Assembly: GCA_965261595.1 (NCBI GenBank)
Contig: CBDHDG010000007.1
Coordinates: forward strand, 256,001-320,000
Reading direction: 5' to 3'
Source: a bacterium
GTDB taxonomy: Bacteria > UBA8248 > JACPRG01 > G963555815
Length of the DNA stretch: 64,000 bases
This document shows, in pieces, positions 1-64,000 of the stretch. Every line of letters starts with the position of its first letter. The stretch's first letter is position 1. A model generated the notes under the pieces. The model did not search any database and was not told where the DNA came from. It worked only from the letters and a program-made list of their open reading frames with translations. The position numbers were made by a program, and so were the translations under genes.

Positions 1-90
1 GCGGAATCGCGGTGCGGACGCGGGGGGGGAGAGGGGGAAGACGATGTCTAATTACGTTTCACCCATTGGCAAAATGGGCGCGGGACCCGG

Positions 91-780
91 TTAGCCATCG
101 GAAATGAGGCTGGAAAGAAAGTCCGCGGCAAGCCGCAACGCCCGCGCCCGGTGGCTGATCCGGTTCTTTTCCTCAGGAGGAATTTCGGCCAGCGTACGCC
201 TTCCCGGCCGGCCCTCTTCCTCCGGCAGAAAGATGGGGTCGTAACCGAATCCCTCGACGCCGGACTCCTTTTCCGAGATGAATCCTGCCAGAGCAGCCTC
301 AAAAACACACATCGCCCCGACCTCCCGCCCCTGACCCAGCCTACATACGGCGACGGCGCAATGGAAGCGGGCCGTTCGCTCGCCGGGTTGAACCTCTTTC
401 AGGGCTTCGATGATCCGCCGGTTTTTTTGGGATTGCGGGATCTCGCCCAGCCACCTCGCGGAATGGATGCCCGGCGCGCCCGAGAGGGCGTCCACCTCCA
501 GCCCCGAATCATCCGCCAACGCAATCAGACCCGTTTCCCGGGCCGCCGCGCGGGCCTTCGCCTCGGCGTTCTCCGCGTACGTGTTTCCTGATTCATCCGG
601 GATGACAACGCCGGGGAAGTCGAGGATAGAGACAAGCGGGTTGGGTCTTTCCCGATCGGGGGAAACTCCGAAAGGCGGGCCCAGGAGGTCCGAGAGGATC
701 TCTCCCATTTCCCGGATTTTGTGTCTGTTTTGCGTGGCGAGAAGGAGGGCGGGCCGCTTCGCGTCGAATGATCGGCTCAA
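91..780 (-). CDS. rdgB: Non-canonical purine NTP (XTP/dITP) pyrophosphatase, Ham1 family
   Basis: Motifs [45 protein letters not shown]; probable TTG start at 780 overlaps the rph stop; usual rph-rdgB pairing. Confidence 0.93.
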
Positions 781-1535
781 GCCCTTCCGGTTCCTTTGGA
801 ATTTTCCCTCAGGGTCCGGGCCTGGAGACGGGTCAGGCTGCGGATGCCCTTTTCGGCGAGCTTGAAGAGTCGGTCGAGCTCTTCGGGAGAAAATGGGGCG
901 CCCTCGGCCGTCCCCTGGATTTCGATAATTCCGCCCCGGCCGGTCATGACAACGTTTATGTCGACTTCGGCGGCCGAATCTTCCACGTAATCCAGGTCGA
1001 GCAGGACCCGCCCGTTTACAACACCGACGCTGGTTGCGGCCACGCTGTCCTGAAGCACACCGTCGGGGACCTCCCCGGCTTCGGTGAGCTTTTTGATCGC
1101 CTGCGCGAGCGCCAGGTAAGCGCCCGTGATGGACGCCGTGCGGGTTCCCCCGTCCGCTTGAATCACGTCGCAGTCCAGGATCACCGTGCGCCCGCCCAAG
1201 GCGCCCCGGTCCACGACCGCGCGCAGGGAACGGCCGATCAAGCGCTGGATTTCCTGGGTCCGCCCGGACTGCTTCCCCCGGACCGCCTCCCGCGGAATCC
1301 GCCGGCCCGCGGACCGGGGGAGCATCGCATACTCGGCGGTCACCCAGCCCTCCTCTTTCCCCTTCAACCAAGCGGGGACTCCCGGCTCGACCGTAGCGGC
1401 GCAGAGGACCCGCGTGCCGCCCACGGTGATTTCAACGGATCCTTCCGCATACGGGATCGGGTCAACCTCGATCCGAACCGGCCGCATCTCTCCGGGACGC
1501 CGTCCGTCCGCTCTGCGGGTTGATTGCCTGGGCAT
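777..1535 (-). CDS. rph: Ribonuclease PH
   Basis: [58 protein letters not shown]. Confidence 0.98.
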
Positions 1536-1553
1536 AAAGACTCCTTAGGAAAT

Positions 1554-2231
1554 TCAGGGTTTCGCCGGCTGTCGCGGTGAAAGGGAACGCACCTCCTCGG
1601 CGACAGGCATGGCGCGTGCGTCCAGCCGGGTGAGGGGCCTTCGAATGTCTACGTGTCCGGCCAGCGTTTCCACGGTCTTTCCTTCCATCAAAAAGGCCAC
1701 CTTCCGGATGGATTCAAAGTTCACGGTCAATGTCTGAACGACCGAGGCCACCGTCGCGACTTCCGCCCACACCCCCCCCGGGTGGTCCGTGGAAATTTCC
1801 TTGCTGAAGTCCACGTAAACCGTTCCTTGGCCATCCAGGAAGATTTCCAGAACCCTGGTAGAGCGTGGAAGGGTCTCCCCAAGCCCTGTCCGAGAGCCCT
1901 CGATCAACGCTTCCAAGAGTTGCCGAATGGACGCGCGAAGCGTGGAAGGGCGGGGGAGGACTCGCGGCTCGGGACGCAGACCCCTTCCATCGGGCTCCGC
2001 GAACATGAGGGCGAAGCGCTTTCGATTTGACGGAACATTCCCGGTTCCCGGGGTGGGTGCGGGAAGCGGCGAACCCGGCGATCGCGCGGAAGCGGAAGGC
2101 TCACCGGCCGGGCGGGCGGGGGAGTCGGGGGGCTGCGCCTTGTCGGGCACGGCTCTAAATCGCTCGGCATTGAAAAACAGGACACCCGCTCCGATGCCCA
2201 AGACGACCAGAACCGGCAAGAACCAACGCAA
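1554..2231 (-). CDS. GerMN domain-containing membrane-anchored protein
   Basis: N-terminal TM segment, Pro-rich linker, LIEG...VYVDFS...SVVQTL...VETLAGHVD pattern; amidase-GerMN-rph context. Confidence 0.85.
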   Translation of the reverse strand: MRWFLPVLVVLGIGAGVLFFNAERFRAVPDKAQPPDSPARPAGEPSASARSPGSPLPAPTPGTGNVPSNRKRFALMFAEPDGRGLRPEPRVLPRPSTLRASIRQLLEALIEGSRTGLGETLPRSTRVLEIFLDGQGTVYVDFSKEISTDHPGGVWAEVATVASVVQTLTVNFESIRKVAFLMEGKTVETLAGHVDIRRPLTRLDARAMPVAEEVRSLSPRQPAKP

Positions 2232-2262
2232 CGACCAGGCCCCTCCCCTCTTCCTCGAGTGT

Positions 2263-3174
2263 TCAGCTGGAGGCGTCCTGTCCCCCGATGAAATTCATCA
2301 AAGCCTTGAACAAGCTCCGCGACACCTTGACCAGGAAGTCGTCGTTTTCCAGGAGCGATTCTTCCCGGGGATTTTTGAGATGGGCGATGCTGACGAGGAC
2401 CGCCGGCATCTGCGCCCCTTTCAAGACCAGGAGCTGTGCCTCTTGCACCGATGTTCCTCTCAATTCCGTTTCCCGTTTCAAGGCGTCAACAATCAGCCGG
2501 GCGAATCTTCCGCTGTCGCTCAGGTGGGGCGATTGCGCGACGTCCCAGCGTATGGCTTTCAACCCAACCACTTCCGCCGGTGACAGCTTGCCGGTCCCCA
2601 TCGCGCCGGCGGGCCCCAGGATGAACACCCGAAACCCTTCATCTTCCCGGCGGAAGGACCCTTCGGCATGGAGGCTGATCAGGAGTTGGCCTTTCGAGTG
2701 GTTGGCGATGGCCGTGCGCTCAAGCAGCGGCAGGGTGTAGTCAGCCGTGCGGGTCAGGACCACTCGAATCCCCGTTCGCCCTCGAATCAGGACGCTCAAC
2801 TTGCGAGCCACGGTGAAAACGACATCTTTCTCAAGCAGGCCGCCGGCGCCACGGATGCCATTGTCCCGTCCCCCATGTCCCGGGTCGATAACAATCGTGT
2901 GCAAAGGCGCGGCGGGCGTCCGGCGAGAAGGTTTGGCGATACCCTCTTCGCGGACCGAGTCCCCTCGCGGGGGCTTCCGCGGCGCAACGGAACCCTCCGC
3001 GGGCGGGCGCTCGGGAGCTTGGGCGATTCCAATTTCGGGAGCGGGCCAAAAGGCGGCCAGGACAAGGAAGAGGCTGAAGATGTCGAGCCGGATCTTTGCA
3101 TGCCTATGCGGAGCCCGGCCGCTACGCGCCGCCCTTTGCGTCTTCGCCATGCCGGATTTCAGATCAGGACTCAC
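2263..3174 (-). CDS. N-acetylmuramoyl-L-alanine amidase (Amidase_3), catalytic Glu apparently replaced
   Basis: IDPGHGGRD, EKD, VVLTR, ERTAIAN, ISLHA, MPAVLVS; start uncertain. Confidence 0.88.
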   Translation of the reverse strand: MSPDLKSGMAKTQRAARSGRAPHRHAKIRLDIFSLFLVLAAFWPAPEIGIAQAPERPPAEGSVAPRKPPRGDSVREEGIAKPSRRTPAAPLHTIVIDPGHGGRDNGIRGAGGLLEKDVVFTVARKLSVLIRGRTGIRVVLTRTADYTLPLLERTAIANHSKGQLLISLHAEGSFRREDEGFRVFILGPAGAMGTGKLSPAEVVGLKAIRWDVAQSPHLSDSGRFARLIVDALKRETELRGTSVQEAQLLVLKGAQMPAVLVSIAHLKNPREESLLENDDFLVKVSRSLFKALMNFIGGQDASS

Positions 3175-3438
3175 TTCTCAACCGTTCGGACACCGGGGAG
3201 ATCTATCCTTTTTCTTCATTGCAAACTATCGAGTTGCGGTTTATCCTCACTTTGTGCTAATCCAGGTCGGGTGTTCAAGTGTTGCCGTTCAGACCCCGCG
3301 GAGACTGTAAATAGCCCCGAAACCCGAAAGACGCCAGGCCACCCAATGTATCATAAAGCCCAAGCGCTGTGTGCCAGAATCATCCGGTGTTGGGGGTCTT
3401 TCCGGGCTTGTTTTGGGACTTGGATGGAGGAGCGCGAA

Positions 3439-3882
3439 ATGACAGGGCTGTTCCGGACGTTGGCGGCCGTGTCCGTCGCTTTAATCCTGGCTGGGTGTCC
3501 AGCGGCCCTTGGTCCGAAAAAAAGCACGGAGCCGCTCGCTCCTCAATACCATTTCGAGGACGTCCCGGTCCATCCCAAGCTGAAGATCGATTCAAGAGAA
3601 TCATTCATTTTCGAGACCCGGAGCCTCAAGGCCGGAATCCTGGTTTACCACGGGAGCGACTCGGTCACGGAAGTCGTGGAATTCTTTAAAGCGGAAATGC
3701 CCAAACATGCCTGGAGGTTGATCAACGCGATTGAGGCCAAAGGGATTGTTTTGATGAATTTCGACAAAGAGGGCTGGAGCGCCCTAATCCGCGTGAGCAG
3801 CAGCACGTTGACCACGGATGTAGAGATCACCATTGGCCCCAAAGATGAGGCCGCCCCGGTCCCGCGCCCCCCGGGAAAATAG
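3439..3882 (+). CDS. Putative lipoprotein
   Basis: GGAGGAG RBS, signal peptide with lipobox LAGC. Confidence 0.75.
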   Translation: MTGLFRTLAAVSVALILAGCPAALGPKKSTEPLAPQYHFEDVPVHPKLKIDSRESFIFETRSLKAGILVYHGSDSVTEVVEFFKAEMPKHAWRLINAIEAKGIVLMNFDKEGWSALIRVSSSTLTTDVEITIGPKDEAAPVPRPPGK

Positions 3883-3928
3883 AACCCGCTCAAATTCCCG
3901 CCACCAGATGGAAAGCGGAGAATTCAAA

Positions 3929-4186
3929 ATGTGGGAATTCGAGAAGGATTGGGCATTGCTCCTGAGCATCGTTCCAGGGCAAATGGAGGCGGCGATTCTT
4001 CGATCGCGGTTGGAAAGCGAAGGGATCCCCGTGGCCCTGCGCTACGAGTCGGTGGGTTCCCTGTACGGGATCACGTCCAACGAGTTGGGAGAGGTGCGCG
4101 TCTTCGTCCCCAAGGAATTTCTCGATTCAGCGCGTTGCTTGCTCTCTCTGGAAGAGCGCCCCGACTCCAGGGAAGAGGCCGCTTGA
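3929..4186 (+). CDS. DUF2007-like (putative signal transducing) small protein
   Basis: EAAILRSRLESEGIP...VRVFVPKE pattern; GGAG upstream of ATG 3929 (alternative start 3908). Confidence 0.75.
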   Translation: MWEFEKDWALLLSIVPGQMEAAILRSRLESEGIPVALRYESVGSLYGITSNELGEVRVFVPKEFLDSARCLLSLEERPDSREEAA

Positions 4187-4431
4187 TGCGTCCTCCTCAA
4201 GTCCACCCCGCAAAGCCGGCCTCTGGTTAGAATACGGGACTCCGTTCGCTTGGCCGCCGTTCCCGGCGGTTTGAAGCGGACCGCCCCCTTTGTCCTGCTT
4301 ACGCATCATCCCGCGGAGGGGGGGAGGGGGAGGGGATTTTCCTCGATCGAAAAACGGACGTTTCAGGGACTCTGGAGGGGTTTGTGGGCGGCGGAGCCTG
4401 AGGGAACGCGATTATCAATGGATGGGATAAC

Positions 4432-4992
4432 ATGGCAACCGAACAAGATCGCGAAACGCTGCGCAGGATTCTCAAGGAAAAGGCCTTCGAAAAACGGGAG
4501 GTCGTACTGACCTCCGGCCAGAAGAGCGATTGGTACATTGATGGAAAACAGGCGACGCTGAATCCCCTGGGCTTGGTGCTCGTGGGAGAGTTGATCTTTG
4601 ATCGATTGAAAGGGGGCGGGATCGAAGCCGTGGGCGGACCGACCATGGGCGCCGATCCTTTGGTGACGGCGACGGCGCTGATCAGCCAGCAGCGGGGCGA
4701 GCCGATGCCCGCTTTCATCGTCCGTAAAGAACCCAAGTTTCATGGGACGAGCGCCTGGATCGAGGGGAAAAACAACCTTCGGGAAGGGATGAAGGTGGCA
4801 ATCCTGGAAGACGTCATGACAACGGGCGGCTCCATTCTTCATGCCATTCTCAGGGCGGAGGCGGAGGGACTGGTGGTTGTCCGGGTCCTGGTCGTTGTAG
4901 ACCGGTGCGAGGGGGGAAAGGAAAAGCTGGCCGAGGCCGGCTACGAGTTGGAATCCCTCTACGACCGGGAAGACATGATGAACGAATCTTGA
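4432..4992 (+). CDS. pyrE: Orotate phosphoribosyltransferase
   Basis: LTSGQKSDWYID, VRKEPKFHG, PRPP loop ILEDVMTTGGS, VVDR. Confidence 0.96.
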   Translation: MATEQDRETLRRILKEKAFEKREVVLTSGQKSDWYIDGKQATLNPLGLVLVGELIFDRLKGGGIEAVGGPTMGADPLVTATALISQQRGEPMPAFIVRKEPKFHGTSAWIEGKNNLREGMKVAILEDVMTTGGSILHAILRAEAEGLVVVRVLVVVDRCEGGKEKLAEAGYELESLYDREDMMNES

Positions 4993-5257
4993 CGCCTCCG
5001 CCCCTTCGACGAATGGACGGGCGAATCCCTGTCAAGCAACCGCCGTCTGGTCGCTGAATTCCAATGCATGCCTGTATCTCACTGAGATAGACAAAGCGTT
5101 CCGAGAAGACATTCAGCCGGCCGTCGGGTTCGGTCCGGCCCAAATCCGGGGAGGCGGCGGGCATTCTCCGTTCACCCTGAAACGGCCGGAGATCGCGGGA
5201 TGAGGCCGGTTCAGGTTCACCCGGCCGGATGAGCTCGCGTCTCGGGGATCTTTTGTC

Positions 5258-6397
5258 ATGCGCCACACCTTTCTCTTCACCGCCTGGCTCATGTGGCTTC
5301 TGTCGCACGCCTCGCGGATGGCCCTGGCCCCCGTCCTTCCGCTCATCGAGGATGACCTGGGGATCTCTCACGCCCAGGCCGGTCAAATCTTTGTCTTTCT
5401 TTCCATTGGATATTGCGGCGCGCTCTTCAGCGTCCCATTTTGGAGCCGGCTCCTCGGGTATCGGCGGACGCTGCAAGTCAGTCTGATCACGCTGACCATC
5501 GTGCTCTTCCTGATGCGTTGGGCGAACGGGGAGGCCACCATATCAACGCTCGCGTTTTTCATCGGCCTGGCTTCGGGGACGATCCTGCCATCGGCCATCC
5601 CCCTCATCACAGCCGCGTACGGTCGGGAGGTTTGGGGAAAGAGCATCGCCATCTTCGATTCGGCGGCCCCATCGGGTCAATTCCTCGCGCCGGTCCTCGC
5701 CGTTGTCATGCTGGCGATGTTCCCGTGGCGCTACATGTTCTGGGCGATGTCGGCCCTGTCTGTTTTGGTCCTGTGGATATTTCTGCGGACCGCCCCCACG
5801 GAAGAACCCAAGGCCGAGCGGGCGGGCGGGAGCATCATGGCCGTTATCCGCAACCGCAGCCTGGTCACGTTGGGATGCCTCTGGGTCCTGGCCTCCGGGG
5901 CGGCGCTCGGCGCGGCCTTTCTCATCCCGGTCTATCTGGTGAAGGAGCGGGGCCTGGAGCTGAGCGTGGCGAACCAGGTATTCGCGGCCGGTCGGGGAAT
6001 CGCCATCCCCTGCGCGGTGGCCGCGGGCTTGCTGACCGATAGGTTTCCCTGCCGGACTATCCTGGGTTGGGTCCTCGCCCTGGCGGGCGTCTCCCTGATC
6101 GGCGTCGCCCTTTGGCCGGGAAACGTCGGAGTGGGGGTTTGGGTCATCATCGAGGGGGGAGTGGTCAACATGTTCTTCCCGGTGGGCCTGATCCTCATCG
6201 CCCGGGTCACGGCGTCGGGCGTCCGGGGCGCGGCCACCGGGATCGTCATCGGCGCGGGAGCCGGATTCGGGATCGGTGTGACGCCGTGGCTCCTGGGAGC
6301 GGCGGCCGACGCATGGAGCTTTCAGGCGGGCATCTCCGTGTTGGGCGCCATGGTCATGCTGTCCAGCCTGTGCGTCCTGCGCATCGAGCGGGTATAA
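5258..6397 (+). CDS. MFS transporter (tandem paralog 1)
   Basis: 379 aa, about 12 hydrophobic segments, MFS loop motifs. Confidence 0.88.
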   Translation: MRHTFLFTAWLMWLLSHASRMALAPVLPLIEDDLGISHAQAGQIFVFLSIGYCGALFSVPFWSRLLGYRRTLQVSLITLTIVLFLMRWANGEATISTLAFFIGLASGTILPSAIPLITAAYGREVWGKSIAIFDSAAPSGQFLAPVLAVVMLAMFPWRYMFWAMSALSVLVLWIFLRTAPTEEPKAERAGGSIMAVIRNRSLVTLGCLWVLASGAALGAAFLIPVYLVKERGLELSVANQVFAAGRGIAIPCAVAAGLLTDRFPCRTILGWVLALAGVSLIGVALWPGNVGVGVWVIIEGGVVNMFFPVGLILIARVTASGVRGAATGIVIGAGAGFGIGVTPWLLGAAADAWSFQAGISVLGAMVMLSSLCVLRIERV

Positions 6398-6509
6398 GGA
6401 AGCCCGGAAGAAGGCTCCCTTGGATTTCGTCTCTTGACCCCAACCCGGCGGCCGGAGACTTGCCGACCGAGCGCACCCTTACGGACCTCACCGACTTGCG
6501 GGTTTTCTG

Positions 6510-7649
6510 ATGCGTCCCTCGTTTCTCATCACCGCGTGGCTCTTGTGGTTCGTGGCCCATGCCTCGCGGATGGTCATCCCCCCGGTCCTCCCCCTCATTA
6601 AGGAGGAACTGGGGATCTCGCACGCACAGGCCGGGCAAATCTTCACCTATTTGACCCTGGGATACTGCGGAGCGCTCCTCACCGTTCCGTTCTGGAGCCG
6701 GGTCCCGGGATACCGCCGGACGCTGAAAATCTCGCTGGCCGGCCTGACCCTCACCCTTTTCCTGATGCGATGGGCGACCGGTCTGAGGGCGATATCGGCA
6801 TTCGCGTTTTGCATCGGCCTGGCGACGGGAACCATCCTTCCATCGGCCATCCCTCTGATCACAACGGCTTACGGGAAGGAGCAATGGACCCAGAGCCTCT
6901 CCATCTTCAACTCCGCCGCTCCGACCGGCCAGTTCTTCGCGCCGATGCTCGCCATCGCCGTTTTGTCCATGCTCCCTTGGCGCTACCTGTTTTGGGCGAT
7001 GGCGGCGATTTCAGCCTTCGTCATGCTGATGTTCCAGAGATCCGCCCCGGTTGAAGATCCCCCCGCGGGCAAGCCGCAAGGGAGTATCGCGGCGGTGATC
7101 CGGGATCCCAACATGATCACGTTGGGCATCCTGTGGACACTGGCTTCGGCGGCCGGAGCCGGTCTGGGATTTCTTACGCCGGTCTATCTGGTCGAGGAAA
7201 GGGGTATGGACCTGGCCGTTGCCAACCCGATCTTCGCCGCGGGACGCGGGGCCAACATAATCGGCGCCATCTATGCCGGCTATTTGACGGAACGCTTCAC
7301 CTGTCGCAGCCTTCTGGGTTGGATCATGGCCCTCACCGGGGTTGCACAAATCGGGATCGCCCTCTGGCCGGAGAACATCGGTGTGAGCGTCTGGGTTTTC
7401 CTGGAATCGTTTATCAACCTGATGTTCTTCCCGGTGGGGTTTATCCTCATAGCCCGGATAACGGCGGAAAGCGTCCGGGGGGCGGCTGTAGGACTGGTCA
7501 TCGGTGTGGGAACAGCGCTGGGTTTCGGGGTGACGCCTTGGGTGCTGGGCGCCATCGCGGACGTGTACAGCTTTCAGGCGGGCATCGCCGGTTTGGGGGT
7601 GATCACGGTGCTTTCCAGTCTGGCTGTTCTGAGGCTCGATCCGCTTTGA
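6510..7649 (+). CDS. MFS transporter (tandem paralog 2)
   Basis: 379 aa, colinear and clearly homologous to the upstream MFS. Confidence 0.88.
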   Translation: MRPSFLITAWLLWFVAHASRMVIPPVLPLIKEELGISHAQAGQIFTYLTLGYCGALLTVPFWSRVPGYRRTLKISLAGLTLTLFLMRWATGLRAISAFAFCIGLATGTILPSAIPLITTAYGKEQWTQSLSIFNSAAPTGQFFAPMLAIAVLSMLPWRYLFWAMAAISAFVMLMFQRSAPVEDPPAGKPQGSIAAVIRDPNMITLGILWTLASAAGAGLGFLTPVYLVEERGMDLAVANPIFAAGRGANIIGAIYAGYLTERFTCRSLLGWIMALTGVAQIGIALWPENIGVSVWVFLESFINLMFFPVGFILIARITAESVRGAAVGLVIGVGTALGFGVTPWVLGAIADVYSFQAGIAGLGVITVLSSLAVLRLDPL

Positions 7650-7796
7650 GGGCCGGGGCGGTGTATGCTAAGGGTGTGGCTTGCGAAATCCCGGAATCGA
7701 TTGATGGGTTTCCTTCCGCCGAAGTAAAATTCCGGCGATTGCGGCTGGATTCTCCGTCTCGACCAACGGGCGGGATGAAAACATTAAGGAGACGCA

Positions 7797-8270
7797 ATGA
7801 TGGCGATTCGACCCAAAGAGCTACCCGAGATCACTTCCAACTGGGCGGAGGCGGACTGGCAGGGACACCAGAAATCCGTCGTTACCACCAAATCCGGCCA
7901 CACCGTCATCGTGGACGAGCCCAAGGCCCTCGGCGGCAGCGACGAAGGGCCCTCGCCGATGGGCTATCTGTTTACCTCCTTGGCGGGGTGCACCTCGGTG
8001 ATCATCGAGCGCGTCGCCAAGGACCTGGGCATTCAGATCGACTCCATGAAAGTCCGGGCCGAAGGGTTCTACAGCCCCCGGGCGATCGCCGGCCAGGAAG
8101 GCTATGAATCGGGTCCGACCGAAGTGAGATCCGACATCACCTTGAAAACCTCCGCCTCGGACGAGGAGATTGAGAATCTGAAGAAGGAGTATTTCAAGCG
8201 CTGCCCCGTCTTTAACCTGTTCCGCAAATCCAACGCAAAAATGATCGATAACTGGGTGATTGAGCGTTAG
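7797..8270 (+). CDS. OsmC/Ohr family protein
   Basis: DEPKALGGSDEGPSP, SLAGC, KRCPV (two conserved Cys); AAGGAG RBS. Confidence 0.88.
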   Translation: MMAIRPKELPEITSNWAEADWQGHQKSVVTTKSGHTVIVDEPKALGGSDEGPSPMGYLFTSLAGCTSVIIERVAKDLGIQIDSMKVRAEGFYSPRAIAGQEGYESGPTEVRSDITLKTSASDEEIENLKKEYFKRCPVFNLFRKSNAKMIDNWVIER

Positions 8271-8297
8271 TCGCAATCCACCACGCGCTGAAACAGG

Positions 8298-8335
8298 AAA
8301 AGGGCGGGCGGCCCGGAGGTCGCCCGCCCTTTTTT
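8298..8335. terminator. Bidirectional intrinsic terminator
   Basis: AAAAGGGCGGGCG...CGCCCGCCCTTTTTT hairpin between convergent OsmC and moeB genes. Confidence 0.8.
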
Positions 8336-8364
8336 GGTTCGGTTCCAGCCCGGAAGCGCGTCGA

Positions 8365-9543
8365 TCAGCCCGCCGCCGGAACGCCCGCGCAGAACTGATC
8401 GTAGTCGATCAACCCGGTGATCTCCGGATTGTCTCCGCAGACCGGGCAGCCGGGGTCCCGCCGCAGCTTCATCTCCCGGAACTTCGTCGCCAGGGCGTCA
8501 TAGAGGATCAGCCGGCCGACCAGGGATTCACCCTTTCCCAGGATGATCTTGATGGTCTCGATGGCCTGAAGAACCCCCACGATCCCCGGCAGGACGCCGA
8601 GGACGCCGGCCTCGGCGCAGCTCGGGGCCATTCCCGGAGGCGGCGGCGCGGGATACAGGCACCGGTAGCAAGGTCCGCCGGACTGGGTGTCGAACACCGT
8701 CACCTGGCCCTCGAATTGGAAGATGCTCCCGTGAACGTTGGGCTTGCCCTGGAAGACGCACGCGTCGTTCACCAGATACCGGGTCGGGAAGTTGTCGCAT
8801 CCGTCGACAATGAGATCATAGCCCTCGATGATTTCCATGATGTTCTCGGACGAAAGGCGTTCCTGATAGGTCACCACATTGACGTCCGGGTTCAGGCCGT
8901 TGATCGTCTGCTTGGCGGACTCCGTCTTGGGCATGCCGACATCCGCGTCGCGGTGAAGAATCTGGCGCTGGAGATTGCTGCGGTCCACAACGTCGAAGTC
9001 CACGATGCCCAGGGTCCCAATTCCGGCCGCCGCCAGGTATAGAGCGGTGGGGGAGCCCAAACCGCCCGCCCCGAGAAGAAGAACCTTGGACTGGAGAAGC
9101 TTGCCCTGTCCCTTTTCTCCCACTTCCGGAAGCGTGAAGTGGCGGCTATACCGCTCAAGCTGTGAGGTGCTCAGCTCAAAGTCTTTGGTGAATGGAAGGC
9201 CGCGGTCTTTCCAGCCGTTGAACCCTTCCGCCATGGAGAAGACTTCATCGTAGCCCATGTCCTTCAAGGTCCGAGCCGCCAGAAGGGAGCGGACTCCCCC
9301 GGCGCAGTAGACGATCACCGGCCGGTCCTTGTCCGTCAGGGTCCCTTCCACCTGGATTTCAAGAAAACCGCGCGGGATGGATACGGCGCCGTCGATGTAG
9401 CCCTGCCGGACCTCGTCCTTTTCACGAACGTCCAGCAATACCGGACCTTCGCCATTGCCCATTTTCGCCTGCGCGTCCTCCGGCGTGAGCTCGGGAATGG
9501 ATCCGCGCGCGTCCGCCATCAGCTCATTATATGTTTTCGCCAT
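8365..9543 (-). CDS. moeB: MoeB/ThiF adenylyltransferase with N-terminal rhodanese domain
   Basis: Rhodanese (LDVRE, YCAGGVRS) followed by ERYSRH, GAGGLGS, SNLQRQ, CYRC, PSCAEAG, CPVC. Confidence 0.92.
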   Translation of the reverse strand: MAKTYNELMADARGSIPELTPEDAQAKMGNGEGPVLLDVREKDEVRQGYIDGAVSIPRGFLEIQVEGTLTDKDRPVIVYCAGGVRSLLAARTLKDMGYDEVFSMAEGFNGWKDRGLPFTKDFELSTSQLERYSRHFTLPEVGEKGQGKLLQSKVLLLGAGGLGSPTALYLAAAGIGTLGIVDFDVVDRSNLQRQILHRDADVGMPKTESAKQTINGLNPDVNVVTYQERLSSENIMEIIEGYDLIVDGCDNFPTRYLVNDACVFQGKPNVHGSIFQFEGQVTVFDTQSGGPCYRCLYPAPPPPGMAPSCAEAGVLGVLPGIVGVLQAIETIKIILGKGESLVGRLILYDALATKFREMKLRRDPGCPVCGDNPEITGLIDYDQFCAGVPAAG

Positions 9544-10051
9544 TTCGAGCCCCTTCAGAAAACCCAACAAAAGGTGTTCGGCCAATCCGCCGAACGCTTA
9601 CTCCGCTCAATTCTGTTTAGATTGGAGAGACAGAGGATCGATTCTGAGAAAATCCGGAATCGAAAGCGTTTATTCGCTACACATGCACGAGCGGGGTAAG
9701 GGACACACCCCCGCACCGGTTCCTCCGCGACCCAATAACCAACCAGTCAATTCATTTTCCATCCTTAAAGCTTATCACCCGAATTCCGAACTGGCAACAC
9801 TTAAATTGCTTATTCATTCTTTTCGGGGAAAGACCCAAGGCGGCCGGAAAACGGCTCCGGTATCTCATCTGTCTTGAACCCATACATCCCCTTGTCGCCG
9901 TCCTGTCCTGATTCTATAATTGGGATTACACGAAGCTTGCGTTTTCTCGATTCCTCGTCATGAGCGAAATTCTGTCAGTCATCGAGAAGCCTGAGGGGCC
10001 GCGGGGCGTCCCGTGGCCGGCCTCTTACTTGAAATCAAGGAGCCAGTAAGA

Positions 10052-11263
10052 ATGTCCACTCCATGGAAATCCGATCAATGGTTCACCAGCCCGATGAACT
10101 TCGCCGATGAAGTCACGGCGGGCCTCAATTTTCCCGACAAAATCGAGATCCACGACGTCACCCTCCGGGACGGAGAGCAGCAGTGCGGCCTGGTCTTCAC
10201 CCGCGACGACAAGGTCCGCATCGCGGAAAAACTGGCCGAGGTCGGCGTTCACCGAATCGAGGCCGGCATGCCCGTCGTGTCCAAGCAGGACGAGCAGGCC
10301 ATCCGGGACATCGTGAAACTGGACCTGCCATGTGAGATTTTCGCGTTCTCCCGCTGCATGGTGGATGACGTGAAACGGGCCGCTGATTGCGGCGTCCACG
10401 GCGTCGTCATCGAGATTCCGTCCAGCGATCATATCATCGAGCATGCTTACAAGTGGCCGGCGGAGCGGGCCATCGACCTGTCCATTACAGCGACGCAGGC
10501 GGCTAAAGAGGAGGGCCTGTACACCGTTTGGTTCCCCATCGACGCGACACGCGCCGATCTCAACTGGCTGCTGGACATGGTGGTCCGCGTTGCCGACGAG
10601 GGTCACATGGACGCTCTGGCGGTGGTGGATACGTTCGGCGGGACCAGCCCGCACGCCATTCCGTACTTCATCAAGAAGATCCGCGAGCGCATCGACAAAC
10701 CGCTCGAAACCCACTTCCATGACGACTTCGGGTGCGGACCGGCCAACACGATCCTGGGACTCGCCTCGGGCTGCTCGGTGGCCCACACCACCGTGACGGG
10801 AATCGGGGAGCGGGCCGGCAACGCCGCGTACGAAGACGTGGTCATGGCCCTCAAATGCATGTACGACATCGATGTCGGCCTCAAGACCGAGAAGATGGTC
10901 GAGCTCTCCAACCTGGTCCGGGAGATCGGCGGCCTGAACATCCCGACCAACCGGTCCATCGTCGGGGACCTCCTCTACCAAATCGAGTCGGGCATCATCG
11001 TAAGCTGGTTCAAGAACTGCGGCAAAGAGAACGAGCTGGAGCTCACCCCGTTTCTGGCCGAGATGGTGGGCCTGAAAGAGCCGGACATTGTGATCGGCAA
11101 AGGGAGCGGGATCGACACGATCGGCATTCTGATAGAGCGCCTGGGATTGCAGGCCAGCGACGAGGAGAAGATGGCGCTCCTCATGGACGTGAAAGAGAAG
11201 GCCATGGAGCTCCACCGGCTTCTCTCGATGGAAGAGTTCAAGGACCTTGCCGGAAAAGGCTGA
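10052..11263 (+). CDS. DRE-TIM metallolyase, homocitrate/isopropylmalate synthase-like
   Basis: DVTLRDGEQ, HFHDDFG, GIGERAGNA; no LeuA regulatory domain. Confidence 0.85.
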   Translation: MSTPWKSDQWFTSPMNFADEVTAGLNFPDKIEIHDVTLRDGEQQCGLVFTRDDKVRIAEKLAEVGVHRIEAGMPVVSKQDEQAIRDIVKLDLPCEIFAFSRCMVDDVKRAADCGVHGVVIEIPSSDHIIEHAYKWPAERAIDLSITATQAAKEEGLYTVWFPIDATRADLNWLLDMVVRVADEGHMDALAVVDTFGGTSPHAIPYFIKKIRERIDKPLETHFHDDFGCGPANTILGLASGCSVAHTTVTGIGERAGNAAYEDVVMALKCMYDIDVGLKTEKMVELSNLVREIGGLNIPTNRSIVGDLLYQIESGIIVSWFKNCGKENELELTPFLAEMVGLKEPDIVIGKGSGIDTIGILIERLGLQASDEEKMALLMDVKEKAMELHRLLSMEEFKDLAGKG

Positions 11264-11278
11264 TCACCACCCGGGCGA

Positions 11279-12325
11279 ATGGACGAAAGTGGAAACATGC
11301 GGGCTGCCTTTCTCACGGAAATTCATCGGTATGAGCTGGGCGAGAAAGAACCCTCGGCCTTGGGGTCTGAAGACCTCCGGATCCGGATTCATTCCAGCGC
11401 CATCTGCGGAACGGACCTGGCGATATGGGCCGGCAAGCAGCCCGGTCTCAGTCTGCCCATCGTCGGAGGGCATGAAGCCACCGGCGTGGTGGAGGAGGTC
11501 GGCGCCGGGGTCGTGAAGTTCCGGTCCGGGGACCGTGTGGTCCTGAACCCGACGGAATTTTGCGGCAAGTGCCATTACTGCCGGCGGGGGCTTGAGCATC
11601 TTTGTGAGAGGGGCGGTCTGAGGGGCCGCGAGGTGTCGGGCACGTATTCGGATTACGTCGTGGTTCACGAAAATCTGGCTTACGGATTTCCGGACACCAT
11701 CGACTTCGACGCCGGCACCAACTTCATCGCCCTCTACACCGTCGTTTACGGACAAAGAAAACTACCCCATCTGACGGGCAAGTCCGTGGTCGTCCTCGGT
11801 CAAGGGGTCACGGGTCTCCTCCACACCCAACTGGCCCGGCACAGCGGCGCCGGCCCGGTCATCGCCGTCGCCCGAAGCCCCTGGAAGCTGGACCTGGCGA
11901 AGGGGTTGGGAGCAACGGATACGATTTGCGCCCGGGAGAAGAACCCGGTGGAGGAGGTCCTCCGGCTGACCGACGGCCGCGGCGCCGACATCGTCATCGA
12001 GTCCGCGGGCGCGCCGGAGAGCATCCGGCAATCCTTCGAAATGGTCCGCCCGGCAGGGACGATCCTCCAGTTCGGAATCGGCCCGAAGACAGTGAATGAC
12101 ATCCCCGTTCAGGAATTCTACTTCAAGGATTTGACCGTTGTCGGCTGCCGGGCGGGGATGCCGGAAGACTTCGAAACGGCCATCGCCCTCGTCTCCCAAG
12201 GCCGCATCGACCTGCGGCCGACCATCACGGACCACTTTCCCCTTGACGAGATCCAGAAGGGATTCGAGCATGTCGAGAAAGGCGAGGGGAAAACGCTACG
12301 GGCTGTAATCGACCTCGCTCCATGA
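11279..12325 (+). CDS. Zn-dependent alcohol dehydrogenase (MDR family)
   Basis: ICGTD, GHE, structural Zn CGKCHYC...C, GQGVTG; start may be 11297. Confidence 0.9.
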   Translation: MDESGNMRAAFLTEIHRYELGEKEPSALGSEDLRIRIHSSAICGTDLAIWAGKQPGLSLPIVGGHEATGVVEEVGAGVVKFRSGDRVVLNPTEFCGKCHYCRRGLEHLCERGGLRGREVSGTYSDYVVVHENLAYGFPDTIDFDAGTNFIALYTVVYGQRKLPHLTGKSVVVLGQGVTGLLHTQLARHSGAGPVIAVARSPWKLDLAKGLGATDTICAREKNPVEEVLRLTDGRGADIVIESAGAPESIRQSFEMVRPAGTILQFGIGPKTVNDIPVQEFYFKDLTVVGCRAGMPEDFETAIALVSQGRIDLRPTITDHFPLDEIQKGFEHVEKGEGKTLRAVIDLAP

Positions 12326-12400
12326 AGGCGCGGGTCCCCCGCTCTAGGGTTTTGTTGGACACTCGATTGATCCATGATTCATGGAGAAAGGGGTGTCGCG

Positions 12401-12789
12401 ATGAACGAACAAAAGCAAGAGGGGGCTTTGGCGGAGGGCGCCCGCAGGGCGAACGGAGCCAAGGCCCCAGGGCATCGGCAGTGAGCGGGGTCGGTTCTCC
12501 TGCCAGGCGCAAGCGGGAGGCGGTCCTGCGTCTTTTGCGGGGCGAGAGCCTGGAGACGCTCTGCCGCGAGTTGGGCACGACAGCGGCTCGGCTTTCCGCC
12601 TGGCGCGAGGCGTTCCTTCGCGGGGGCGAGGCGGCGCTCAAAGCCCGCCCGGCGGATGAGCGGGACGAGGAGAACGCCCGGCTCAAGGCCAAGGTGGGCG
12701 AACTCACGATGGAGGGCGAGGTCCTGCGGGAGAAGATCGACCGCCTGGAGGCCGGCCGCCCTTTAGCCGGCAGGAGGTGGAGGCGATGA
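12401..12789 (+). pseudogene. IS3 orfA (HTH), 5' end apparently frameshifted
   Basis: RKREAVLRLLRGESLETLCRELG HTH; the RBS-preceded ATG 12401, the ERGRFS segment and the ARRK segment lie in three different frames. Confidence 0.6.
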
Positions 12790-13694
12790 GTCAGGCCCGC
12801 TTCACCTCCACGGGCAGAGCCTACGGCCTGAAGCGGGTGTGCGCCCTTTGGGGCTTGGCGCGCTCCACGGTCTACGCGCAACGGCGGCGAGAGGCGGTCC
12901 CCGTTCATGAACGCCCCACGCCCAATAAGCGCGGCCCTGTGGGCCCGTGCACCGATGCGGAACTCCTCGGCCACATCCGGCAGGTCCTGGAGGACTCTCC
13001 CTTCCATGGCGAGGGCTACCGCAAGGTGTGGGCGAGGCTGCGCTTCGCGGGCATCCGCACCAGCAAGGAGCGGATGCGTCGCCTGATGCGGGAGGCGGGG
13101 CTTCAGGCCCCCCACCGGGTGGGCAAACCCCGAGGTCCCAAGGCCCACAACGGGACCATCCGCACCGAGCGGCCCGACCGAATGTGGGGCACGGACATGA
13201 CGACGACGGTGACCACCGAGGAGGGGGTGGCCTCGGTGTTCGTGGCGGTGGATCACTGCTCGGTGGACTGCGTGGGGATCCATGCGGCCAAGAGCGGCAA
13301 CCGCTTCGAGGCCCTGGAGCCGATCCGGCAGGGGGTCGCCGAGCGCTTCGCCGGCTTGGAGGCGGACGTCGCCGAGGGGCTTAAAGTTCGTCACGACCAC
13401 GGCCCCGCCTATCTGTCCGATGACTTTCAGCGGGAGATCGCCTACCTGGGCATGACCAGTTCGCCCAGCTTCGTGCGGGCGCCCGAGGGAAATGGCTACT
13501 GTGAGTGGTTTATCCGCATCTTGAAGGAGAATCTCCTGTGGGTGCGCTCTTTCGCCACCGTAGAGGAACTGCGGTGGGCGCTGCTTGAGTTCAAGAACCT
13601 GTACAACCATCATTGGATTCTCGAGGGCTACGGCTACCGAACGCCGGCCCAGGCAAGGCAGGAAAAACTCGCTCAAGTTGCGGAGGCCGCATGA
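12786..13694 (+). CDS. IS3-family transposase OrfB (DDE/rve)
   Basis: GYRKVWARL, WGTDMT, RHDHG, GNGYCEWF; ATGA overlap with orfA. Confidence 0.92.
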   Translation: MSQARFTSTGRAYGLKRVCALWGLARSTVYAQRRREAVPVHERPTPNKRGPVGPCTDAELLGHIRQVLEDSPFHGEGYRKVWARLRFAGIRTSKERMRRLMREAGLQAPHRVGKPRGPKAHNGTIRTERPDRMWGTDMTTTVTTEEGVASVFVAVDHCSVDCVGIHAAKSGNRFEALEPIRQGVAERFAGLEADVAEGLKVRHDHGPAYLSDDFQREIAYLGMTSSPSFVRAPEGNGYCEWFIRILKENLLWVRSFATVEELRWALLEFKNLYNHHWILEGYGYRTPAQARQEKLAQVAEAA

Positions 13695-13902
13695 GGTCGA
13701 ATACCCTCACCCGAGTGTCCAATAACCCAGGGGCGGTCCACGGGATGTAAACAAAGTAAGCGGACCCTTCCGCACCCCACAACCCGGATCTCGGATTGAA
13801 CCCTTTGAACCATAATAGGTTAACCAAAAAAGGCGGGAGGAAGGCGTCCCCTTTTTATTTGGCATGCGCATTGAATAGAAGTTGATTCAGGGAGGAATTT
13901 CC

Positions 13903-14325
13903 ATGTCGCACTACGTCGTAAACGTCAACGAAGTGGAACCCGCCCCTGTGAAAACCGAAGACGGATGGAACCGGATGGACATCCGCTTTGTCGTCGAGGA
14001 AAGCCGGTCGGGGTCGAAGGAGGTCTGCTTTTGGCGAACCGTCTTCAAACCGGGGTCGCGGCACTTCAAGCACCGTTACACCCGGTCCGACGAGGTGATC
14101 TACGTCATCCGGGGACGGGGCGCTTCCGGAGCGCAGGACCGGGAGATCGAGGTCAAGGCCGGGGACGTCCATTTTATTTCCAAGGACACCGTTCACTGGA
14201 TGCGGCCCCTGGACCCGGGGGAGGAATTGGAGGTCTGCGGTTGTTATACGAACACGGGCGCCCTGGAGGGCTCGGGATACATATTCGAGGGTGAGGTGAC
14301 GGAGACCGACATGACCGTCCGGTGA
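13903..14325 (+). CDS. Cupin domain protein
   Basis: HFKHRY...DEVIYVIRGRG, GDVHFI...VHW; GGAGG RBS. Confidence 0.85.
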   Translation: MSHYVVNVNEVEPAPVKTEDGWNRMDIRFVVEESRSGSKEVCFWRTVFKPGSRHFKHRYTRSDEVIYVIRGRGASGAQDREIEVKAGDVHFISKDTVHWMRPLDPGEELEVCGCYTNTGALEGSGYIFEGEVTETDMTVR

Positions 14326-14443
14326 GGCGGGAGCGAAATCCGGTTGTCCGAGTGGAATTTTTTGTGTTCGTTGAATTTAGAAATTTAATCGTAAACCGGA
14401 AAGGACGGGACTTCCAGTCCGCGAAGTCTGGAGGGACTTCAAG

Positions 14444-15712
14444 ATGAAGGCCATTCAGCGAATTTCCAGATGGGTGGCTTATCTTCTCCTCCCCATCTTC
14501 ATTGTCACGTGCGCGACAACCGATCTCCCTCCCCTGTCTCTCAATACAAAACAACCGCTTGAATCCGATGAAAACCGGATCTGGGAAAGGAGCGCGGAAG
14601 AACAGCGCAAGCTGGACAAGAGCCATAAAATCGTGAGCGATCCCCTCCTCGAGGAATATCTGAACGACATCGGCCGCCGGCTCACCCCGCAATCCTTAAA
14701 GGGTTCGGAGCGCCTGACCTTCCAGTTCAAGGTCATTCAGGACACGGCCCTGAACGCCTTCGCTTATCCCAACGGGAAGATCTACGTCCACTCGGGACTG
14801 ATCGCCCGTGTGGAGAACGAAGCGCAGCTTTCGGCCGTCCTGGCCCATGAAATGACCCATTCCATCAACCGCCACGCCGTACGGTCCGTCCGGGACCAGC
14901 GGAACAAACGGTGGTGGTACATCGGCGGGATCATCGCCCTGAGCATTCTCATCGCGTACCTCACGGGCAGAAGGTTGGAGCAGGGGGACCTCGTCGGGGC
15001 AAGCCTGTTGAACAATACGGCCCGGATTCTCGTGGGGCTGGGTCTTCCCCTGGCAATCATGGCCTCAATCAACGGCTACAGCCGCGGGTTGGAGGGCGAA
15101 GCGGACGCCGGCGGCCTGAAGCTCCTGGCCCAGGCCGGATATGACATCAACGAAGCGCCGAAGGTCTTCGAGCTCTTCCAGAAGACCTACGGCGACAGCA
15201 CGGCCGCGGAAAACTTCTTCTTCGGCAGCCATCCGCGCAACAGCGATCGAATCTCCAACTACAAGTCCCTTTTGGCGGGCCGCTATGCGCGCGTCGCGAA
15301 GGAGACGGGAAGAATCAAGGATTCCAGGGACTTTCATCTCCGCCGCCGGGTGATCATCCGGGAAAACGCCCTGGCGGACCTCCACGCCGGGCGGTTCAAC
15401 GTCGCCCGCGCGGCGCTGGACAAAGTCCTGGCATTCACACCCAACGACCCCATCGCGCACTACTATTACGGGGAAATCCACCGCCTGTCCGACAAGTCCT
15501 CGGAAGGAGAGAAGCGGGCGCTCGCCCGATACCGCAAGGCGGTGAAGCTGGACCCGCAACTGGCCGCGCCTTACCGGGCGATAGGCCTTCTGCACTATAA
15601 AAAGGGGAACAAGGAAGAGGCGAAGAAAGCGTTCCGGCGTTATCTCGAGCTTGAGCCGAAAGCCAAGGATCGAAATCGGATCAAGGACTACATCGTCGAG
15701 CTCGACAGTTGA
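14444..15712 (+). CDS. M48 family Zn metalloprotease with C-terminal TPRs
   Basis: NAFAYPNG, HEMTH, EGEAD, SHP motifs; TPR-like C-terminus. Confidence 0.9.
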   Translation: MKAIQRISRWVAYLLLPIFIVTCATTDLPPLSLNTKQPLESDENRIWERSAEEQRKLDKSHKIVSDPLLEEYLNDIGRRLTPQSLKGSERLTFQFKVIQDTALNAFAYPNGKIYVHSGLIARVENEAQLSAVLAHEMTHSINRHAVRSVRDQRNKRWWYIGGIIALSILIAYLTGRRLEQGDLVGASLLNNTARILVGLGLPLAIMASINGYSRGLEGEADAGGLKLLAQAGYDINEAPKVFELFQKTYGDSTAAENFFFGSHPRNSDRISNYKSLLAGRYARVAKETGRIKDSRDFHLRRRVIIRENALADLHAGRFNVARAALDKVLAFTPNDPIAHYYYGEIHRLSDKSSEGEKRALARYRKAVKLDPQLAAPYRAIGLLHYKKGNKEEAKKAFRRYLELEPKAKDRNRIKDYIVELDS

Positions 15713-15779
15713 GTGAGGGTTCGTCGCTCTTCGTGACTTCCAAAAAGAACATCCTTCCCCCCCCCCCCCCGGCCCCGCG

Positions 15780-16838
15780 TCACCACCTGACCAAGCAGGA
15801 CTCAATCGTCAGCCCGGGGCCGAATCCCATCATCACCCCGTAATCGCCGGGCTGCGGGTCGCCACGCCCGATGACGCGATCCAAGATGAACATCACGGTC
15901 GGCGAGCTCATGTTTCCGAATTCGGAAAGGACCTCCCAGGAAAACCGCATCTCCGAATCGCTCAGGCTCATCACCTCCTGGACGTAATCGAGAATCTTGG
16001 CCCCGCCGGGGTGGATGATCCAGAACGTCACATCTTCCCGCTGGAGCCCGTTCCGCGTCATCAGCCTTTCCAAGACGGCGGCGACGTTCTGCCGGATGAA
16101 CACGGGCACACGAGCCGATAGATGGATGGCGAACCCCGTCGAGGTGATGAAAAACCCCATGTCATCGACGGTTCGGTAAATGGTTTGGGTCTCGAAATCA
16201 ATCAACCTGGGGAAGCGGCGGGAAGGATTAGACTCGGATGGAAATCCGTCGCCCAGAATGAGGGCCGCCGCGCCGTCTCCGAACAGGGCGCTGGCAACGA
16301 CGTTTTCGGTCGAACTGTCCTTCTGGAGCGTCGCCGAGCAAATCTCGACCGACAGGAGGAGGACCCGCCCCTCGGGACGCGCCGCCAGCGATTCAGAACC
16401 CCGGGCCAAGCCGGGAAAAGCCGCATAACAACCCATCCCGCCGATGGCGGTCCGGCGAATGTTCTCCCGCATCCCCAGCCGCTTTGCCAAGAGGATCTCG
16501 ATCCCGGGATTGGAGTATCCGGTGCAGGACACAACGATGAAATCGTCCAGCTCCGCCGGCTTTGCCTGGATCTCCCGGAGGCAGGAGACAATGGCCTCCT
16601 CCCCCAGGCGCAGGGCGGCGTCCACGTACAAGCGGTTGCGCTCCTCGATGCTTCGCTCCCGGCGGTAGAAATTCATGTCCAGAGCGGCGTGTCTCTTCTG
16701 GATGCGGGAATTCTTGAAGATTTCTTCTGCTTTCGGGTTTTCCTTGAAATGCGAGGCGAAAAAATCCTGATAAACATCCTGCTGACGATATACGCGATCC
16801 GGAACGGCGCAGTGCAAAGAGAGAATTCGTGGAGGCAT
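15780..16838 (-). CDS. Type III polyketide synthase
   Basis: Catalytic triad GMGC, HPGG, GNMSS; LFGDGAAA; GFGPG. Confidence 0.95.
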   Translation of the reverse strand: MPPRILSLHCAVPDRVYRQQDVYQDFFASHFKENPKAEEIFKNSRIQKRHAALDMNFYRRERSIEERNRLYVDAALRLGEEAIVSCLREIQAKPAELDDFIVVSCTGYSNPGIEILLAKRLGMRENIRRTAIGGMGCYAAFPGLARGSESLAARPEGRVLLLSVEICSATLQKDSSTENVVASALFGDGAAALILGDGFPSESNPSRRFPRLIDFETQTIYRTVDDMGFFITSTGFAIHLSARVPVFIRQNVAAVLERLMTRNGLQREDVTFWIIHPGGAKILDYVQEVMSLSDSEMRFSWEVLSEFGNMSSPTVMFILDRVIGRGDPQPGDYGVMMGFGPGLTIESCLVRW

Positions 16839-16982
16839 GATTTACAGGGTTTCCGTGGACCGGTATTCCGCGCGAGGGCATGTGGCATGGGCGATAGCCT
16901 TCCCTCTGCTGAGGGTTCCGTCCCTCATGAAAACGCCGGCCACCCCCCCTCTCCCCTTTTTTCCGGTTTGAGCGCCATTCAA

Positions 16983-18263
16983 TCAGCGTCCGTCAAGAAA
17001 CGAAAATACAGTTCGCGCGAGAACCCTGGCGACCTGAGCCAACTCTTCCAGGTCCACGTATTCATCGGGACCTCCAATGTTGCGCCCCGTCGGCCCATAC
17101 GTGGCCGAGGGAACTCCCGCCGCCCGGAAAAGCCTCGCGTCCGTCGCTCCAATGCGAAGCGCCAGCACCGGCTCCTCGCCCATGACGCGCTCGATCTCGT
17201 CCCGAAGGACCCGGAACAGCGGCGAGTCCGGCTCCGAGACGGTCGAATCGAACGCCCTCAACTCCTCCCATTCGACATCGGGATGGGCGGCCAAGACTTC
17301 GTCCAGGATATTTCGGACGCGGTCCGTCGGCAATCCCGGCGGAACCCGGATATCCAATTCCGCGGCGCACGCCTCCGCCACGAGGTTGACTTTGTCTCCC
17401 CCCGATATCTTACCCACGTTGGCCGTAACGGCCCTCAGAATTTCCCGGTCTTCCTCTACCCATAAGTTTCGAGGGTCTTCCCGGGCGGCTTCGAAATAAT
17501 GCTCGAGCTCCAGCGGAAGAACCGGCCCGATCATTCCGAGGCGCCTGCGCACCTCCGCCAGAACAACAAGGAGCGCATCGACCGCGCTCTTTCCTCTGTG
17601 GACGAAGGCCCCGTGAGCCCCCCGCCCCCTTGCGGCCACCCGAACCCAGAAAAGCCCCTTTTGGCCGAAGCAGAGCGTGCGCGGCCCGCTGTTCTCCGGG
17701 CTGAGCATGACATCGCCCCGCGCCTCGGGGGCTTCGGCCAACAGGTGGGCGGAGCCTTTCTCGCCCATTGTTTCCTCGTCGGAGGCAAGCGTCAGCACCA
17801 ACTCCCCGCTGAACTTTTCCGGGTTTTTGGCCGCCAGAGCGGTGATGAGCAACAACGCCGCCACGCTCCCCTTCATATCGACGGCTCCCCGGCCGTAGAG
17901 CCTGCCGCCTTCGATTTCGCCGCCAAAGGGCGGGTGTTTCCATAAGCGGGCGTCGCCGGCCGGGAACGTGTCGATGTGCGCGTTCAGGACCAGCCTCCGG
18001 CCCGGCCGCCCCCCCCCGCCCCCTCCCCCCCCCGCCACCGGCGCGATGAGGTTCGGCATCGAGGGATCCGCGGCGATTCGGCGAACATCGACCCCCCGGC
18101 CGCGAAGCCAGTCTTCGCAGAAATCACAGACCTCTCGGGTGTCCCCCGGCGGATTTTCACTGGGGATCCTGACGAGTTCGGCCGCAAGGTCGATCAACTC
18201 GGGGGATGAATCCAGAATCGCCCCATCCGCCCAGGCGACCGCGTCATTGGGAGCATTGTTCAT
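16983..18263 (-). CDS. M20 family metallohydrolase (ArgE/DapE-like)
   Basis: NAHIDT, GRGAVDMKG, DEE, AHGA, TDAR; the final HxxDE His appears replaced (IGGPDE). Confidence 0.9.
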   Translation of the reverse strand: MNNAPNDAVAWADGAILDSSPELIDLAAELVRIPSENPPGDTREVCDFCEDWLRGRGVDVRRIAADPSMPNLIAPVAGGGGGGGGRPGRRLVLNAHIDTFPAGDARLWKHPPFGGEIEGGRLYGRGAVDMKGSVAALLLITALAAKNPEKFSGELVLTLASDEETMGEKGSAHLLAEAPEARGDVMLSPENSGPRTLCFGQKGLFWVRVAARGRGAHGAFVHRGKSAVDALLVVLAEVRRRLGMIGPVLPLELEHYFEAAREDPRNLWVEEDREILRAVTANVGKISGGDKVNLVAEACAAELDIRVPPGLPTDRVRNILDEVLAAHPDVEWEELRAFDSTVSEPDSPLFRVLRDEIERVMGEEPVLALRIGATDARLFRAAGVPSATYGPTGRNIGGPDEYVDLEELAQVARVLARTVFSFLDGR

Positions 18264-18526
18264 GATGCTTCGGGAATTCCCCGCGATAGGGGATGGGTGA
18301 AATTTCGTTCGGCTATTGAGACCGTATCGGAAGCCTCGGGGTCTGTCAAGAAGACGAGTCATGGGTGCGATAAACGCCCGGTTCGTGAGGCATCGGCCCG
18401 CCGGGGGGCGCAAAGTCTCGACCTGAAACGGTTCCGACCCCTTTCTCTGGGAATCCTACTGGGCTAAACTCGATGTAACGGAGTTTCAGAATCCTCTGGC
18501 AGATATTCAACGACAAGGAAATCAGG

Positions 18527-19000
18527 ATGCTCGCGCAAATTCATTATTGGACGGCGACGATTTATTCTGCTTGCCTGCTTTGCATGGCAATCTGGACACC
18601 CCTCGTACGGCGGCTGCCTCCCGAAAGGTGCATGGGCCGGTTCTCCCGGGTGCTTGTCATCTACCACCCTTTCATTCTCGTACTCTTGGGCGTGATTTTG
18701 ATGACGGGCGCGATGCTGATCACCGAGCTCAAGATTCGCATCGGGGTGGAATTCTTTGAAGTCATGTTCCACAGCCTCGGCCAGAAGCTCCTGATCTTCT
18801 TCTTGATTGCGTTGTATAGCTCCCACATGTTCTTCGGGGTGGGCCTGAAATTGACAAGAGCGAACGCACCCCTGGAGCTGCGGGAGTTCGAAATGCCCAT
18901 GGAGGATCAGCTTCGGACCCTGCGGCGGCTTCATACGGGAACCATCGTGAACCTAGGTCTGACCATTTACGCTTACGCTTTGGGTGTCACCTTGGTGTAG
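18527..19000 (+). CDS. Hypothetical membrane protein (about 4 TM)
   Basis: Four hydrophobic segments; AAGGA upstream. Confidence 0.65.
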   Translation: MLAQIHYWTATIYSACLLCMAIWTPLVRRLPPERCMGRFSRVLVIYHPFILVLLGVILMTGAMLITELKIRIGVEFFEVMFHSLGQKLLIFFLIALYSSHMFFGVGLKLTRANAPLELREFEMPMEDQLRTLRRLHTGTIVNLGLTIYAYALGVTLV

Positions 19001-19127
19001 CGGGCGACTCGGCCCGGACGTTTTTTTCCGGAGGAGCCGGAGCGACGCCCGCTTCCATCGCCTTTGTCATCAAATCTGGAGGGAAGACACGATAACTCAA
19101 ATCCTTCAGCGGCTGGACCAAGCGTCG

Positions 19128-20948
19128 TTACTGATTTTCCTCAAGCCCCCGGGGGACTGAATGAGGGGCCGGCGGCTCGACCGGGTCGGCCACGTCCCCT
19201 TCCTCGTGGATGTCTTTGTGGACGCCGAAGGCCTCCATCACGTCTTCCGCCGTGATGATCCCCTCGATGATCGTCGGATTCACCCGGTTGACGACGGCCA
19301 GGCGCGAGATGTCCCGGGACCCCAGCTTATGGAGAACAACATCGAGGGTCTGATCCGGGTGGGCGTGGGCGACGTAAGTCGTCGTGCCGATCTCCTTGAT
19401 GGCGGTCGTTTGGTTCCCTTGCGCCATCGCCTGCTTCAGGTCCCAGATGCTGATCATTCCGGTCAACTGTTGCTCGCGATCCACCATGGGAAATCCCGTG
19501 AACTCAAGGTCCCGGATGCGTAGGATGGCCTCCTCCGCCGTCAGGTGATCTTCCAAGGTGACCACGTCCCGGACCATGGCGTTCTCGACGTGGATGTTCT
19601 CCAGGATGTGGCGCGTCTGGTTCGTGGGCAGGTGGATCCCCTCCTGGAGCGAGAGGCTTTCGTATGTGCCCTTGCGTTGCAGCCAGTTGGAGACCCGGAG
19701 GCTGACCAGGTTCGCCACCATGAGCGGAAGGATGATGTGGTAGTCCTGCGTCATCTCGAAGATGATGAGGACCGAAGTCATGGGCGTGCGAATCACGCCG
19801 GCAAAAACCGCCCCCATCCCCACCAACGCATACGCCCCGTACCCGGCGCTGACTGAAGGGAAAAGCGTGTGCACCACCCACCCCAATGATCCCCCCACCA
19901 TGGCCCCCATGAAGAGGGACGGCGCGAAGATGCCGCCGGCCGTTCCCGTCGCGTAGGAAATGATCGTCCCGAAGATCTTCAACACCGCCAAAATCAATAA
20001 CAACTGAATCGGCAGCGATTCGTTCAAGGCCTGGTTCACGGTGGTGTAGCCCACGCCCATGATCTCGGGCCGGAACGTCGCGATGAGGCCGATGGCCAGG
20101 CCGCCCAGCCCCGTGATCATGACAGCCTTCGCGCCTTTGTGGACGTGGCAGCGGGCCCGAAGCCGCAAAAGCCCGCGAATAAACGCCACCGACACGAGTC
20201 CCGCAACAACGCCGAGGATCCCATAAAAGACGAATTCCACCGGATGCTGGAGACGATAAGCGGGCACGTTGAACACGGGCTCGGTTCCCAGGATGGCCCG
20301 CTCGACCACCGCCGCCGACACGGAAGCCAGAACGATGGAGCCCAGCACCCGGGCGTTGAGATCGCCCACCAGCTCTTCCAGGGTGAAGGTCACGGCCGCG
20401 ATGGGCGTGTTGAAGGCCGCGGCCAGTCCCGCGGCCGCACCGACGGGCAAGAGGGTCTTGACCTGATCCCTGGTCAGGGAGATGGCCCGTCCGATGGCCG
20501 AAGCCACGCCCGCGCAGATTTGAACGGTCGGCCCTTCCCGCCCGATGGACCCGCCCGTGCCGATGCTGAGGGCGCTCAGAAAAAATTTCCCAATCGTCAC
20601 CCGGAACGGGATGACGCCGCTTCGCGCGAAGTAGGCTGTTTTCGTTTGCGGGATTCCGCTGCCGCGCGCCTCGGGGACCACGTATTGAAGAAAAATCCCC
20701 GCCACCAAGGCCCCCGCGCCGGGGATCCAGAGAAAGCGGAGCCATCCGGCGTTGGAGGCGACAAAATCAGGCGCGCCGAAAAGCAGGGCCGTGACCTTCT
20801 GGATAAGGAGATGGAAACTGACGGCGACCAGGCCGCAAACGGCCCCGATCGCAATGCTCCAGAACAGGAAGATCCGTTTGGGTTCGAGCCCGAAGCGCCC
20901 AAAGGTCTGAAGGATTCTGATTTCGGCTTTGCGCCAGGTTTCGGGCAT
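19128..20948 (-). CDS. ClC family Cl-/H+ antiporter with CBS pair
   Basis: GSGIP, GREGP, LEE, GIFAP motifs; C-terminal CBS domains. Confidence 0.95.
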   Translation of the reverse strand: MPETWRKAEIRILQTFGRFGLEPKRIFLFWSIAIGAVCGLVAVSFHLLIQKVTALLFGAPDFVASNAGWLRFLWIPGAGALVAGIFLQYVVPEARGSGIPQTKTAYFARSGVIPFRVTIGKFFLSALSIGTGGSIGREGPTVQICAGVASAIGRAISLTRDQVKTLLPVGAAAGLAAAFNTPIAAVTFTLEELVGDLNARVLGSIVLASVSAAVVERAILGTEPVFNVPAYRLQHPVEFVFYGILGVVAGLVSVAFIRGLLRLRARCHVHKGAKAVMITGLGGLAIGLIATFRPEIMGVGYTTVNQALNESLPIQLLLILAVLKIFGTIISYATGTAGGIFAPSLFMGAMVGGSLGWVVHTLFPSVSAGYGAYALVGMGAVFAGVIRTPMTSVLIIFEMTQDYHIILPLMVANLVSLRVSNWLQRKGTYESLSLQEGIHLPTNQTRHILENIHVENAMVRDVVTLEDHLTAEEAILRIRDLEFTGFPMVDREQQLTGMISIWDLKQAMAQGNQTTAIKEIGTTTYVAHAHPDQTLDVVLHKLGSRDISRLAVVNRVNPTIIEGIITAEDVMEAFGVHKDIHEEGDVADPVEPPAPHSVPRGLEENQ

Positions 20949-21085
20949 GGTCTTCTGTCGAGAAAACTTGAGGTTAAATTCGTGAAATCCCGTAGTTAGG
21001 TAATTCTCGCCTTTCTCCGGGTCAAGGAATCCCGCCCGATTGGATTGAAATTTCCAAAACTTATCGCGAATTCAGCCGAAATGGG

Positions 21086-22309
21086 TCAGCGTCGGCTCGC
21101 GTGCTCTTTCCGGCGGGTTCGAGCCGCGCGGGCGCAGAGCCGTTCGAGAACCTCCGCAACCCGATCGACTTCCTCCGCGAGATTCAGGTAGTGGAGCGAG
21201 ATTCTCACGCCGGGGGGATAAGCCGGGACTTCACGAACCAGAACCCGCTCCCGGCGGATGAGCTCATCCACGACCGCCGCCGCCGGAATCCCGGGGATGC
21301 GGACAGACACGAGACCCGAATGGGCCTTTCCCCGGCCTGACGGCCGGTAACTGAGGAGCTCGATGCCGGAGACGTCCTCGATCCGGTCCAGAAGACGACC
21401 GGCCAGGGACAGGATCCGCCGCTCGATCGAGGCCGGTCCCAGACGCAGAGTGGTTTCAGCCCCCGCGGCCAATCCGGCGAAGAGCGCCGTGCTTTTCGTG
21501 GCCAGCTCGAAACGTCGCCCGTCGGGATAGGGTAGATACGTGGCGGAGGCAAGGTCTTTCTCACCCGCCGTTTCGTAACCCGCGCCGGGGAGAATCAGCG
21601 TCTCCCGGAGGTCCCCGCGGACGAACAGGGCGCCGGTCCCCTGAGGTCCCAGGAGCCACTTCTGACCCGGGAGCGTGTAAAAATCGCAACCGAGCTTCCG
21701 GACGTCGATCTTGATCGCTCCGGCGGCTTGGGCGCCATCGATCATCAAGTAGATCCCCCGGCCCTTGGCGAGCGCCGCCACCTCCCGCAACGGATATCGG
21801 CGCCCGGAAAGCCATGCGACATGGCTGATGCAAATGAGCCGGGTTCTCCGGTTGATCTTCTTTTTCAGGGCTTCGAGAAACCGGCCGTCATCGCCGTCGA
21901 TGGGGACCTGATGGACCTTGACGCCCTCCTGATCGCGGAGGACAAACCAGGGCAGATATCCTCCCGGATGTTCCGCGTTGGAGATGATGACCTCATCATT
22001 CCTTTTCCATCTCAGCGAACAAGCGATGAGGTTAACGCCCGTTGTGGCGTTGTCCGTAAGGGTCATCTCATCGGCCCGGGCCCCGATGATGCGGCCCAGA
22101 ACCCGCCGGGCTTGGGCGAAGAAGGCGTCGCGGCGCTCCCGGACGTCCGGATGGGAAGGACCCAAGCGGCTCTCGCGCTCCAGGACCTCTCGCACCGCTT
22201 TGAGAACAGGCCGGGGAGAGGGGCCGCTGTGGCCCCAGTTCATGTAGACGTGGCGCTCCATCACGGGCATTTGACGCCTGAGACGCTGGACTGTTTTTCT
22301 GTCGATCAT
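21086..22309 (-). CDS. Class V PLP-dependent enzyme (C-S lyase/epimerase-like)
   Basis: EHP, SHV, DGAQ, PGQKWLLGP; no persulfide Cys in the C-terminal loop. Confidence 0.88.
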   Translation of the reverse strand: MIDRKTVQRLRRQMPVMERHVYMNWGHSGPSPRPVLKAVREVLERESRLGPSHPDVRERRDAFFAQARRVLGRIIGARADEMTLTDNATTGVNLIACSLRWKRNDEVIISNAEHPGGYLPWFVLRDQEGVKVHQVPIDGDDGRFLEALKKKINRRTRLICISHVAWLSGRRYPLREVAALAKGRGIYLMIDGAQAAGAIKIDVRKLGCDFYTLPGQKWLLGPQGTGALFVRGDLRETLILPGAGYETAGEKDLASATYLPYPDGRRFELATKSTALFAGLAAGAETTLRLGPASIERRILSLAGRLLDRIEDVSGIELLSYRPSGRGKAHSGLVSVRIPGIPAAAVVDELIRRERVLVREVPAYPPGVRISLHYLNLAEEVDRVAEVLERLCARAARTRRKEHASRR

Positions 22310-22530
22310 TGAGCCTCCCGGGGCCGTCGTTCGCGGCTGAAGTTCCAATCCGGCTGTGCGCTGATTCAATCCGAATATTCATGCCATGGTCGAGGGGCCG
22401 GTGCATGCGGCGATGTGCATGGCAAGGCCCGGGACCGTGGTTGCGTGAGGATTTCGTGAGGATCCCCGAGGGATCCAGTGACCCCGAGGGTCCAGGTGGA
22501 CCTTCCAGGCGGGTTTCCGTGGCCCGGCGG

Positions 22531-23805
22531 CTACGGACATAACGAGTTCGGTGTGACGAAATAGCGCTTGCCGTTCAAATAGGTCTTTCGGTTTCGATGG
22601 CTCAAGCGAAATTCCCGCTTGGCGCCGTTTCGATGGCGCAGCTCCAATACAGGCCGGCCTTGATAGGCGTACACCCGCCAAGTCCCGAGCGCATTGTCGC
22701 GACTGTGCGACCCTCCAAATCCGCCGCCGGTGTCGAACGACATACTGTCCCGGCCCCGATAACTGAATTGTCCATTCGTGCAGAGAAAGATTTCGGTCTT
22801 GGTGCTGAAGCCTCCGCCCGTCGAGTACCCGCCAGATGAGGACCCGCTTGAAGAGTAGGTGGACAGATACGTCAGCAGCTTGCCCCGGATGTGGTTCTCC
22901 AGTTGTTTCACAATGGGCGGCGCGACGCGCCTTGAAAATTTGACGCCCTTGGCGATTTCTTCCGTAAGCGCGGCGCAGGTCGAGTTGTAACCGGCCTTCT
23001 CGACAGCGGCCTGGACCAAGACCCCGCCGCCATAAGGGGAAAGCACGCCGACAATCCGCGCCCGCGCGGGCGTCCCTTGAAAACTGCCCTCGAATTCCGC
23101 CCCCAGCATATTCTGTCCGAGGGTCTGAACGGGGCCGGCAAGCGTCATCCGGGTGGTCTGCTCGTATACCAAGCCTTTTCGGGTTTCCGCCCGGATTTCA
23201 TCGAGACTGTTCATTTCGTGGGGCGACACCAGAACAAACCCTTTGATTGAATCATGCCCAAGCAGGAACCCGGCCGGGATCTTCCGCGCACTCCACCCCT
23301 TGGGCGGAGTAAACCGGAAGCCCCACGAGGGGTCGCCGATCTCTCTTTGTGCATGTGGCGGGCCTGTCCCGGTCCCCGGGGACCCGGAACCGGCGGAGGC
23401 CCCCGATTGCCGGGTCACTCTCGTGAAGCGGTAAGTCTGTCCCTGCACGCGAATGTCCAACCGGCCGTCGCCCGCCGTCGCCGCGCAAGAAAGCTTTTCT
23501 CCAGCCGGTGTGACGACCATGCACTGGATCCCGCCGTTTTGTTCCTTGCCCACCACCCGGTAAAAACCTTCAGCGGTTTGAGTGTTGAGTTGAAACATGT
23601 TCCCTTGCCGGATGAGCTCAGCCTTGCCGAGCCGGCTCGAGTATCGCCCGGGTTCAAGGGGTCCGGCGGCAAATCCGGCGCCGAGAAAAAAAAGAATCCC
23701 AAATAGGGGGATCATCCGGGAGAGAGATTGTCGCAAGGTCCGGTGAATTCCGGAAACGCGGTCCACCGACTGGATGAAGAAGTCAGACCCTTGATGATCC
23801 ATCAC
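22531..23805 (-). CDS. Hypothetical exported multidomain protein
   Basis: Long ORF with hydrophobic signal-like segment and Gly/Ser linkers; start uncertain. Confidence 0.7.
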   Translation of the reverse strand: MMDHQGSDFFIQSVDRVSGIHRTLRQSLSRMIPLFGILFFLGAGFAAGPLEPGRYSSRLGKAELIRQGNMFQLNTQTAEGFYRVVGKEQNGGIQCMVVTPAGEKLSCAATAGDGRLDIRVQGQTYRFTRVTRQSGASAGSGSPGTGTGPPHAQREIGDPSWGFRFTPPKGWSARKIPAGFLLGHDSIKGFVLVSPHEMNSLDEIRAETRKGLVYEQTTRMTLAGPVQTLGQNMLGAEFEGSFQGTPARARIVGVLSPYGGGVLVQAAVEKAGYNSTCAALTEEIAKGVKFSRRVAPPIVKQLENHIRGKLLTYLSTYSSSGSSSGGYSTGGGFSTKTEIFLCTNGQFSYRGRDSMSFDTGGGFGGSHSRDNALGTWRVYAYQGRPVLELRHRNGAKREFRLSHRNRKTYLNGKRYFVTPNSLCP

Positions 23806-24003
23806 GATCTCGTCTTTGAATGGATGCGGACGGACCTTAAAAATCCCTGAAAATCATGAATCCAGGGTGCATGTTATCATCCCCCCGTGTGCATCCGCTC
23901 GGTTCAATGACACCCAGTGAAAAGGATTCACCGAGCCCCGCCTTGATTGCCGGAAGAGGCCCAACGTAAAATGGGACGATTTTTGGCCTGAGGCGGGTTC
24001 TGG

Positions 24004-25188
24004 ATGTCCGATAGACTCTCTGAAAACATTACCTTTATCCATACAGCGGACGTGCACCTGGGGCGTCCTTTCGACAGCCTCGGCAGCCGGATGCCGGAAC
24101 GGCGGGAGGACCTGCGCGCCGCGTTCGGCCGCATGGTCGAACGGGCGGAGAAGGAAAAGGTCGACCTATTCCTGGTCGCGGGTGATTTATTCGACTCCCC
24201 CTGCCCTCCGCCGGCGGACCGTGAAGCGGCCCGGGCGGGTTTCCTACGCTTGCGCGAGGCCGGCGTTCGGGTCTTCGCGATTCCCGGCAACCATGATTTC
24301 TTCATTCCCGGCGGGGTGTGGTCCGAGATGGAGACCGCCGGCGTCACGGTCTTTTCGCGCCCGCAATTGGAATGGAAAGAGGTTCCGTCCGCGGGAGCCC
24401 GCGTTTTCGGAATGGCTTATGACCGGGAACGGCCCCGGTCTCGACCCTTGGCCGACCTTCAGGCTGAGGGAGGAGGGGGGGGGGAGGATGGCGCGGCGGG
24501 GGCTCGGATTCTTCTCATTCACGGCTCCCTCGAGGTCCTCGGCGAGGGCGCCGACGACGCCCCCTTCAGCGAGGCGGAAATTTCCCGGCTTCCCTTCGAT
24601 TATGTCGCCCTTGGCCATTATCACCGTTGGCGGGAGATCGGACAGCGGCCCCTCGCGGCCTATCCCGGCTCGCCCAGCGGGGTCGGGATGACTTCCCGCG
24701 AAGCCGGTGAGCGTTATTTTCTTTTGGGTTGGGTGGAAACGGATGAAGCGGAAAGGAGCGTTCACTTGGAAAGGATCCCCGCGGGCGGACGGACGATCCA
24801 CGTCAAGGAGCTCGACCTTTCCCGTTCCGCGAATCCGGAGAACCTTTTCGAGGCGGTTCGTAACGCGGCCGGGCCGGATGACCTGCTCAGCTTGCGCCTC
24901 ACCGGCGTTCCTTCACCGGAGGTCTGGGAGGCCGCCGGTGAGTTGGAAGACCGCTTCGAGGGCGTCTTCTTTCACTTTCGTGTGGACCAAAGCGGAGTGG
25001 CGGCTCTCGAAAAGATTCCCGACGACGACCGGTTTATCCTCGGCCGCTTTTGCAACAAGCTTCAATCCAGGATCCGACAAACCGAAGGAGAGGAACGGGT
25101 CGTTTACGAGATGGCGCTCCGTCTGGGGCTGGCGGCCGTGAATCCCTCGAAGTCCTCGGCCCAACCGTTCTCCTTAACCGCTTCATGA
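24004..25188 (+). CDS. SbcD/Mre11-like (YhaO-type) metallophosphoesterase nuclease
   Basis: HTADVHLG, AGDLFD, PGNHD, IHG, ALGHYH, YPGS. Confidence 0.93.
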   Translation: MSDRLSENITFIHTADVHLGRPFDSLGSRMPERREDLRAAFGRMVERAEKEKVDLFLVAGDLFDSPCPPPADREAARAGFLRLREAGVRVFAIPGNHDFFIPGGVWSEMETAGVTVFSRPQLEWKEVPSAGARVFGMAYDRERPRSRPLADLQAEGGGGGEDGAAGARILLIHGSLEVLGEGADDAPFSEAEISRLPFDYVALGHYHRWREIGQRPLAAYPGSPSGVGMTSREAGERYFLLGWVETDEAERSVHLERIPAGGRTIHVKELDLSRSANPENLFEAVRNAAGPDDLLSLRLTGVPSPEVWEAAGELEDRFEGVFFHFRVDQSGVAALEKIPDDDRFILGRFCNKLQSRIRQTEGEERVVYEMALRLGLAAVNPSKSSAQPFSLTAS

Positions 25189-27770
25189 AAATCATCGCCC
25201 TGGAAATTTGCGGAGTCCGATCCTACCGGGAGTTCCGGCGGCTGGAGCTTTCGCCCGAGTTGAACGTTTTTGTGGGACCGAACCGGGCGGGGAAAACCAG
25301 CCTCGCGGATGCTTTGGCGGCGGCGCTATATGGCCCCGACCGGCCACGGTCAATAAGCCCCCTGGCCAAAGCGGATCTCAAAACCTGGCAAGCCGGTCCC
25401 TCGAACGCCGGCGCGGACGGGACCGGGGAGCGTAAGGGCGCCGAGTTTCGGACAGCCGTCGAGTTGGAAACGGGGGAAGGGCGCTTCAGGCTGGAGCGGG
25501 ACCTGGAATCAGGCCGGGCGGTTCTGCGCGTGGGCGATGGAGATGGATGGCGGCTCCAAACAACGGATAACCGGGAAATCTCCGCCCTGGTCAAGAAAAT
25601 CACGGGAATCGACCGTGCGGAGCTGTTTCTGGCCACCGCCTACCTGCGGCAGGGAGACCTTGCACGGATTGCGGAATCGGGCAATCTGGAGCGGATGGGC
25701 GAGCTCCTGCGCGTCATGATATCCGGCGCGCCCCAGGCGAATGTCGCGGACATTCTCGATAAGCTTCGCGCCGCCCAAAGGGATGTCAAAGCAGAGGGGA
25801 CAATAGGCCATCGGCCGGTGAACCCGAGAGAGTACGACCGGCTGTTGATCGAACGGGATGAGGTGCGGGACCGGATAGCGTGGACCCAGGAAACCTACCG
25901 GGTCATCGTGTCGCTCTCCGAACGAAAGGTCGCGCTCGAAAAAACCCTTCCGGAAAATCAGAGACGATTAGAGGAAGTGACCGCCCTTGTTGACCGCTGG
26001 AAGCGGAAAACAGTCCTGGAAAAGGAGACAGCCGAAGCGGTTACGCAAGCGAACGCCCTCAACCGGCGCCTTCGCAGACTTCAAGAGATTCGGGAGACGC
26101 TGATTCCCGCCCGGGAGGCGTTGCGCGAGATCGGAGACGTGGAGGGGTTGAACCAAGCGGTCACCGAGCGCCTTCCCGCGTTGCGGGCAGAGCGGGACGC
26201 AATGGAAAAGCGGTCGGCCGAACTCCAAAGCGAAGTCTCCCGGTTTGAGGGGGAGCTGAAATCCCTTCGGGAAGAGAGAGAGCGTCTTGAGCATTTCGGA
26301 GATCAATCCGAATTCATCGAGGAGAAACTCCCAGTCTGGCAAGGGGCCTTGCGGGAGGATGCCCGCGCCCTTCCCGGAGGAAAGAAAGCGGGCCGAGGCC
26401 AGGGGAATGTTTTATCCGTTCCCTCGTGGGGAAAAATTGTTTTCGCCATGATCTTGTTCCTCCTCACGGTCTCCACGCCCGTGATCTACTGGGCCGTTCT
26501 CGGTGAAGCCCCCCTATATCTCGCCGCTTTCCTGGGACTTGGGTTTCCGGTTCTTCTGTGGGCGGTCCTGCTTCTCAACCGGCGTTTGTTCAAAAATCTT
26601 CGGACGGGGCGCCGGGAGACCGACGCGGGGGGGGAGGGGGGGGCTTCTCCAGAAAGCCGGGCGGAGGAGCGTGTGGAAAATCCCCGGGAGAGTCTGGCGG
26701 GGTTGTTGCGCTCCCTCGAAGTGGAAACCGCCGATGAGGCCCGGGCGGGCCTTCGCGGGTTTCGGAACATCCTGTCCGCTTTGGAGTCCCTGGAAGACCT
26801 TCACCGCCGCGCCGATGGGGACTTGAAAAAGGCCACCGCCGTTACGGAAAAACTGAACGAACAAATCCGGGCGATCCTCGACCGATTCCAAGTGAATCAC
26901 GAGAATGAGCTGATAGAGGCGCACAACCGAGCCCAAGAATCGCTCCGGCGCCGGGAAGATCTCACGGCGCGGGAAAAGGAGCTCCTGGCCGAGGGGTCTG
27001 AGGAGGACATGACCGACCGCCTGGATGACGCGGACCGCCGGCGCCGCGACCTGAGCCGGGAATCCGAGGAAGGGGGATTCGACCTGTTCCATCCGTCTTC
27101 CTCCGAGGTGGAAACATGGCGCGGAGAGCATGCGTCATTATCGGAGGCCGTCGACAAGAACCGGATGGAGCTCATCCGCATCCGAACCCGGCTCGAAGAG
27201 AAAACGGGGGAAGGATTCTCTTCCCTCGAAACGCTGCAAGAGCGGCTGGATGAAATTGAAGGACGCCTGAGAAATCTCGACCTCCTCCACCAGGCATACG
27301 GTGTGGCCGTTGAAACCTTGGAGGAGTCCGTCCGTGAGCTGGAAGATTCCTATCTTCCCCGGCTCGAACGGGGGGTGGAGGATCATTTCCGCTCTGTGAT
27401 CGGCCGCGATTTCGGGATCGATCTGACCACCCGATGGCCAGCCGTGACGGTCGCCCTCCCGGACCATCCCGAGACCGAGCCCCGGAACCTGAGCCGCGGC
27501 ACCGCCGACCAGTTGTTCTTGGCCTTACGGGTCGCATGCCTGGAATTGTTGGGCGGAGAGGAGCCGCTTCCCCTCGTCCTGGACGACCCCTTCGTCCACT
27601 ACGACGACGCGACGCTCCAAAGGGCGTTGGATTGGCTGAGCCGGATGGCCGCACGCACGCAGATCATCTTTCTGGCCGCAAGAGAAGCTTACGCGGACTG
27701 GGCCGAAAGACCGGATGTTGCGGGCAAGACAAAGGTGTTCAGGCTCGGGCCGGCGGCGACGGAGGTTTGA
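25185..27770 (+). CDS. SbcC/Rad50-like (YhaN-type) coiled-coil ATPase with central TM hairpin
   Basis: Walker A GPNRAGKTS, Q-loop YLRQG, signature LSRGTADQ, Walker B LDDPFVHYD; ATGA overlap with the nuclease. Confidence 0.9.
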   Translation: MKIIALEICGVRSYREFRRLELSPELNVFVGPNRAGKTSLADALAAALYGPDRPRSISPLAKADLKTWQAGPSNAGADGTGERKGAEFRTAVELETGEGRFRLERDLESGRAVLRVGDGDGWRLQTTDNREISALVKKITGIDRAELFLATAYLRQGDLARIAESGNLERMGELLRVMISGAPQANVADILDKLRAAQRDVKAEGTIGHRPVNPREYDRLLIERDEVRDRIAWTQETYRVIVSLSERKVALEKTLPENQRRLEEVTALVDRWKRKTVLEKETAEAVTQANALNRRLRRLQEIRETLIPAREALREIGDVEGLNQAVTERLPALRAERDAMEKRSAELQSEVSRFEGELKSLREERERLEHFGDQSEFIEEKLPVWQGALREDARALPGGKKAGRGQGNVLSVPSWGKIVFAMILFLLTVSTPVIYWAVLGEAPLYLAAFLGLGFPVLLWAVLLLNRRLFKNLRTGRRETDAGGEGGASPESRAEERVENPRESLAGLLRSLEVETADEARAGLRGFRNILSALESLEDLHRRADGDLKKATAVTEKLNEQIRAILDRFQVNHENELIEAHNRAQESLRRREDLTAREKELLAEGSEEDMTDRLDDADRRRRDLSRESEEGGFDLFHPSSSEVETWRGEHASLSEAVDKNRMELIRIRTRLEEKTGEGFSSLETLQERLDEIEGRLRNLDLLHQAYGVAVETLEESVRELEDSYLPRLERGVEDHFRSVIGRDFGIDLTTRWPAVTVALPDHPETEPRNLSRGTADQLFLALRVACLELLGGEEPLPLVLDDPFVHYDDATLQRALDWLSRMAARTQIIFLAAREAYADWAERPDVAGKTKVFRLGPAATEV

Positions 27771-27789
27771 TGAGCGCGAAGAACGCCTT

Positions 27790-28545
27790 ATGCTGAGGGC
27801 GCTGTTTTCCAGGACGGAGCTCTCCAGTGTTGTCAAGGAGATTGGAAAGCGGGGAGCGCGCAGCTCCGTCTGGATCGTCATTGATGTCCTGCGGGCGACG
27901 ACCAGCATTGTGGCGGCCTTTGAGGCGGGGTGTGCGGCGATCCGTCCTTCCATCGGCATCGCGGAAGCCCGCCGGCTTCGAAAAGGTTCCCGTTCGGGAA
28001 GGCGGATTCTGGCCGGTGAAAGAGACGGAAAACCCATTCGGGGCTTCGATCTGGGAAACTCCCCGAGGGAATTGACCCCGGAGCGGGTCGCCGGGCGGGA
28101 CATCGTCCTCACAACGGGCAACGGCACCCGGACGATCCGGGCCATCTCGGACGCGGGGGCCCGGGAGGTCTGGGTGGCGTCGTTCTCGAACGCCGCGGCC
28201 GTCTCCCTGCGAGCCGCCGATCTCATCAAGAAAAGAGGGTGCGGCTTTGTGAACCTCGTTTGCTCGGGCCGAGACGCCCGGTTTTGCCTGGAAGACGCGG
28301 TGTGCGCCGGACTCATCATCGGCGAATTGCGGGGGAAGGGGATGGAATTGACCGATTCGGCCATGGCGTGTTGGAATCTATATGATCGACACCGGGTGGA
28401 CCTGTTGGGCATGCTCCGGGAATCCTCCTGGGGAAAGCGCCTTCAGGAGATAGGTCTCGGGGCCGATTTAGATTTTTGCGCGCGCACCGGTTGGAGCCGG
28501 ATTGTGCCGGTCTATGCCCGGGGCGTGATCCGGCCGGGAAAGTAA
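27790..28545 (+). CDS. comB: 2-phosphosulfolactate phosphatase family
   Basis: IDVLRATT, AGER, FDLGNSP, TTGNGT, LEDAVCAG. Confidence 0.9.
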   Translation: MLRALFSRTELSSVVKEIGKRGARSSVWIVIDVLRATTSIVAAFEAGCAAIRPSIGIAEARRLRKGSRSGRRILAGERDGKPIRGFDLGNSPRELTPERVAGRDIVLTTGNGTRTIRAISDAGAREVWVASFSNAAAVSLRAADLIKKRGCGFVNLVCSGRDARFCLEDAVCAGLIIGELRGKGMELTDSAMACWNLYDRHRVDLLGMLRESSWGKRLQEIGLGADLDFCARTGWSRIVPVYARGVIRPGK

Positions 28546-28548
28546 GGC

Positions 28549-29487
28549 GTGATGAAGCGGATAGGAATCGTTTGCAAACCGAAAAAAGACCCGGCCGGGC
28601 CCGTCTTGGCGGAGCTTGTGCGCTGGCTGAAATACCGGGGCCGAGGCGTCTTGCTGGATCGGACGACGGCCGGCCTGATCGGCAGGAAGTCTTCCCACCG
28701 CCGGGAGGACATTCCCGGCCGGGTGGACCTCCTCATCGTCCTGGGCGGCGACGGCACCATGCTGTCGATGGCGCGAATGGCCTTGGGCCTGAACGTCCCG
28801 ATTCTGGGCGTCAACCTCGGCAGCCTGGGTTTCCTGACCGAGGTCCCGTTGGAGCACCTCTACCCGGCGTTGGAGCGGATTTTCGCCGGGGAATACGGGA
28901 TCGAGGAGCGCCCGATGTTGAAAGGCCGGGTGCTGCGCGGCGGGAAGGCGGTCTTCGAACACGAAGTCCTCAACGACGTTGTGATCAGCAAGGCCGCCCT
29001 GGCCCGGATCATCGAGTTGGAATCCTTTGTGGACGGGCGGTTCGTCACAACCTACCGCGCGGACGGATTGATCATCTCCAGTCCGACCGGCTCCACGGGG
29101 CACTCGCTCTCGGCGGGCGGTCCCATCTTGATGCCCTCCCTTCCGGCCATCATTTTGAATCCCATCTGCCCCTTCACGCTCTCGAACCGCCCGCTGGTTC
29201 TCCCCGACGATGTCGTGGTCGAGGTCGTTCTCACCACGCCGGACCAGGACGTTCACGTGACACTCGACGGCCAGGTGGGGTGCGCCCTCCAGGTTCGGGA
29301 CGTGGTCAAAATTCAAAAAGGGCCTCACAAGGTCCGGCTGATCAATCTCCCGGAATACGACTATTTCAGCCTGTTGCGAAACAAGCTGGGGTGGGGGATG
29401 CAGCTGGGGGAGGTCAACCACCAGGGCCCGTCCACCCAAGGGGGGGGGGAATCCGAGCGGCGAAGAAGAGATCGACTCGAATCGTAA
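28549..29487 (+). CDS. nadK: NAD kinase
   Basis: LGGDGTML, NLGSLGFL, LND, DGLIISSPTGSTGHSLSAGG; upstream of recN. Confidence 0.96.
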   Translation: MMKRIGIVCKPKKDPAGPVLAELVRWLKYRGRGVLLDRTTAGLIGRKSSHRREDIPGRVDLLIVLGGDGTMLSMARMALGLNVPILGVNLGSLGFLTEVPLEHLYPALERIFAGEYGIEERPMLKGRVLRGGKAVFEHEVLNDVVISKAALARIIELESFVDGRFVTTYRADGLIISSPTGSTGHSLSAGGPILMPSLPAIILNPICPFTLSNRPLVLPDDVVVEVVLTTPDQDVHVTLDGQVGCALQVRDVVKIQKGPHKVRLINLPEYDYFSLLRNKLGWGMQLGEVNHQGPSTQGGGESERRRRDRLES

Positions 29488-29623
29488 AACGGAAAAAACC
29501 GTGAATGAACCGGCCGGTCCGGATGGAAAACACGGGCGCAGCCGGAAAATCGGGAAAGGGAAATCCTCGGCCTGAACAGGGGTTTCCATCTCGCCGAACG
29601 CCGCACCACTCCGGCCGGGAGAC

Positions 29624-31345
29624 ATGGTCTTGTTGGCGGCCCTTCAAATCCGGAATTTCGCGCTCATCGAACGGCTTTCAGTGGAATTCGGGCCCGGTCT
29701 GACCGTCCTCACAGGAGAAACCGGAGCGGGGAAGTCCATCATTTTCGGCGCCCTCCAGTTGATATTGGGCGGCCGCGCCTCGGCGGATATCATCCGGACC
29801 GGAGAGAATGAGGCCGCCGTCGAGGCCCTCTTCCAGTTCACCGCGAACGGCCCGGGGGTCGAAACAACGCAACGAATCCGCGACCTGGGAGTCGAGCCCG
29901 GTGAGGAGGGCGAAATGGTGTTGCGGCGCGTCATTCCGGCCGAAGGCAGAAACCGTTGCTTCATCAACGGAAGTCCGGTCACGCTGACCATGCTGGATTC
30001 CGCGGGTGAATTCCTGGTCGACATCCACGGCCAGCACCAGCATCAGCGACTTCTTCACCCCGAGAATCACCTCGAGACCCTGGACGATTTCGGCGAGCTG
30101 CGTGAGCGCCGCAAAGAGATGGCCGGGCTCATCGGCGGGCTTCGCCGGCTGGAGGCCCGTCAGACGGAGCTATCCAGAAGCGAAGCGGACCAGCGGGACC
30201 GCATCGACCTGCTACGATTTCAGACCCGGGAAATCGGGGAAATCAATCCTCTCCCCGGAGAAGACCAAGCGCTGGAGGAGGAGGCCGCTCTGCTCGCAAC
30301 GGCGGAGGAGCGGCATATCCTGGCGCGCGGCGCCCACGAGGAACTTTACGAGTCGGAGGGCGCGCTGGTGGATGGACTGGCGGCCGTCTCGGGCCGGATG
30401 GACCGCCTGGCCGAGCTGGATCCCGTCCTGCGCGAGACGGCCAAAGAGTTCCGCTCCCTGACGGCCCAGGCGGAGGACGCGGCGAGGCGGCTTCAGAGAT
30501 ATGCCGACGCCGTGGATTTCGACTCCGACCAGCAGCGGACTGTGGAAGACCGCCTCGACGTCATCCGGACGGTGAAAAAGAAATACGGCGGATCCATCGA
30601 AGCGGTCCTGGCCCATCAGGAGCGCGCGGCGGCGGAGCTGGAGGGGATCTCGGGACGGGACGAGGCGTTGAAGAAGATCGCCCGAGAGATCGAAGCGGCT
30701 CGTCCCCGGGTCGCGGCGGAGGCCTTGAAGTTTTCCGATGAGCGCAAGAAGACCGCCGCCCGTCTGGGCAAGGCCGTTGAGAAGGAGTTGAGCGGTCTGG
30801 GCATGGGGAAGGTCCGCTTTGTGGTCGCCCTCCGGGACGAGGATAATCCGGACGGTTTCGTTGAACGAAACGGGCGACGGTTGCGGCTGTTCGAGGACGG
30901 CGTGGACCGCGCCGAGTTCCAATTCGAGCCCAATGTGGGAGAGGGGGTCCGGCCCCTGGCGCGCATCGTTTCGGGGGGGGAGCTGTCCCGCGTCATGCTG
31001 GCGATCAAGACCGTCATGGCGGAGCGGGATCGCGTGCCCTCCCTGGTGTTCGATGAGGTGGACGCCGGAATCGGCGGGGCCGTCGCCGAGGTGGTTGGGC
31101 GGAAGCTCAAAGCCATCTCCCGGAGCCACCAGGTGTTCTGCATTACGCATCTTCCGCAAATCGCGGCCCTGGCCGACGCGCATTTCCGAATTGCCAAACA
31201 GGAAAGCGGAAAGCGGACGCGGACCACCATCCTGCCGTTGGGGCCGGAAGAGCGCGTGGATGAGATCGCCCGAATGTCGGGAGGGCGGGAAATCACCGAC
31301 GCCACGCGCCGGCACGCCCGGGAGATGTTGGGGATGAAGGCGTGA
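29624..31345 (+). CDS. recN: DNA repair protein RecN
   Basis: TGETGAGKS, DIHGQH, SGGELSR, FDEVDAG, ITHLPQIAA. Confidence 0.97.
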   Translation: MVLLAALQIRNFALIERLSVEFGPGLTVLTGETGAGKSIIFGALQLILGGRASADIIRTGENEAAVEALFQFTANGPGVETTQRIRDLGVEPGEEGEMVLRRVIPAEGRNRCFINGSPVTLTMLDSAGEFLVDIHGQHQHQRLLHPENHLETLDDFGELRERRKEMAGLIGGLRRLEARQTELSRSEADQRDRIDLLRFQTREIGEINPLPGEDQALEEEAALLATAEERHILARGAHEELYESEGALVDGLAAVSGRMDRLAELDPVLRETAKEFRSLTAQAEDAARRLQRYADAVDFDSDQQRTVEDRLDVIRTVKKKYGGSIEAVLAHQERAAAELEGISGRDEALKKIAREIEAARPRVAAEALKFSDERKKTAARLGKAVEKELSGLGMGKVRFVVALRDEDNPDGFVERNGRRLRLFEDGVDRAEFQFEPNVGEGVRPLARIVSGGELSRVMLAIKTVMAERDRVPSLVFDEVDAGIGGAVAEVVGRKLKAISRSHQVFCITHLPQIAALADAHFRIAKQESGKRTRTTILPLGPEERVDEIARMSGGREITDATRRHAREMLGMKA

Positions 31346-31682
31346 TCTCCATCACCCGCCGGGCCGTCATTCCATCGAGGGATCTCGAAGACCGCCGCAA
31401 CGTGAAATCCAAAACTCCTTTTGGCGGGAAGGACACCCCCCGTGACGCATTTCAAACGTCGAAGGCCGCTTCCCCGCACTGCATTCAATCTCTTGCCAAC
31501 CTCACCCCCCGCGCGTATTCTGGCCCTGGTCAGGGGACGACGGGTTGCGGCAAGGCATTCGCGTTTCCCGTCGGCTGGAGGGTTCGCCCGAAGGCATCGA
31601 CATTCCGCGGCCGCACCCGGTTAGACCTCTGTCCATCATCGGAATCATTCAGGTGCCGACACACCTGGAGGAGTGAGCAGGG

Positions 31683-33296
31683 ATGAGCTCAAGCGGAAAA
31701 TCCCCCAACGGCCCGGTGAACGGGCACGGGCTGGAGAATCACGGAATCTCGAATTCCAAAACGGTCTACTGGAACCTTCCCGCCGTCCGGCTGGTGGAGA
31801 TGGCGGTGGCCCGGGGGGAAGGCTTCCTGGCCCCCACGGGCGCGCTGGTCGCCCGCACCGACCCCTTCACGGGACGCACGCCCAAGGACAAGTTCACGGT
31901 CGCCGAAGCGGGGACGGTGGAAAAGATCTGGTGGGGACCCGTCAATCAGAAGATCGAGCCGGACAAGTTCGAGCGGCTGATCGCCAAGGTTCGCGCCCAC
32001 CTCCGGCAGAGGGATCTCTTCGTCTTCGACGGCTGGGTCGGGGCCGACGTCCGTCACCGGATGGGCGTGCGCATCATCACCGAGAAGGCCTGGCACAACC
32101 TGTTCGCCAAGACCCTCTTCATCCGGCCGACCCGGGAGGAGCTCGAGTCCCACAAGCCCGAGTTCACCGTCATCGACGCCTGCGAGCTTCACGCCGACCC
32201 CGAGACCGACGGCACCCGCTCGCCCACGTTCATCGCCGTCAGCTTCGAGCAGCGCGTCATCATCATTGGGGGCACCCATTACGCCGGGGAGATGAAAAAG
32301 GGCATCTTCGGCATCCTCAACTATCTGCTCCCCGAAAAGGGCATCTGCCCCATGCACTGTTCGGCCAACATGGCGGACGACGGCTCGACGGCGCTTTTCT
32401 TCGGCCTCTCGGGCACGGGGAAGACCACCCTCTCCGCCGACCCGAACCGCCGCCTCATCGGCGACGACGAGCACGGCTGGACGGACAACGGCATCTTCAA
32501 CTTCGAAGGCGGGTGCTACGCCAAGACCATCAACCTCTCCCGCGAGGGCGAGCCCCAGATCTGGGACGCCATCCGTTTCGGCTCCGTCCTCGAGAACGTC
32601 ATCGTCGACCCCGAGACCCGCGAGGTGGATTACGACGACGACACCATCACCGAGAACACCCGCGCGACCTATCCGGTCGAGCACATCGACAACTGCGTCA
32701 TCCCCGGCGTGGGCGGGCACCCGGCGGACGTAATCTTCCTCACGTGCGACGCCTTCGGCGTCCTGCCGCCCATCAGCCGGCTCACCATCGACCAGGCCAT
32801 GTACTACTTCCTCTCGGGCTACACGGCCAAGGTGGCCGGCACGGAGGCCGGACTCAGCGAGCCGGAGGCCACGTTCAGCACGTGCTTCGGCGCCCCCTTC
32901 CTGGCCCATCACCCCACCCGCTACGCCGAGTTGCTGCGCGAAAAAGTGACCCGGCACAAATCGGCCGTCTGGCTGGTGAACACCGGCTGGATCGGCGGCG
33001 CGGCGGGCTCGGTCCCCCGGATGAAGCTGGTCCACACCCGGGCGCTGCTGACGGCCGCCATGGGCCGCAAGCTCGACGACGTAAGCGCCTCGCCCGACCC
33101 TGTCTTCGGCGTCCTCGTTCCGGATTCCTGCCCGGGCGTTCCCGCCGAAATCCTCAAGCCGGCCAACGCCTGGAAGGATCACAAGGAATACGAGGCCAAG
33201 GCCCGGGAGCTGGCGAAGCACTTCGAAGAGAACTTTCGGCAGTACGCCGACCAGGCGACCGCGGAGGTCGTCGCGGCCGGGCCGAAATCCGCTTAG
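31683..33296 (+). CDS. pckA: Phosphoenolpyruvate carboxykinase (ATP)
   Basis: YAGEMKK, MHCSAN, GLSGTGKTTLS, IGDDEHGW, NFEGGCYAK. Confidence 0.98.
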   Translation: MSSSGKSPNGPVNGHGLENHGISNSKTVYWNLPAVRLVEMAVARGEGFLAPTGALVARTDPFTGRTPKDKFTVAEAGTVEKIWWGPVNQKIEPDKFERLIAKVRAHLRQRDLFVFDGWVGADVRHRMGVRIITEKAWHNLFAKTLFIRPTREELESHKPEFTVIDACELHADPETDGTRSPTFIAVSFEQRVIIIGGTHYAGEMKKGIFGILNYLLPEKGICPMHCSANMADDGSTALFFGLSGTGKTTLSADPNRRLIGDDEHGWTDNGIFNFEGGCYAKTINLSREGEPQIWDAIRFGSVLENVIVDPETREVDYDDDTITENTRATYPVEHIDNCVIPGVGGHPADVIFLTCDAFGVLPPISRLTIDQAMYYFLSGYTAKVAGTEAGLSEPEATFSTCFGAPFLAHHPTRYAELLREKVTRHKSAVWLVNTGWIGGAAGSVPRMKLVHTRALLTAAMGRKLDDVSASPDPVFGVLVPDSCPGVPAEILKPANAWKDHKEYEAKARELAKHFEENFRQYADQATAEVVAAGPKSA

Positions 33297-33326
33297 CCGA
33301 AAAGCGTTCCTTGGGGAGCGGCCGAG

Positions 33327-33788
33327 ATGGCCACGGACGCCACGACGCCTGTTGATATCCGCATCGACAAGAAGCGGCTGCTCTACGTTGCCTGGAAGGA
33401 CGGCCACGTCAGCCGGTTTCCCCTCGGCTATCTCCGCAAGCTCTGCCCGTGCGCGACGTGCAACGACCTCCGGCAGAAGCTTTGCGACGCACAGCCTCAA
33501 CCTCCGGCCGGCGGCGGCTTCACGAGCCTCAACGTCCTCCCGGACGCCGCCCCGAGGCCGGTTGGGTCCACGGAGATCACCGAAGCCCATCCGGTCGGCC
33601 GGTACGCCCTCCAGTTCGTCTGGAGCGACGGTCACGACACCGGGATTTATTCCTTCGACATCCTCCGCGCCCAGTCGCCCGCCGACCCCTATCAAGCGGA
33701 TGAAATGTGGGAAGGGAAGCGCGTGGCCCGGCTCGGCGAGGACCTCGAAGCCGAATCCCGCGCGAAGAACGCCCCGCTCTGGGAGTAG
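33327..33788 (+). CDS. DUF971 (GBBH-like N-terminal) protein
   Basis: LRKLCPCATC, VGRYALQFVWSDGHDTGIYS. Confidence 0.9.
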   Translation: MATDATTPVDIRIDKKRLLYVAWKDGHVSRFPLGYLRKLCPCATCNDLRQKLCDAQPQPPAGGGFTSLNVLPDAAPRPVGSTEITEAHPVGRYALQFVWSDGHDTGIYSFDILRAQSPADPYQADEMWEGKRVARLGEDLEAESRAKNAPLWE

Positions 33789-33804
33789 CGGCCTCTAAAT
33801 GAGA

Positions 33805-33833
33805 CACTGGCGGACAAGCCGCCAGTGGCGCCC
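33805..33833. repeat. Intergenic palindrome (REP-like)
   Basis: CACTGGCGG-ACAAG-CCGCCAGTG perfect 9-bp stem between convergent genes. Confidence 0.55.
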
Positions 33834-33895
33834 GTCTTTGAGGAGGTTCGGAATTCGTGAAGTTATCTACGTAACGCGACACTAACCATTCCCCC

Positions 33896-35350
33896 TCACT
33901 TCCGGTCCCAACTCCTCACACCCGGTTTCAGGTCATCGGTCGTCAGGATCACGGGCTTCAACAAGTCCCCGCCCTTCTCCCCGATGAGGCGAAGGGTGAC
34001 GCGGGGGGGGTCGGCCGTCGTATCGAACTCCAGAAGTCCGAAATTCTTCGAGAACGCGTTCGGGGGGCGAACGGGGCGAAATCCCCCGGGCAGAAATCTC
34101 CCCCGGTACACCCCCTGGGCCAGGGGGGAGCTGATGACCTCATACAGGTCGTACCCCCCGAAATCCGACCAGGGGATAACGTTGATCCGCGGCAAGTGGC
34201 TGTCGCCCGCCAGAAGAAAAACCCCGGTGATCCCATGGTCCCGGATATACCTGAAAATCTCGTCCCGCTCGTTGAGGAACGCCCCCCACGAATCTCCGAA
34301 GCCGCCCTTCCCCTCCGTCCAGGCGCCCGAGGCGACCAGGACCTTGAAGACCACCCGGCTTCTCCGCAACTCCGCCTTCAGCCATTCTTTCTGCCGGGTC
34401 CCGAGGTGGGTCTTCTCCGGTCCAGCCAGGGCGCGGTTTGGATCGCGGTGCGTGCGGGTGTCGAGGAGAAAAAAATCCACGTCCCCGATGGACCACCGGA
34501 AGAAGACACCCGGGGTTCCTGGAAGGCCATATCCGGGATTGGCCCAATACTCCCGGAAGACCCGCAAAGAATTCCCTTTGCCGGAAAACCGCCGGTCGCC
34601 GTCATTGAGGCCGAAATCGTGGTCGTCCCAGATAGCGAGCTGCGGAACGGAGGCCTGGAAATCGAGAAGGTTTTTCACCCCGCGCTGACGCCGGTATTTC
34701 CGGCGCAACACCGACGGATTCCCGGAGTCGCCATAGATGTTGTCCCCCAGCCACAGGAAGGCGTGGGGACGGGCCGAAGAAACCGCCCGCCAAATCCGCT
34801 GGACCGGGTCCACGTCTACGGACGCGCACGAGCCGAAGGCGACCCGGAATTTTCCCGGCGTCCGGGATGGAGGAAGCGTCCGGAAGACCCGCGCGGGTCG
34901 GGATTTTCCCCCGACCGCCTCCTTCCCGTTGATGAGAAGTTCATAGCGGTAGGCCGTGTCCGGATCGAGACCCGACAACGCAATGACTGCCGTGTAATCG
35001 TATTCCGGAAGCGCCGCGACGGCCCGTGACGCCAGTCCCCGCCCGTTCTTTTCGGATTTCACCGCCCGGTAGCGAACCTGAACCTTGTGATTCCCATTCA
35101 CGCGGACCCAGATCCTCGCTTCCCGATCCGAGACGAACCCAACCATGGGCCCCTGTAGAAGGCGGGGCGGCTTTTGGGAGCTGTCGGTGATTCCGGTTGT
35201 GGCGACGGGTTGGGACAGGGCTTGGCCGAGAAGCGGGCCGGAGGAGATCAGGAGGGCAAAGGCAGTCGCGGGAAAGGCCAATGCCCTGGCGGTCCCTACC
35301 GTGAAACCGCCGGAGCGGAGCCTTTTTCGCAGAAAAATCCGTTCAGTCAA
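33896..35350 (-). CDS. Alkaline phosphatase D family protein
   Basis: FGSC, GDNIYGD, WDDHDFG, LDTR, GDSH; start uncertain. Confidence 0.9.
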   Translation of the reverse strand: MTERIFLRKRLRSGGFTVGTARALAFPATAFALLISSGPLLGQALSQPVATTGITDSSQKPPRLLQGPMVGFVSDREARIWVRVNGNHKVQVRYRAVKSEKNGRGLASRAVAALPEYDYTAVIALSGLDPDTAYRYELLINGKEAVGGKSRPARVFRTLPPSRTPGKFRVAFGSCASVDVDPVQRIWRAVSSARPHAFLWLGDNIYGDSGNPSVLRRKYRRQRGVKNLLDFQASVPQLAIWDDHDFGLNDGDRRFSGKGNSLRVFREYWANPGYGLPGTPGVFFRWSIGDVDFFLLDTRTHRDPNRALAGPEKTHLGTRQKEWLKAELRRSRVVFKVLVASGAWTEGKGGFGDSWGAFLNERDEIFRYIRDHGITGVFLLAGDSHLPRINVIPWSDFGGYDLYEVISSPLAQGVYRGRFLPGGFRPVRPPNAFSKNFGLLEFDTTADPPRVTLRLIGEKGGDLLKPVILTTDDLKPGVRSWDRK

Positions 35351-35362
35351 TCGTTTTTCCGC

Positions 35363-35437
35363 TCAGTCGCGAGCGATGAAGATGCAGATAGCCTCAAGGT
35401 CATCGAAAGCCTGTGGCGTCCACCTTACTTAAGCCAT
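35363..35437 (-). pseudogene. RelE/ParE toxin remnant
   Basis: Reads MA*VRWTPQAFDDLEAICIFIARD*, resembling the intact toxin at 38152-38445; overlaps the antitoxin end. Confidence 0.75.
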
Positions 35438-35607
35438 CCAGCCATCCGCCGGCGGGCCTCCTCCTGACTGATCATCTCTCCACGGTTCGCTTGGCGAAGA
35501 CCCCTGTGAATCTTGTAGAGCAGGTATAGTCGGTCGATGGCGTCCCCAACACTGGCGTCGTCGGGCAGTTCTTCGATTGCCTTCAAGATCTGTTGCTTGG
35601 CTTCCAC
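35425..35607 (-). CDS. Putative antitoxin (RelE/ParE-associated)
   Basis: AKQQILKAIEELPDDAS...RGL...ISQEEARRRM; GGAGG upstream of the GTG start; homologous to 38433-38618. Confidence 0.75.
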   Translation of the reverse strand: MEAKQQILKAIEELPDDASVGDAIDRLYLLYKIHRGLRQANRGEMISQEEARRRMAGWLK

Positions 35608-35684
35608 AATGCACCCTCCCATCAAAGTTCAGCTATAGCGTAGCATGAACTCTGTCCGGGATCACTTCGCTTACCGCCGCGGGT

Positions 35685-35744
35685 GTATAACGACAGGCCT
35701 GAGCCGCGCGCGCAAGCGCGTCGGCCTCCAGGGGTTTGTTAGCG
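35685..35744 (-). other. attC site (60 bp)
   Basis: Minus strand CGCTAAC...GTTATAC with internal palindrome, 10 bp after a cassette stop codon. Confidence 0.88.
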
Positions 35745-35754
35745 CTGAATATGA

Positions 35755-36343
35755 TCACAATAACCCCACTCGGTATACGCGAGCATAGTGATCTCGTGGG
35801 AGGGACTTGGACAATACGCCAATTACGTGAGCGTCGAACTCCCCGCCAAGCGCGTTTGTGAAAGTCATGGGCTTACCCGCGAAATATTCCGGCCGGATGT
35901 CCATTTCAGCCCCAGAAGGCAGCCCGAAAAAATGTTCGTATCCGTTGCTCGGGTTTCTAAAGTAAACTGCCATCTCTTCAGTCGTCACATAGACGAAGTA
36001 GCAGGTGTCCTTTGTGGCTTCGTGTACCAAGAGAAGTCGGTGCAGATCTCGGAAGACGTATCCAGCTTTTCGCGTCTTGGGTTGATTCTTCCCGCCGGGC
36101 GGATCACGGTCGTACTTGAACTCGATGGCGATTGACTGCCCACCGTAGTTTGGCAACCAGGTATCAACGTACGCGCGAGGTATAGCGGGGTGAGGATACT
36201 CGAGAACAACGTCGTCAGGAGGAACCCCGTCATAAAGGAGGGCAGCAAAGAGTGTGTACCGGACCAGAATCTTCGGTTGTCACGACGCCCTTCTCGAGGC
36301 GCACCTCAAGAAGTCTGCCGAACTCTTGAAACACCTTGTTCAT
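35755..36343 (-). pseudogene. PD-(D/E)XK nuclease-like cassette gene with a frameshift near 36265
   Basis: MNKVFQEF...TTEDS/VRYT...LEYP...VDTW...AIEFK; one extra base separates the two frames; ATG abuts the GTTAGA core. Confidence 0.65.
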
Positions 36344-36353
36344 TCTAACTTGG

Positions 36354-36420
36354 GGGAATCTGGGGGACACCATACCTATTTCTCAAAGTCAAGAATTTAG
36401 TATGGTGTCCCTGGAATCCC
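36354..36420. repeat. ~67-bp palindromic element, copy 1
   Basis: GGGACACCATAC...GTATGGTGTCCC inverted repeat; near-identical to 38701-38767. Confidence 0.88.
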
Positions 36421-36430
36421 GTGCGGTCTC

Positions 36431-36733
36431 TCATCTTCGCTGTTTCCAAGTGTCCGGGTGACGGTGCATATGCAGAACGGCAAGGATGACTACTCGATTC
36501 GGCTTCGGTTCAGGCACGAAGTAGATACCGTAAGGAAAGCGACGTAACAACGCACGACGCATGCCTTTCTCAAGCTCAGGAAATTGGAGGGGATTTTCGG
36601 CAATTCTTGCAAAGACCTCCGTGAGGCCGTCCAGAAATCGAGTCCCGAGTCCGCGCTGTTGCTCCTCGTACCATAACGTAGAAATCTCAACGTCAAGTCC
36701 CGCTTCCGGCCGAAGAATCAGCGGCCACGCCAT
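36431..36733 (-). CDS. RelE/ParE family toxin
   Basis: LRPEAGLDV...WYEEQQRGLG...RRALLRRFPYGIYF...ILAVLH. Confidence 0.9.
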   Translation of the reverse strand: MAWPLILRPEAGLDVEISTLWYEEQQRGLGTRFLDGLTEVFARIAENPLQFPELEKGMRRALLRRFPYGIYFVPEPKPNRVVILAVLHMHRHPDTWKQRR

Positions 36734-36981
36734 TAGTCGGAGGGTTGGCCGCGAAGCCTGCCTCGCACTTCCTCCCGAACCTGCTCCCAGGTCTTTCCTT
36801 GTTCGGGTTCGGTCCGATAAGCCGCTAGCCTTTCATCTAAGACGCGCAAATGCCAGTTTGGAACGGGGACTTGCTGTGGGGTTGCCAGGATTCGCTCCCA
36901 AAGGGACTGCACATAGTCAATTTTCTCTTCCACCTGGAGTTCGTCGAACCCCGCTGGTGGGTTCGGCACAGCCTCGGCCAT
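36733..36981 (-). CDS. Addiction module antitoxin
   Basis: EEKIDYVQSLWERI...WHLRVLDERL...TWEQVR; GAGGAGG RBS; coupled to the toxin. Confidence 0.88.
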   Translation of the reverse strand: MAEAVPNPPAGFDELQVEEKIDYVQSLWERILATPQQVPVPNWHLRVLDERLAAYRTEPEQGKTWEQVREEVRGRLRGQPSD

Positions 36982-37057
36982 TATCTTATCCTCCTCAGAA
37001 GGAATCTACGCCGAAACATGCCAATTAGCAATTCTGGCGCTGCGGCCCTGCGAGCCG

Positions 37058-37105
37058 GGGTAACGGCTGCGCTCAGCTACCGACGGGCGAGCAACGCGAA
37101 CCCCC
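37058..37105 (-). other. Truncated attC (core GTTACCC plus one arm)
   Basis: TAACGGCTGCGCTCAGCT.. arm typical of attC, fused directly to the antitoxin duplicate. Confidence 0.6.
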
Positions 37106-37229
37106 GGTCCGTTTGGCGAAGGCCTCTGTCAATCTTGTAGAGCAGGTAGAGTCGGTCGATGGTGTCCTCAACACTGGCGTCGTCGGGCAGTTCTTCGATT
37201 GCCTTCAAAATTTGTTGCTTGGCTTCCAC
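37077..37229 (-). pseudogene. Truncated second copy of the 35425-35607 antitoxin
   Basis: VEAKQQILKAIEELPDDASVEDTIDRLYLLYKIDRGLRQ, then runs into attC sequence; toxin absent. Confidence 0.8.
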
Positions 37230-37307
37230 AATGCACCCTCCGATCAAAGGTCAACCATAGCGTAGCATGAACGCTATCCGGGGCCACCTCGCTTACTCGC
37301 CACGGGT

Positions 37308-37404
37308 GTATAACGACAAAGTTCAGCAGTCGGGGTCGCCGAGAGACGCTGACGCGCGCAGAAACCAGTGGGCGGCCCCGGTCTGCTGCAACGCCATGTT
37401 AGGC
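37308..37404 (-). other. attC site (97 bp)
   Basis: Minus strand GCCTAAC...GTTATAC with long paired arms (GTTGCAGCAGACCGGGG / CCCCGACTGCTGAAC). Confidence 0.92.
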
Positions 37405-37411
37405 GCGGCCC

Positions 37412-38044
37412 TTACTCCACACGCTTGTACACGCTGTTCAAGAAGAACAAGAACAAAGGCGTTTTTTCCGACGCTGAGGGCATGCACGCCTTCAAGGACC
37501 CTGCCATCTCCACCACGACGTTGCACGCCCACCGGGCAACCGCTCGCGTGCTGATCTGACCGAGCCAAGATGCCGTCACTTTCGGCCCGAAATCTTCGCA
37601 GAGATCCTTTGCTCGGAGGCGCTGGAGAATCTTGTGCGGCTCTCCCGTAATATTTTCCGGCATCATGTGGATGATGGCATCCCGCATGGAAAAAAGAGTA
37701 TCGAAGTCTTGATAAGGTTGCGAACCCTTATCGTAGCTCTCGCCCCCAAGCACAACCTTGGCGAGAAGAAACTTGAGCCGAATCTCCCCTCTGGAAGCCT
37801 CTGTCTCATCGAGGATCGCCGCGACCGACTGGAGCGGTTTGTAACCGAATAGCGCCGAGTCGGATTCCGCCATTAAAGCAAGTTCCATGACGAAGGCTTC
37901 GAGCGTTGCGGCCGAAAAGAGAATTGCGACCAAGACGTCGTTTTCCGCGCTGGTCTTGTCAGGCGGTGCAGACTTCAGGCGTTCGCAGGCTGAAACTGCA
38001 ACGCCGAAGAGGATGCCAGAGTTTAGGAAGTAGCCGCCCATCAT
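37412..38044 (-). CDS. HEPN-like cassette protein
   Basis: Helical protein with upstream TLEAF and RxxxxH motif RDAIIH; GGAG RBS. Confidence 0.65.
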   Translation of the reverse strand: MMGGYFLNSGILFGVAVSACERLKSAPPDKTSAENDVLVAILFSAATLEAFVMELALMAESDSALFGYKPLQSVAAILDETEASRGEIRLKFLLAKVVLGGESYDKGSQPYQDFDTLFSMRDAIIHMMPENITGEPHKILQRLRAKDLCEDFGPKVTASWLGQISTRAVARWACNVVVEMAGSLKACMPSASEKTPLFLFFLNSVYKRVE

Positions 38045-38058
38045 TGCATCTCCACGCC

Positions 38059-38147
38059 GCCTAACGTTAGCGATGACCAAGCGGGCCGGCATAGGTAGAA
38101 GAGCAGGGTTTTAGGCATAATCCCGTCTGTCCATTACATGGTTATGC
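38059..38147 (-). other. attC site (89 bp)
   Basis: Minus strand GCATAAC...GTTAGGC, 4 bp after the toxin stop codon. Confidence 0.82.
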
Positions 38148-38151
38148 GCGA

Positions 38152-38445
38152 TCAGAGCTGATACTTGCTGATATCGAGCGAACCGTGGAAGACACCCAGG
38201 ACATCGATGTTCCGCCCATCCTTGATCAGATAGGCGATGCGGTAGTGGCCGTAGAGGAGAATCCGTACATGGCGGCTCGCTCCCCAATAGCGATGCCCCA
38301 TCTCAGGAAAGTCAGCCAGCACCTGCGTCCGCTCGTAGATGCCGTTGACGGTTTGGGCAGCCGCGTGCGGATTATCCTGGGCAATGTACTCGAAGATGTC
38401 CTTGAGCCAATGCTGAGCCTCTGCGGTCCAAGTTATCTCTGCCAT
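38152..38445 (-). CDS. RelE/ParE family toxin
   Basis: ITWTAEAQHWLKDIFEYIAQDNP...FPEMG...YRIAY...LGVFHG. Confidence 0.92.
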   Translation of the reverse strand: MAEITWTAEAQHWLKDIFEYIAQDNPHAAAQTVNGIYERTQVLADFPEMGHRYWGASRHVRILLYGHYRIAYLIKDGRNIDVLGVFHGSLDISKYQL

Positions 38446-38618
38446 GAGCGGATGCGTCGCGCCATCTCATCATTCGAGATGACTCGGCCCGCGTCTGAGT
38501 CAGTAAGCCCCCGCTCGACCATGACGTGAAAGGCCAGTTCACGAACGATCTCGTCGCGCGAGCTGTCCTCCGGTTGCTCTTCGATGAGCTTCGTCAGTTC
38601 TTGCTTCGCTTTCGACAT
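38433..38618 (-). CDS. Putative antitoxin
   Basis: Overlaps the toxin start; VERGLTDSDAGRVISNDEM; GGAGG RBS. Confidence 0.82.
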   Translation of the reverse strand: MSKAKQELTKLIEEQPEDSSRDEIVRELAFHVMVERGLTDSDAGRVISNDEMARRIRSWQR

Positions 38619-38677
38619 AGGCCACGCCTCCAGTCTGCCTTGAATCTTGTCACACTCAAAGAATACGATCAAATAGC

Positions 38678-38791
38678 AGATAACGACCCTGGCGTTCAGC
38701 GGGAATCTGGGGGGACACCCTACTTATTTCTCAAAGTCAATAATTTAGTATGGTGTCCCCGAATCCCGGCAGATTCAGCAGCTTGTTAGCT
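38678..38791 (-). other. attC site interrupted by the palindromic element
   Basis: Minus strand AGCTAAC...GTTATCT cores retained; centre occupied by 38701-38767. Confidence 0.75.
38701..38767. repeat. ~67-bp palindromic element, copy 2
   Basis: GGGGACACCCTAC...GTATGGTGTCCCC; differs from copy 1 at only a few positions. Confidence 0.88.
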
Positions 38792-38801
38792 AGGCAGCGT
38801 A

Positions 38802-39467
38802 TCATATGGTCCTGTGGCCTCGTCCATCATGGGACACTACTACGAGAGCCCACAAATTGGTGGACAACGCCATTTCGAGGGCAGCGATGTGTGCAAATGC
38901 CCTATAATTGTGCAGTATAATTGATTCGGCGAAGGTCTCTCCTATCACGTTGACGGGAAGCGCGTCCCGCATCGCATGATGCCAGGAAAAGAACCCATGC
39001 GATTTGAATGGACCCTCCTGCTCATATGCGATGGCTACTAGAATGTTCTTCAGCAAACGACATATTTGCCCACGCCACGCCTCGGGAAGCGGGTTCTGTT
39101 TGTCCCAAGCCGAGGCCGCCATGAACACAGCAGCCTGCATCTCAGGATCATCATCACAAGCTTTTAGAAGTTCAGCAGTGTGGAGCGTGCCCTTCTTGAT
39201 TTTCCAGTAGGCGCCGAAAGTGCCGTCACGTGTAAGGGAAACCCGCCGCGTCGGGATTTCAGCGGTCGGCCACCAATCAATGATGCCAGAACCAATTCGG
39301 AGTCCATTCTTCGGGGAGGAAACGGGGACCTCCTAGAATCGGACCGGAAGGGCTGCATCGAATCCCAACGTCATGCACGCAATCCGCCACGCGGAATACA
39401 GGTCAGGCCAACTCGGAGAAACGGGGGCTTGATGTTCGCCACGTTTACGCATTTGACTCTCTGGCAT
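38802..39467 (-). pseudogene. Hypothetical cassette gene with one in-frame TAG (39333-39335)
   Basis: ATG directly after the GTTAGCC core; frame stays open to 38802 apart from one amber codon. Confidence 0.7.
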
Positions 39468-39644
39468 GGCTAACATTGTTTATATCGATCCGCATAACAC
39501 CCCAAATGCCGTGTCGATTGCCGTATAAGACGCCTGCGCAAAAGACAACGTTCGGGCATAACCAATGAGATATCACCTGTTGCGTCGAGGCGCTGTTCTT
39601 ATCACGGTGTTTTATACGGATCGGCATAAACCCTCATGATAACC
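39468..39644 (-). other. Long, degenerate attC-like palindrome
   Basis: GTTAGCC core; arms TTTATATCGATCCGCATAACACC / GGTGTTTTATACGGATCGGCATAAA. Confidence 0.55.
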
Positions 39645-39652
39645 TCAGAACA

Positions 39653-39736
39653 CATCGACGGGGCTGCGGAGCAGCGGCGGGAGGACTCGCAAGCTCGCTC
39701 GCGTGGACGACCGTTCGCTGCAGCCGCTTGATGGCC
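39653..39736 (-). other. Degenerate attC (both cores mutated)
   Basis: attC-like arms (GCAGCGG / CGCTGCAGCCGC) with GGCCATC and GTCGATG in place of the AAC/GTT cores. Confidence 0.55.
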
Positions 39737-39762
39737 GGCGCACCGAATCAAACGCTTTTGGC

Positions 39763-40215
39763 TCATATCGTGAGGTCGACTTCACAATCAAGGACGTGAA
39801 GGAGTGACAACAACGGGTCTATGGATTTGCGGTAATTCGTCTGATCGAGAAGTCGGTAGAATTGGGCCGCGGAAGTGCCAAGCCGCCGTATGATCTCCCG
39901 CTTGGACAACGGGCTGGCATCCACCCGTTTTTGAGCCTCGATGGTCAATTTGTAAAGGAGCAGATCTCTCAAATACCTGGGGTCCTGGTTGTATTCAAGG
40001 ACCTGCTCGATGTGAACTGTCCCCTCTTTGCCCGATTCCAGGACGTAAGTGAAACCTTCCCGGCCTAACTCCTTATCCACAAACACCCGGTCGATAGGGT
40101 CTTCGGCCGTCGGCTTTGGATTGACCTTGGCATAGGGAAAAACCAAGGTCTTAGCCGAGGCCGTCACCTCGAATGCTTTCTTTCGGTTGTTGTATGTGAC
40201 AGATCGGATCTTCAT
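39763..40215 (-). CDS. Putative antitoxin with C-terminal XRE-type HTH
   Basis: LSKREIIRRLGTSAAQFYRLLD; ATGA overlap with the upstream gene. Confidence 0.75.
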   Translation of the reverse strand: MKIRSVTYNNRKKAFEVTASAKTLVFPYAKVNPKPTAEDPIDRVFVDKELGREGFTYVLESGKEGTVHIEQVLEYNQDPRYLRDLLLYKLTIEAQKRVDASPLSKREIIRRLGTSAAQFYRLLDQTNYRKSIDPLLSLLHVLDCEVDLTI

Positions 40216-40406
40216 AACAAGCCTTCAGCATCCAGTTCCTCTATGAGTTCAAGAACTCTCCTTACTGCTTCGCCCTTCATGGGTTTCCTGTGGCCCAAAT
40301 CCCATTTCACCACGAGCTTCCCGTCCCGATAGACATGCACGTGTCGAGGGGGATGATCACCCTTCCAGGTGACAAAGACATCGCCACCCCGTCGAATCTT
40401 CCCCAC
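40212..40406 (-). CDS. DUF4160-like putative toxin
   Basis: DHPPRHVHV motif, 64 aa. Confidence 0.75.
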   Translation of the reverse strand: MGKIRRGGDVFVTWKGDHPPRHVHVYRDGKLVVKWDLGHRKPMKGEAVRRVLELIEELDAEGLL

Positions 40407-40412
40407 ATAATA

Positions 40413-40441
40413 ACGTTACCCCAGGAGGTAACACTTGTCAA
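40413..40441 (-). promoter_or_regulatory. Sigma70 promoter with overlapping operator for the DUF4160-HTH pair
   Basis: TTGACA-17bp-TAACGT; GTTACC-N6-GGTAAC palindrome at 40415-40432. Confidence 0.7.
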
Positions 40442-40477
40442 GAATCAATCACCGAAAGAGAAACGCTCTTCCCGCCC

Positions 40478-40506
40478 GCATAACGCTCAAGCTCAGCGGC
40501 GGCGCG
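40478..40506 (-). other. Half attC at the array start
   Basis: Minus strand CGCGCCGCCGCTGAGCTTGAGC-GTTATGC; the other arm is missing. Confidence 0.65.
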
Positions 40507-40594
40507 TAGATCACTCTCTCAAGCCCGGGAAAGGATGGTTGTAAATCAAGAAAAAACTCTCTATTTTCCCAGGTCCATCCCGCGCTCCCGGCCC

Positions 40595-41767
40595 TCACCC
40601 GCACACGGGAAAATGGAACGGATACCGGTGAAGGGACTCCCCCCCGCCGGGTTTGACGACGACGGCCGCGCCGAGTTGAAGGCCGGCCTTTCCGTCCGGC
40701 GTCATGGGGTTGGGCTGGATGACGACGACCATGTTCTCCGCCAGCGTGAACGGCTCGAAGGCGTGGTTGGAGCCGCGCGTGCCCAGCTCCGGATTGCGGC
40801 CCCCCTCGCCGTGGAACAGGATGTCGAGAATGGGATAGCCTTTGTCCTCTGTCATCCGCGATGAAACCTCGACGATCTCCTCGCTCGTGGCGCCGGGTCG
40901 CGTGACCTCCCGGACGGCTTCGTAGCACTCCAGCGCCACATCGAAGAGCTCCCGGTAAACCGGCGTCGGCTCGGCGGCCACGGCGAAGGGCCGGTGGATC
41001 TGCGTGACGTATCCCCAATAGGTGATGGTGATCTCCATAATAACGGCGTCCCCCTTCTCCAACTTCCTGGGCGTGAGGAACTGCCACGGCACAGGGCGCT
41101 CCGGGTTCTCCATCGGGGTGGTGGACACAAAGTGGATGCCCATGTGGCCCGACTCGGGCAGGAAGGCGCTGTGGATGACGGCGCTCAGGTCATACTCCGA
41201 GAGTCCGGGGCGGATTTCCCGCTCCAGGGCCTCGCAGGTCAGGTCGGAGAGCCGGCCGCTTTCGCGGAGCCACGCCAGCTCCTCCTCGCCGCGGATGATC
41301 CGGATCCGGTTATATGGCCCGGCCAGATCGGCGAACTCGGCGTCCGGCGCTTCCGCTTTCAGGGTCTCGAACTGGCTGTGGGGGATCGAATTTCCCAGGC
41401 CGATCACACCGATCCTCGCCGACCCCAGCCCCCGCTCCTTGAGATTTTCCGCCACGGCCTTTCCGGGATTCGGATGGGAGCACCGGACGTCCTCCACCAA
41501 GGACAGGGTCCGGGTGCACGCGATGTGGTTGTAGAAGTGCAGGAACAGCGTCGAGGGGCCTTCCAGGGGGAAGACCAGCCAGGCGGGCCGGGCGGGAATG
41601 TAATGGCTGAGATAGTGGACCGCCGAGCCCATGGCGCTGGTCCCGTGGACGACGAGGGCTTCGACGCCTTCGGTCCGCATCATGTCCCGGACGAGACCGA
41701 AGCGGCGCCGGTGTTCCGCGCCGGAAAACCTGGGATAGGGACCGCCGCCCCAGCCGGGGCCGCTCAT
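40595..41767 (-). CDS. M24/creatinase-like hydrolase
   Basis: Creatinase N-domain, IRPGLSE, HGEG; canonical metal ligands replaced (GYVTQIHR, IQPN). Confidence 0.85.
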   Translation of the reverse strand: MSGPGWGGGPYPRFSGAEHRRRFGLVRDMMRTEGVEALVVHGTSAMGSAVHYLSHYIPARPAWLVFPLEGPSTLFLHFYNHIACTRTLSLVEDVRCSHPNPGKAVAENLKERGLGSARIGVIGLGNSIPHSQFETLKAEAPDAEFADLAGPYNRIRIIRGEEELAWLRESGRLSDLTCEALEREIRPGLSEYDLSAVIHSAFLPESGHMGIHFVSTTPMENPERPVPWQFLTPRKLEKGDAVIMEITITYWGYVTQIHRPFAVAAEPTPVYRELFDVALECYEAVREVTRPGATSEEIVEVSSRMTEDKGYPILDILFHGEGGRNPELGTRGSNHAFEPFTLAENMVVVIQPNPMTPDGKAGLQLGAAVVVKPGGGESLHRYPFHFPVCG

Positions 41768-41828
41768 CGATGGGTCCAAAACTCGCTTCCTTCTGAGTGG
41801 CGGGGATTGGAAGAGATTCTTCCTTGTG

Positions 41829-42194
41829 CTAGTCCTCCGGCGGCCAATAACCCTTGTAAGACGTGTCCGTCCCGTTGAGCCACGCCCGCGTGCCGAGGCC
41901 AATGATGGAGCTTTCATGAAAACTCCACAGATGCATTTCGTAAGTCTTGAGACCCCGGACGTGGAAGGGATCTTTCTCGACGATCGCCCGGGCCTCTTCC
42001 TCCGTCTCGGTGAACAGAACGTAAAACCCCACCGGGTCGCGGCCGGGGGCGAGCTCTCCCAGCGGACCCGCCGCGAAGAGCTTTCCCGCATGCTCGGACT
42101 CGAACTGAAATTTCAGGTGACCTTTGAGGCTTTGATCGGCCTGTTCGGGACTCACGCCCGGGACCGGCTTGGACAAAATCCAATAAAGCGGCAT
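41829..42194 (-). CDS. YciI family protein
   Basis: HL...GKLFAAGPL...EEARAIVEKDPF. Confidence 0.85.
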   Translation of the reverse strand: MPLYWILSKPVPGVSPEQADQSLKGHLKFQFESEHAGKLFAAGPLGELAPGRDPVGFYVLFTETEEEARAIVEKDPFHVRGLKTYEMHLWSFHESSIIGLGTRAWLNGTDTSYKGYWPPED

Positions 42195-42422
42195 GTTGTG
42201 CGTCTCCTCGACATGGGAACCGGCGATGCGCCGGCGTGAGCGCCCCGCCTATGAACCGGACTCCGAGGGTTCTATCCCAACACCCCAAGACCCTTTCCAT
42301 CAGATTCAACCCGATTTTCGCGCGAAAGATAGAGTCGCGTAAAGCCTCCGCGCGCGACCGGACGGCCGCCCCGGCGACGGACCCGGCCCACCCGGACCCG
42401 GGATAGGACGCGGAGGGGAGGG

Positions 42423-43448
42423 TCAGGCGTTGCCGCTGAACTTCGGCCTTCCGGCCACGTAGCCGTTCTCCTCGAACCACCGGGCGGCGTCGCTCAGGGC
42501 GGTCTCGGGAGGGGTCTGCTGAAAGCCCAGCTCCCGGACGGCTTTGTCCGATTTGTAGAACATGTAATGGGCCGCGTGGCGAACGGCGGAGAGCGGGATG
42601 AGCGGCTGGCGGCGGGTTACGTATCTGGAGACGGCTTCGTTGACGTGGGCCATCAAAAGGGCAAGGCGGTGGGGAATCCGGATTCTCGGGGCGCGCTTGC
42701 CCAGGATGTCCGCCAGCAGGCCTAAAATCTCTTTCAACGTCAGATTGGCGTTCCCCAGGATGTAGCGCTCGCCGGGTTTCCCCCGCTCCATGGCCAGAAC
42801 GTGGCCGCGGCACACGTCCCGCACGTCCACCAGGTTGAGGCCAGTGTCCAGATAGGCCGGCATCTTTCCCTTCTGAAAATCCAGAATGATTCGGCCCGTG
42901 GGGGTCGGCTTCACGTCCCCCGGACCGACGGGGGCGCTGGGGTTGACGACGACGACCGGAAACCCTTCCGCGCTCACGGCCAGGGCCTCTTTCTCGCCCA
43001 GGTATTTCGTTTTTCGGTATTGCCCCTCCAGCGCGTCCACCCCCGGGTCCGAAGACTCGTCCAGGGGCGTTCCATCCGGAGAATTCCCCAACACCGCGAC
43101 CGAGCTGCAGTGAACGGCCTTTTCCACCCCCGCGTCCCTGGCCGCTTCCAACACGGCCCGCGTTCCCCGGACGTTGACGGCGAACATCCGCTCCGGGTCG
43201 GGAACCCAGAGGCGGTAATCGGCGGCGACGTGATAGAGCCGCTCGCAGCCCTCAATGGCCGGACGGAGCCGCTCCGGGGAGGTCAGGTCCCCCTCGACCC
43301 ACTCCAGCCGGTCCCCCGGCAGATCAGCCAGGTGCGCCCGGAGGCTGCCCGGCCGGATCAGCGCCCGGACCGTGTGGCCCTCCGAGACGAGGAGGCGGAC
43401 GAGATTGGCCCCGACGAAACCGGAGGCGCCTGTGACAAATATCTTCAA
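42423..43448 (-). CDS. hpnA: Hopanoid-associated NAD-dependent epimerase
   Basis: TGASGFVG, HVAADYRLW, YRKTK, KPTPTGRII; adjacent to hpnH. Confidence 0.92.
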   Translation of the reverse strand: MKIFVTGASGFVGANLVRLLVSEGHTVRALIRPGSLRAHLADLPGDRLEWVEGDLTSPERLRPAIEGCERLYHVAADYRLWVPDPERMFAVNVRGTRAVLEAARDAGVEKAVHCSSVAVLGNSPDGTPLDESSDPGVDALEGQYRKTKYLGEKEALAVSAEGFPVVVVNPSAPVGPGDVKPTPTGRIILDFQKGKMPAYLDTGLNLVDVRDVCRGHVLAMERGKPGERYILGNANLTLKEILGLLADILGKRAPRIRIPHRLALLMAHVNEAVSRYVTRRQPLIPLSAVRHAAHYMFYKSDKAVRELGFQQTPPETALSDAARWFEENGYVAGRPKFSGNA

Positions 43449-43504
43449 TTCAGGATTTCAGGCGTGAAGGCGATTCAGTACGGATAGCGATATGAAAAGA
43501 CAGG

Positions 43505-44650
43505 TCACCCGACACCGGCGGTCTCGCGGTCCAGGACTTCTTTTCGCTTCACCTGGATGCTGAGCTCTTTGACCTGTTTTTCATACCGGTACTCGGCGGA
43601 CCGGGCGCCATCCAACGGGATCTCGGGCGCCATGGGTCCATCGGTCCGGATGCCGCGGAAGGCGACCTTCATCGCATGGAGCGGGTTGGACAGGGTGTCC
43701 GTAACGGCCGTGGCCTCGTATCCGCAGTGGGCCATGCAATCGGCGCATTTCTCGTAATTGCCGGTGCCGTACGCCTCCCACTCAGTTTCCTCCATCAACT
43801 CCCGAAAGGTGGGAACGAAGCCCTCGCCGAGGAGGTAGCACGGCTTCTGCCAGCCGAAGATGTTGTACGTCGGGTTCCCCCACGGGGTGCAATGGTACTG
43901 CTGATTCCCGGCCAGGAAATCGAGATAGAGGGTCGAATGGCTGAAACGCCATTTCCGTCCTTTTCCGTGCCGGAAGATTTCCCGGAACAGGTTCTTGGTT
44001 TTTTGCCGGTTGAGGAAATGCTCCTGGTCCGGCGCCCGCTCGTAGGCGTAGCCCGGCGAAACGGTGATGGAATCAACCCCCATCTCCATCACCGAGTCGA
44101 AGAATTCGGCCACGTTTTCCGGATCAGTTCCGTCAAAAAAGGTGCAGTTGACGTTGGCGCGGAACCCCTGCTTGCGGACCTCCTCGATGACCGCCACCAC
44201 CTTGTCGTACACACCGTCCTGACAAACCGATGCGTCATGGTGCTCCCGGTCGCCGTCCAGGTGGAGGGAAAACGTGAGGTATGGGCTGGGCGTGAAGAGG
44301 TGAAGCTTTTTTTCCAGCAACAGGGCGTTGGTGCACAGGTAAACAAACTTCTTCCGCGCGACGATGCCCGCCACAATCTCGTCGATGTCCTTGTGAATCA
44401 GCGGCTCGCCGCCGGGGATGGAAACGATGGGCGCTCCGCATTCATCGACCGCCTTCAGACATTCCTCGACGCTGAGCCGCATGTTGAGGATGTCGCCCGG
44501 GTAGTCAATCTTTCCGCATCCGGCGCAGGCCAGGTTGCACCGGAAGAGGGGCTCCAGCATCAGCACCAGGGGATACTTCTTGTTCCCTTGAATGCGCTGC
44601 TTGAGGATATAGGCGCCAACGCGAATTTGCTGTATCAGCGGGACCGACAC
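43505..44650 (-). CDS. hpnH: Adenosyl-hopene transferase (radical SAM)
   Basis: YPLVLMLEPLFRCNLACAGCGKI, CTPWG, CADCMAHCGYE. Confidence 0.96.
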   Translation of the reverse strand: MSVPLIQQIRVGAYILKQRIQGNKKYPLVLMLEPLFRCNLACAGCGKIDYPGDILNMRLSVEECLKAVDECGAPIVSIPGGEPLIHKDIDEIVAGIVARKKFVYLCTNALLLEKKLHLFTPSPYLTFSLHLDGDREHHDASVCQDGVYDKVVAVIEEVRKQGFRANVNCTFFDGTDPENVAEFFDSVMEMGVDSITVSPGYAYERAPDQEHFLNRQKTKNLFREIFRHGKGRKWRFSHSTLYLDFLAGNQQYHCTPWGNPTYNIFGWQKPCYLLGEGFVPTFRELMEETEWEAYGTGNYEKCADCMAHCGYEATAVTDTLSNPLHAMKVAFRGIRTDGPMAPEIPLDGARSAEYRYEKQVKELSIQVKRKEVLDRETAGVG

Positions 44651-44876
44651 GGCCGGGTTCCTGAATGAAAGAGGCCAACAGCAACGAACAACCGGGAATT
44701 CGAGGATTCAACGGGGGGCTATCGTGAACCCCAACTGCCGGAGCGCGCGGTTCAAGGGGTTTGCGCCGCCTGCCAGTTTCGCCGTAAACGTTGAATTCAT
44801 GTTAATTGGGCATCGCGATGTTGTCAACTGAAACGCCGGGGACCGTCAATGGACTTGGGTCCCGATCCGGCCCGCG

Positions 44877-45968
44877 CTATCTCAAATCGAACTGACTGCC
44901 CAGGGAAAAGTAAAGACTGAAATCCGCGTCCACGGCCGCCGAGTTCTTGAAGTTCTGGACGATCCCGAATTGGGCCAGCCAGCCCTGTCTAAACGCCCAT
45001 TTGGCGCCCAGGTTGATTTCATAGCTCCGGTCCGTCAACGGCCGGACACTCAGCACGATGTTCGGATCCGCCGACTCCTCGGCGTCCAGATCCATCAATC
45101 CCCCCACAATCTTCAATTGACCGCCGATGGACCACTCCGCGCTGAGCAGCCGTTCCAGAGAAAAATGGCCGTAGAGAATGGGGTCGGGCTTCAAGCGCGG
45201 GGTTTGAAAAGGGTTGCCGGGGAGTGTTACGCCACCACCGACGGATACGCTCCACCGTCCCCAAATCTTCTGGATCGCCACGCCGGCGGCTCCGTCGAAT
45301 TCCCCGCTCCCGTGTAGGTCACTGAATTCTCCGGTTGGAAACTTGACGGCCAGTCGGAGCGAGACGGCCGGGATCCAGAAGGTTTCCTGAAAGACCTGAA
45401 ACAGGCCCTCCAAGGAAACATCCCCGACGCCGAAAGTGTCTTCTCTCACGTCGATTTCCGTCGTCCCGCCGTCAATCAGCCGAATGTCGACCTGATTCGC
45501 CGTTTCAGCCTCCCGGTCGCCCCGGATCCTGTCGATGGAACGCTCGACCGCCTCGATGAACCCATCCAGGAACCCACCATGGATATAAACGATCGGAACA
45601 TTCACCCCGAGGGTCAGGCGTCGGGTGAGACCATATTTGAATCTTCCGGTCACGCGCGTCATCTCGGCGTCGGCCTTGAAGAATGGTTCCTTCCCCGTAT
45701 CGTCCAACAGGGTGTTGGTCTCCGTGACGTCCAAGCGCACCTGGAGCCGCCCTTTCCGGAGCGCATAGGCCCTTTCCGGCGTAAATCCAAAGAAAAGGAG
45801 ATGAATGGGCTGAAGGTTCCGGATGGGAAGCGGGCCCAGAATTTCCCGAGGATCCATCAACTCGGCTTGACTGGATGTCATCCGGTCGGATTGAGCGGAG
45901 CCCTTTTTCTCGGCGGCGGCGCAAACCGCGGCCACCAGCAGGACACCGGCCGCCACGCCAATCCACAT
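44877..45968 (-). CDS. DUF3187-like outer-membrane beta-barrel protein
   Basis: Signal peptide, PLPIRN, GGFLDGFIE, KFPTG, aromatic C-terminal strand. Confidence 0.7.
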   Translation of the reverse strand: MWIGVAAGVLLVAAVCAAAEKKGSAQSDRMTSSQAELMDPREILGPLPIRNLQPIHLLFFGFTPERAYALRKGRLQVRLDVTETNTLLDDTGKEPFFKADAEMTRVTGRFKYGLTRRLTLGVNVPIVYIHGGFLDGFIEAVERSIDRIRGDREAETANQVDIRLIDGGTTEIDVREDTFGVGDVSLEGLFQVFQETFWIPAVSLRLAVKFPTGEFSDLHGSGEFDGAAGVAIQKIWGRWSVSVGGGVTLPGNPFQTPRLKPDPILYGHFSLERLLSAEWSIGGQLKIVGGLMDLDAEESADPNIVLSVRPLTDRSYEINLGAKWAFRQGWLAQFGIVQNFKNSAAVDADFSLYFSLGSQFDLR

Positions 45969-46313
45969 CCGCAATCCGGCAAACACCCAATTCGGGCGAC
46001 ACAAAAACGGCAACACATCTCTCCCAGAGAGAACCAATTAAAAATCCTTAAGGTATTACTTGAGTATAAAAGCCCCCACAACCCTTTGTCAACACAAGGG
46101 TTATCGAATCGTTCTCCATCTTTGTCGGGCTGTCTTAGAGGTTATCTCATCGGAGTCGCCTTGCAAGCGATTTCTTCAACGGCGTATAATCCGATTTCAA
46201 GATAAACATTTCCGGCACATTCTGATTTCGATCCCCTCGAAACGGGAAAAAACGGACCGGATTTTGCACTTTTTATCCGCCCGTCGACGAAATGCGTTTG
46301 AGCAGGACGTTTC

Positions 46314-47744
46314 ATGCGGTGGAATGCCGATCTGTATGCGAGGCCTAGGGTGCGCAATAAAATCCGGGTTTTGGGCTGGACGTTGGGTTTGGCCGTTTGG
46401 CTTTCAGTCGGATGTGCGGGTTTGTCTTCACTGCACGCGGAAACGTCCCAGCCCCTCCCCCCCCTGAAGAAAAGCCCTCAGCAACCGCAACTGCTGGTTC
46501 TCAGTCCACAGACCAAGCCGCCGGCCCTGCCATCCTCCTTGAACTTGTTGATGCACGCCCAGTTCCAACCGTCCACCCTGCGCCGGCGACCTGAAATAAA
46601 AGAAGAAAATGGCCGGACCCGGCCGCTGTTTCTCCCATTGCCGGCCATTGCCTCGAATCCGAACAAGGGGGTGGATTTCGGCATCCTTCCCGTCGTTCTG
46701 TTTTTCGACAAGGAGAACAGCGGCCGGATTAAGAACATCCTGGCGCCCTCGCTGATTTTCAATACGGAGACCGGTCTGAAAGGGGCCTTTCGCTGGCTGG
46801 GTTATCTGCCAAAGGGCGCGAAGTACCAACTCATCGCCATTCAATCCATCGATGTGGATTCGGATTACATCGCGGAGATTCAGGCCCCCCGGATTGGGCC
46901 AAACGACCGTTTCGCCGCCGCCACGGGGGTCCGCTTTGAACGAGACCCAACGAAGGTGTTTTACGGCTTTGGACCGGACAGCCGGAAGGGAGGCAAGTCG
47001 GGCTTGATCCAACGGCAATACCTTGCCTCTTTGAGCGCTGGGATTAACCTCCTTGAACATTTCCGGGTCAGCTACAACGAGCGGCTGCGCGTCGCGCTCA
47101 TTGAGGACGGCGGGGGCTCGCAGGACCCGTTTATCGGCGACACCTTCCCGGGCGCTTCGGGGGTTCGCACGTGGAGCACCATCTCGGCCCGGGGATTGAG
47201 CGTATTGTTCGACACCCGCGATTCAGGGGCCACGCCGACGCGGGGATATTTCGGGATGGTGGGCATTGAAATCTCACAACAAGCGCTCGGAAGCGAACAA
47301 TCTTTCACACGGGTTTACGGTGAGGCCAAGGCCTTCATCCCCTGGCCCAACACGCAGTGGATCAGCGCGGTGCGGGTTTTTAGCAGTTTCATTGATAACG
47401 GCGGCGTCCCTCACTATGAGCAAAGCGTTCTGGGCGGAAAGGATTTTCGAGGATTTCCCAGCGGCCGCTTTGTAGACCGGGGGGTTTTCACCGTCAACCT
47501 GGAAGAAAGAATCCAGGTGATTCGCTTGGAGCTTCTTCGGGTCCCCTTTGACGTGGAAGCGGCCCCGTTCGTCGAGTTCGGCCAAGTCTTCAACGATCTG
47601 GCAGACATCGAAGCCCGGCGGCTTCAGGTGTCTTATGGCTTGGGTATTCGGGCGGTGGTTCGGCCGGACGTTGTGGGAAAGATAGACATTGGAGTGGCCG
47701 ACGAAGGATTAAATATCCGCGTGGGATTGGATTATCCCTTCTAA
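46314..47744 (+). CDS. Omp85/BamA-TamA family surface-antigen barrel protein
   Basis: FDTRDS..PTRG, LGG..FRGF..GRF.D, C-terminal Phe. Confidence 0.82.
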   Translation: MRWNADLYARPRVRNKIRVLGWTLGLAVWLSVGCAGLSSLHAETSQPLPPLKKSPQQPQLLVLSPQTKPPALPSSLNLLMHAQFQPSTLRRRPEIKEENGRTRPLFLPLPAIASNPNKGVDFGILPVVLFFDKENSGRIKNILAPSLIFNTETGLKGAFRWLGYLPKGAKYQLIAIQSIDVDSDYIAEIQAPRIGPNDRFAAATGVRFERDPTKVFYGFGPDSRKGGKSGLIQRQYLASLSAGINLLEHFRVSYNERLRVALIEDGGGSQDPFIGDTFPGASGVRTWSTISARGLSVLFDTRDSGATPTRGYFGMVGIEISQQALGSEQSFTRVYGEAKAFIPWPNTQWISAVRVFSSFIDNGGVPHYEQSVLGGKDFRGFPSGRFVDRGVFTVNLEERIQVIRLELLRVPFDVEAAPFVEFGQVFNDLADIEARRLQVSYGLGIRAVVRPDVVGKIDIGVADEGLNIRVGLDYPF

Positions 47745-48344
47745 GCCTGTTTGAAACTGTCATGGCGGCCGGGGTTGAAAGGCCCGAACGGGGGCGGGGA
47801 AGAAGGGGGGCCGCGTTTCCGTGACACCCGGTCATTACGGTGTGGTCAGTTTCCCGCCCACCCTGAAATACTCCCCAAAAGATCGTGGACGCGCTAACGG
47901 TCATCACAATCCGTCTCGTTAGCCTTGTAGGCGGGATGAAACCGCTGCGTCCTCTCTTGAGCGCCGGATAGCCATCGTTCTTGCGCTCCTCCCGGCCTTC
48001 ATCCACCTCACCCGACTCGTGCGGCCGGGGCGTCTTCCCGGAGCCGTCCTCGCCGTGACCCGCGGGACGCCGCCTATCACCCCTCCACCGAACCCGCCGC
48101 GTTCGAGCGGCTCTGGGCCGGAGGGGAGCTGATCCTGTTAATCACCAGATGGGGAGATTCCGCCCGGGAGCTGCTTTTCCGCTATCCGGAGCGGACCCGC
48201 GTGATCGCCGTTAATGACAGCGCCTGGGTTCTCGCCAATGGTGGCTGACACCGCTTCCGTTGGCCGGGCCGGCGGGATGCGCTATGATCCTCATTGCTTT
48301 CCCTGTCCTCACAGGGAATTTCATTCGCCTGATGGAGAAAGTTC

Positions 48345-49328
48345 GTGGCGGAAGTCGGCCCTTTGCTCGAAAAGTTTCCGGAGTGCCGCGTCCTGGTCGT
48401 CGGCGACTTGATGGCAGACAAGTACGTCTGGACGAAAGCGCACTCCCCGCCGTCCCAGCGGACCCCCATCCTGAAATCCACCCGGGAAGATTACGCATTG
48501 GGCGGCGCCGCGAACGTGGCGCATAACCTGATCGCCTTCGGCGCCGAGGTCTACCTGTGCGGCCTGGTCGGCTACGACGACGCCGCTCACTGGTTCCGGC
48601 GGAGTTGCAACGAGGCCGGGATCAAGACGAGCGGCGTCTTTCCCGTGAGCGACCGGCCGACGACCCAGAAAGTCCGGGTGATGTCGGCCGACGGATCCTC
48701 GCCCCTCATCCGCCTCGATTACGAGGTCACGGACCCGCCCACCGACCTGGAAACCGCCTCGATGCGGACGTACATCGAGCACTACCTGCCCCTGGTGGAC
48801 GCTGTCGTCCTCTCCGATTACGACAAGGGCATTTTCGGACACGTGACCTTTGCCCGCGAGATTCTCGATAGAGCGCGGGAACTCGAGAAGTTCACGGTCG
48901 TCGAATCCAAGGCCCATCTGTTCAAAGAGATCCGAGGCGCCCGGCTTGTGATCCTGAGCGACGACCAAGCCGAGACCTATTTCCTGAAGGAGGCGGGGTC
49001 GGTGCCCATGGAGACCGAGACAATCGGTTTCCGGGTCCGGGGGATGCTCGGGTGCGAAGTCCTGGCCATCCTGCGGGCGGACCGGGAGCTCTGGGTCTTC
49101 TACGCCGAAGACGGCGAGGAGCGATACACGGTCGTCTCGATCGACGATGACAAGGTCTTGGACCCCACCGGCGTCAAAGACACGGTGACCGGGACCTTGG
49201 CGCTGGGATTCGTCGCCGGGGCGGACATCCGGCAGGCTGCGCATCTGGCCATCCGGGCCGCCGAGGCGGTCGTCCAGCGGGTGGGAACCGCAACCGTCAG
49301 GCTGGAGGAGCTCCTCCGCATCCTGTGA
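48345..49328 (+). CDS. HldE/RfaE-like PfkB sugar kinase (divergent)
   Basis: VVGDLMADKY, LGGAANVAHN, RPTTQKVR, SDYDKG, DPTGVKDTV. Confidence 0.85.
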   Translation: MAEVGPLLEKFPECRVLVVGDLMADKYVWTKAHSPPSQRTPILKSTREDYALGGAANVAHNLIAFGAEVYLCGLVGYDDAAHWFRRSCNEAGIKTSGVFPVSDRPTTQKVRVMSADGSSPLIRLDYEVTDPPTDLETASMRTYIEHYLPLVDAVVLSDYDKGIFGHVTFAREILDRARELEKFTVVESKAHLFKEIRGARLVILSDDQAETYFLKEAGSVPMETETIGFRVRGMLGCEVLAILRADRELWVFYAEDGEERYTVVSIDDDKVLDPTGVKDTVTGTLALGFVAGADIRQAAHLAIRAAEAVVQRVGTATVRLEELLRIL

Positions 49329-49398
49329 CGCCGGCCGGAGGAGAGAAGGCCCCGAGCCGCGTCGCCGACGGAGATCGACAGGGGAGAATCGCGAACCG

Positions 49399-50334
49399 AT
49401 GACCGCGCCCGAAGCCGAAGCCCTGAAGGAAATGGAAAGCAAGGTCAGCGAAATGGCCCGGAGGGCAGGCTTGATGTTGGCCGAGTATTTCGGCCGGGGC
49501 GTCCAGGTGGAATTCAAGGATAAGGGAAAGAATCGGGACCCCGTGACCGAAGCGGACCGTCGGAGCCAGGAGTTCCTCAGGAAAGAGATCGAGACCCACT
49601 TCCCGGGTCACGCCATCCTGGGCGAGGAAAAACTGAGCCAGGAAGGGGAGCGGCCCGAATGGGTCTGGGTGCTGGACCCGCTGGACGGAACAACCAACTT
49701 CATGCGGGGTTTCGACATTTACGGTGTCTCGATAGGGGTCCTGCACCACGGCCGGCCCGTCGTCGGGGCCATCTTTCTCGCCGGCGGCGCCGGAGGCGGG
49801 GGCCGCGTCTACCATGCGAGGGTCGGAGGCGGCGCACACCTGGAGGGGGACCGAATCTCCGTCGCCAAAGTGGACCGTCCGGCGCCGACGCTTCTCGTCT
49901 GCGTACCCGGAAACCATTGGAAAGTCTTCGAGATGCAGAGCCCGTTGAAGAAACAGCCGGGGGAGCTCCGGGGCTCGGGCAGCATTGCCAACGACATGGC
50001 CCGCACGGCGGAAGGGACCTTCCACTACGCCGTCTTCGCGGGGCCGAAGATTTGGGACGTGGCGGCCGGCGTCCTCCTGGTGAAGGAGGCCGGGGGCGAG
50101 GCCCTGGTCCGAAGGGGCAAAGGGATGAAGTGGCGGCCGCTGGAGCGCTTCGGCCGCGATTTCGTTTCTCCCCCGACCTCCCTGGAGGAGTTGAGAGAAT
50201 GGAAGGGCGCCCTCATCATCGGCAACAAGGCCATCACCCGGTTCGTGGGGGACAACCTTCGCCGGCCGGTCCGCGGACGTCTCAGCCCCAAACGCAATGC
50301 CGGCCGAATGAGTCCACGGAAGACCTCCCGTTGA
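49399..50334 (+). CDS. Inositol monophosphatase family protein
   Basis: VTEAD, GEE, WVLDPLDGTTNF, WDVAAG. Confidence 0.93.
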   Translation: MTAPEAEALKEMESKVSEMARRAGLMLAEYFGRGVQVEFKDKGKNRDPVTEADRRSQEFLRKEIETHFPGHAILGEEKLSQEGERPEWVWVLDPLDGTTNFMRGFDIYGVSIGVLHHGRPVVGAIFLAGGAGGGGRVYHARVGGGAHLEGDRISVAKVDRPAPTLLVCVPGNHWKVFEMQSPLKKQPGELRGSGSIANDMARTAEGTFHYAVFAGPKIWDVAAGVLLVKEAGGEALVRRGKGMKWRPLERFGRDFVSPPTSLEELREWKGALIIGNKAITRFVGDNLRRPVRGRLSPKRNAGRMSPRKTSR

Positions 50335-50508
50335 CCGGACAATCCACCGAACATCGCCGGTCCCGCACGCGAAACGTATGAGGCGAACAGACCTCCAGGG
50401 GCGGGATTGTTGCGCCCGCCGCACCCTCACGACCCATGGGTTGAAAAGCGGCGCTTCTCGACTTATCCCAAACGGGTGAATCCCTTCTTCTTGTGAGAAA
50501 TTCCGGCC

Positions 50509-51762
50509 ATGCCTCCTGAAAATCACCCCGCCCGGATCTTCTACGGATGGTGGGTCGTCCTGGCGGGGTTCGTCGTCCTGGCCTCCGGGGCGGGGATCTG
50601 GACAGGCTTCGGCGTGTTTTTCAAGCCGCTCCTCGAGGAGTTCGGGGGATCGAGACGGGGGATGGCGCTCGTCATCTCCTCCGGGATGGTGATCTGGGCC
50701 CTGGGCCAGTTCGCGGCCGGGGCCATACTGAACCGGTTCGGACCGAGGAAGGTCATCGCCATCGGCGTCTGCGTCATGGGACTCGGTGCCTTGCTCTCCT
50801 CCCGCGTCGACTCGGTGAACGGCCTCCTGGGGACTTACGGTCTCATCGTCGGCGCGGGAACGGGCTTCGCCACGATGAACAGCGTCACCGTCCTGGTCTC
50901 CCGCTGGTTCGTGAAAAAGCGGGGAACGGCCCTCGGCCTGACGATTGCGGGGTTCAACGCCGGGCAGTTCCTGCTGATCCCGCTGACCCAGGTCCTGGTC
51001 GTCGCGGTCGGGTGGCGGGGCGCGTTCCTCATCTGGGCGGGGGTGCTCTGGGTGGTCGTCTTCCCGCTGGTGGTGATGCTTGTGCGGGACGATCCGGAGC
51101 GGATGGGCCTCCATCCCGATAACACCGCCGAGGCCGAAACCGAGAGTGCGGAGCCCATCTCGACGCGGGTCGAGTGGATTCCCCGGGGCGTGGTCCGGGA
51201 GGCGCTCGGAGAACGGGCCTTCTGGCTCCTGTTCGTGAGCCATGTGGGTTGCGGGTTCACCGATTTCACTCTCTACGTCCACCTCCCCATCTTCGCGACG
51301 GGGCTCGGCTTGGGCGCGCAGACCGCCGCCAACGCGGTTGGCCTGATTGGAGGGCTGAGCATCATCGGCGTCGTCGGAATGGGCGCCCTGGCCGACCGGA
51401 TCGGATTCCGGGCGCCCCTGACCCTCTCATACGCAATCCGGTGCGTGGGGATGATCCTTCTGACGCTGACGGCCGGGAAGACGATGCTGTTTGTCGCCAT
51501 CACGATCTACGGTGTGTTTCACCTGGCCACAACACCCCTGACGCCCGGCATGGCCGCGGCGCTTTATGGCCGCCGGCCGCTCGGGAGTCTCTACGGTTAC
51601 CTCCTGCTGGGCCACTCCTTGGGGGCGCTTTTGGGACCCTATGTCGCCGGGGCGGTCTTCGACTGGACGGGACAGTACAAAATGGCCTTCATCCTCATGG
51701 CGGTGATCCTCGCCGGCGCGTCGGCATGCTGTGCGATGATCAAGGCGAGAGAGAGGTATTGA
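50509..51762 (+). CDS. MFS transporter (OFA/MCT-like)
   Basis: FYGWWVV, WFVKKRGTALG, about 12 TM. Confidence 0.9.
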   Translation: MPPENHPARIFYGWWVVLAGFVVLASGAGIWTGFGVFFKPLLEEFGGSRRGMALVISSGMVIWALGQFAAGAILNRFGPRKVIAIGVCVMGLGALLSSRVDSVNGLLGTYGLIVGAGTGFATMNSVTVLVSRWFVKKRGTALGLTIAGFNAGQFLLIPLTQVLVVAVGWRGAFLIWAGVLWVVVFPLVVMLVRDDPERMGLHPDNTAEAETESAEPISTRVEWIPRGVVREALGERAFWLLFVSHVGCGFTDFTLYVHLPIFATGLGLGAQTAANAVGLIGGLSIIGVVGMGALADRIGFRAPLTLSYAIRCVGMILLTLTAGKTMLFVAITIYGVFHLATTPLTPGMAAALYGRRPLGSLYGYLLLGHSLGALLGPYVAGAVFDWTGQYKMAFILMAVILAGASACCAMIKARERY

Positions 51763-51960
51763 CGCGGGGGGTGTCGAGGACCGCGTTCCGGTGAATCCGC
51801 GCCGGTGGATGATTCTTCGGGAAACGTGCGCGTGGAACAAACCAGTCTGAATCTTTGAAGCATTGAGGCCGGCGCATCCTGCCAGGGGTTCGGCTTTGAA
51901 TGAATCCGGCCTGATGCCTTACGGATTCAACGCCCCATGCTCACCCGGGAGGAGAGGAAA

Positions 51961-52869
51961 ATGAACGACCGAAAAGAGACCATCGGATTCATCGGCGCCG
52001 GGATCATGGGACGGCCCATGGCCCTCAACCTTCTGAAGGGCGGTTACGCCCTGAACGTCTACAACCGGACGCCGGAGAAGGCGCGGGAGGTGATCGACGC
52101 CGGGGGCGCGCCCAAGGCGTCCCCCCGGGAGGTCGCCGAGACCTCGGACGTCATCATCACCATCGTGACGGACACGCCCGACGTGGAGGATGTCCTGTTC
52201 GGCGAGGACGGGGTGGCGCAAGGCGCCCGCGAGGGGGGAAACCGGACGGTCATCGACATGAGCACCATCTCTCCGGACGCCACGCGCGAGTTCTCCGCGC
52301 GCCTGTCCGGGATCGGCGTCGAGATGCTGGACGCCCCCGTCTCGGGCGGAGAAATCGGCGCCGTCAACGCGGCCCTGACCATCATGGTCGGCGGCAAAGC
52401 GGAGGTCTTCGATCGCTGCCGGCCCGTCCTGGAGACCATGGGGAAGAGGATCACCCACGTGGGACCGGCGGGCTCGGGACAAACCGTCAAGGCGTGCAAC
52501 CAGATTATGTGCGCGGTCAACCAGGTCGCCGTCAGCGAAGCCCTGTCCCTGTGCCACCGGGCGGGGATCGACCTGGACGTGATGCACCAAGTGGTTACGG
52601 GCGGGGCGGGCAATTCCTGGGCGCTCGAAACCCTGGGCCGGAAGGTGATCGATGGAGACCTGAACCCCGCCTTCATGATCCGCCTCATCCAGAAGGACCT
52701 CAACATCGTCGCGGATATGGCGAAGCGGATGAACCTTCCCCTTCCCGGAACCTCCCTGGCCGTTCAGCTCTTCCGCTCGATCGAATCGGAAGAGGGCGGC
52801 GGGGACCTGGGCACGCAGGGGATGATCAAGGCGTATGAGCGCCTGGGGAACTTTCAATTGCCGCGATGA
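51961..52869 (+). CDS. 3-hydroxyisobutyrate dehydrogenase/tartronate semialdehyde reductase family
   Basis: GFIGAGIMG, DAPVSGG, GSGQTVKACNQ, KDL. Confidence 0.92.
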   Translation: MNDRKETIGFIGAGIMGRPMALNLLKGGYALNVYNRTPEKAREVIDAGGAPKASPREVAETSDVIITIVTDTPDVEDVLFGEDGVAQGAREGGNRTVIDMSTISPDATREFSARLSGIGVEMLDAPVSGGEIGAVNAALTIMVGGKAEVFDRCRPVLETMGKRITHVGPAGSGQTVKACNQIMCAVNQVAVSEALSLCHRAGIDLDVMHQVVTGGAGNSWALETLGRKVIDGDLNPAFMIRLIQKDLNIVADMAKRMNLPLPGTSLAVQLFRSIESEEGGGDLGTQGMIKAYERLGNFQLPR

Positions 52870-53167
52870 GTTGAAATGAGTCAAAAGATGGGCGAATTGG
52901 TAAAGGGGGGGGCTTTTTGTAAGACGCTGACACCCCCCGGGCAGAGCAGGCTTCCCGCCTGCCATCCTTGGGATGGCCGCGCCGCATGTCCGAGCCGCCG
53001 GCTCAGCCCGCTCGCGGAAATCGGGGAGCGCTTATCGATTATCCGCGCCGCATGGATTTGCCTTCTAACCGCGAGAGAGGGCGGCCTCTCCTTCCCACTG
53101 AAAGCGGTCCGGGGGACGCCCCGCTCCGGGAGGGGGGGGCATCGAAATCCATCCCCGGGCATTTCGG

Positions 53168-53644
53168 TCAACCGTAAGGGAAGATAAAAGGATACTCCGG
53201 GATGATGAGCTCCCGGGTTTTCTGGTCTTCATCGGCGGTCGGCGCCACCAGCAGCACCCGGCACGGGGCGCTCGCGATGACCGCCTTGGCGGTCCCGCCC
53301 ACCACCGTATCCAGGATTCCCCGTTTGCTGTGGGTGCCCATGACGATGAGACGGGCGTCAAGCTCTTTCGCCACCTCGGGGATGATCTCGCGCGGCGAGC
53401 CTTGCCGGACGATGGACTCCACGCGCAGACCCCGATCGATCAGCGGCGCCAGGAACCGTTCCATCTTCTGTCCGGTGTCCTCCTCCTCGGGCATCAAGGC
53501 AAGCTGAACGTGCACCGTGAGGACGGCCAGGGGCGCGTTGTAAAATTCCGCCATGTCGGAAGCCACGTCGCGGACCGCAATCGCCCGGGGGGTGATGTCC
53601 CCGTACCGCTGAAGCGCAACAGCCAGAAGGATGGTATCGCCCAT
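53168..53644 (-). CDS. Universal stress protein
   Basis: ILLAV, GSPREII, LIVMGTH, GGTAKAVI...CRVLLV. Confidence 0.88.
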   Translation of the reverse strand: MGDTILLAVALQRYGDITPRAIAVRDVASDMAEFYNAPLAVLTVHVQLALMPEEEDTGQKMERFLAPLIDRGLRVESIVRQGSPREIIPEVAKELDARLIVMGTHSKRGILDTVVGGTAKAVIASAPCRVLLVAPTADEDQKTRELIIPEYPFIFPYG

Positions 53645-53951
53645 GACCTTTCTCCTCGATCCGGCGAGCCCATGAAAGAGGGCCGGTCTTTCACCGCCGA
53701 GAGGATCCCTCCTCCCGGAATCGAATCTTCCCTCACCATTTAAATTACAACGCTAAACCCCATTTGTATAGACCGGAAATACGAATTCTTTCGGTCCCGG
53801 CCCAAGGCAACATTTGAAGCCGGCGGCGAAGTCGAGTCGGGGGTCGCGCCCGCGGAACGCCATCCGGCCTTCCGCGCAGCAAATGGGGCGTCCCCGGTCA
53901 GGGCCGGCGGCTCCCCGAGCCGGTGGCTCCTCGGATCGGAATGCGCGCCGG

Positions 53952-54908
53952 TCAGGAAAGGTTCAGCTCTTTGAGGAGGCTCTTCCAAGCCGCGGTTTCG
54001 CGTTTCGGCTCGAAGAGGGGGGCAAGCTTGCCGCACGCCGCCGCGAGGCGACGGCCGAAAGCGGGTTCGGACTCCAGCCGGTTCAAAAGACGGGCCAGCG
54101 CGCGCGTGTCCCCGTAAGGAAAGTATCCCGGATAGTTTTTGCCCAGAAGACCGACCGATCCGGGGATGTCCGAAGCCAGGACCGGAACGGACGCCGTCAG
54201 GGCCTCGGAGATGACATTCGCGCCGCCTTCCAGCTTCGAGCTCAGGATGAGCGCCCGGCTGCTGGTCAGGATGCGGTCCTTCCGCGCCGGGGATTTCTCG
54301 CCCAGCCACCGGTAGCGCGGGTTGCGCACCGTCTCCGCCCGGGCCCGCCGCGCCATGCTTTCGCTGAGGGCCTTGCCCAGGTGAAGCACGCGGAGCCGTG
54401 AGGACGCGGGGACCAGCCGGGACGCCATCGCCGCCCGAAGCGGGTCCTTGACGGGACGCAGGTTGCCGATGACGCAGACGTCGAAGGTGTCTGACCCGGA
54501 CCGGGGAGCGGCCTCTCGCCGCTTGACGGATTGGAGGATGACCCGGGTTTTGTCCCGCAGGTGGCCGGGAAGCGCCTCAATCCCTAGGGGTTGAAGAACG
54601 ACGAGTCGCGTCGCCAGCTCCAGGACGCGCCGGGCGGAACGGCTCGTTCGGATATCCCGGTAGAGGTCCGTGCCCGTCAGGCAGACCACGACGGGGACTT
54701 GGGGATGGTCTTTGCGGAAGCCCAGGACCGGCTTCGAGCTCCGGCGGGCGTGCAACGCGACAAGGAGGTCGCACGATCGCCCGTTGCAAACCCCTTTCAC
54801 CCCTATCCGGTGACCGAGATCCTTAAGCACCCGCACCCACCGCGCGGCGGTCACCCGATTTCCCGACCATTGAGCCGGATTGGAAGGTGTAATAAATTCG
54901 ATGAACAT
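53952..54908 (-). CDS. senB: TIGR04348-type glycosyltransferase (selenosugar synthase SenB-like)
   Basis: GNRVTAARW, ALHARRS, LTGTDLY, LRPVKDP, EGGANVISEA. Confidence 0.88.
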   Translation of the reverse strand: MFIEFITPSNPAQWSGNRVTAARWVRVLKDLGHRIGVKGVCNGRSCDLLVALHARRSSKPVLGFRKDHPQVPVVVCLTGTDLYRDIRTSRSARRVLELATRLVVLQPLGIEALPGHLRDKTRVILQSVKRREAAPRSGSDTFDVCVIGNLRPVKDPLRAAMASRLVPASSRLRVLHLGKALSESMARRARAETVRNPRYRWLGEKSPARKDRILTSSRALILSSKLEGGANVISEALTASVPVLASDIPGSVGLLGKNYPGYFPYGDTRALARLLNRLESEPAFGRRLAAACGKLAPLFEPKRETAAWKSLLKELNLS

Positions 54909-55298
54909 AAACACAGTTTTAAGTGGAATTTCTGGTTATCGGGGTCAATCACTCAGCGGATGCGCCGCCTGTCCCTGTTGCCCCCCCCGACCCGAATCGA
55001 ACGACTTATTCAATATAGGTTATCATATCGGACAAGGGTCCACCGACCCGGGGGTCCACCGACCCGATCCTCAGCGGCGCGAACGTTCAACAGACCGGCC
55101 GCCCCTTGCGGCCGTCCGGATGCCCGGGATGGAAATTTCAAAATCAATCGTCCAGGTTGTCGATGGCCGCGTGGAAGGAGCCCGATGTTCATCAGGGGCC
55201 TTCCGCATGCCGTTCGTCTTCGATCATGAAAAGCGGGCGCATTGCGTGGAAGCCTCCTCATTCCGCCTTGGCTCCCATGGCGGACGCTCCACGGACCG

Positions 55299-56114
55299 AT
55301 GAATCCCCCCCCCCCCCTCCCTCCCGGCGTCCTTCAGGCGCAAGACGTCCACGTCGTCTATCCGGGCCGTCCAGGGAAAAACCGCCCCGGTGAGGTGCGG
55401 GCACTCCGCGGCGTAAACCTCTCGGTCGCGGCGGGGGAAACCGTTGCGCTCGTCGGCGAGAGCGGCTCGGGCAAAACCACGCTGCTGAAGCTCTTCAACC
55501 ACCTGGTCGAGCCTTCCCAAGGGGTCGTTCTCGTGCGGGGAGAGGATGTTGCGTCCCAGGACCCCATCCGGCTTCGCAGACACATCGGTTACGTCCAGCA
55601 AGAGGGCGGGCTTCTGCCCCACTGGACCATCGCCCGCAACGTCGAGCTGGTGCCCCGGCTTCTGGGATGGGACCCCGAGAAGCGGCGCGTGCGAATACGG
55701 GAGGTGCTGGAGCTGGTCGGCCTGCCCGACACGGACCTGGCCGAAAGACACCCCCGGGAGCTGTCGGGCGGACAGCGCCAGCGCGTGGCTATCGCCCGCG
55801 CCCTGGCGGCCGGTCCGGACGTGGTCCTTCTGGACGAGCCTTTCGGCGCGCTCGACCCCATCACCCGGGCGGACCTCCAGCGCGAGTTCCTCCATCTCAG
55901 CGCCCGCATGGAGAAAACCATCCTCCTGGTGACCCATGACGTCGGGGAGGCCTTCCTGCTGGCCGACCGGGTGGCCGTCATGCGGGAGGGAACGATCCAC
56001 CAGGTCGACGCGCCCCGGCGCCTGCGCGACGCCCCCGCCACGGAATACGTCCGGGCGCTGCTTGAGCGGACGCAAAAAGGCAAGACATTAAGTGACCGGG
56101 GAACGGGAACATGA
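55299..56114 (+). CDS. Osmoprotectant/betaine-type ABC transporter ATPase
   Basis: GESGSGKTT, LRRHIGYVQQEGGLLPHWT, LSGGQRQR, DEPFGALDPITR; start uncertain because of a poly-C run. Confidence 0.92.
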   Translation: MNPPPPLPPGVLQAQDVHVVYPGRPGKNRPGEVRALRGVNLSVAAGETVALVGESGSGKTTLLKLFNHLVEPSQGVVLVRGEDVASQDPIRLRRHIGYVQQEGGLLPHWTIARNVELVPRLLGWDPEKRRVRIREVLELVGLPDTDLAERHPRELSGGQRQRVAIARALAAGPDVVLLDEPFGALDPITRADLQREFLHLSARMEKTILLVTHDVGEAFLLADRVAVMREGTIHQVDAPRRLRDAPATEYVRALLERTQKGKTLSDRGTGT

Positions 56115-56482
56115 AAAGAGTATCGCTTGAATGGAAAAGGTTTGAGACTTTCAGAGAGGCTAGGAAAATTTTCCGTGGGATTCCCTGCATCTACACCATA
56201 ACTGACGGAGATGAGGCGCATGTTCTCAAAATTGGTCAGAGCCAGGACCTGTGGAAAAGGTATTTGGGGGGAACCGGGTATACGGTCGATGCAGCCATGC
56301 ACGGAACTGGCAATCGGGTCTTTGTCGCGGCAGGACCAGCAGATAAGTGGGAAAGAGAAACTATCGAAGCGATTCTGATTTTCAAATCCCAACCACCTTA
56401 TTGCGTCCAAAAGAAAAAATTTCTCCCGCCTGACGAATTAGAAATTCAGCACCACGGAGACGCGCCAAAGACAATGCCATGA
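56111..56482 (+). CDS. GIY-YIG-like small protein
   Basis: CIY...KIGQS...LWKRY...IEAILI...QPPY; lower GC than flanks. Confidence 0.6.
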   Translation: MKRVSLEWKRFETFREARKIFRGIPCIYTITDGDEAHVLKIGQSQDLWKRYLGGTGYTVDAAMHGTGNRVFVAAGPADKWERETIEAILIFKSQPPYCVQKKKFLPPDELEIQHHGDAPKTMP

Positions 56483-56504
56483 CGATTCATGTCGACGGAA
56501 GGGC

Positions 56505-56588
56505 TGTAGCGCGGAGGCTTTAGCCTCCGCTTTGTAAGAGACGTTTGTGAATTTACTGACGAGCGGGGGCTAAAGCCCCCGCGCTACA
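56505..56588. repeat. Inverted REP doublet (REPIN-like)
   Basis: GTAG-CGCGGAGGCTTTAGCCTCCGC and inverse copy GCGGGGGCTAAAGCCCCCGCG-CTAC. Confidence 0.85.
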
Positions 56589-56597
56589 ACCGTTGTT

Positions 56598-58229
56598 TTG
56601 GAAAACGAGCCTTGGAGGAACGAGACAGCACATATGAACAGGCGCGGCGAAACCAGTAAGAAGTTCCTCCTTGCAATTCTCTACCTTGTCGTGGCTTCGA
56701 TCTCTGCGTTTTCCGGAAAGCGCCAGGAGGTGTGGGCCGCCGGTCCCGTGGTCGTCGGCTCGAAGAACTTCGCCGAGAACCGCTTGCTGGCGGAAATGTT
56801 CGCCCAGCTCATCGAACAACGCGCGGGGCTCGCCGTCACGCGGCGGTTCAACATGGCGGGGACGCAGGTCCTGTTCGAAGGACTCCGAACGGGCGCCATC
56901 GACGTCTATCCCGAGTATACGGGCACGGGATGGGTCTCCATCTTGAAGCGGCCCGCCCGGGGGACTCCGCCGGAAGTCCTGGCGCGGGTCCGGCGGGAAT
57001 TCCTGCGGCGGTGGAAGCTGGTCTGGCTTGCGCCCCTGGGCTTTGAGAACGCCTACGAGCTCGCCATCCGGAAACAGACGGCCGAGCGCCACAGGCTCCG
57101 GACGATTTCCGATCTGGCGGGTGTCGCCGGAGCCTTGCGCGGGGGGTTCGGGTACGAATTCGTCGGGCGGCCCGACGGCCTGCCCGGACTTTTAAAGACT
57201 TACGGTCTCCGGTTCTTCGAGGTCCGGAGACTTCAGCAGACCCTCAAATATCAGGCCGCGGCGGCGGGCCGGGTGGACGTCATCGACGTATACACAACGG
57301 ACGGCCGAATATCCCTGAGCGGCCTGGTCATCCTGGAGGACGACCGCGGTTTCTTTCCCCCCTACCAGGCGGCGCCGCTTGTGCGGGCCGACGCGCTGGA
57401 TCGGTTCCCGAAGGTGGGAGAGGCGCTGTCGCTCCTGTCGGGCCTCCTGGACGAGAACCGGATGAGAGGCCTCAACCGCCGGCTTCAGGAGGACAAAGAG
57501 CCGGTTTCGCGCGTGGCGCGGGACGCCCTGGCGGCCCTCGGCCTGCTCAGGAAATCGAGTTCGGACGAGCCGCCGGCGATCCGGTCGCCCGGGTTGGGGG
57601 CGCATCTCTGGACGGAGCGGGGCGCGTTGGGCGCCAGGGCGCTGGAGCATTTGGGGATGGTGAGCGCTTCCCTCCTCCTGGCGGCGATGTTCGCGATTCC
57701 CCTCGGGCTGGCCCTGGAGCGGCGGCGCAAGGCGGCCGAGGCAATCATCCGGGGGATCGGCGTTACACAGGCGATCCCCTCCATCGCGCTCCTGGCCTTC
57801 ATGATCCCCCTGCTGGGCGTGGGCGTGAAACCGGCCATCGTGGCGCTCTGGGTCTACGCCCTGTTTCCCATCATCCGGAACACGTACACCGGCGTCCTGT
57901 CGGCGGACCCCGCCGCGGCCGAGTCCGCCCTGGCGTTGGGGATGACGCCCGTCCAGGTCCTGCTGCGGGTGAGGCTTCCCCTCGCCGCCCCGGTGATCCT
58001 GGCGGGGGTCCGGACCGCCGCCGTCATTAACGTCGGGACGGCGACCCTCGCGGCGTTCATCGGCGCCGGCGGGTTGGGGGAGCCCATCGTCACCGGCCTG
58101 CAACTGACCGATACAACGCTGATCCTCTCCGGCGCGCTGCCCGCGGCCGCCTTGGCCCTCGGGGTGGACGGACTTCTCGCCCTGGTGGAGCGCGGCTTCC
58201 GGCCGCGGGGCGTCCAGGAACCCCGGTAG
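56598..58229 (+). CDS. Fused betaine-type substrate-binding protein plus permease (OpuC/EgtU-like)
   Basis: VGSKNFAE, YPEYTGT, EF..RPDG, DVYTTDG, FFPPY, then permease IPSIALL, AAFIGAGGLG; start may be 56634. Confidence 0.9.
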   Translation: MENEPWRNETAHMNRRGETSKKFLLAILYLVVASISAFSGKRQEVWAAGPVVVGSKNFAENRLLAEMFAQLIEQRAGLAVTRRFNMAGTQVLFEGLRTGAIDVYPEYTGTGWVSILKRPARGTPPEVLARVRREFLRRWKLVWLAPLGFENAYELAIRKQTAERHRLRTISDLAGVAGALRGGFGYEFVGRPDGLPGLLKTYGLRFFEVRRLQQTLKYQAAAAGRVDVIDVYTTDGRISLSGLVILEDDRGFFPPYQAAPLVRADALDRFPKVGEALSLLSGLLDENRMRGLNRRLQEDKEPVSRVARDALAALGLLRKSSSDEPPAIRSPGLGAHLWTERGALGARALEHLGMVSASLLLAAMFAIPLGLALERRRKAAEAIIRGIGVTQAIPSIALLAFMIPLLGVGVKPAIVALWVYALFPIIRNTYTGVLSADPAAAESALALGMTPVQVLLRVRLPLAAPVILAGVRTAAVINVGTATLAAFIGAGGLGEPIVTGLQLTDTTLILSGALPAAALALGVDGLLALVERGFRPRGVQEPR

Positions 58230-58268
58230 GCTGCCCGTCCGGGAAGCCATCCAAGGAGGTGGCCGAAT

Positions 58269-59477
58269 TTGAACAGCCGAAGGGAATCCCGCACACTCGG
58301 CGTCGTCACGATGTTCATCACCAATGTCATCGTGACCATCGGGCTGGTCATGATCGCCCCGCTTCTGCCGGTGTTCGCCCAGCGGGCCGGGGCGTCCGGG
58401 GCCTGGATGGGAGCGCTCTTCGCCGCGGACATGGTGGCCCGGACGGTGGCCATGCCCCTGTGCGGCAGGGCTTCGGATCGCTTCGGCCGGAGGCCCTTCC
58501 TCATCCTCGGACTGATCCTGTTCGCCGCGGCCTCCTTTTCGTTCACGCAGACATTCGGCAAGACGACCCTGTTGGCCGTCAGGACCCTTCAGGGGGTGGG
58601 CGCGGGGATGGTGATCCCCGTCATCATGGCCTACTTCGGAGAATTCGCCTCGACCCACCGTGTGGCCTTGACGATGGGGACGCTGAACATCTCCTTTTTC
58701 GGCGGGCTGGCGCTCGGCCCCTTTCTGGGCGGGCTCCTGGAATCCCGCTTTTCCCTGGAAGCGCCCTTTTATTTCCTGGCGGCCGCCGCCCTCCTCAACG
58801 CGGGGTTCATCTTCTGGCTCCTGCCGGAGTCCGCCTCCCGGGGGCGAACGGACGGAGGCCGGAAGGGCGGAACGGCGGACTCCGTCGCTCCGTGGAGAGC
58901 AGTCCTGTCCGACGCGACGCTGCGGCGGCTTTGCACACACCGGTTCCTGGTGTCATTCGGGGTCTCGACCGCTTGGGCCTTCGTCCCGCTCTACGCGGTC
59001 AAGGTGTTGGGACTCTCGACCTACGACGCCGGAATCGTCGTCGGCGCCATCACCCTGTTGACGGCCGTCCTCATTTCGCCCGGGGGCTGGGTCGGAGACC
59101 GGGTGGACCAGTGGCTGCTCATCCTCGCCGGAACGCTGATCCTGTCGCTCTGTTTCGGGGCGGTCTCCTGGTCAACAGGGTTCTGGGCGCTGGCCGCGGT
59201 CTGCGGGGCCATGGGCCTGGCCCAGGCCTGCTACATGCCCGCCGCCTACGCCCTCATGGTGGGCGTCGGCCGGGAGATGGGGATGGGCGCGAGCCTGGGC
59301 GTTTACTCGACCTCCCTCACCCTCGGCCTTGCGGTCGGCCCCCTCGTCTCGGGAATGCTCGTCGACGGGTTCGGGTTGCGGACGACGTTTCTCGTGACCG
59401 GGGCGCTGGGCCTTTTGGCGGCCGGGACGATCTTGAAGCGGGTGAATCTCAAAAAGGGGATGGCGGGCGATTCGTAG
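58269..59477 (+). CDS. MFS transporter (DHA1-like)
   Basis: GRASDRFGRR motif A, GPFLGG motif C; AAGGAGG upstream of TTG. Confidence 0.9.
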   Translation: MNSRRESRTLGVVTMFITNVIVTIGLVMIAPLLPVFAQRAGASGAWMGALFAADMVARTVAMPLCGRASDRFGRRPFLILGLILFAAASFSFTQTFGKTTLLAVRTLQGVGAGMVIPVIMAYFGEFASTHRVALTMGTLNISFFGGLALGPFLGGLLESRFSLEAPFYFLAAAALLNAGFIFWLLPESASRGRTDGGRKGGTADSVAPWRAVLSDATLRRLCTHRFLVSFGVSTAWAFVPLYAVKVLGLSTYDAGIVVGAITLLTAVLISPGGWVGDRVDQWLLILAGTLILSLCFGAVSWSTGFWALAAVCGAMGLAQACYMPAAYALMVGVGREMGMGASLGVYSTSLTLGLAVGPLVSGMLVDGFGLRTTFLVTGALGLLAAGTILKRVNLKKGMAGDS

Positions 59478-59703
59478 CTGGGGCCGATCTTCCAGGAGGG
59501 GTGGACGGCCATTTGAATTGCGATCCGGGGGATGCGGAACCCCTCTCCCCTCCCCTTCGTGGAGGCCCGGTTGGGGGGCGTCCTCAACCGCCCTTGACAA
59601 TCATCCGCCACACCCGGCATCGTCGGTGAATGGGGTGAAACTTCGGCCGGGCCGGACCGAGCTTGCGCCGGTCCCGGGAACAGCGGACCTCGATGAGGAG
59701 AGG

Positions 59704-60132
59704 ATGACCATGCCGGACATCAAACCGCATTTGAAGCTGACGCAAGATGGGGCCCTGAAGATTTTGAACGCGGCCATCCAAAAGGCGGATGAAATGGGCC
59801 AGCCGCAGTGCATCGCCGTCGTGGACGACGGGGGGCACCTGCTGGCGTTCGTCCGGATGGACGGGGCGAAAGTCATGAGCATCGATTCTTCAACGCGGAA
59901 AGCGATGACGGCGTCTTCGAGCCGCGTCCCCACCAGCGGGGTGTCGAAGGACAACGAGCTGAAGCTCGCCCACGCCACAAGCGGCAAACTGACGAACCTG
60001 AAAGGCGGCCTCCCCATCATCATCGACGGTCACGTCGTCGGAGGGATCGGCGTCGGCTCCGGGACGGGCGAACAGGACCTCGAAGTCGCCAAAGAGGCGC
60101 TGAAGGCGGTGGAAGGGACGCAGGAGTTTTAA
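59704..60132 (+). CDS. GlcG/HbpS family heme-binding protein
   Basis: IAVVDDGG, RMDGA, KAMTA, GGLPI, GGIGVGSG. Confidence 0.9.
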   Translation: MTMPDIKPHLKLTQDGALKILNAAIQKADEMGQPQCIAVVDDGGHLLAFVRMDGAKVMSIDSSTRKAMTASSSRVPTSGVSKDNELKLAHATSGKLTNLKGGLPIIIDGHVVGGIGVGSGTGEQDLEVAKEALKAVEGTQEF

Positions 60133-61825
60133 CCCGCATTTCCCATATGGATGATAATTTTTAACGCCCCGAAGGCCGTTTTCTCGTGTAAAATCAAAGT
60201 GTTGGCCTCTCCCTGCCATCATCTTGCGAGGGGACCCGATGGGTGAAGCGAAAAAGAGGCCGTTGAGGCTCCAATTCGACGGTCGGCTCAGGCTGGAGTT
60301 TCACGGAGCAAAGGTTACGAGTGACGCCGGTTTGCTTGCCTATCGTGAACTGGATGAGGTGTTGGGGCTGACGAAGGCGGCCGAGGGGTTTCTGTCCGAT
60401 TCACGGACGGGCGGGAACACCCGGCACAGCCTCACCGCTTTGGTGCGCCAGTCGGTCTACAGCCGCCTGGCAGGATATAAAGACACCAATGATGCCGAGC
60501 GGCTCTGTGTCGATCCCGCCATGCGTCAGGTGGTTGGGGGGCGAGCGAAGTATCACACCGCTGCCTCCACCAGCCAGATGAGCCGATTCGAGACGCAGAC
60601 CCTCACCCGGCCCCTTAACCTCAAGGCGCTGAGCGGTCTGCCCGGTGTGTTGGTGGATCGTGTCCGCAAACGCAAGCCGATTCGCAAGCTGATCCTGGAC
60701 ATGGACAGTTCGGTCAGCCCGACCCACGGTGAGCAGGAAGGCTCTTCCTACAACGGCCACTTCGGCTGCACCTGCTATCACCCACTGTTTTGCTTCAACC
60801 AGTTTGGCGATCTGGAGCGGGCGCTGTTGCGCAACGGCAAGGTCCACAGCGCTGATGACTGGTGGTCTGTATTGGAGCCGGTGGTAGCTCGCTACCGGGA
60901 TGCGAAGGTCTGTCGGTTTTTTCGAGGCGACGCGGCATTTGCCAAGCCGGAGGTGTACCGATACCTTGAGGCGGAGGGCTACTCCTATGCGATTCGGCTT
61001 CCGGCCAACGCCATCTTGTACAGGGACATCGAATGCCTTCTGACCCGGCCGGTTGGCCGACCGCCCAAAAGGCCCATTATCTTCTACCACAGCGTCTCCT
61101 ATCAGGCGGCTAGTTGGGAGAAGCCTCGCCGGGTGGTGGTGGCGGTCGAGTGGCACCAGGGCGAGTTGTTTCCAAGAGTCAGCTTCATCGTGACCAACCT
61201 GCACTGGCGGGAAGAGAACGTCGTGAGGTTCTACAACCAGCGTGGGACGGCGGAGCAGTGGATCAAGGAGGGCAAGTACGCCCTGAACTGGACGCGCCTG
61301 TCCTGCCACGGCTTTGAAGAGAACCAGGTCCGCTTGCAACTATTTGCCTTGGCGTACAACCTGGCAAACTTCCTGCGGCGGCTGGCGTTGCCCAGAGCGG
61401 TGAAGCACTGGTCGCTGACGACGTTACGCGAGAAGCTGATTAAGATTGGGGCCAAGGTGGTCACCCACGCCCGGTACACCACCTTCCAGATGGCCGAGGT
61501 GGCCGTGCCGCGTCAACTGTTCAGGGCAATCCTTGAACGAATTCGACGGTTGTGGTTACCGCCTCCCGTACCAGATACCGGATGACGGAGCAGATGGCCC
61601 GGAAGCTTAGTGACGTGGTGGAGACGGGGGATCAGTCTGCGCCGAACTCCCCTGAGTGTGCCGGTAGAGCTGGGTTTTCAAGGGATTGCGGCTTTAGGAC
61701 GGCCGTTGCCCCTCGATTGAGCAGAGGGTTCTGCAAAGAGACCCTGAATCTGTAGTAAAATGGGGTACTTTGATGACACAGGAGGACCGCAGGATGGCTA
61801 AGAGTGGTCATCTGGGAAATCCCGG
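60133..61825 (+). mobile_element. IS1380-family insertion sequence (1693 bp)
   Basis: IRs CCCGCATTTCCCATATG / CATCTGGGAAATCCCGG; TTTAA direct repeat at 60128-60132 and 61826-61830. Confidence 0.93.
60239..61585 (+). CDS. IS1380-family transposase
   Basis: [34 protein letters not shown]. Confidence 0.95.
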
Positions 61826-62045
61826 TTTAAATCAAGACAACTCTTGTATTGACCACCCGTTGCTCTTTAACTCAATTAGAGCCCTCTTTACCGGGGCTGT
61901 CAACACCATTTCGGGCGCCTGAAACCCTGATCGGAGCGGTATCCGCCATTGGAAAACCATGTCAGCGCCGGCGTGTAAACGGGCTTGACCACCAGGTTTG
62001 GAGTCTTCGTCATTTTGCCCTTGTGTGGACTCCGCTTAGGGTCGC

Positions 62046-62434
62046 TAGACAGGCACCGGGCATCATCGCTTGATTCTCTCCAAGATAAGGGCAAATGTCT
62101 TCCTGGATACACCGACCTCGGCCAACTGGAAGGTGATGTGGCGGGCGTACCGCACGAGCCGGCCGCCCATTTTGAGGAGCTTAAGCTGAAGGCCGCGTAA
62201 CGACCAGTGCTTGATCCCTCTCGGCAGGCCAGCAATCCCGCATCCGAAGTCATTCTGGTTCCGTGAAACTCAAGCCTCAGCCGACGCTCAAAACGGACCT
62301 TCAACGCCCACTTTTTCGCTTCACCCATTGGATTACCCCGCGAGAGGATGGCTCGGGGAGGCTCATGCATTGATTTTACTCCAGAAAATGTCCTCCGGTC
62401 CGACAAAAGTTATGATCCATATGGGATATCTGGG
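62046..62434 (-). mobile_element. Internally deleted IS1380 derivative
   Basis: Left IR CCCAGATATCCCATATG after TTTAA; MGEAKK...[11 protein letters not shown] joined directly to KHWSL...ITFQLAEV; right end not found. Confidence 0.82.
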
Positions 62435-62742
62435 TTAAACCGAATCTCACGCCGGGGCATACGCCCTGACGGGGCGGGGGGGGGCGAGGGAGTCGCTTGC
62501 CTTTTTGAGACTTGCCCATTCTTGCCGGTGAGGATTCCCGGGGAACAGTGTAGCGCGCCCTTGCGCTGCGCCGCTTATGTCAGATGGCTTGCAAATCACA
62601 CGTGAGCCGATTCCTCGCTATTCCCGGTGGCGCCTTTCTGATTCTCCCCACCATCCATACAATATATCATTACAAATCAATAGGTTAATAAGACATCACT
62701 CGGGATCAATGATTCGGCTTCAAAAATAACCCATCTTTTTTC

Positions 62743-62800
62743 TTGACTAAATCAAACGAACGTTTATATTATCAAACAAGTGATTGAAACAATCGTTTCA
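62743..62800 (+). promoter_or_regulatory. Sigma70 promoter with repeated AAAC-N4-GTTT operators
   Basis: TTGACT and TATATT/TATTAT; AAACGAACGTTT (62754), CAAACAAGTGATTG (62773), TGAAACAATCGTTTCA (62785). Confidence 0.7.
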
Positions 62801-62853
62801 CTCAGTTCATCCGTTTCACACAGGCTGAAATGCCAAAGCAAAGGAGAAACAAA

Positions 62854-63177
62854 ATGAAGACGGCAAAGATTTTCAAGGCGATCGCCCTTTCGACGCTGCT
62901 CCTGGCCGGGACAACCGGCGCGGCCCTGGCCGAGGGGCCGATCTCCGGCGAACCCTATCCGGGGTTCTTCGAGGGCGTGGTGATACAGGCCGACGGCCCA
63001 GTGGCGAAATTCCAGGTGGCCAGCGAGGCCCCGGGGCGGTTGGTGGAGGTCGAGGGCGGGACGATCCGCGTCAACGGGCTGAGCGCGGTTGCACTCGCGG
63101 AAATCCTGCCTCAAGCGTTCATCGGGCTGCCGGTTGACGCCGACGCCGATTCCACGGCCGTCGCCCGAGTCAACTGA
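62854..63177 (+). CDS. Small secreted hypothetical protein, paralog 1
   Basis: AAGGAG RBS, Sec signal ending AALA; homologous to 63436-63795. Confidence 0.8.
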   Translation: MKTAKIFKAIALSTLLLAGTTGAALAEGPISGEPYPGFFEGVVIQADGPVAKFQVASEAPGRLVEVEGGTIRVNGLSAVALAEILPQAFIGLPVDADADSTAVARVN

Positions 63178-63280
63178 TCGCCGACTCAATTCACCCAACG
63201 GGGTATCCCGCCGCGAAGGGACCGGGCGCCCAATCGGGCGTCCCGGCCTCTTTCCGGCAGTCAACAAAGGAGCCGATTTC

Positions 63281-63403
63281 ATGACGGAAGCCTACATTTC
63301 CATTTTGCAAAGCCTGTTCGTATTCGCCTCAAGCGGCGCCTTGGGTCTCCTTCTCTGGGGCGCCTATCAGGACGGGCGATGCCAAAATTCCGAGGATTGC
63401 TGA
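63281..63403 (+). CDS. 40-aa single-TM peptide
   Basis: AAGGAG RBS; MTEAYISILQSLFVFASSGALGLLLWGAYQDGRCQNSEDC. Confidence 0.55.
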   Translation: MTEAYISILQSLFVFASSGALGLLLWGAYQDGRCQNSEDC

Positions 63404-63435
63404 ACCGATAACCTCTATCCGTAAGGAGATTCAGG

Positions 63436-63795
63436 ATGCAAGTGAATAAGACATTCAGGGCAATAGCGCTGAGCGGATTGTTTCCAGGTTATACGGCTCC
63501 GAAAGCCGCCGGACTTCTTCTTGCTGGTGTCGCCGCCGCCGCACCGGCTCAGGAGTCTTTGGTTTCCGGAGCGCCCCATCCGGAATTTTTTGGAAGCGTC
63601 CCGAGTGAGGCCGAGGGTCCGGTCACGGCCGATATCGTCGGCCACGGTGAGGGCGATTCCTCGAAGGTTGTCCGGAAAACCATCCGGATAGGGGCCGAAA
63701 ATGGTGTAGAATTAACAGAGGTTTACCCGGAGGCGTTCATCGGCCTGCCAGTGGAGGTCGAGGGAGCCGACACCACCATTGCCGAAGCCAAGTGA
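63436..63795 (+). CDS. Small secreted hypothetical protein, paralog 2
   Basis: TAAGGAG RBS; shares SG.P.P.FF and P.AFIGLPV with paralog 1. Confidence 0.8.
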   Translation: MQVNKTFRAIALSGLFPGYTAPKAAGLLLAGVAAAAPAQESLVSGAPHPEFFGSVPSEAEGPVTADIVGHGEGDSSKVVRKTIRIGAENGVELTEVYPEAFIGLPVEVEGADTTIAEAK

Positions 63796-63879
63796 TCGGA
63801 GGAAGCGCAGGCCTCCAGGCGCCCATTCGGGCGTCTGGAGGGCGGGACGCGATAACGGAGAGCAGACGGAGGGCGTCTG

Positions 63880-64000
63880 ATGGATCTTCTCATCACAACC
63901 TCTTATTCATGGCCGTTGCTTGTCATCCGAGTGTTCCTGGGTATGATCATGTTCGCCCATGGGGCCCAAAAACTCTTCGGGTGGTTCGGCGGCAGGGGGC
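63880..64000 (+). CDS. DoxX family membrane protein (truncated by window end)
   Basis: [25 protein letters not shown]. Confidence 0.88.

Follow-up and report, generated by a model that had tools for sequence, protein, structure and literature searches.

The window, which is the whole 64-kb stretch of DNA analysed, contains an accessory island of small minus-strand genes (35356..40207; 4.85 kb) with lowered G+C content (0.54-0.58). The island is missing at the corresponding PhoD / DUF4160 locus of the congener G001, and the array within it is variable between congeners. Its genes include a ParE/RelE-family toxin gene of 100 aa (36431..36733, minus strand; Pfam ParE_toxin, 26.4 bits) beside an antitoxin gene, an addiction-module component of 82 aa (36733..36981, minus strand; Pfam Unstab_antitox, 51.5 bits; TIGR02574, 35.1 bits). 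A second ParE/RelE-family toxin gene of 97 aa (38152..38445, minus strand; ParE_toxin, 61.4 bits) is accompanied by a 79-aa ORF (38433..38672, minus strand) that has no family match and is a putative antitoxin by position only. A ParDE homologue also occurs in G032, in a different context. The ORF at 35755..36343 (minus strand), which begins at an ATG right after GTTAGA, is frameshifted into three pieces; it had been labelled a nuclease in the initial annotation, a label that was not confirmed, as the ORF matches no family. One small cassette is duplicated, the copy at 35480..35674 (minus strand) being 90% identical to 37102-37296. As read from the sequence, the homology of the duplicates reaches to, and begins at, the common TGTCGTTATAC ending the preceding attC, an edge that would be the pattern expected of integron cassettes.

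Eleven gene boundaries were marked (b0-b10), of which two were significant and one was weak in R1, a home-made attC covariance model that is not IntegronFinder's own. The canonical attC (37308..37404, minus strand; R1 28.2 bits, E 2.8e-4) has the layout GCCTAAC, 5-nt spacer, GTT, bulged G, CAGCAG ... CTGCTG, AAC, 6-nt spacer, GTTATAC, and is the only 9/9 signature match among the 9782 candidate pairs of the genome. The second attC is short (59-60 nt; 35685..35743, minus strand; 22.6 bits, E 5.3e-3; signature 7/9), lies on the same strand 1.56 kb away and terminates in the same GTCGTTATAC. A weak attC-like site, GCATAAC ... GTTAGGC (38059..38147, minus strand; signature 6/9), is positioned after the second ParE toxin gene and is not significant (10.9 bits, E 2.3). 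For reference, 44 of 47 canonical attC sites from IntI1-type arrays, with R100 used as source record, give at least 8/9 signature pairs. Elsewhere in the genome, a lone attC-like site at C6:1291475-1291546 (23.3 bits) has no surrounding array; the genome-wide R1 search scored 150 of 9227 candidates, missed a known 28-bit site and provides no total attC count.

Searches of this genome, of 40 relatives and of 51 genomes from the phylum (this one included) found no integron integrase. The best IntI-model score in the genome was 78.5 bits against a cut-off of 265 bits, and two genomes that do carry IntI served as positive controls for the search. Having two significant attC sites 1.56 kb apart, inside the 4-kb limit, and no IntI, the island is a decayed, integrase-less cassette array, or CALIN, the IntegronFinder term for a group of attC sites with no integron integrase.

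Within this array lie two near-identical 67-nt hairpin elements in the same orientation, copy 1 at 36354..36420 (plus strand) and copy 2 at 38701..38767 (plus strand). The initial annotation had reported both and no further copy in the window, and a search with the 13-mer core of the repeat at up to two mismatches agrees, matching only the four arms of these two elements. The copies align over 59 nt at 93% identity in blastn, and a repeat search paired 36362-36411 with 38710-38759 (50 nt, 94% identity). Folded as single-stranded DNA, each strand of both elements gives a single long hairpin, with energies between -13.1 and -15.5 kcal/mol and z between -3.1 and -4.3, a stability reached by 0 or 1 of 200 shuffles. 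They contain no ORF, and no direct repeat was seen abutting either copy. The promoter and terminator scan returned nothing assignable to them, and Rfam gave no family at gathering scores, with one chance-level miRNA match in E-value mode (E 2.9). Segmental duplication as the source of the two copies was rejected, their flanks being unrelated.

The positions of the two elements in the array only partly resemble interrupted attC sites. Copy 2 had been placed inside an attC, and the boundary that holds it (38678..38791, minus strand) does carry an R''-like AGCTAAC and an R'-like GTTATCT, which bracket the element 114 nt apart on the gene strand, each core with mismatches to RYYYAAC / GTTRRRY. Its 3' flank (GCTGAAC..GTCGTTATCT) resembles the 3' half of the canonical attC, and the start of the putative antitoxin gene lies 29 nt from the element. 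However, the flanks are not complementary, giving 4/9 signature pairs by manual count, and even an unfiltered R1 search does not match the boundary at E up to 10. Copy 1 lies 10 nt past the stop codon of the ParE/RelE toxin gene, and a GTTAGAA core stands 4 nt beyond it, immediately before an ATG; nothing else at this boundary is attC-like, and R1 again finds no match at E up to 10. Most cassette boundaries are without a detectable attC, REPIN present or not. No uninterrupted allele of either site, a check that the initial annotation had proposed, was found in 41 genomes, and its further suggestion that the element immobilises cassettes cannot matter here, no integrase having been found in this genome or the relatives searched.

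The origin of the hairpins is indicated by a gene elsewhere in the genome. At C6:336180-336845, an intact 222-aa RAYT gene is bracketed by inverted arms at C6:336164(+) and 336900(-), forming an autonomous unit of ~737 bp with the gene between inverted arms GGAATYNN-GGGGACACCATAC. It is the only intact RAYT gene of the genome, which holds 20 further partial matches; several decayed copies are likewise flanked by inverted GGGGACACCATAC arms. Thus the initial idea that the hairpin is REP-like, lacks autonomy and goes with a Y1/HUH transposase, with the repeats to be sought around such a gene elsewhere, was borne out. The protein matches Pfam Y1_Tnp (46.8 bits, cut-off 23), and its best and sole NCBIfam match is NF047646 (REP-associated tyrosine transposase), at 69.6 bits and so below the 80-bit equivalog cut-off. 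Its sole PDB match is 4ER8, E. coli TnpA-REP (E 6.8e-6), in an alignment that includes the HUH and Tyr regions, and the motifs PNHxH and RYxExNPVR are invariant in all eight aligned family members. Copy 1 combines both termini of this unit: type A (GGGGACACCATAC + TATTTCT) is joined to type B (inverted AGGGACACCATAC + TAAATTCTTGACTTTG).

The arms are dispersed well beyond the island. The 13-base core has 26 exact occurrences in the 6.17-Mb genome against 0.26 expected, and a further 26 with one mismatch, giving 52 arms in 31 clusters, with ten doublet loci; a confinement of the element to attC sites is not supported. A 16-mer form of the arm (at most one mismatch) occurs 38 times in this genome (G000), 9 times in G001, 8 times in G003 and 9 times in G006, once in each of two further genomes and in none of 35 others, with 0-1 occurrences for the reversed 16-mer used as control. 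RAYT homologues were found in G000, G001, G006 and G014, whereas G003 has arms but yields nothing for the RAYT at a threshold of E 1e-20. One REPIN is orthologous between G000 and G001. Since no clean filled-versus-empty pair was found for the REPINs, whose loci lie in repeat-rich, rearranged DNA, mobility of the family is what we infer. In metagenomes, repeat and gene co-occur in at least 129 stretches; among 80 loci retrieved by the arm alone, 24 have a RAYT match and seven a full-length RAYT, which is bracketed by inverted arms in seven loci.

This distribution bears directly on the reading that the hairpins are the array's own lineage-specific variable regions, and so ordinary attC variants. 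Near-identical attC sites are familiar from sedentary integrons, and the copy 2 hairpin does sit between AAC and GTT cores. Yet this sequence also borders a RAYT gene and recurs in the 31 clusters and in many attC-less metagenome contigs, and the true attC sites at 37308-37404 and 35685-35743 have unrelated stems. We consider this reading extremely improbable; it is already contradicted.

A second question is whether the family seeks attC sites, the rule that the initial annotation had proposed. Of 25 other repeat-bearing loci, nine of them from this genome and 16 from three relatives, none has an attC-model match, and no AAC peak at any fixed distance appears over 242 distinct arm flanks, in which no common target was seen. 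Therefore, general attC targeting by the REPIN family is not supported. A shared R''-spacer-L'' layout, with TAACAAGC 24 nt from the core both in the left flank of copy 2 and in the flank of one metagenome unit, was set aside as coincidence, there being no peak in the 242 flanks.

In the reading of the initial annotation, the hairpin inserts by preference into attC sites in their folded state, which are thereby replaced or put out of action. This reading draws on the location of both copies at cassette boundaries of the array with the only clustered attC matches found, on the R''-like and R'-like cores around copy 2, and on the homology of the 3' flank of copy 2 to a real attC. Such a placement of two copies is unlikely under uniform placement, with P = 0.024 for at least one of the 31 clusters landing in 4.85 kb. 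Of the outcome that the initial annotation had named as refuting its idea, many genome-wide copies and no enrichment at attC, only half holds: copies are many genome-wide, yet two lie in this array. REP/RAYT units in two metagenome contigs also occupy the post-ORF place where neighbouring cassettes have attC: of six ORF ends in Ga0209514_10000040, two lead into an attC and four into a REP/RAYT unit, and the L185 contig has the same alternation. Across REP-bearing metagenome contigs, 2/76 have an attC (E up to 0.01) within 1.5 kb, which seems above a rough base rate, and one study describes REP dimers inside palindromic targets in other bacteria (PMC3733652). Against this stand the 25 attC-less loci of the four genomes, the other 74/76 contigs and the missing AAC offset, as well as host boundaries that fail the attC model with halves that are not complementary, insertion points at unequal distances, copy 2 being 16 nt and copy 1 being 4 nt from the GTT core, and the lack of an uninterrupted allele among the 41 genomes. 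The clustering itself is explained by self-targeting or local spread, mini units being present inside RAYT units in a metagenome contig. We regard attC targeting by the hairpin as quite unlikely.

The alternation of attC and REP/RAYT units in the two metagenome contigs nevertheless hints at a co-location with cassette arrays beyond what can be confidently explained. It is unlikely, though slightly less so, that this REP-RAYT family genuinely favours the cassette arrays of integrons, with units that enter single-stranded hairpin attC regions and replace them. If such a preference were true, arrays would be mosaics of attC and REP/RAYT units, as here and in Ga0209514_10000040 and Ga0315288_10006592. 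The units would then form a third class of attC-array invader, with the protein acting only in trans, beside IS1111-attC elements and group IIC introns, and would offer cassette arrays a route to lose recombination sites, a new mode of integron array decay. In the literature covered by our search, no attC interrupted by a REP or REPIN was described.

Recombination or gene conversion between cassette boundaries, instead of RAYT transposition, could also have produced the arrangement, for example through exchange between two older REPINs that deleted the intervening cassettes and left hybrid boundaries. The copy 2 flanks resemble halves of two different attC sites, and the right edge of copy 1 is the exact end of homology to a RelE fragment of G001, a coincidence that points to a rearrangement at the element's border. 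The array also has other duplications (D2) and varies between congeners. However, the flanks of the two copies lack homology, so that conversion would have to be confined to exactly 67 nt, and the genome-wide family is left unexplained; moreover, this account is compatible with the REPIN reading rather than opposed to it. As the origin of the two copies we hold it to be very unlikely. The RelE fragment of G001 has no attC match beside it.

The two elements are probably REPINs of the lineage's own REP-RAYT system, sited by local spread and tolerance and not by attC seeking. REPINs, as inverted REP doublets, fold to a hairpin in single-stranded DNA. Internal deletion of the ~737-bp RAYT unit yields units of 260-420 bp, and the 67-nt form is its extreme, in which ~21 nt of one end are joined to ~29 nt of the other. 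If TnpA-REP and the IS200/IS605 enzymes are taken as a model, the RAYT protein would act in trans on the folded arms in single-stranded DNA, cutting and rejoining them, probably during replication and without target duplications. The loop of copies 1 and 2 has a common, derived one-base deletion, AAAG instead of AAAAG, which is missing from four other long-loop copies, two of them from other genera. This shared deletion fits local spread; the copies are sisters, and most likely one was derived from the other, or from one master, by local spread. Their presence at array boundaries would reflect the local clustering of the family and the tolerance of insertion by short, non-essential spacers of accessory DNA. 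The several decayed RAYT units make the family more IS-like than the single-copy RAYTs of classical systems, which we count against the REPIN reading.

With this assignment, a repeat found widely in environmental metagenomes, as well as in a small phylum that has received little study, is now identified as a REPIN together with its RAYT. The series of deletions is complete, running from the transposase unit down to the 67-nt hairpin, and bears on the origin of REPINs from IS200-like elements. In addition, annotators of integrons may be misled by palindromes of 'attC-like' appearance within cassette arrays, since such a palindrome can belong to another kind of selfish element.

Compared with known systems, the island resembles a CALIN in its two attC sites on one strand, its small co-oriented genes including toxin-antitoxin pairs, its one duplicated cassette and its lack of IntI, and differs in being strongly decayed, with most boundaries without a detectable attC and at least one frameshifted gene. 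The known attC invaders of cassette arrays, IS1111-attC elements and group IIC-attC introns, code for a DEDD transposase or a reverse transcriptase and enter attC sites at a fixed position and in a fixed orientation. The window elements share with them the location in cassette arrays, but are 67-nt non-coding hairpins with unequal insertion points, and their family lies mostly outside attC. REP doublets in the middle of other palindromes, with a defined target palindrome recurring at many sites, are described by Di Nocera et al. 2013 (PMC3733652); unlike those dimers, the present arms have no common target in 242 flanks.

A classical MITE was considered and rejected: inverted ends are present, but neither copy has a target-site duplication. 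IS200/IS605 elements and their miniature derivatives (PATEs) are closer, sharing a Y1 HUH enzyme, single-strand hairpin ends, internally deleted non-autonomous copies and no target duplication. The present unit departs from IS200/IS605 in its 13-20-nt terminal inverted repeats and its 222-aa RAYT-type protein with a C-terminal extension, whose best family and structure matches are TnpA-REP and not IS200 TnpA.

The closest parallel is found in REPIN-RAYT systems, such as E. coli REP/BIME with TnpA-REP (PDB 4ER8) and the REPINs of Pseudomonas. Several differences set the present family apart: the core that is conserved does not by itself form a GC-rich palindrome, no GTAG tag was seen, the doublet arms are two different RAYT-unit ends, as in a MITE, and the RAYT falls below the NCBIfam equivalog cut-off. 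The host belongs to a small phylum (51 species genomes covered here) and is not a proteobacterium as far as the data show. Groups 2 and 3 of the classical scheme have a single-copy, vertically kept RAYT; here several decayed units contrast with a single domesticated copy. The likenesses comprise dispersed short repeats, inverted doublets forming hairpins, a Y1 HUH transposase gene between inverted copies of the same repeats, co-occurrence of repeat and gene across genomes, and no visible target duplications. Judged by these sequence features, the window repeat and its gene are a REPIN-RAYT system.

The two 67-nt palindromes, copy 1 (36354-36420) and copy 2 (38701-38767), which we read as REPINs (inverted REP doublets), were correctly located in the initial annotation as near-identical elements. 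They have a common 50-nt core at 94% identity in a repeat search of the window, and each is predicted to fold as single-stranded DNA, on either strand, into a single long hairpin (z-scores -3.1 to -4.3). The 64 kb hold no other copy, as had been noted, since no further arm, the 13-nt-core repeat at the element ends, occurs in the window at up to two mismatches to that core. The sequences bordering copy 1 are unrelated to those bordering copy 2, and both copies carry a one-base loop deletion not shared by the four other long-loop copies, among them those of the related genomes G003 and G006. The window also contains a 230-nt direct repeat (6170-6399 and 7422-7651, 71%) and a 221-nt inverted repeat (60128-60348 and 62219-62439, 74%), both unrelated to the REPINs.

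Both copies lie in an island of small genes (35356-40207), all on the minus strand, with a G+C content of 0.54-0.58 against ~0.60-0.66 outside. The island encodes two ParE/RelE-type toxins, each with an upstream partner, a DUF4160 gene with an HTH partner and several ORFs without a family match; no integrase was found near it. The island has two copies of a 195-nt cassette, 90% identical, and, as read from the sequences, the homology starts at and extends to the shared TGTCGTTATAC that ends the preceding attC. In the congener G001 the PhoD side is joined straight to the DUF4160 stop codon, so that the island block is absent there; since the HTH partner gene that overlaps DUF4160 is also missing from G001, comparison of the two sequences suggests a deletion in that genome rather than an insertion in the source genome. 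The right border of the island (40208-40215, compared with G001 contig C12) lies within the DUF4160 stop codon, which is TGA here and TAA in G001. The right edge of copy 1 is the exact start of homology to a 106-bp RelE fragment of G001 (locus L022, C49:21982-22087), which shares 96% identity with the 3' end of the ParE/RelE gene at 36431-36733, so rearrangements may occur at REPIN borders.

Sites of attC were sought with R1, a home-made covariance model. With IntI1 of plasmid R100 as query, 80 integron loci were collected, 47 distinct attC sites were taken by a scanner from their array side, and 25 of these (60-84 nt) were aligned to give the model, whose 16 basal pairs represent the R boxes, three pairs, a bulge and six pairs. 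The training sites were scanner-picked and represent IntI1-type integrons; the E-values of R1 are approximate, and it may miss divergent attC sites. In four integron loci outside the training set, R1 recovered 10 sites, which score 25-51 bits and all lie on the array strand. In the window (filters off), it identified minus-strand attC sites at 37308-37404 (28.2 bits, E 2.8e-4) and 35685-35743 (22.6 bits, E 5.3e-3), together with a weak attC-like site, not significant, at 38059-38147 (minus strand, 10.9 bits, E 2.3). At least eight pairs of a nine-pair signature are present in 44 of the 47 true attC sites, and 37308-37404 alone reaches nine of nine among 9782 candidate core pairs across the whole genome. 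A genome-wide R1 search covering 150 of 9227 candidates also gave a lone attC-like site on contig C6 (1291475-1291546, 23.3 bits). An IS copy lies ~250 bp away, and no other attC site is present within 20 kb of it. No integron integrase was detected in the source genome, where the best score is 78.5 bits (cut-off 265), in 41 genomes searched with its relatives or in 51 genomes of the phylum, both sets including the source genome. Two integron-bearing genomes put through the same search gave IntI at 460-482 bits. With attC sites present and no integron integrase, the island is a decayed CALIN, an attC cluster lacking its integrase.

Evidence that the elements lie within attC sites, as initially proposed for both, is mixed and mostly negative. 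On the gene strand, copy 2 is bracketed by AGCTAAC and GTTATCT, and its 3' flank, GCTGAAC..GTCGTTATCT, has its match in the 3' flank of the attC at 37308-37404; the genome has exact copies of the motif TAACGAC..GTTCAGC at these two sites only. There is, however, no pairing between the 5' and 3' flanks of copy 2, and R1 gave no score on this boundary. For copy 1, which was noted as lying where an attC should be, the sole attC-like feature is a GTTAGAA four bases away. Among the 11 boundaries marked in the array (b0-b10), R1 returned two significant sites and one weak one, so a missing attC is not special to REPIN boundaries.

The repeat that makes up copies 1 and 2 is widespread in the genome. 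The core GGGGACACCATAC has 26 exact occurrences and 26 with one mismatch in the 6.17-Mb assembly (the window being C7:256001-320000), where ~0.26 exact occurrences are expected, and the 52 arms form 31 clusters, local clustering being seen throughout the family. Oriented arms fall into type A (core followed by TTATTTCTGCTTATGCCCCC) and type B (core followed by TTAATTCTTGACTTTTGGCTTGCG), both with GGAATYNN on the outer side; short hairpin doublets occur at ten loci, four with the long loop of the window copies and six with a 16-nt loop. The arm outer end and the inner TTAATTC can pair into a small stem of 7-8 bp that encloses the conserved core. In front of many arms stand two to three tandem copies of a 9-10-nt unit, GGGAATTAA or CCAGGGATT, which duplicates the outer end of the arm itself, as at C7:712270-712300, C6:211790-211816 and C6:1110555-1110584. 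Separately, a 1404-bp IS with two overlapping ORFs, which looks IS3-like (window 12335-13741, C7:268335-269741), is present in very many copies, 99-100% identical, on all seven contigs, and one copy splits a REP unit at C6:1663886.

A general preference of this family for attC, the targeting rule initially proposed, is not supported. Run with filters off, the full model and E <=1, R1 gave no site in any of 25 other REP-bearing loci (nine in the source genome, 16 in G001, G003 and G006); the only matches there, at E 0.9, were partial and fell on a 39-nt stretch present twice in one fetched locus (L152), where at least one occurrence lies within an IS3-like copy. No AAC peak was found at any distance from the core in 242 distinct arm flanks, drawn from genomes and metagenomes. 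For copies 1 and 2, local spread into spacers that tolerate them is the simplest account. On the other side, uniform placement would put one of the 31 clusters in the 4.85-kb array with a probability of only 0.024. Comparison of REPIN loci among related genomes revealed no empty sites demonstrating REPIN mobility.

In metagenome contigs, a 21-nt arm pattern had at least 129 exact matches. Among 80 loci retrieved with flanks, 35 carry a distant inverted arm pair, four a short hairpin and 24 a match to a RAYT (REP-associated tyrosine transposase), full-length in seven at 64-67% identity; attC matches (E <=0.01) lie within 1.5 kb of an arm in two of the 76 contigs behind them. On Ga0209514_10000040 (96710-106534, loci L178-L181), ORFs from a simple caller form a cassette-like array: behind each of six successive ORF ends comes an attC (two, canonical, 36 and 32.7 bits) or a REP/RAYT-relic unit of ~270 bp (four), and mini units are nested within RAYT units. 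The same caller gave the order ORF-attC-ORF-REP unit in locus L185. Ga0082335_1000171 shows twin spacing to the Ga0209514_10000040 array.

The arm and the RAYT gene travel together: with up to one mismatch allowed, a 16-mer arm is found 38 times in the source genome and nine, eight and nine times in G001, G003 and G006, once each in two more genomes and in none of 35 others (reversed control, 0-1 occurrences), and RAYT homologues (E <=1e-20) are found in the source genome, G001, G006 and G014. The question of whether the repeats flank a Y1/HUH transposase elsewhere was answered at C6:336164-336900, where an A arm and an inverted B arm enclose a 222-aa ORF matching Pfam Y1_Tnp (46.8 bits, cut-off 23). 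Its sole NCBIfam match is REP-associated tyrosine transposase (69.6 bits, below the 80-bit cut-off), and among solved structures it matches only E. coli TnpA-REP (4ER8, E 6.8e-6), in an alignment that takes in the HUH and tyrosine regions. All eight aligned RAYT proteins have PNHxH and RYxExNPVR unchanged. No other copy in the genome is intact; 20 further partial matches are decayed units of ~260-420 bp that keep both arms, and the window element stands at the far end of this deletion series, with ~21 nt of end A fused to ~29 nt of end B.

Repeat and gene together have the anatomy of a REP/REPIN-RAYT system. By analogy with the published TnpA-REP and IS200/IS605 enzymes (PMC8266576), the RAYT would act in trans on folded single-stranded arms. 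REP doublets inside other palindromes are known (PMC3733652).
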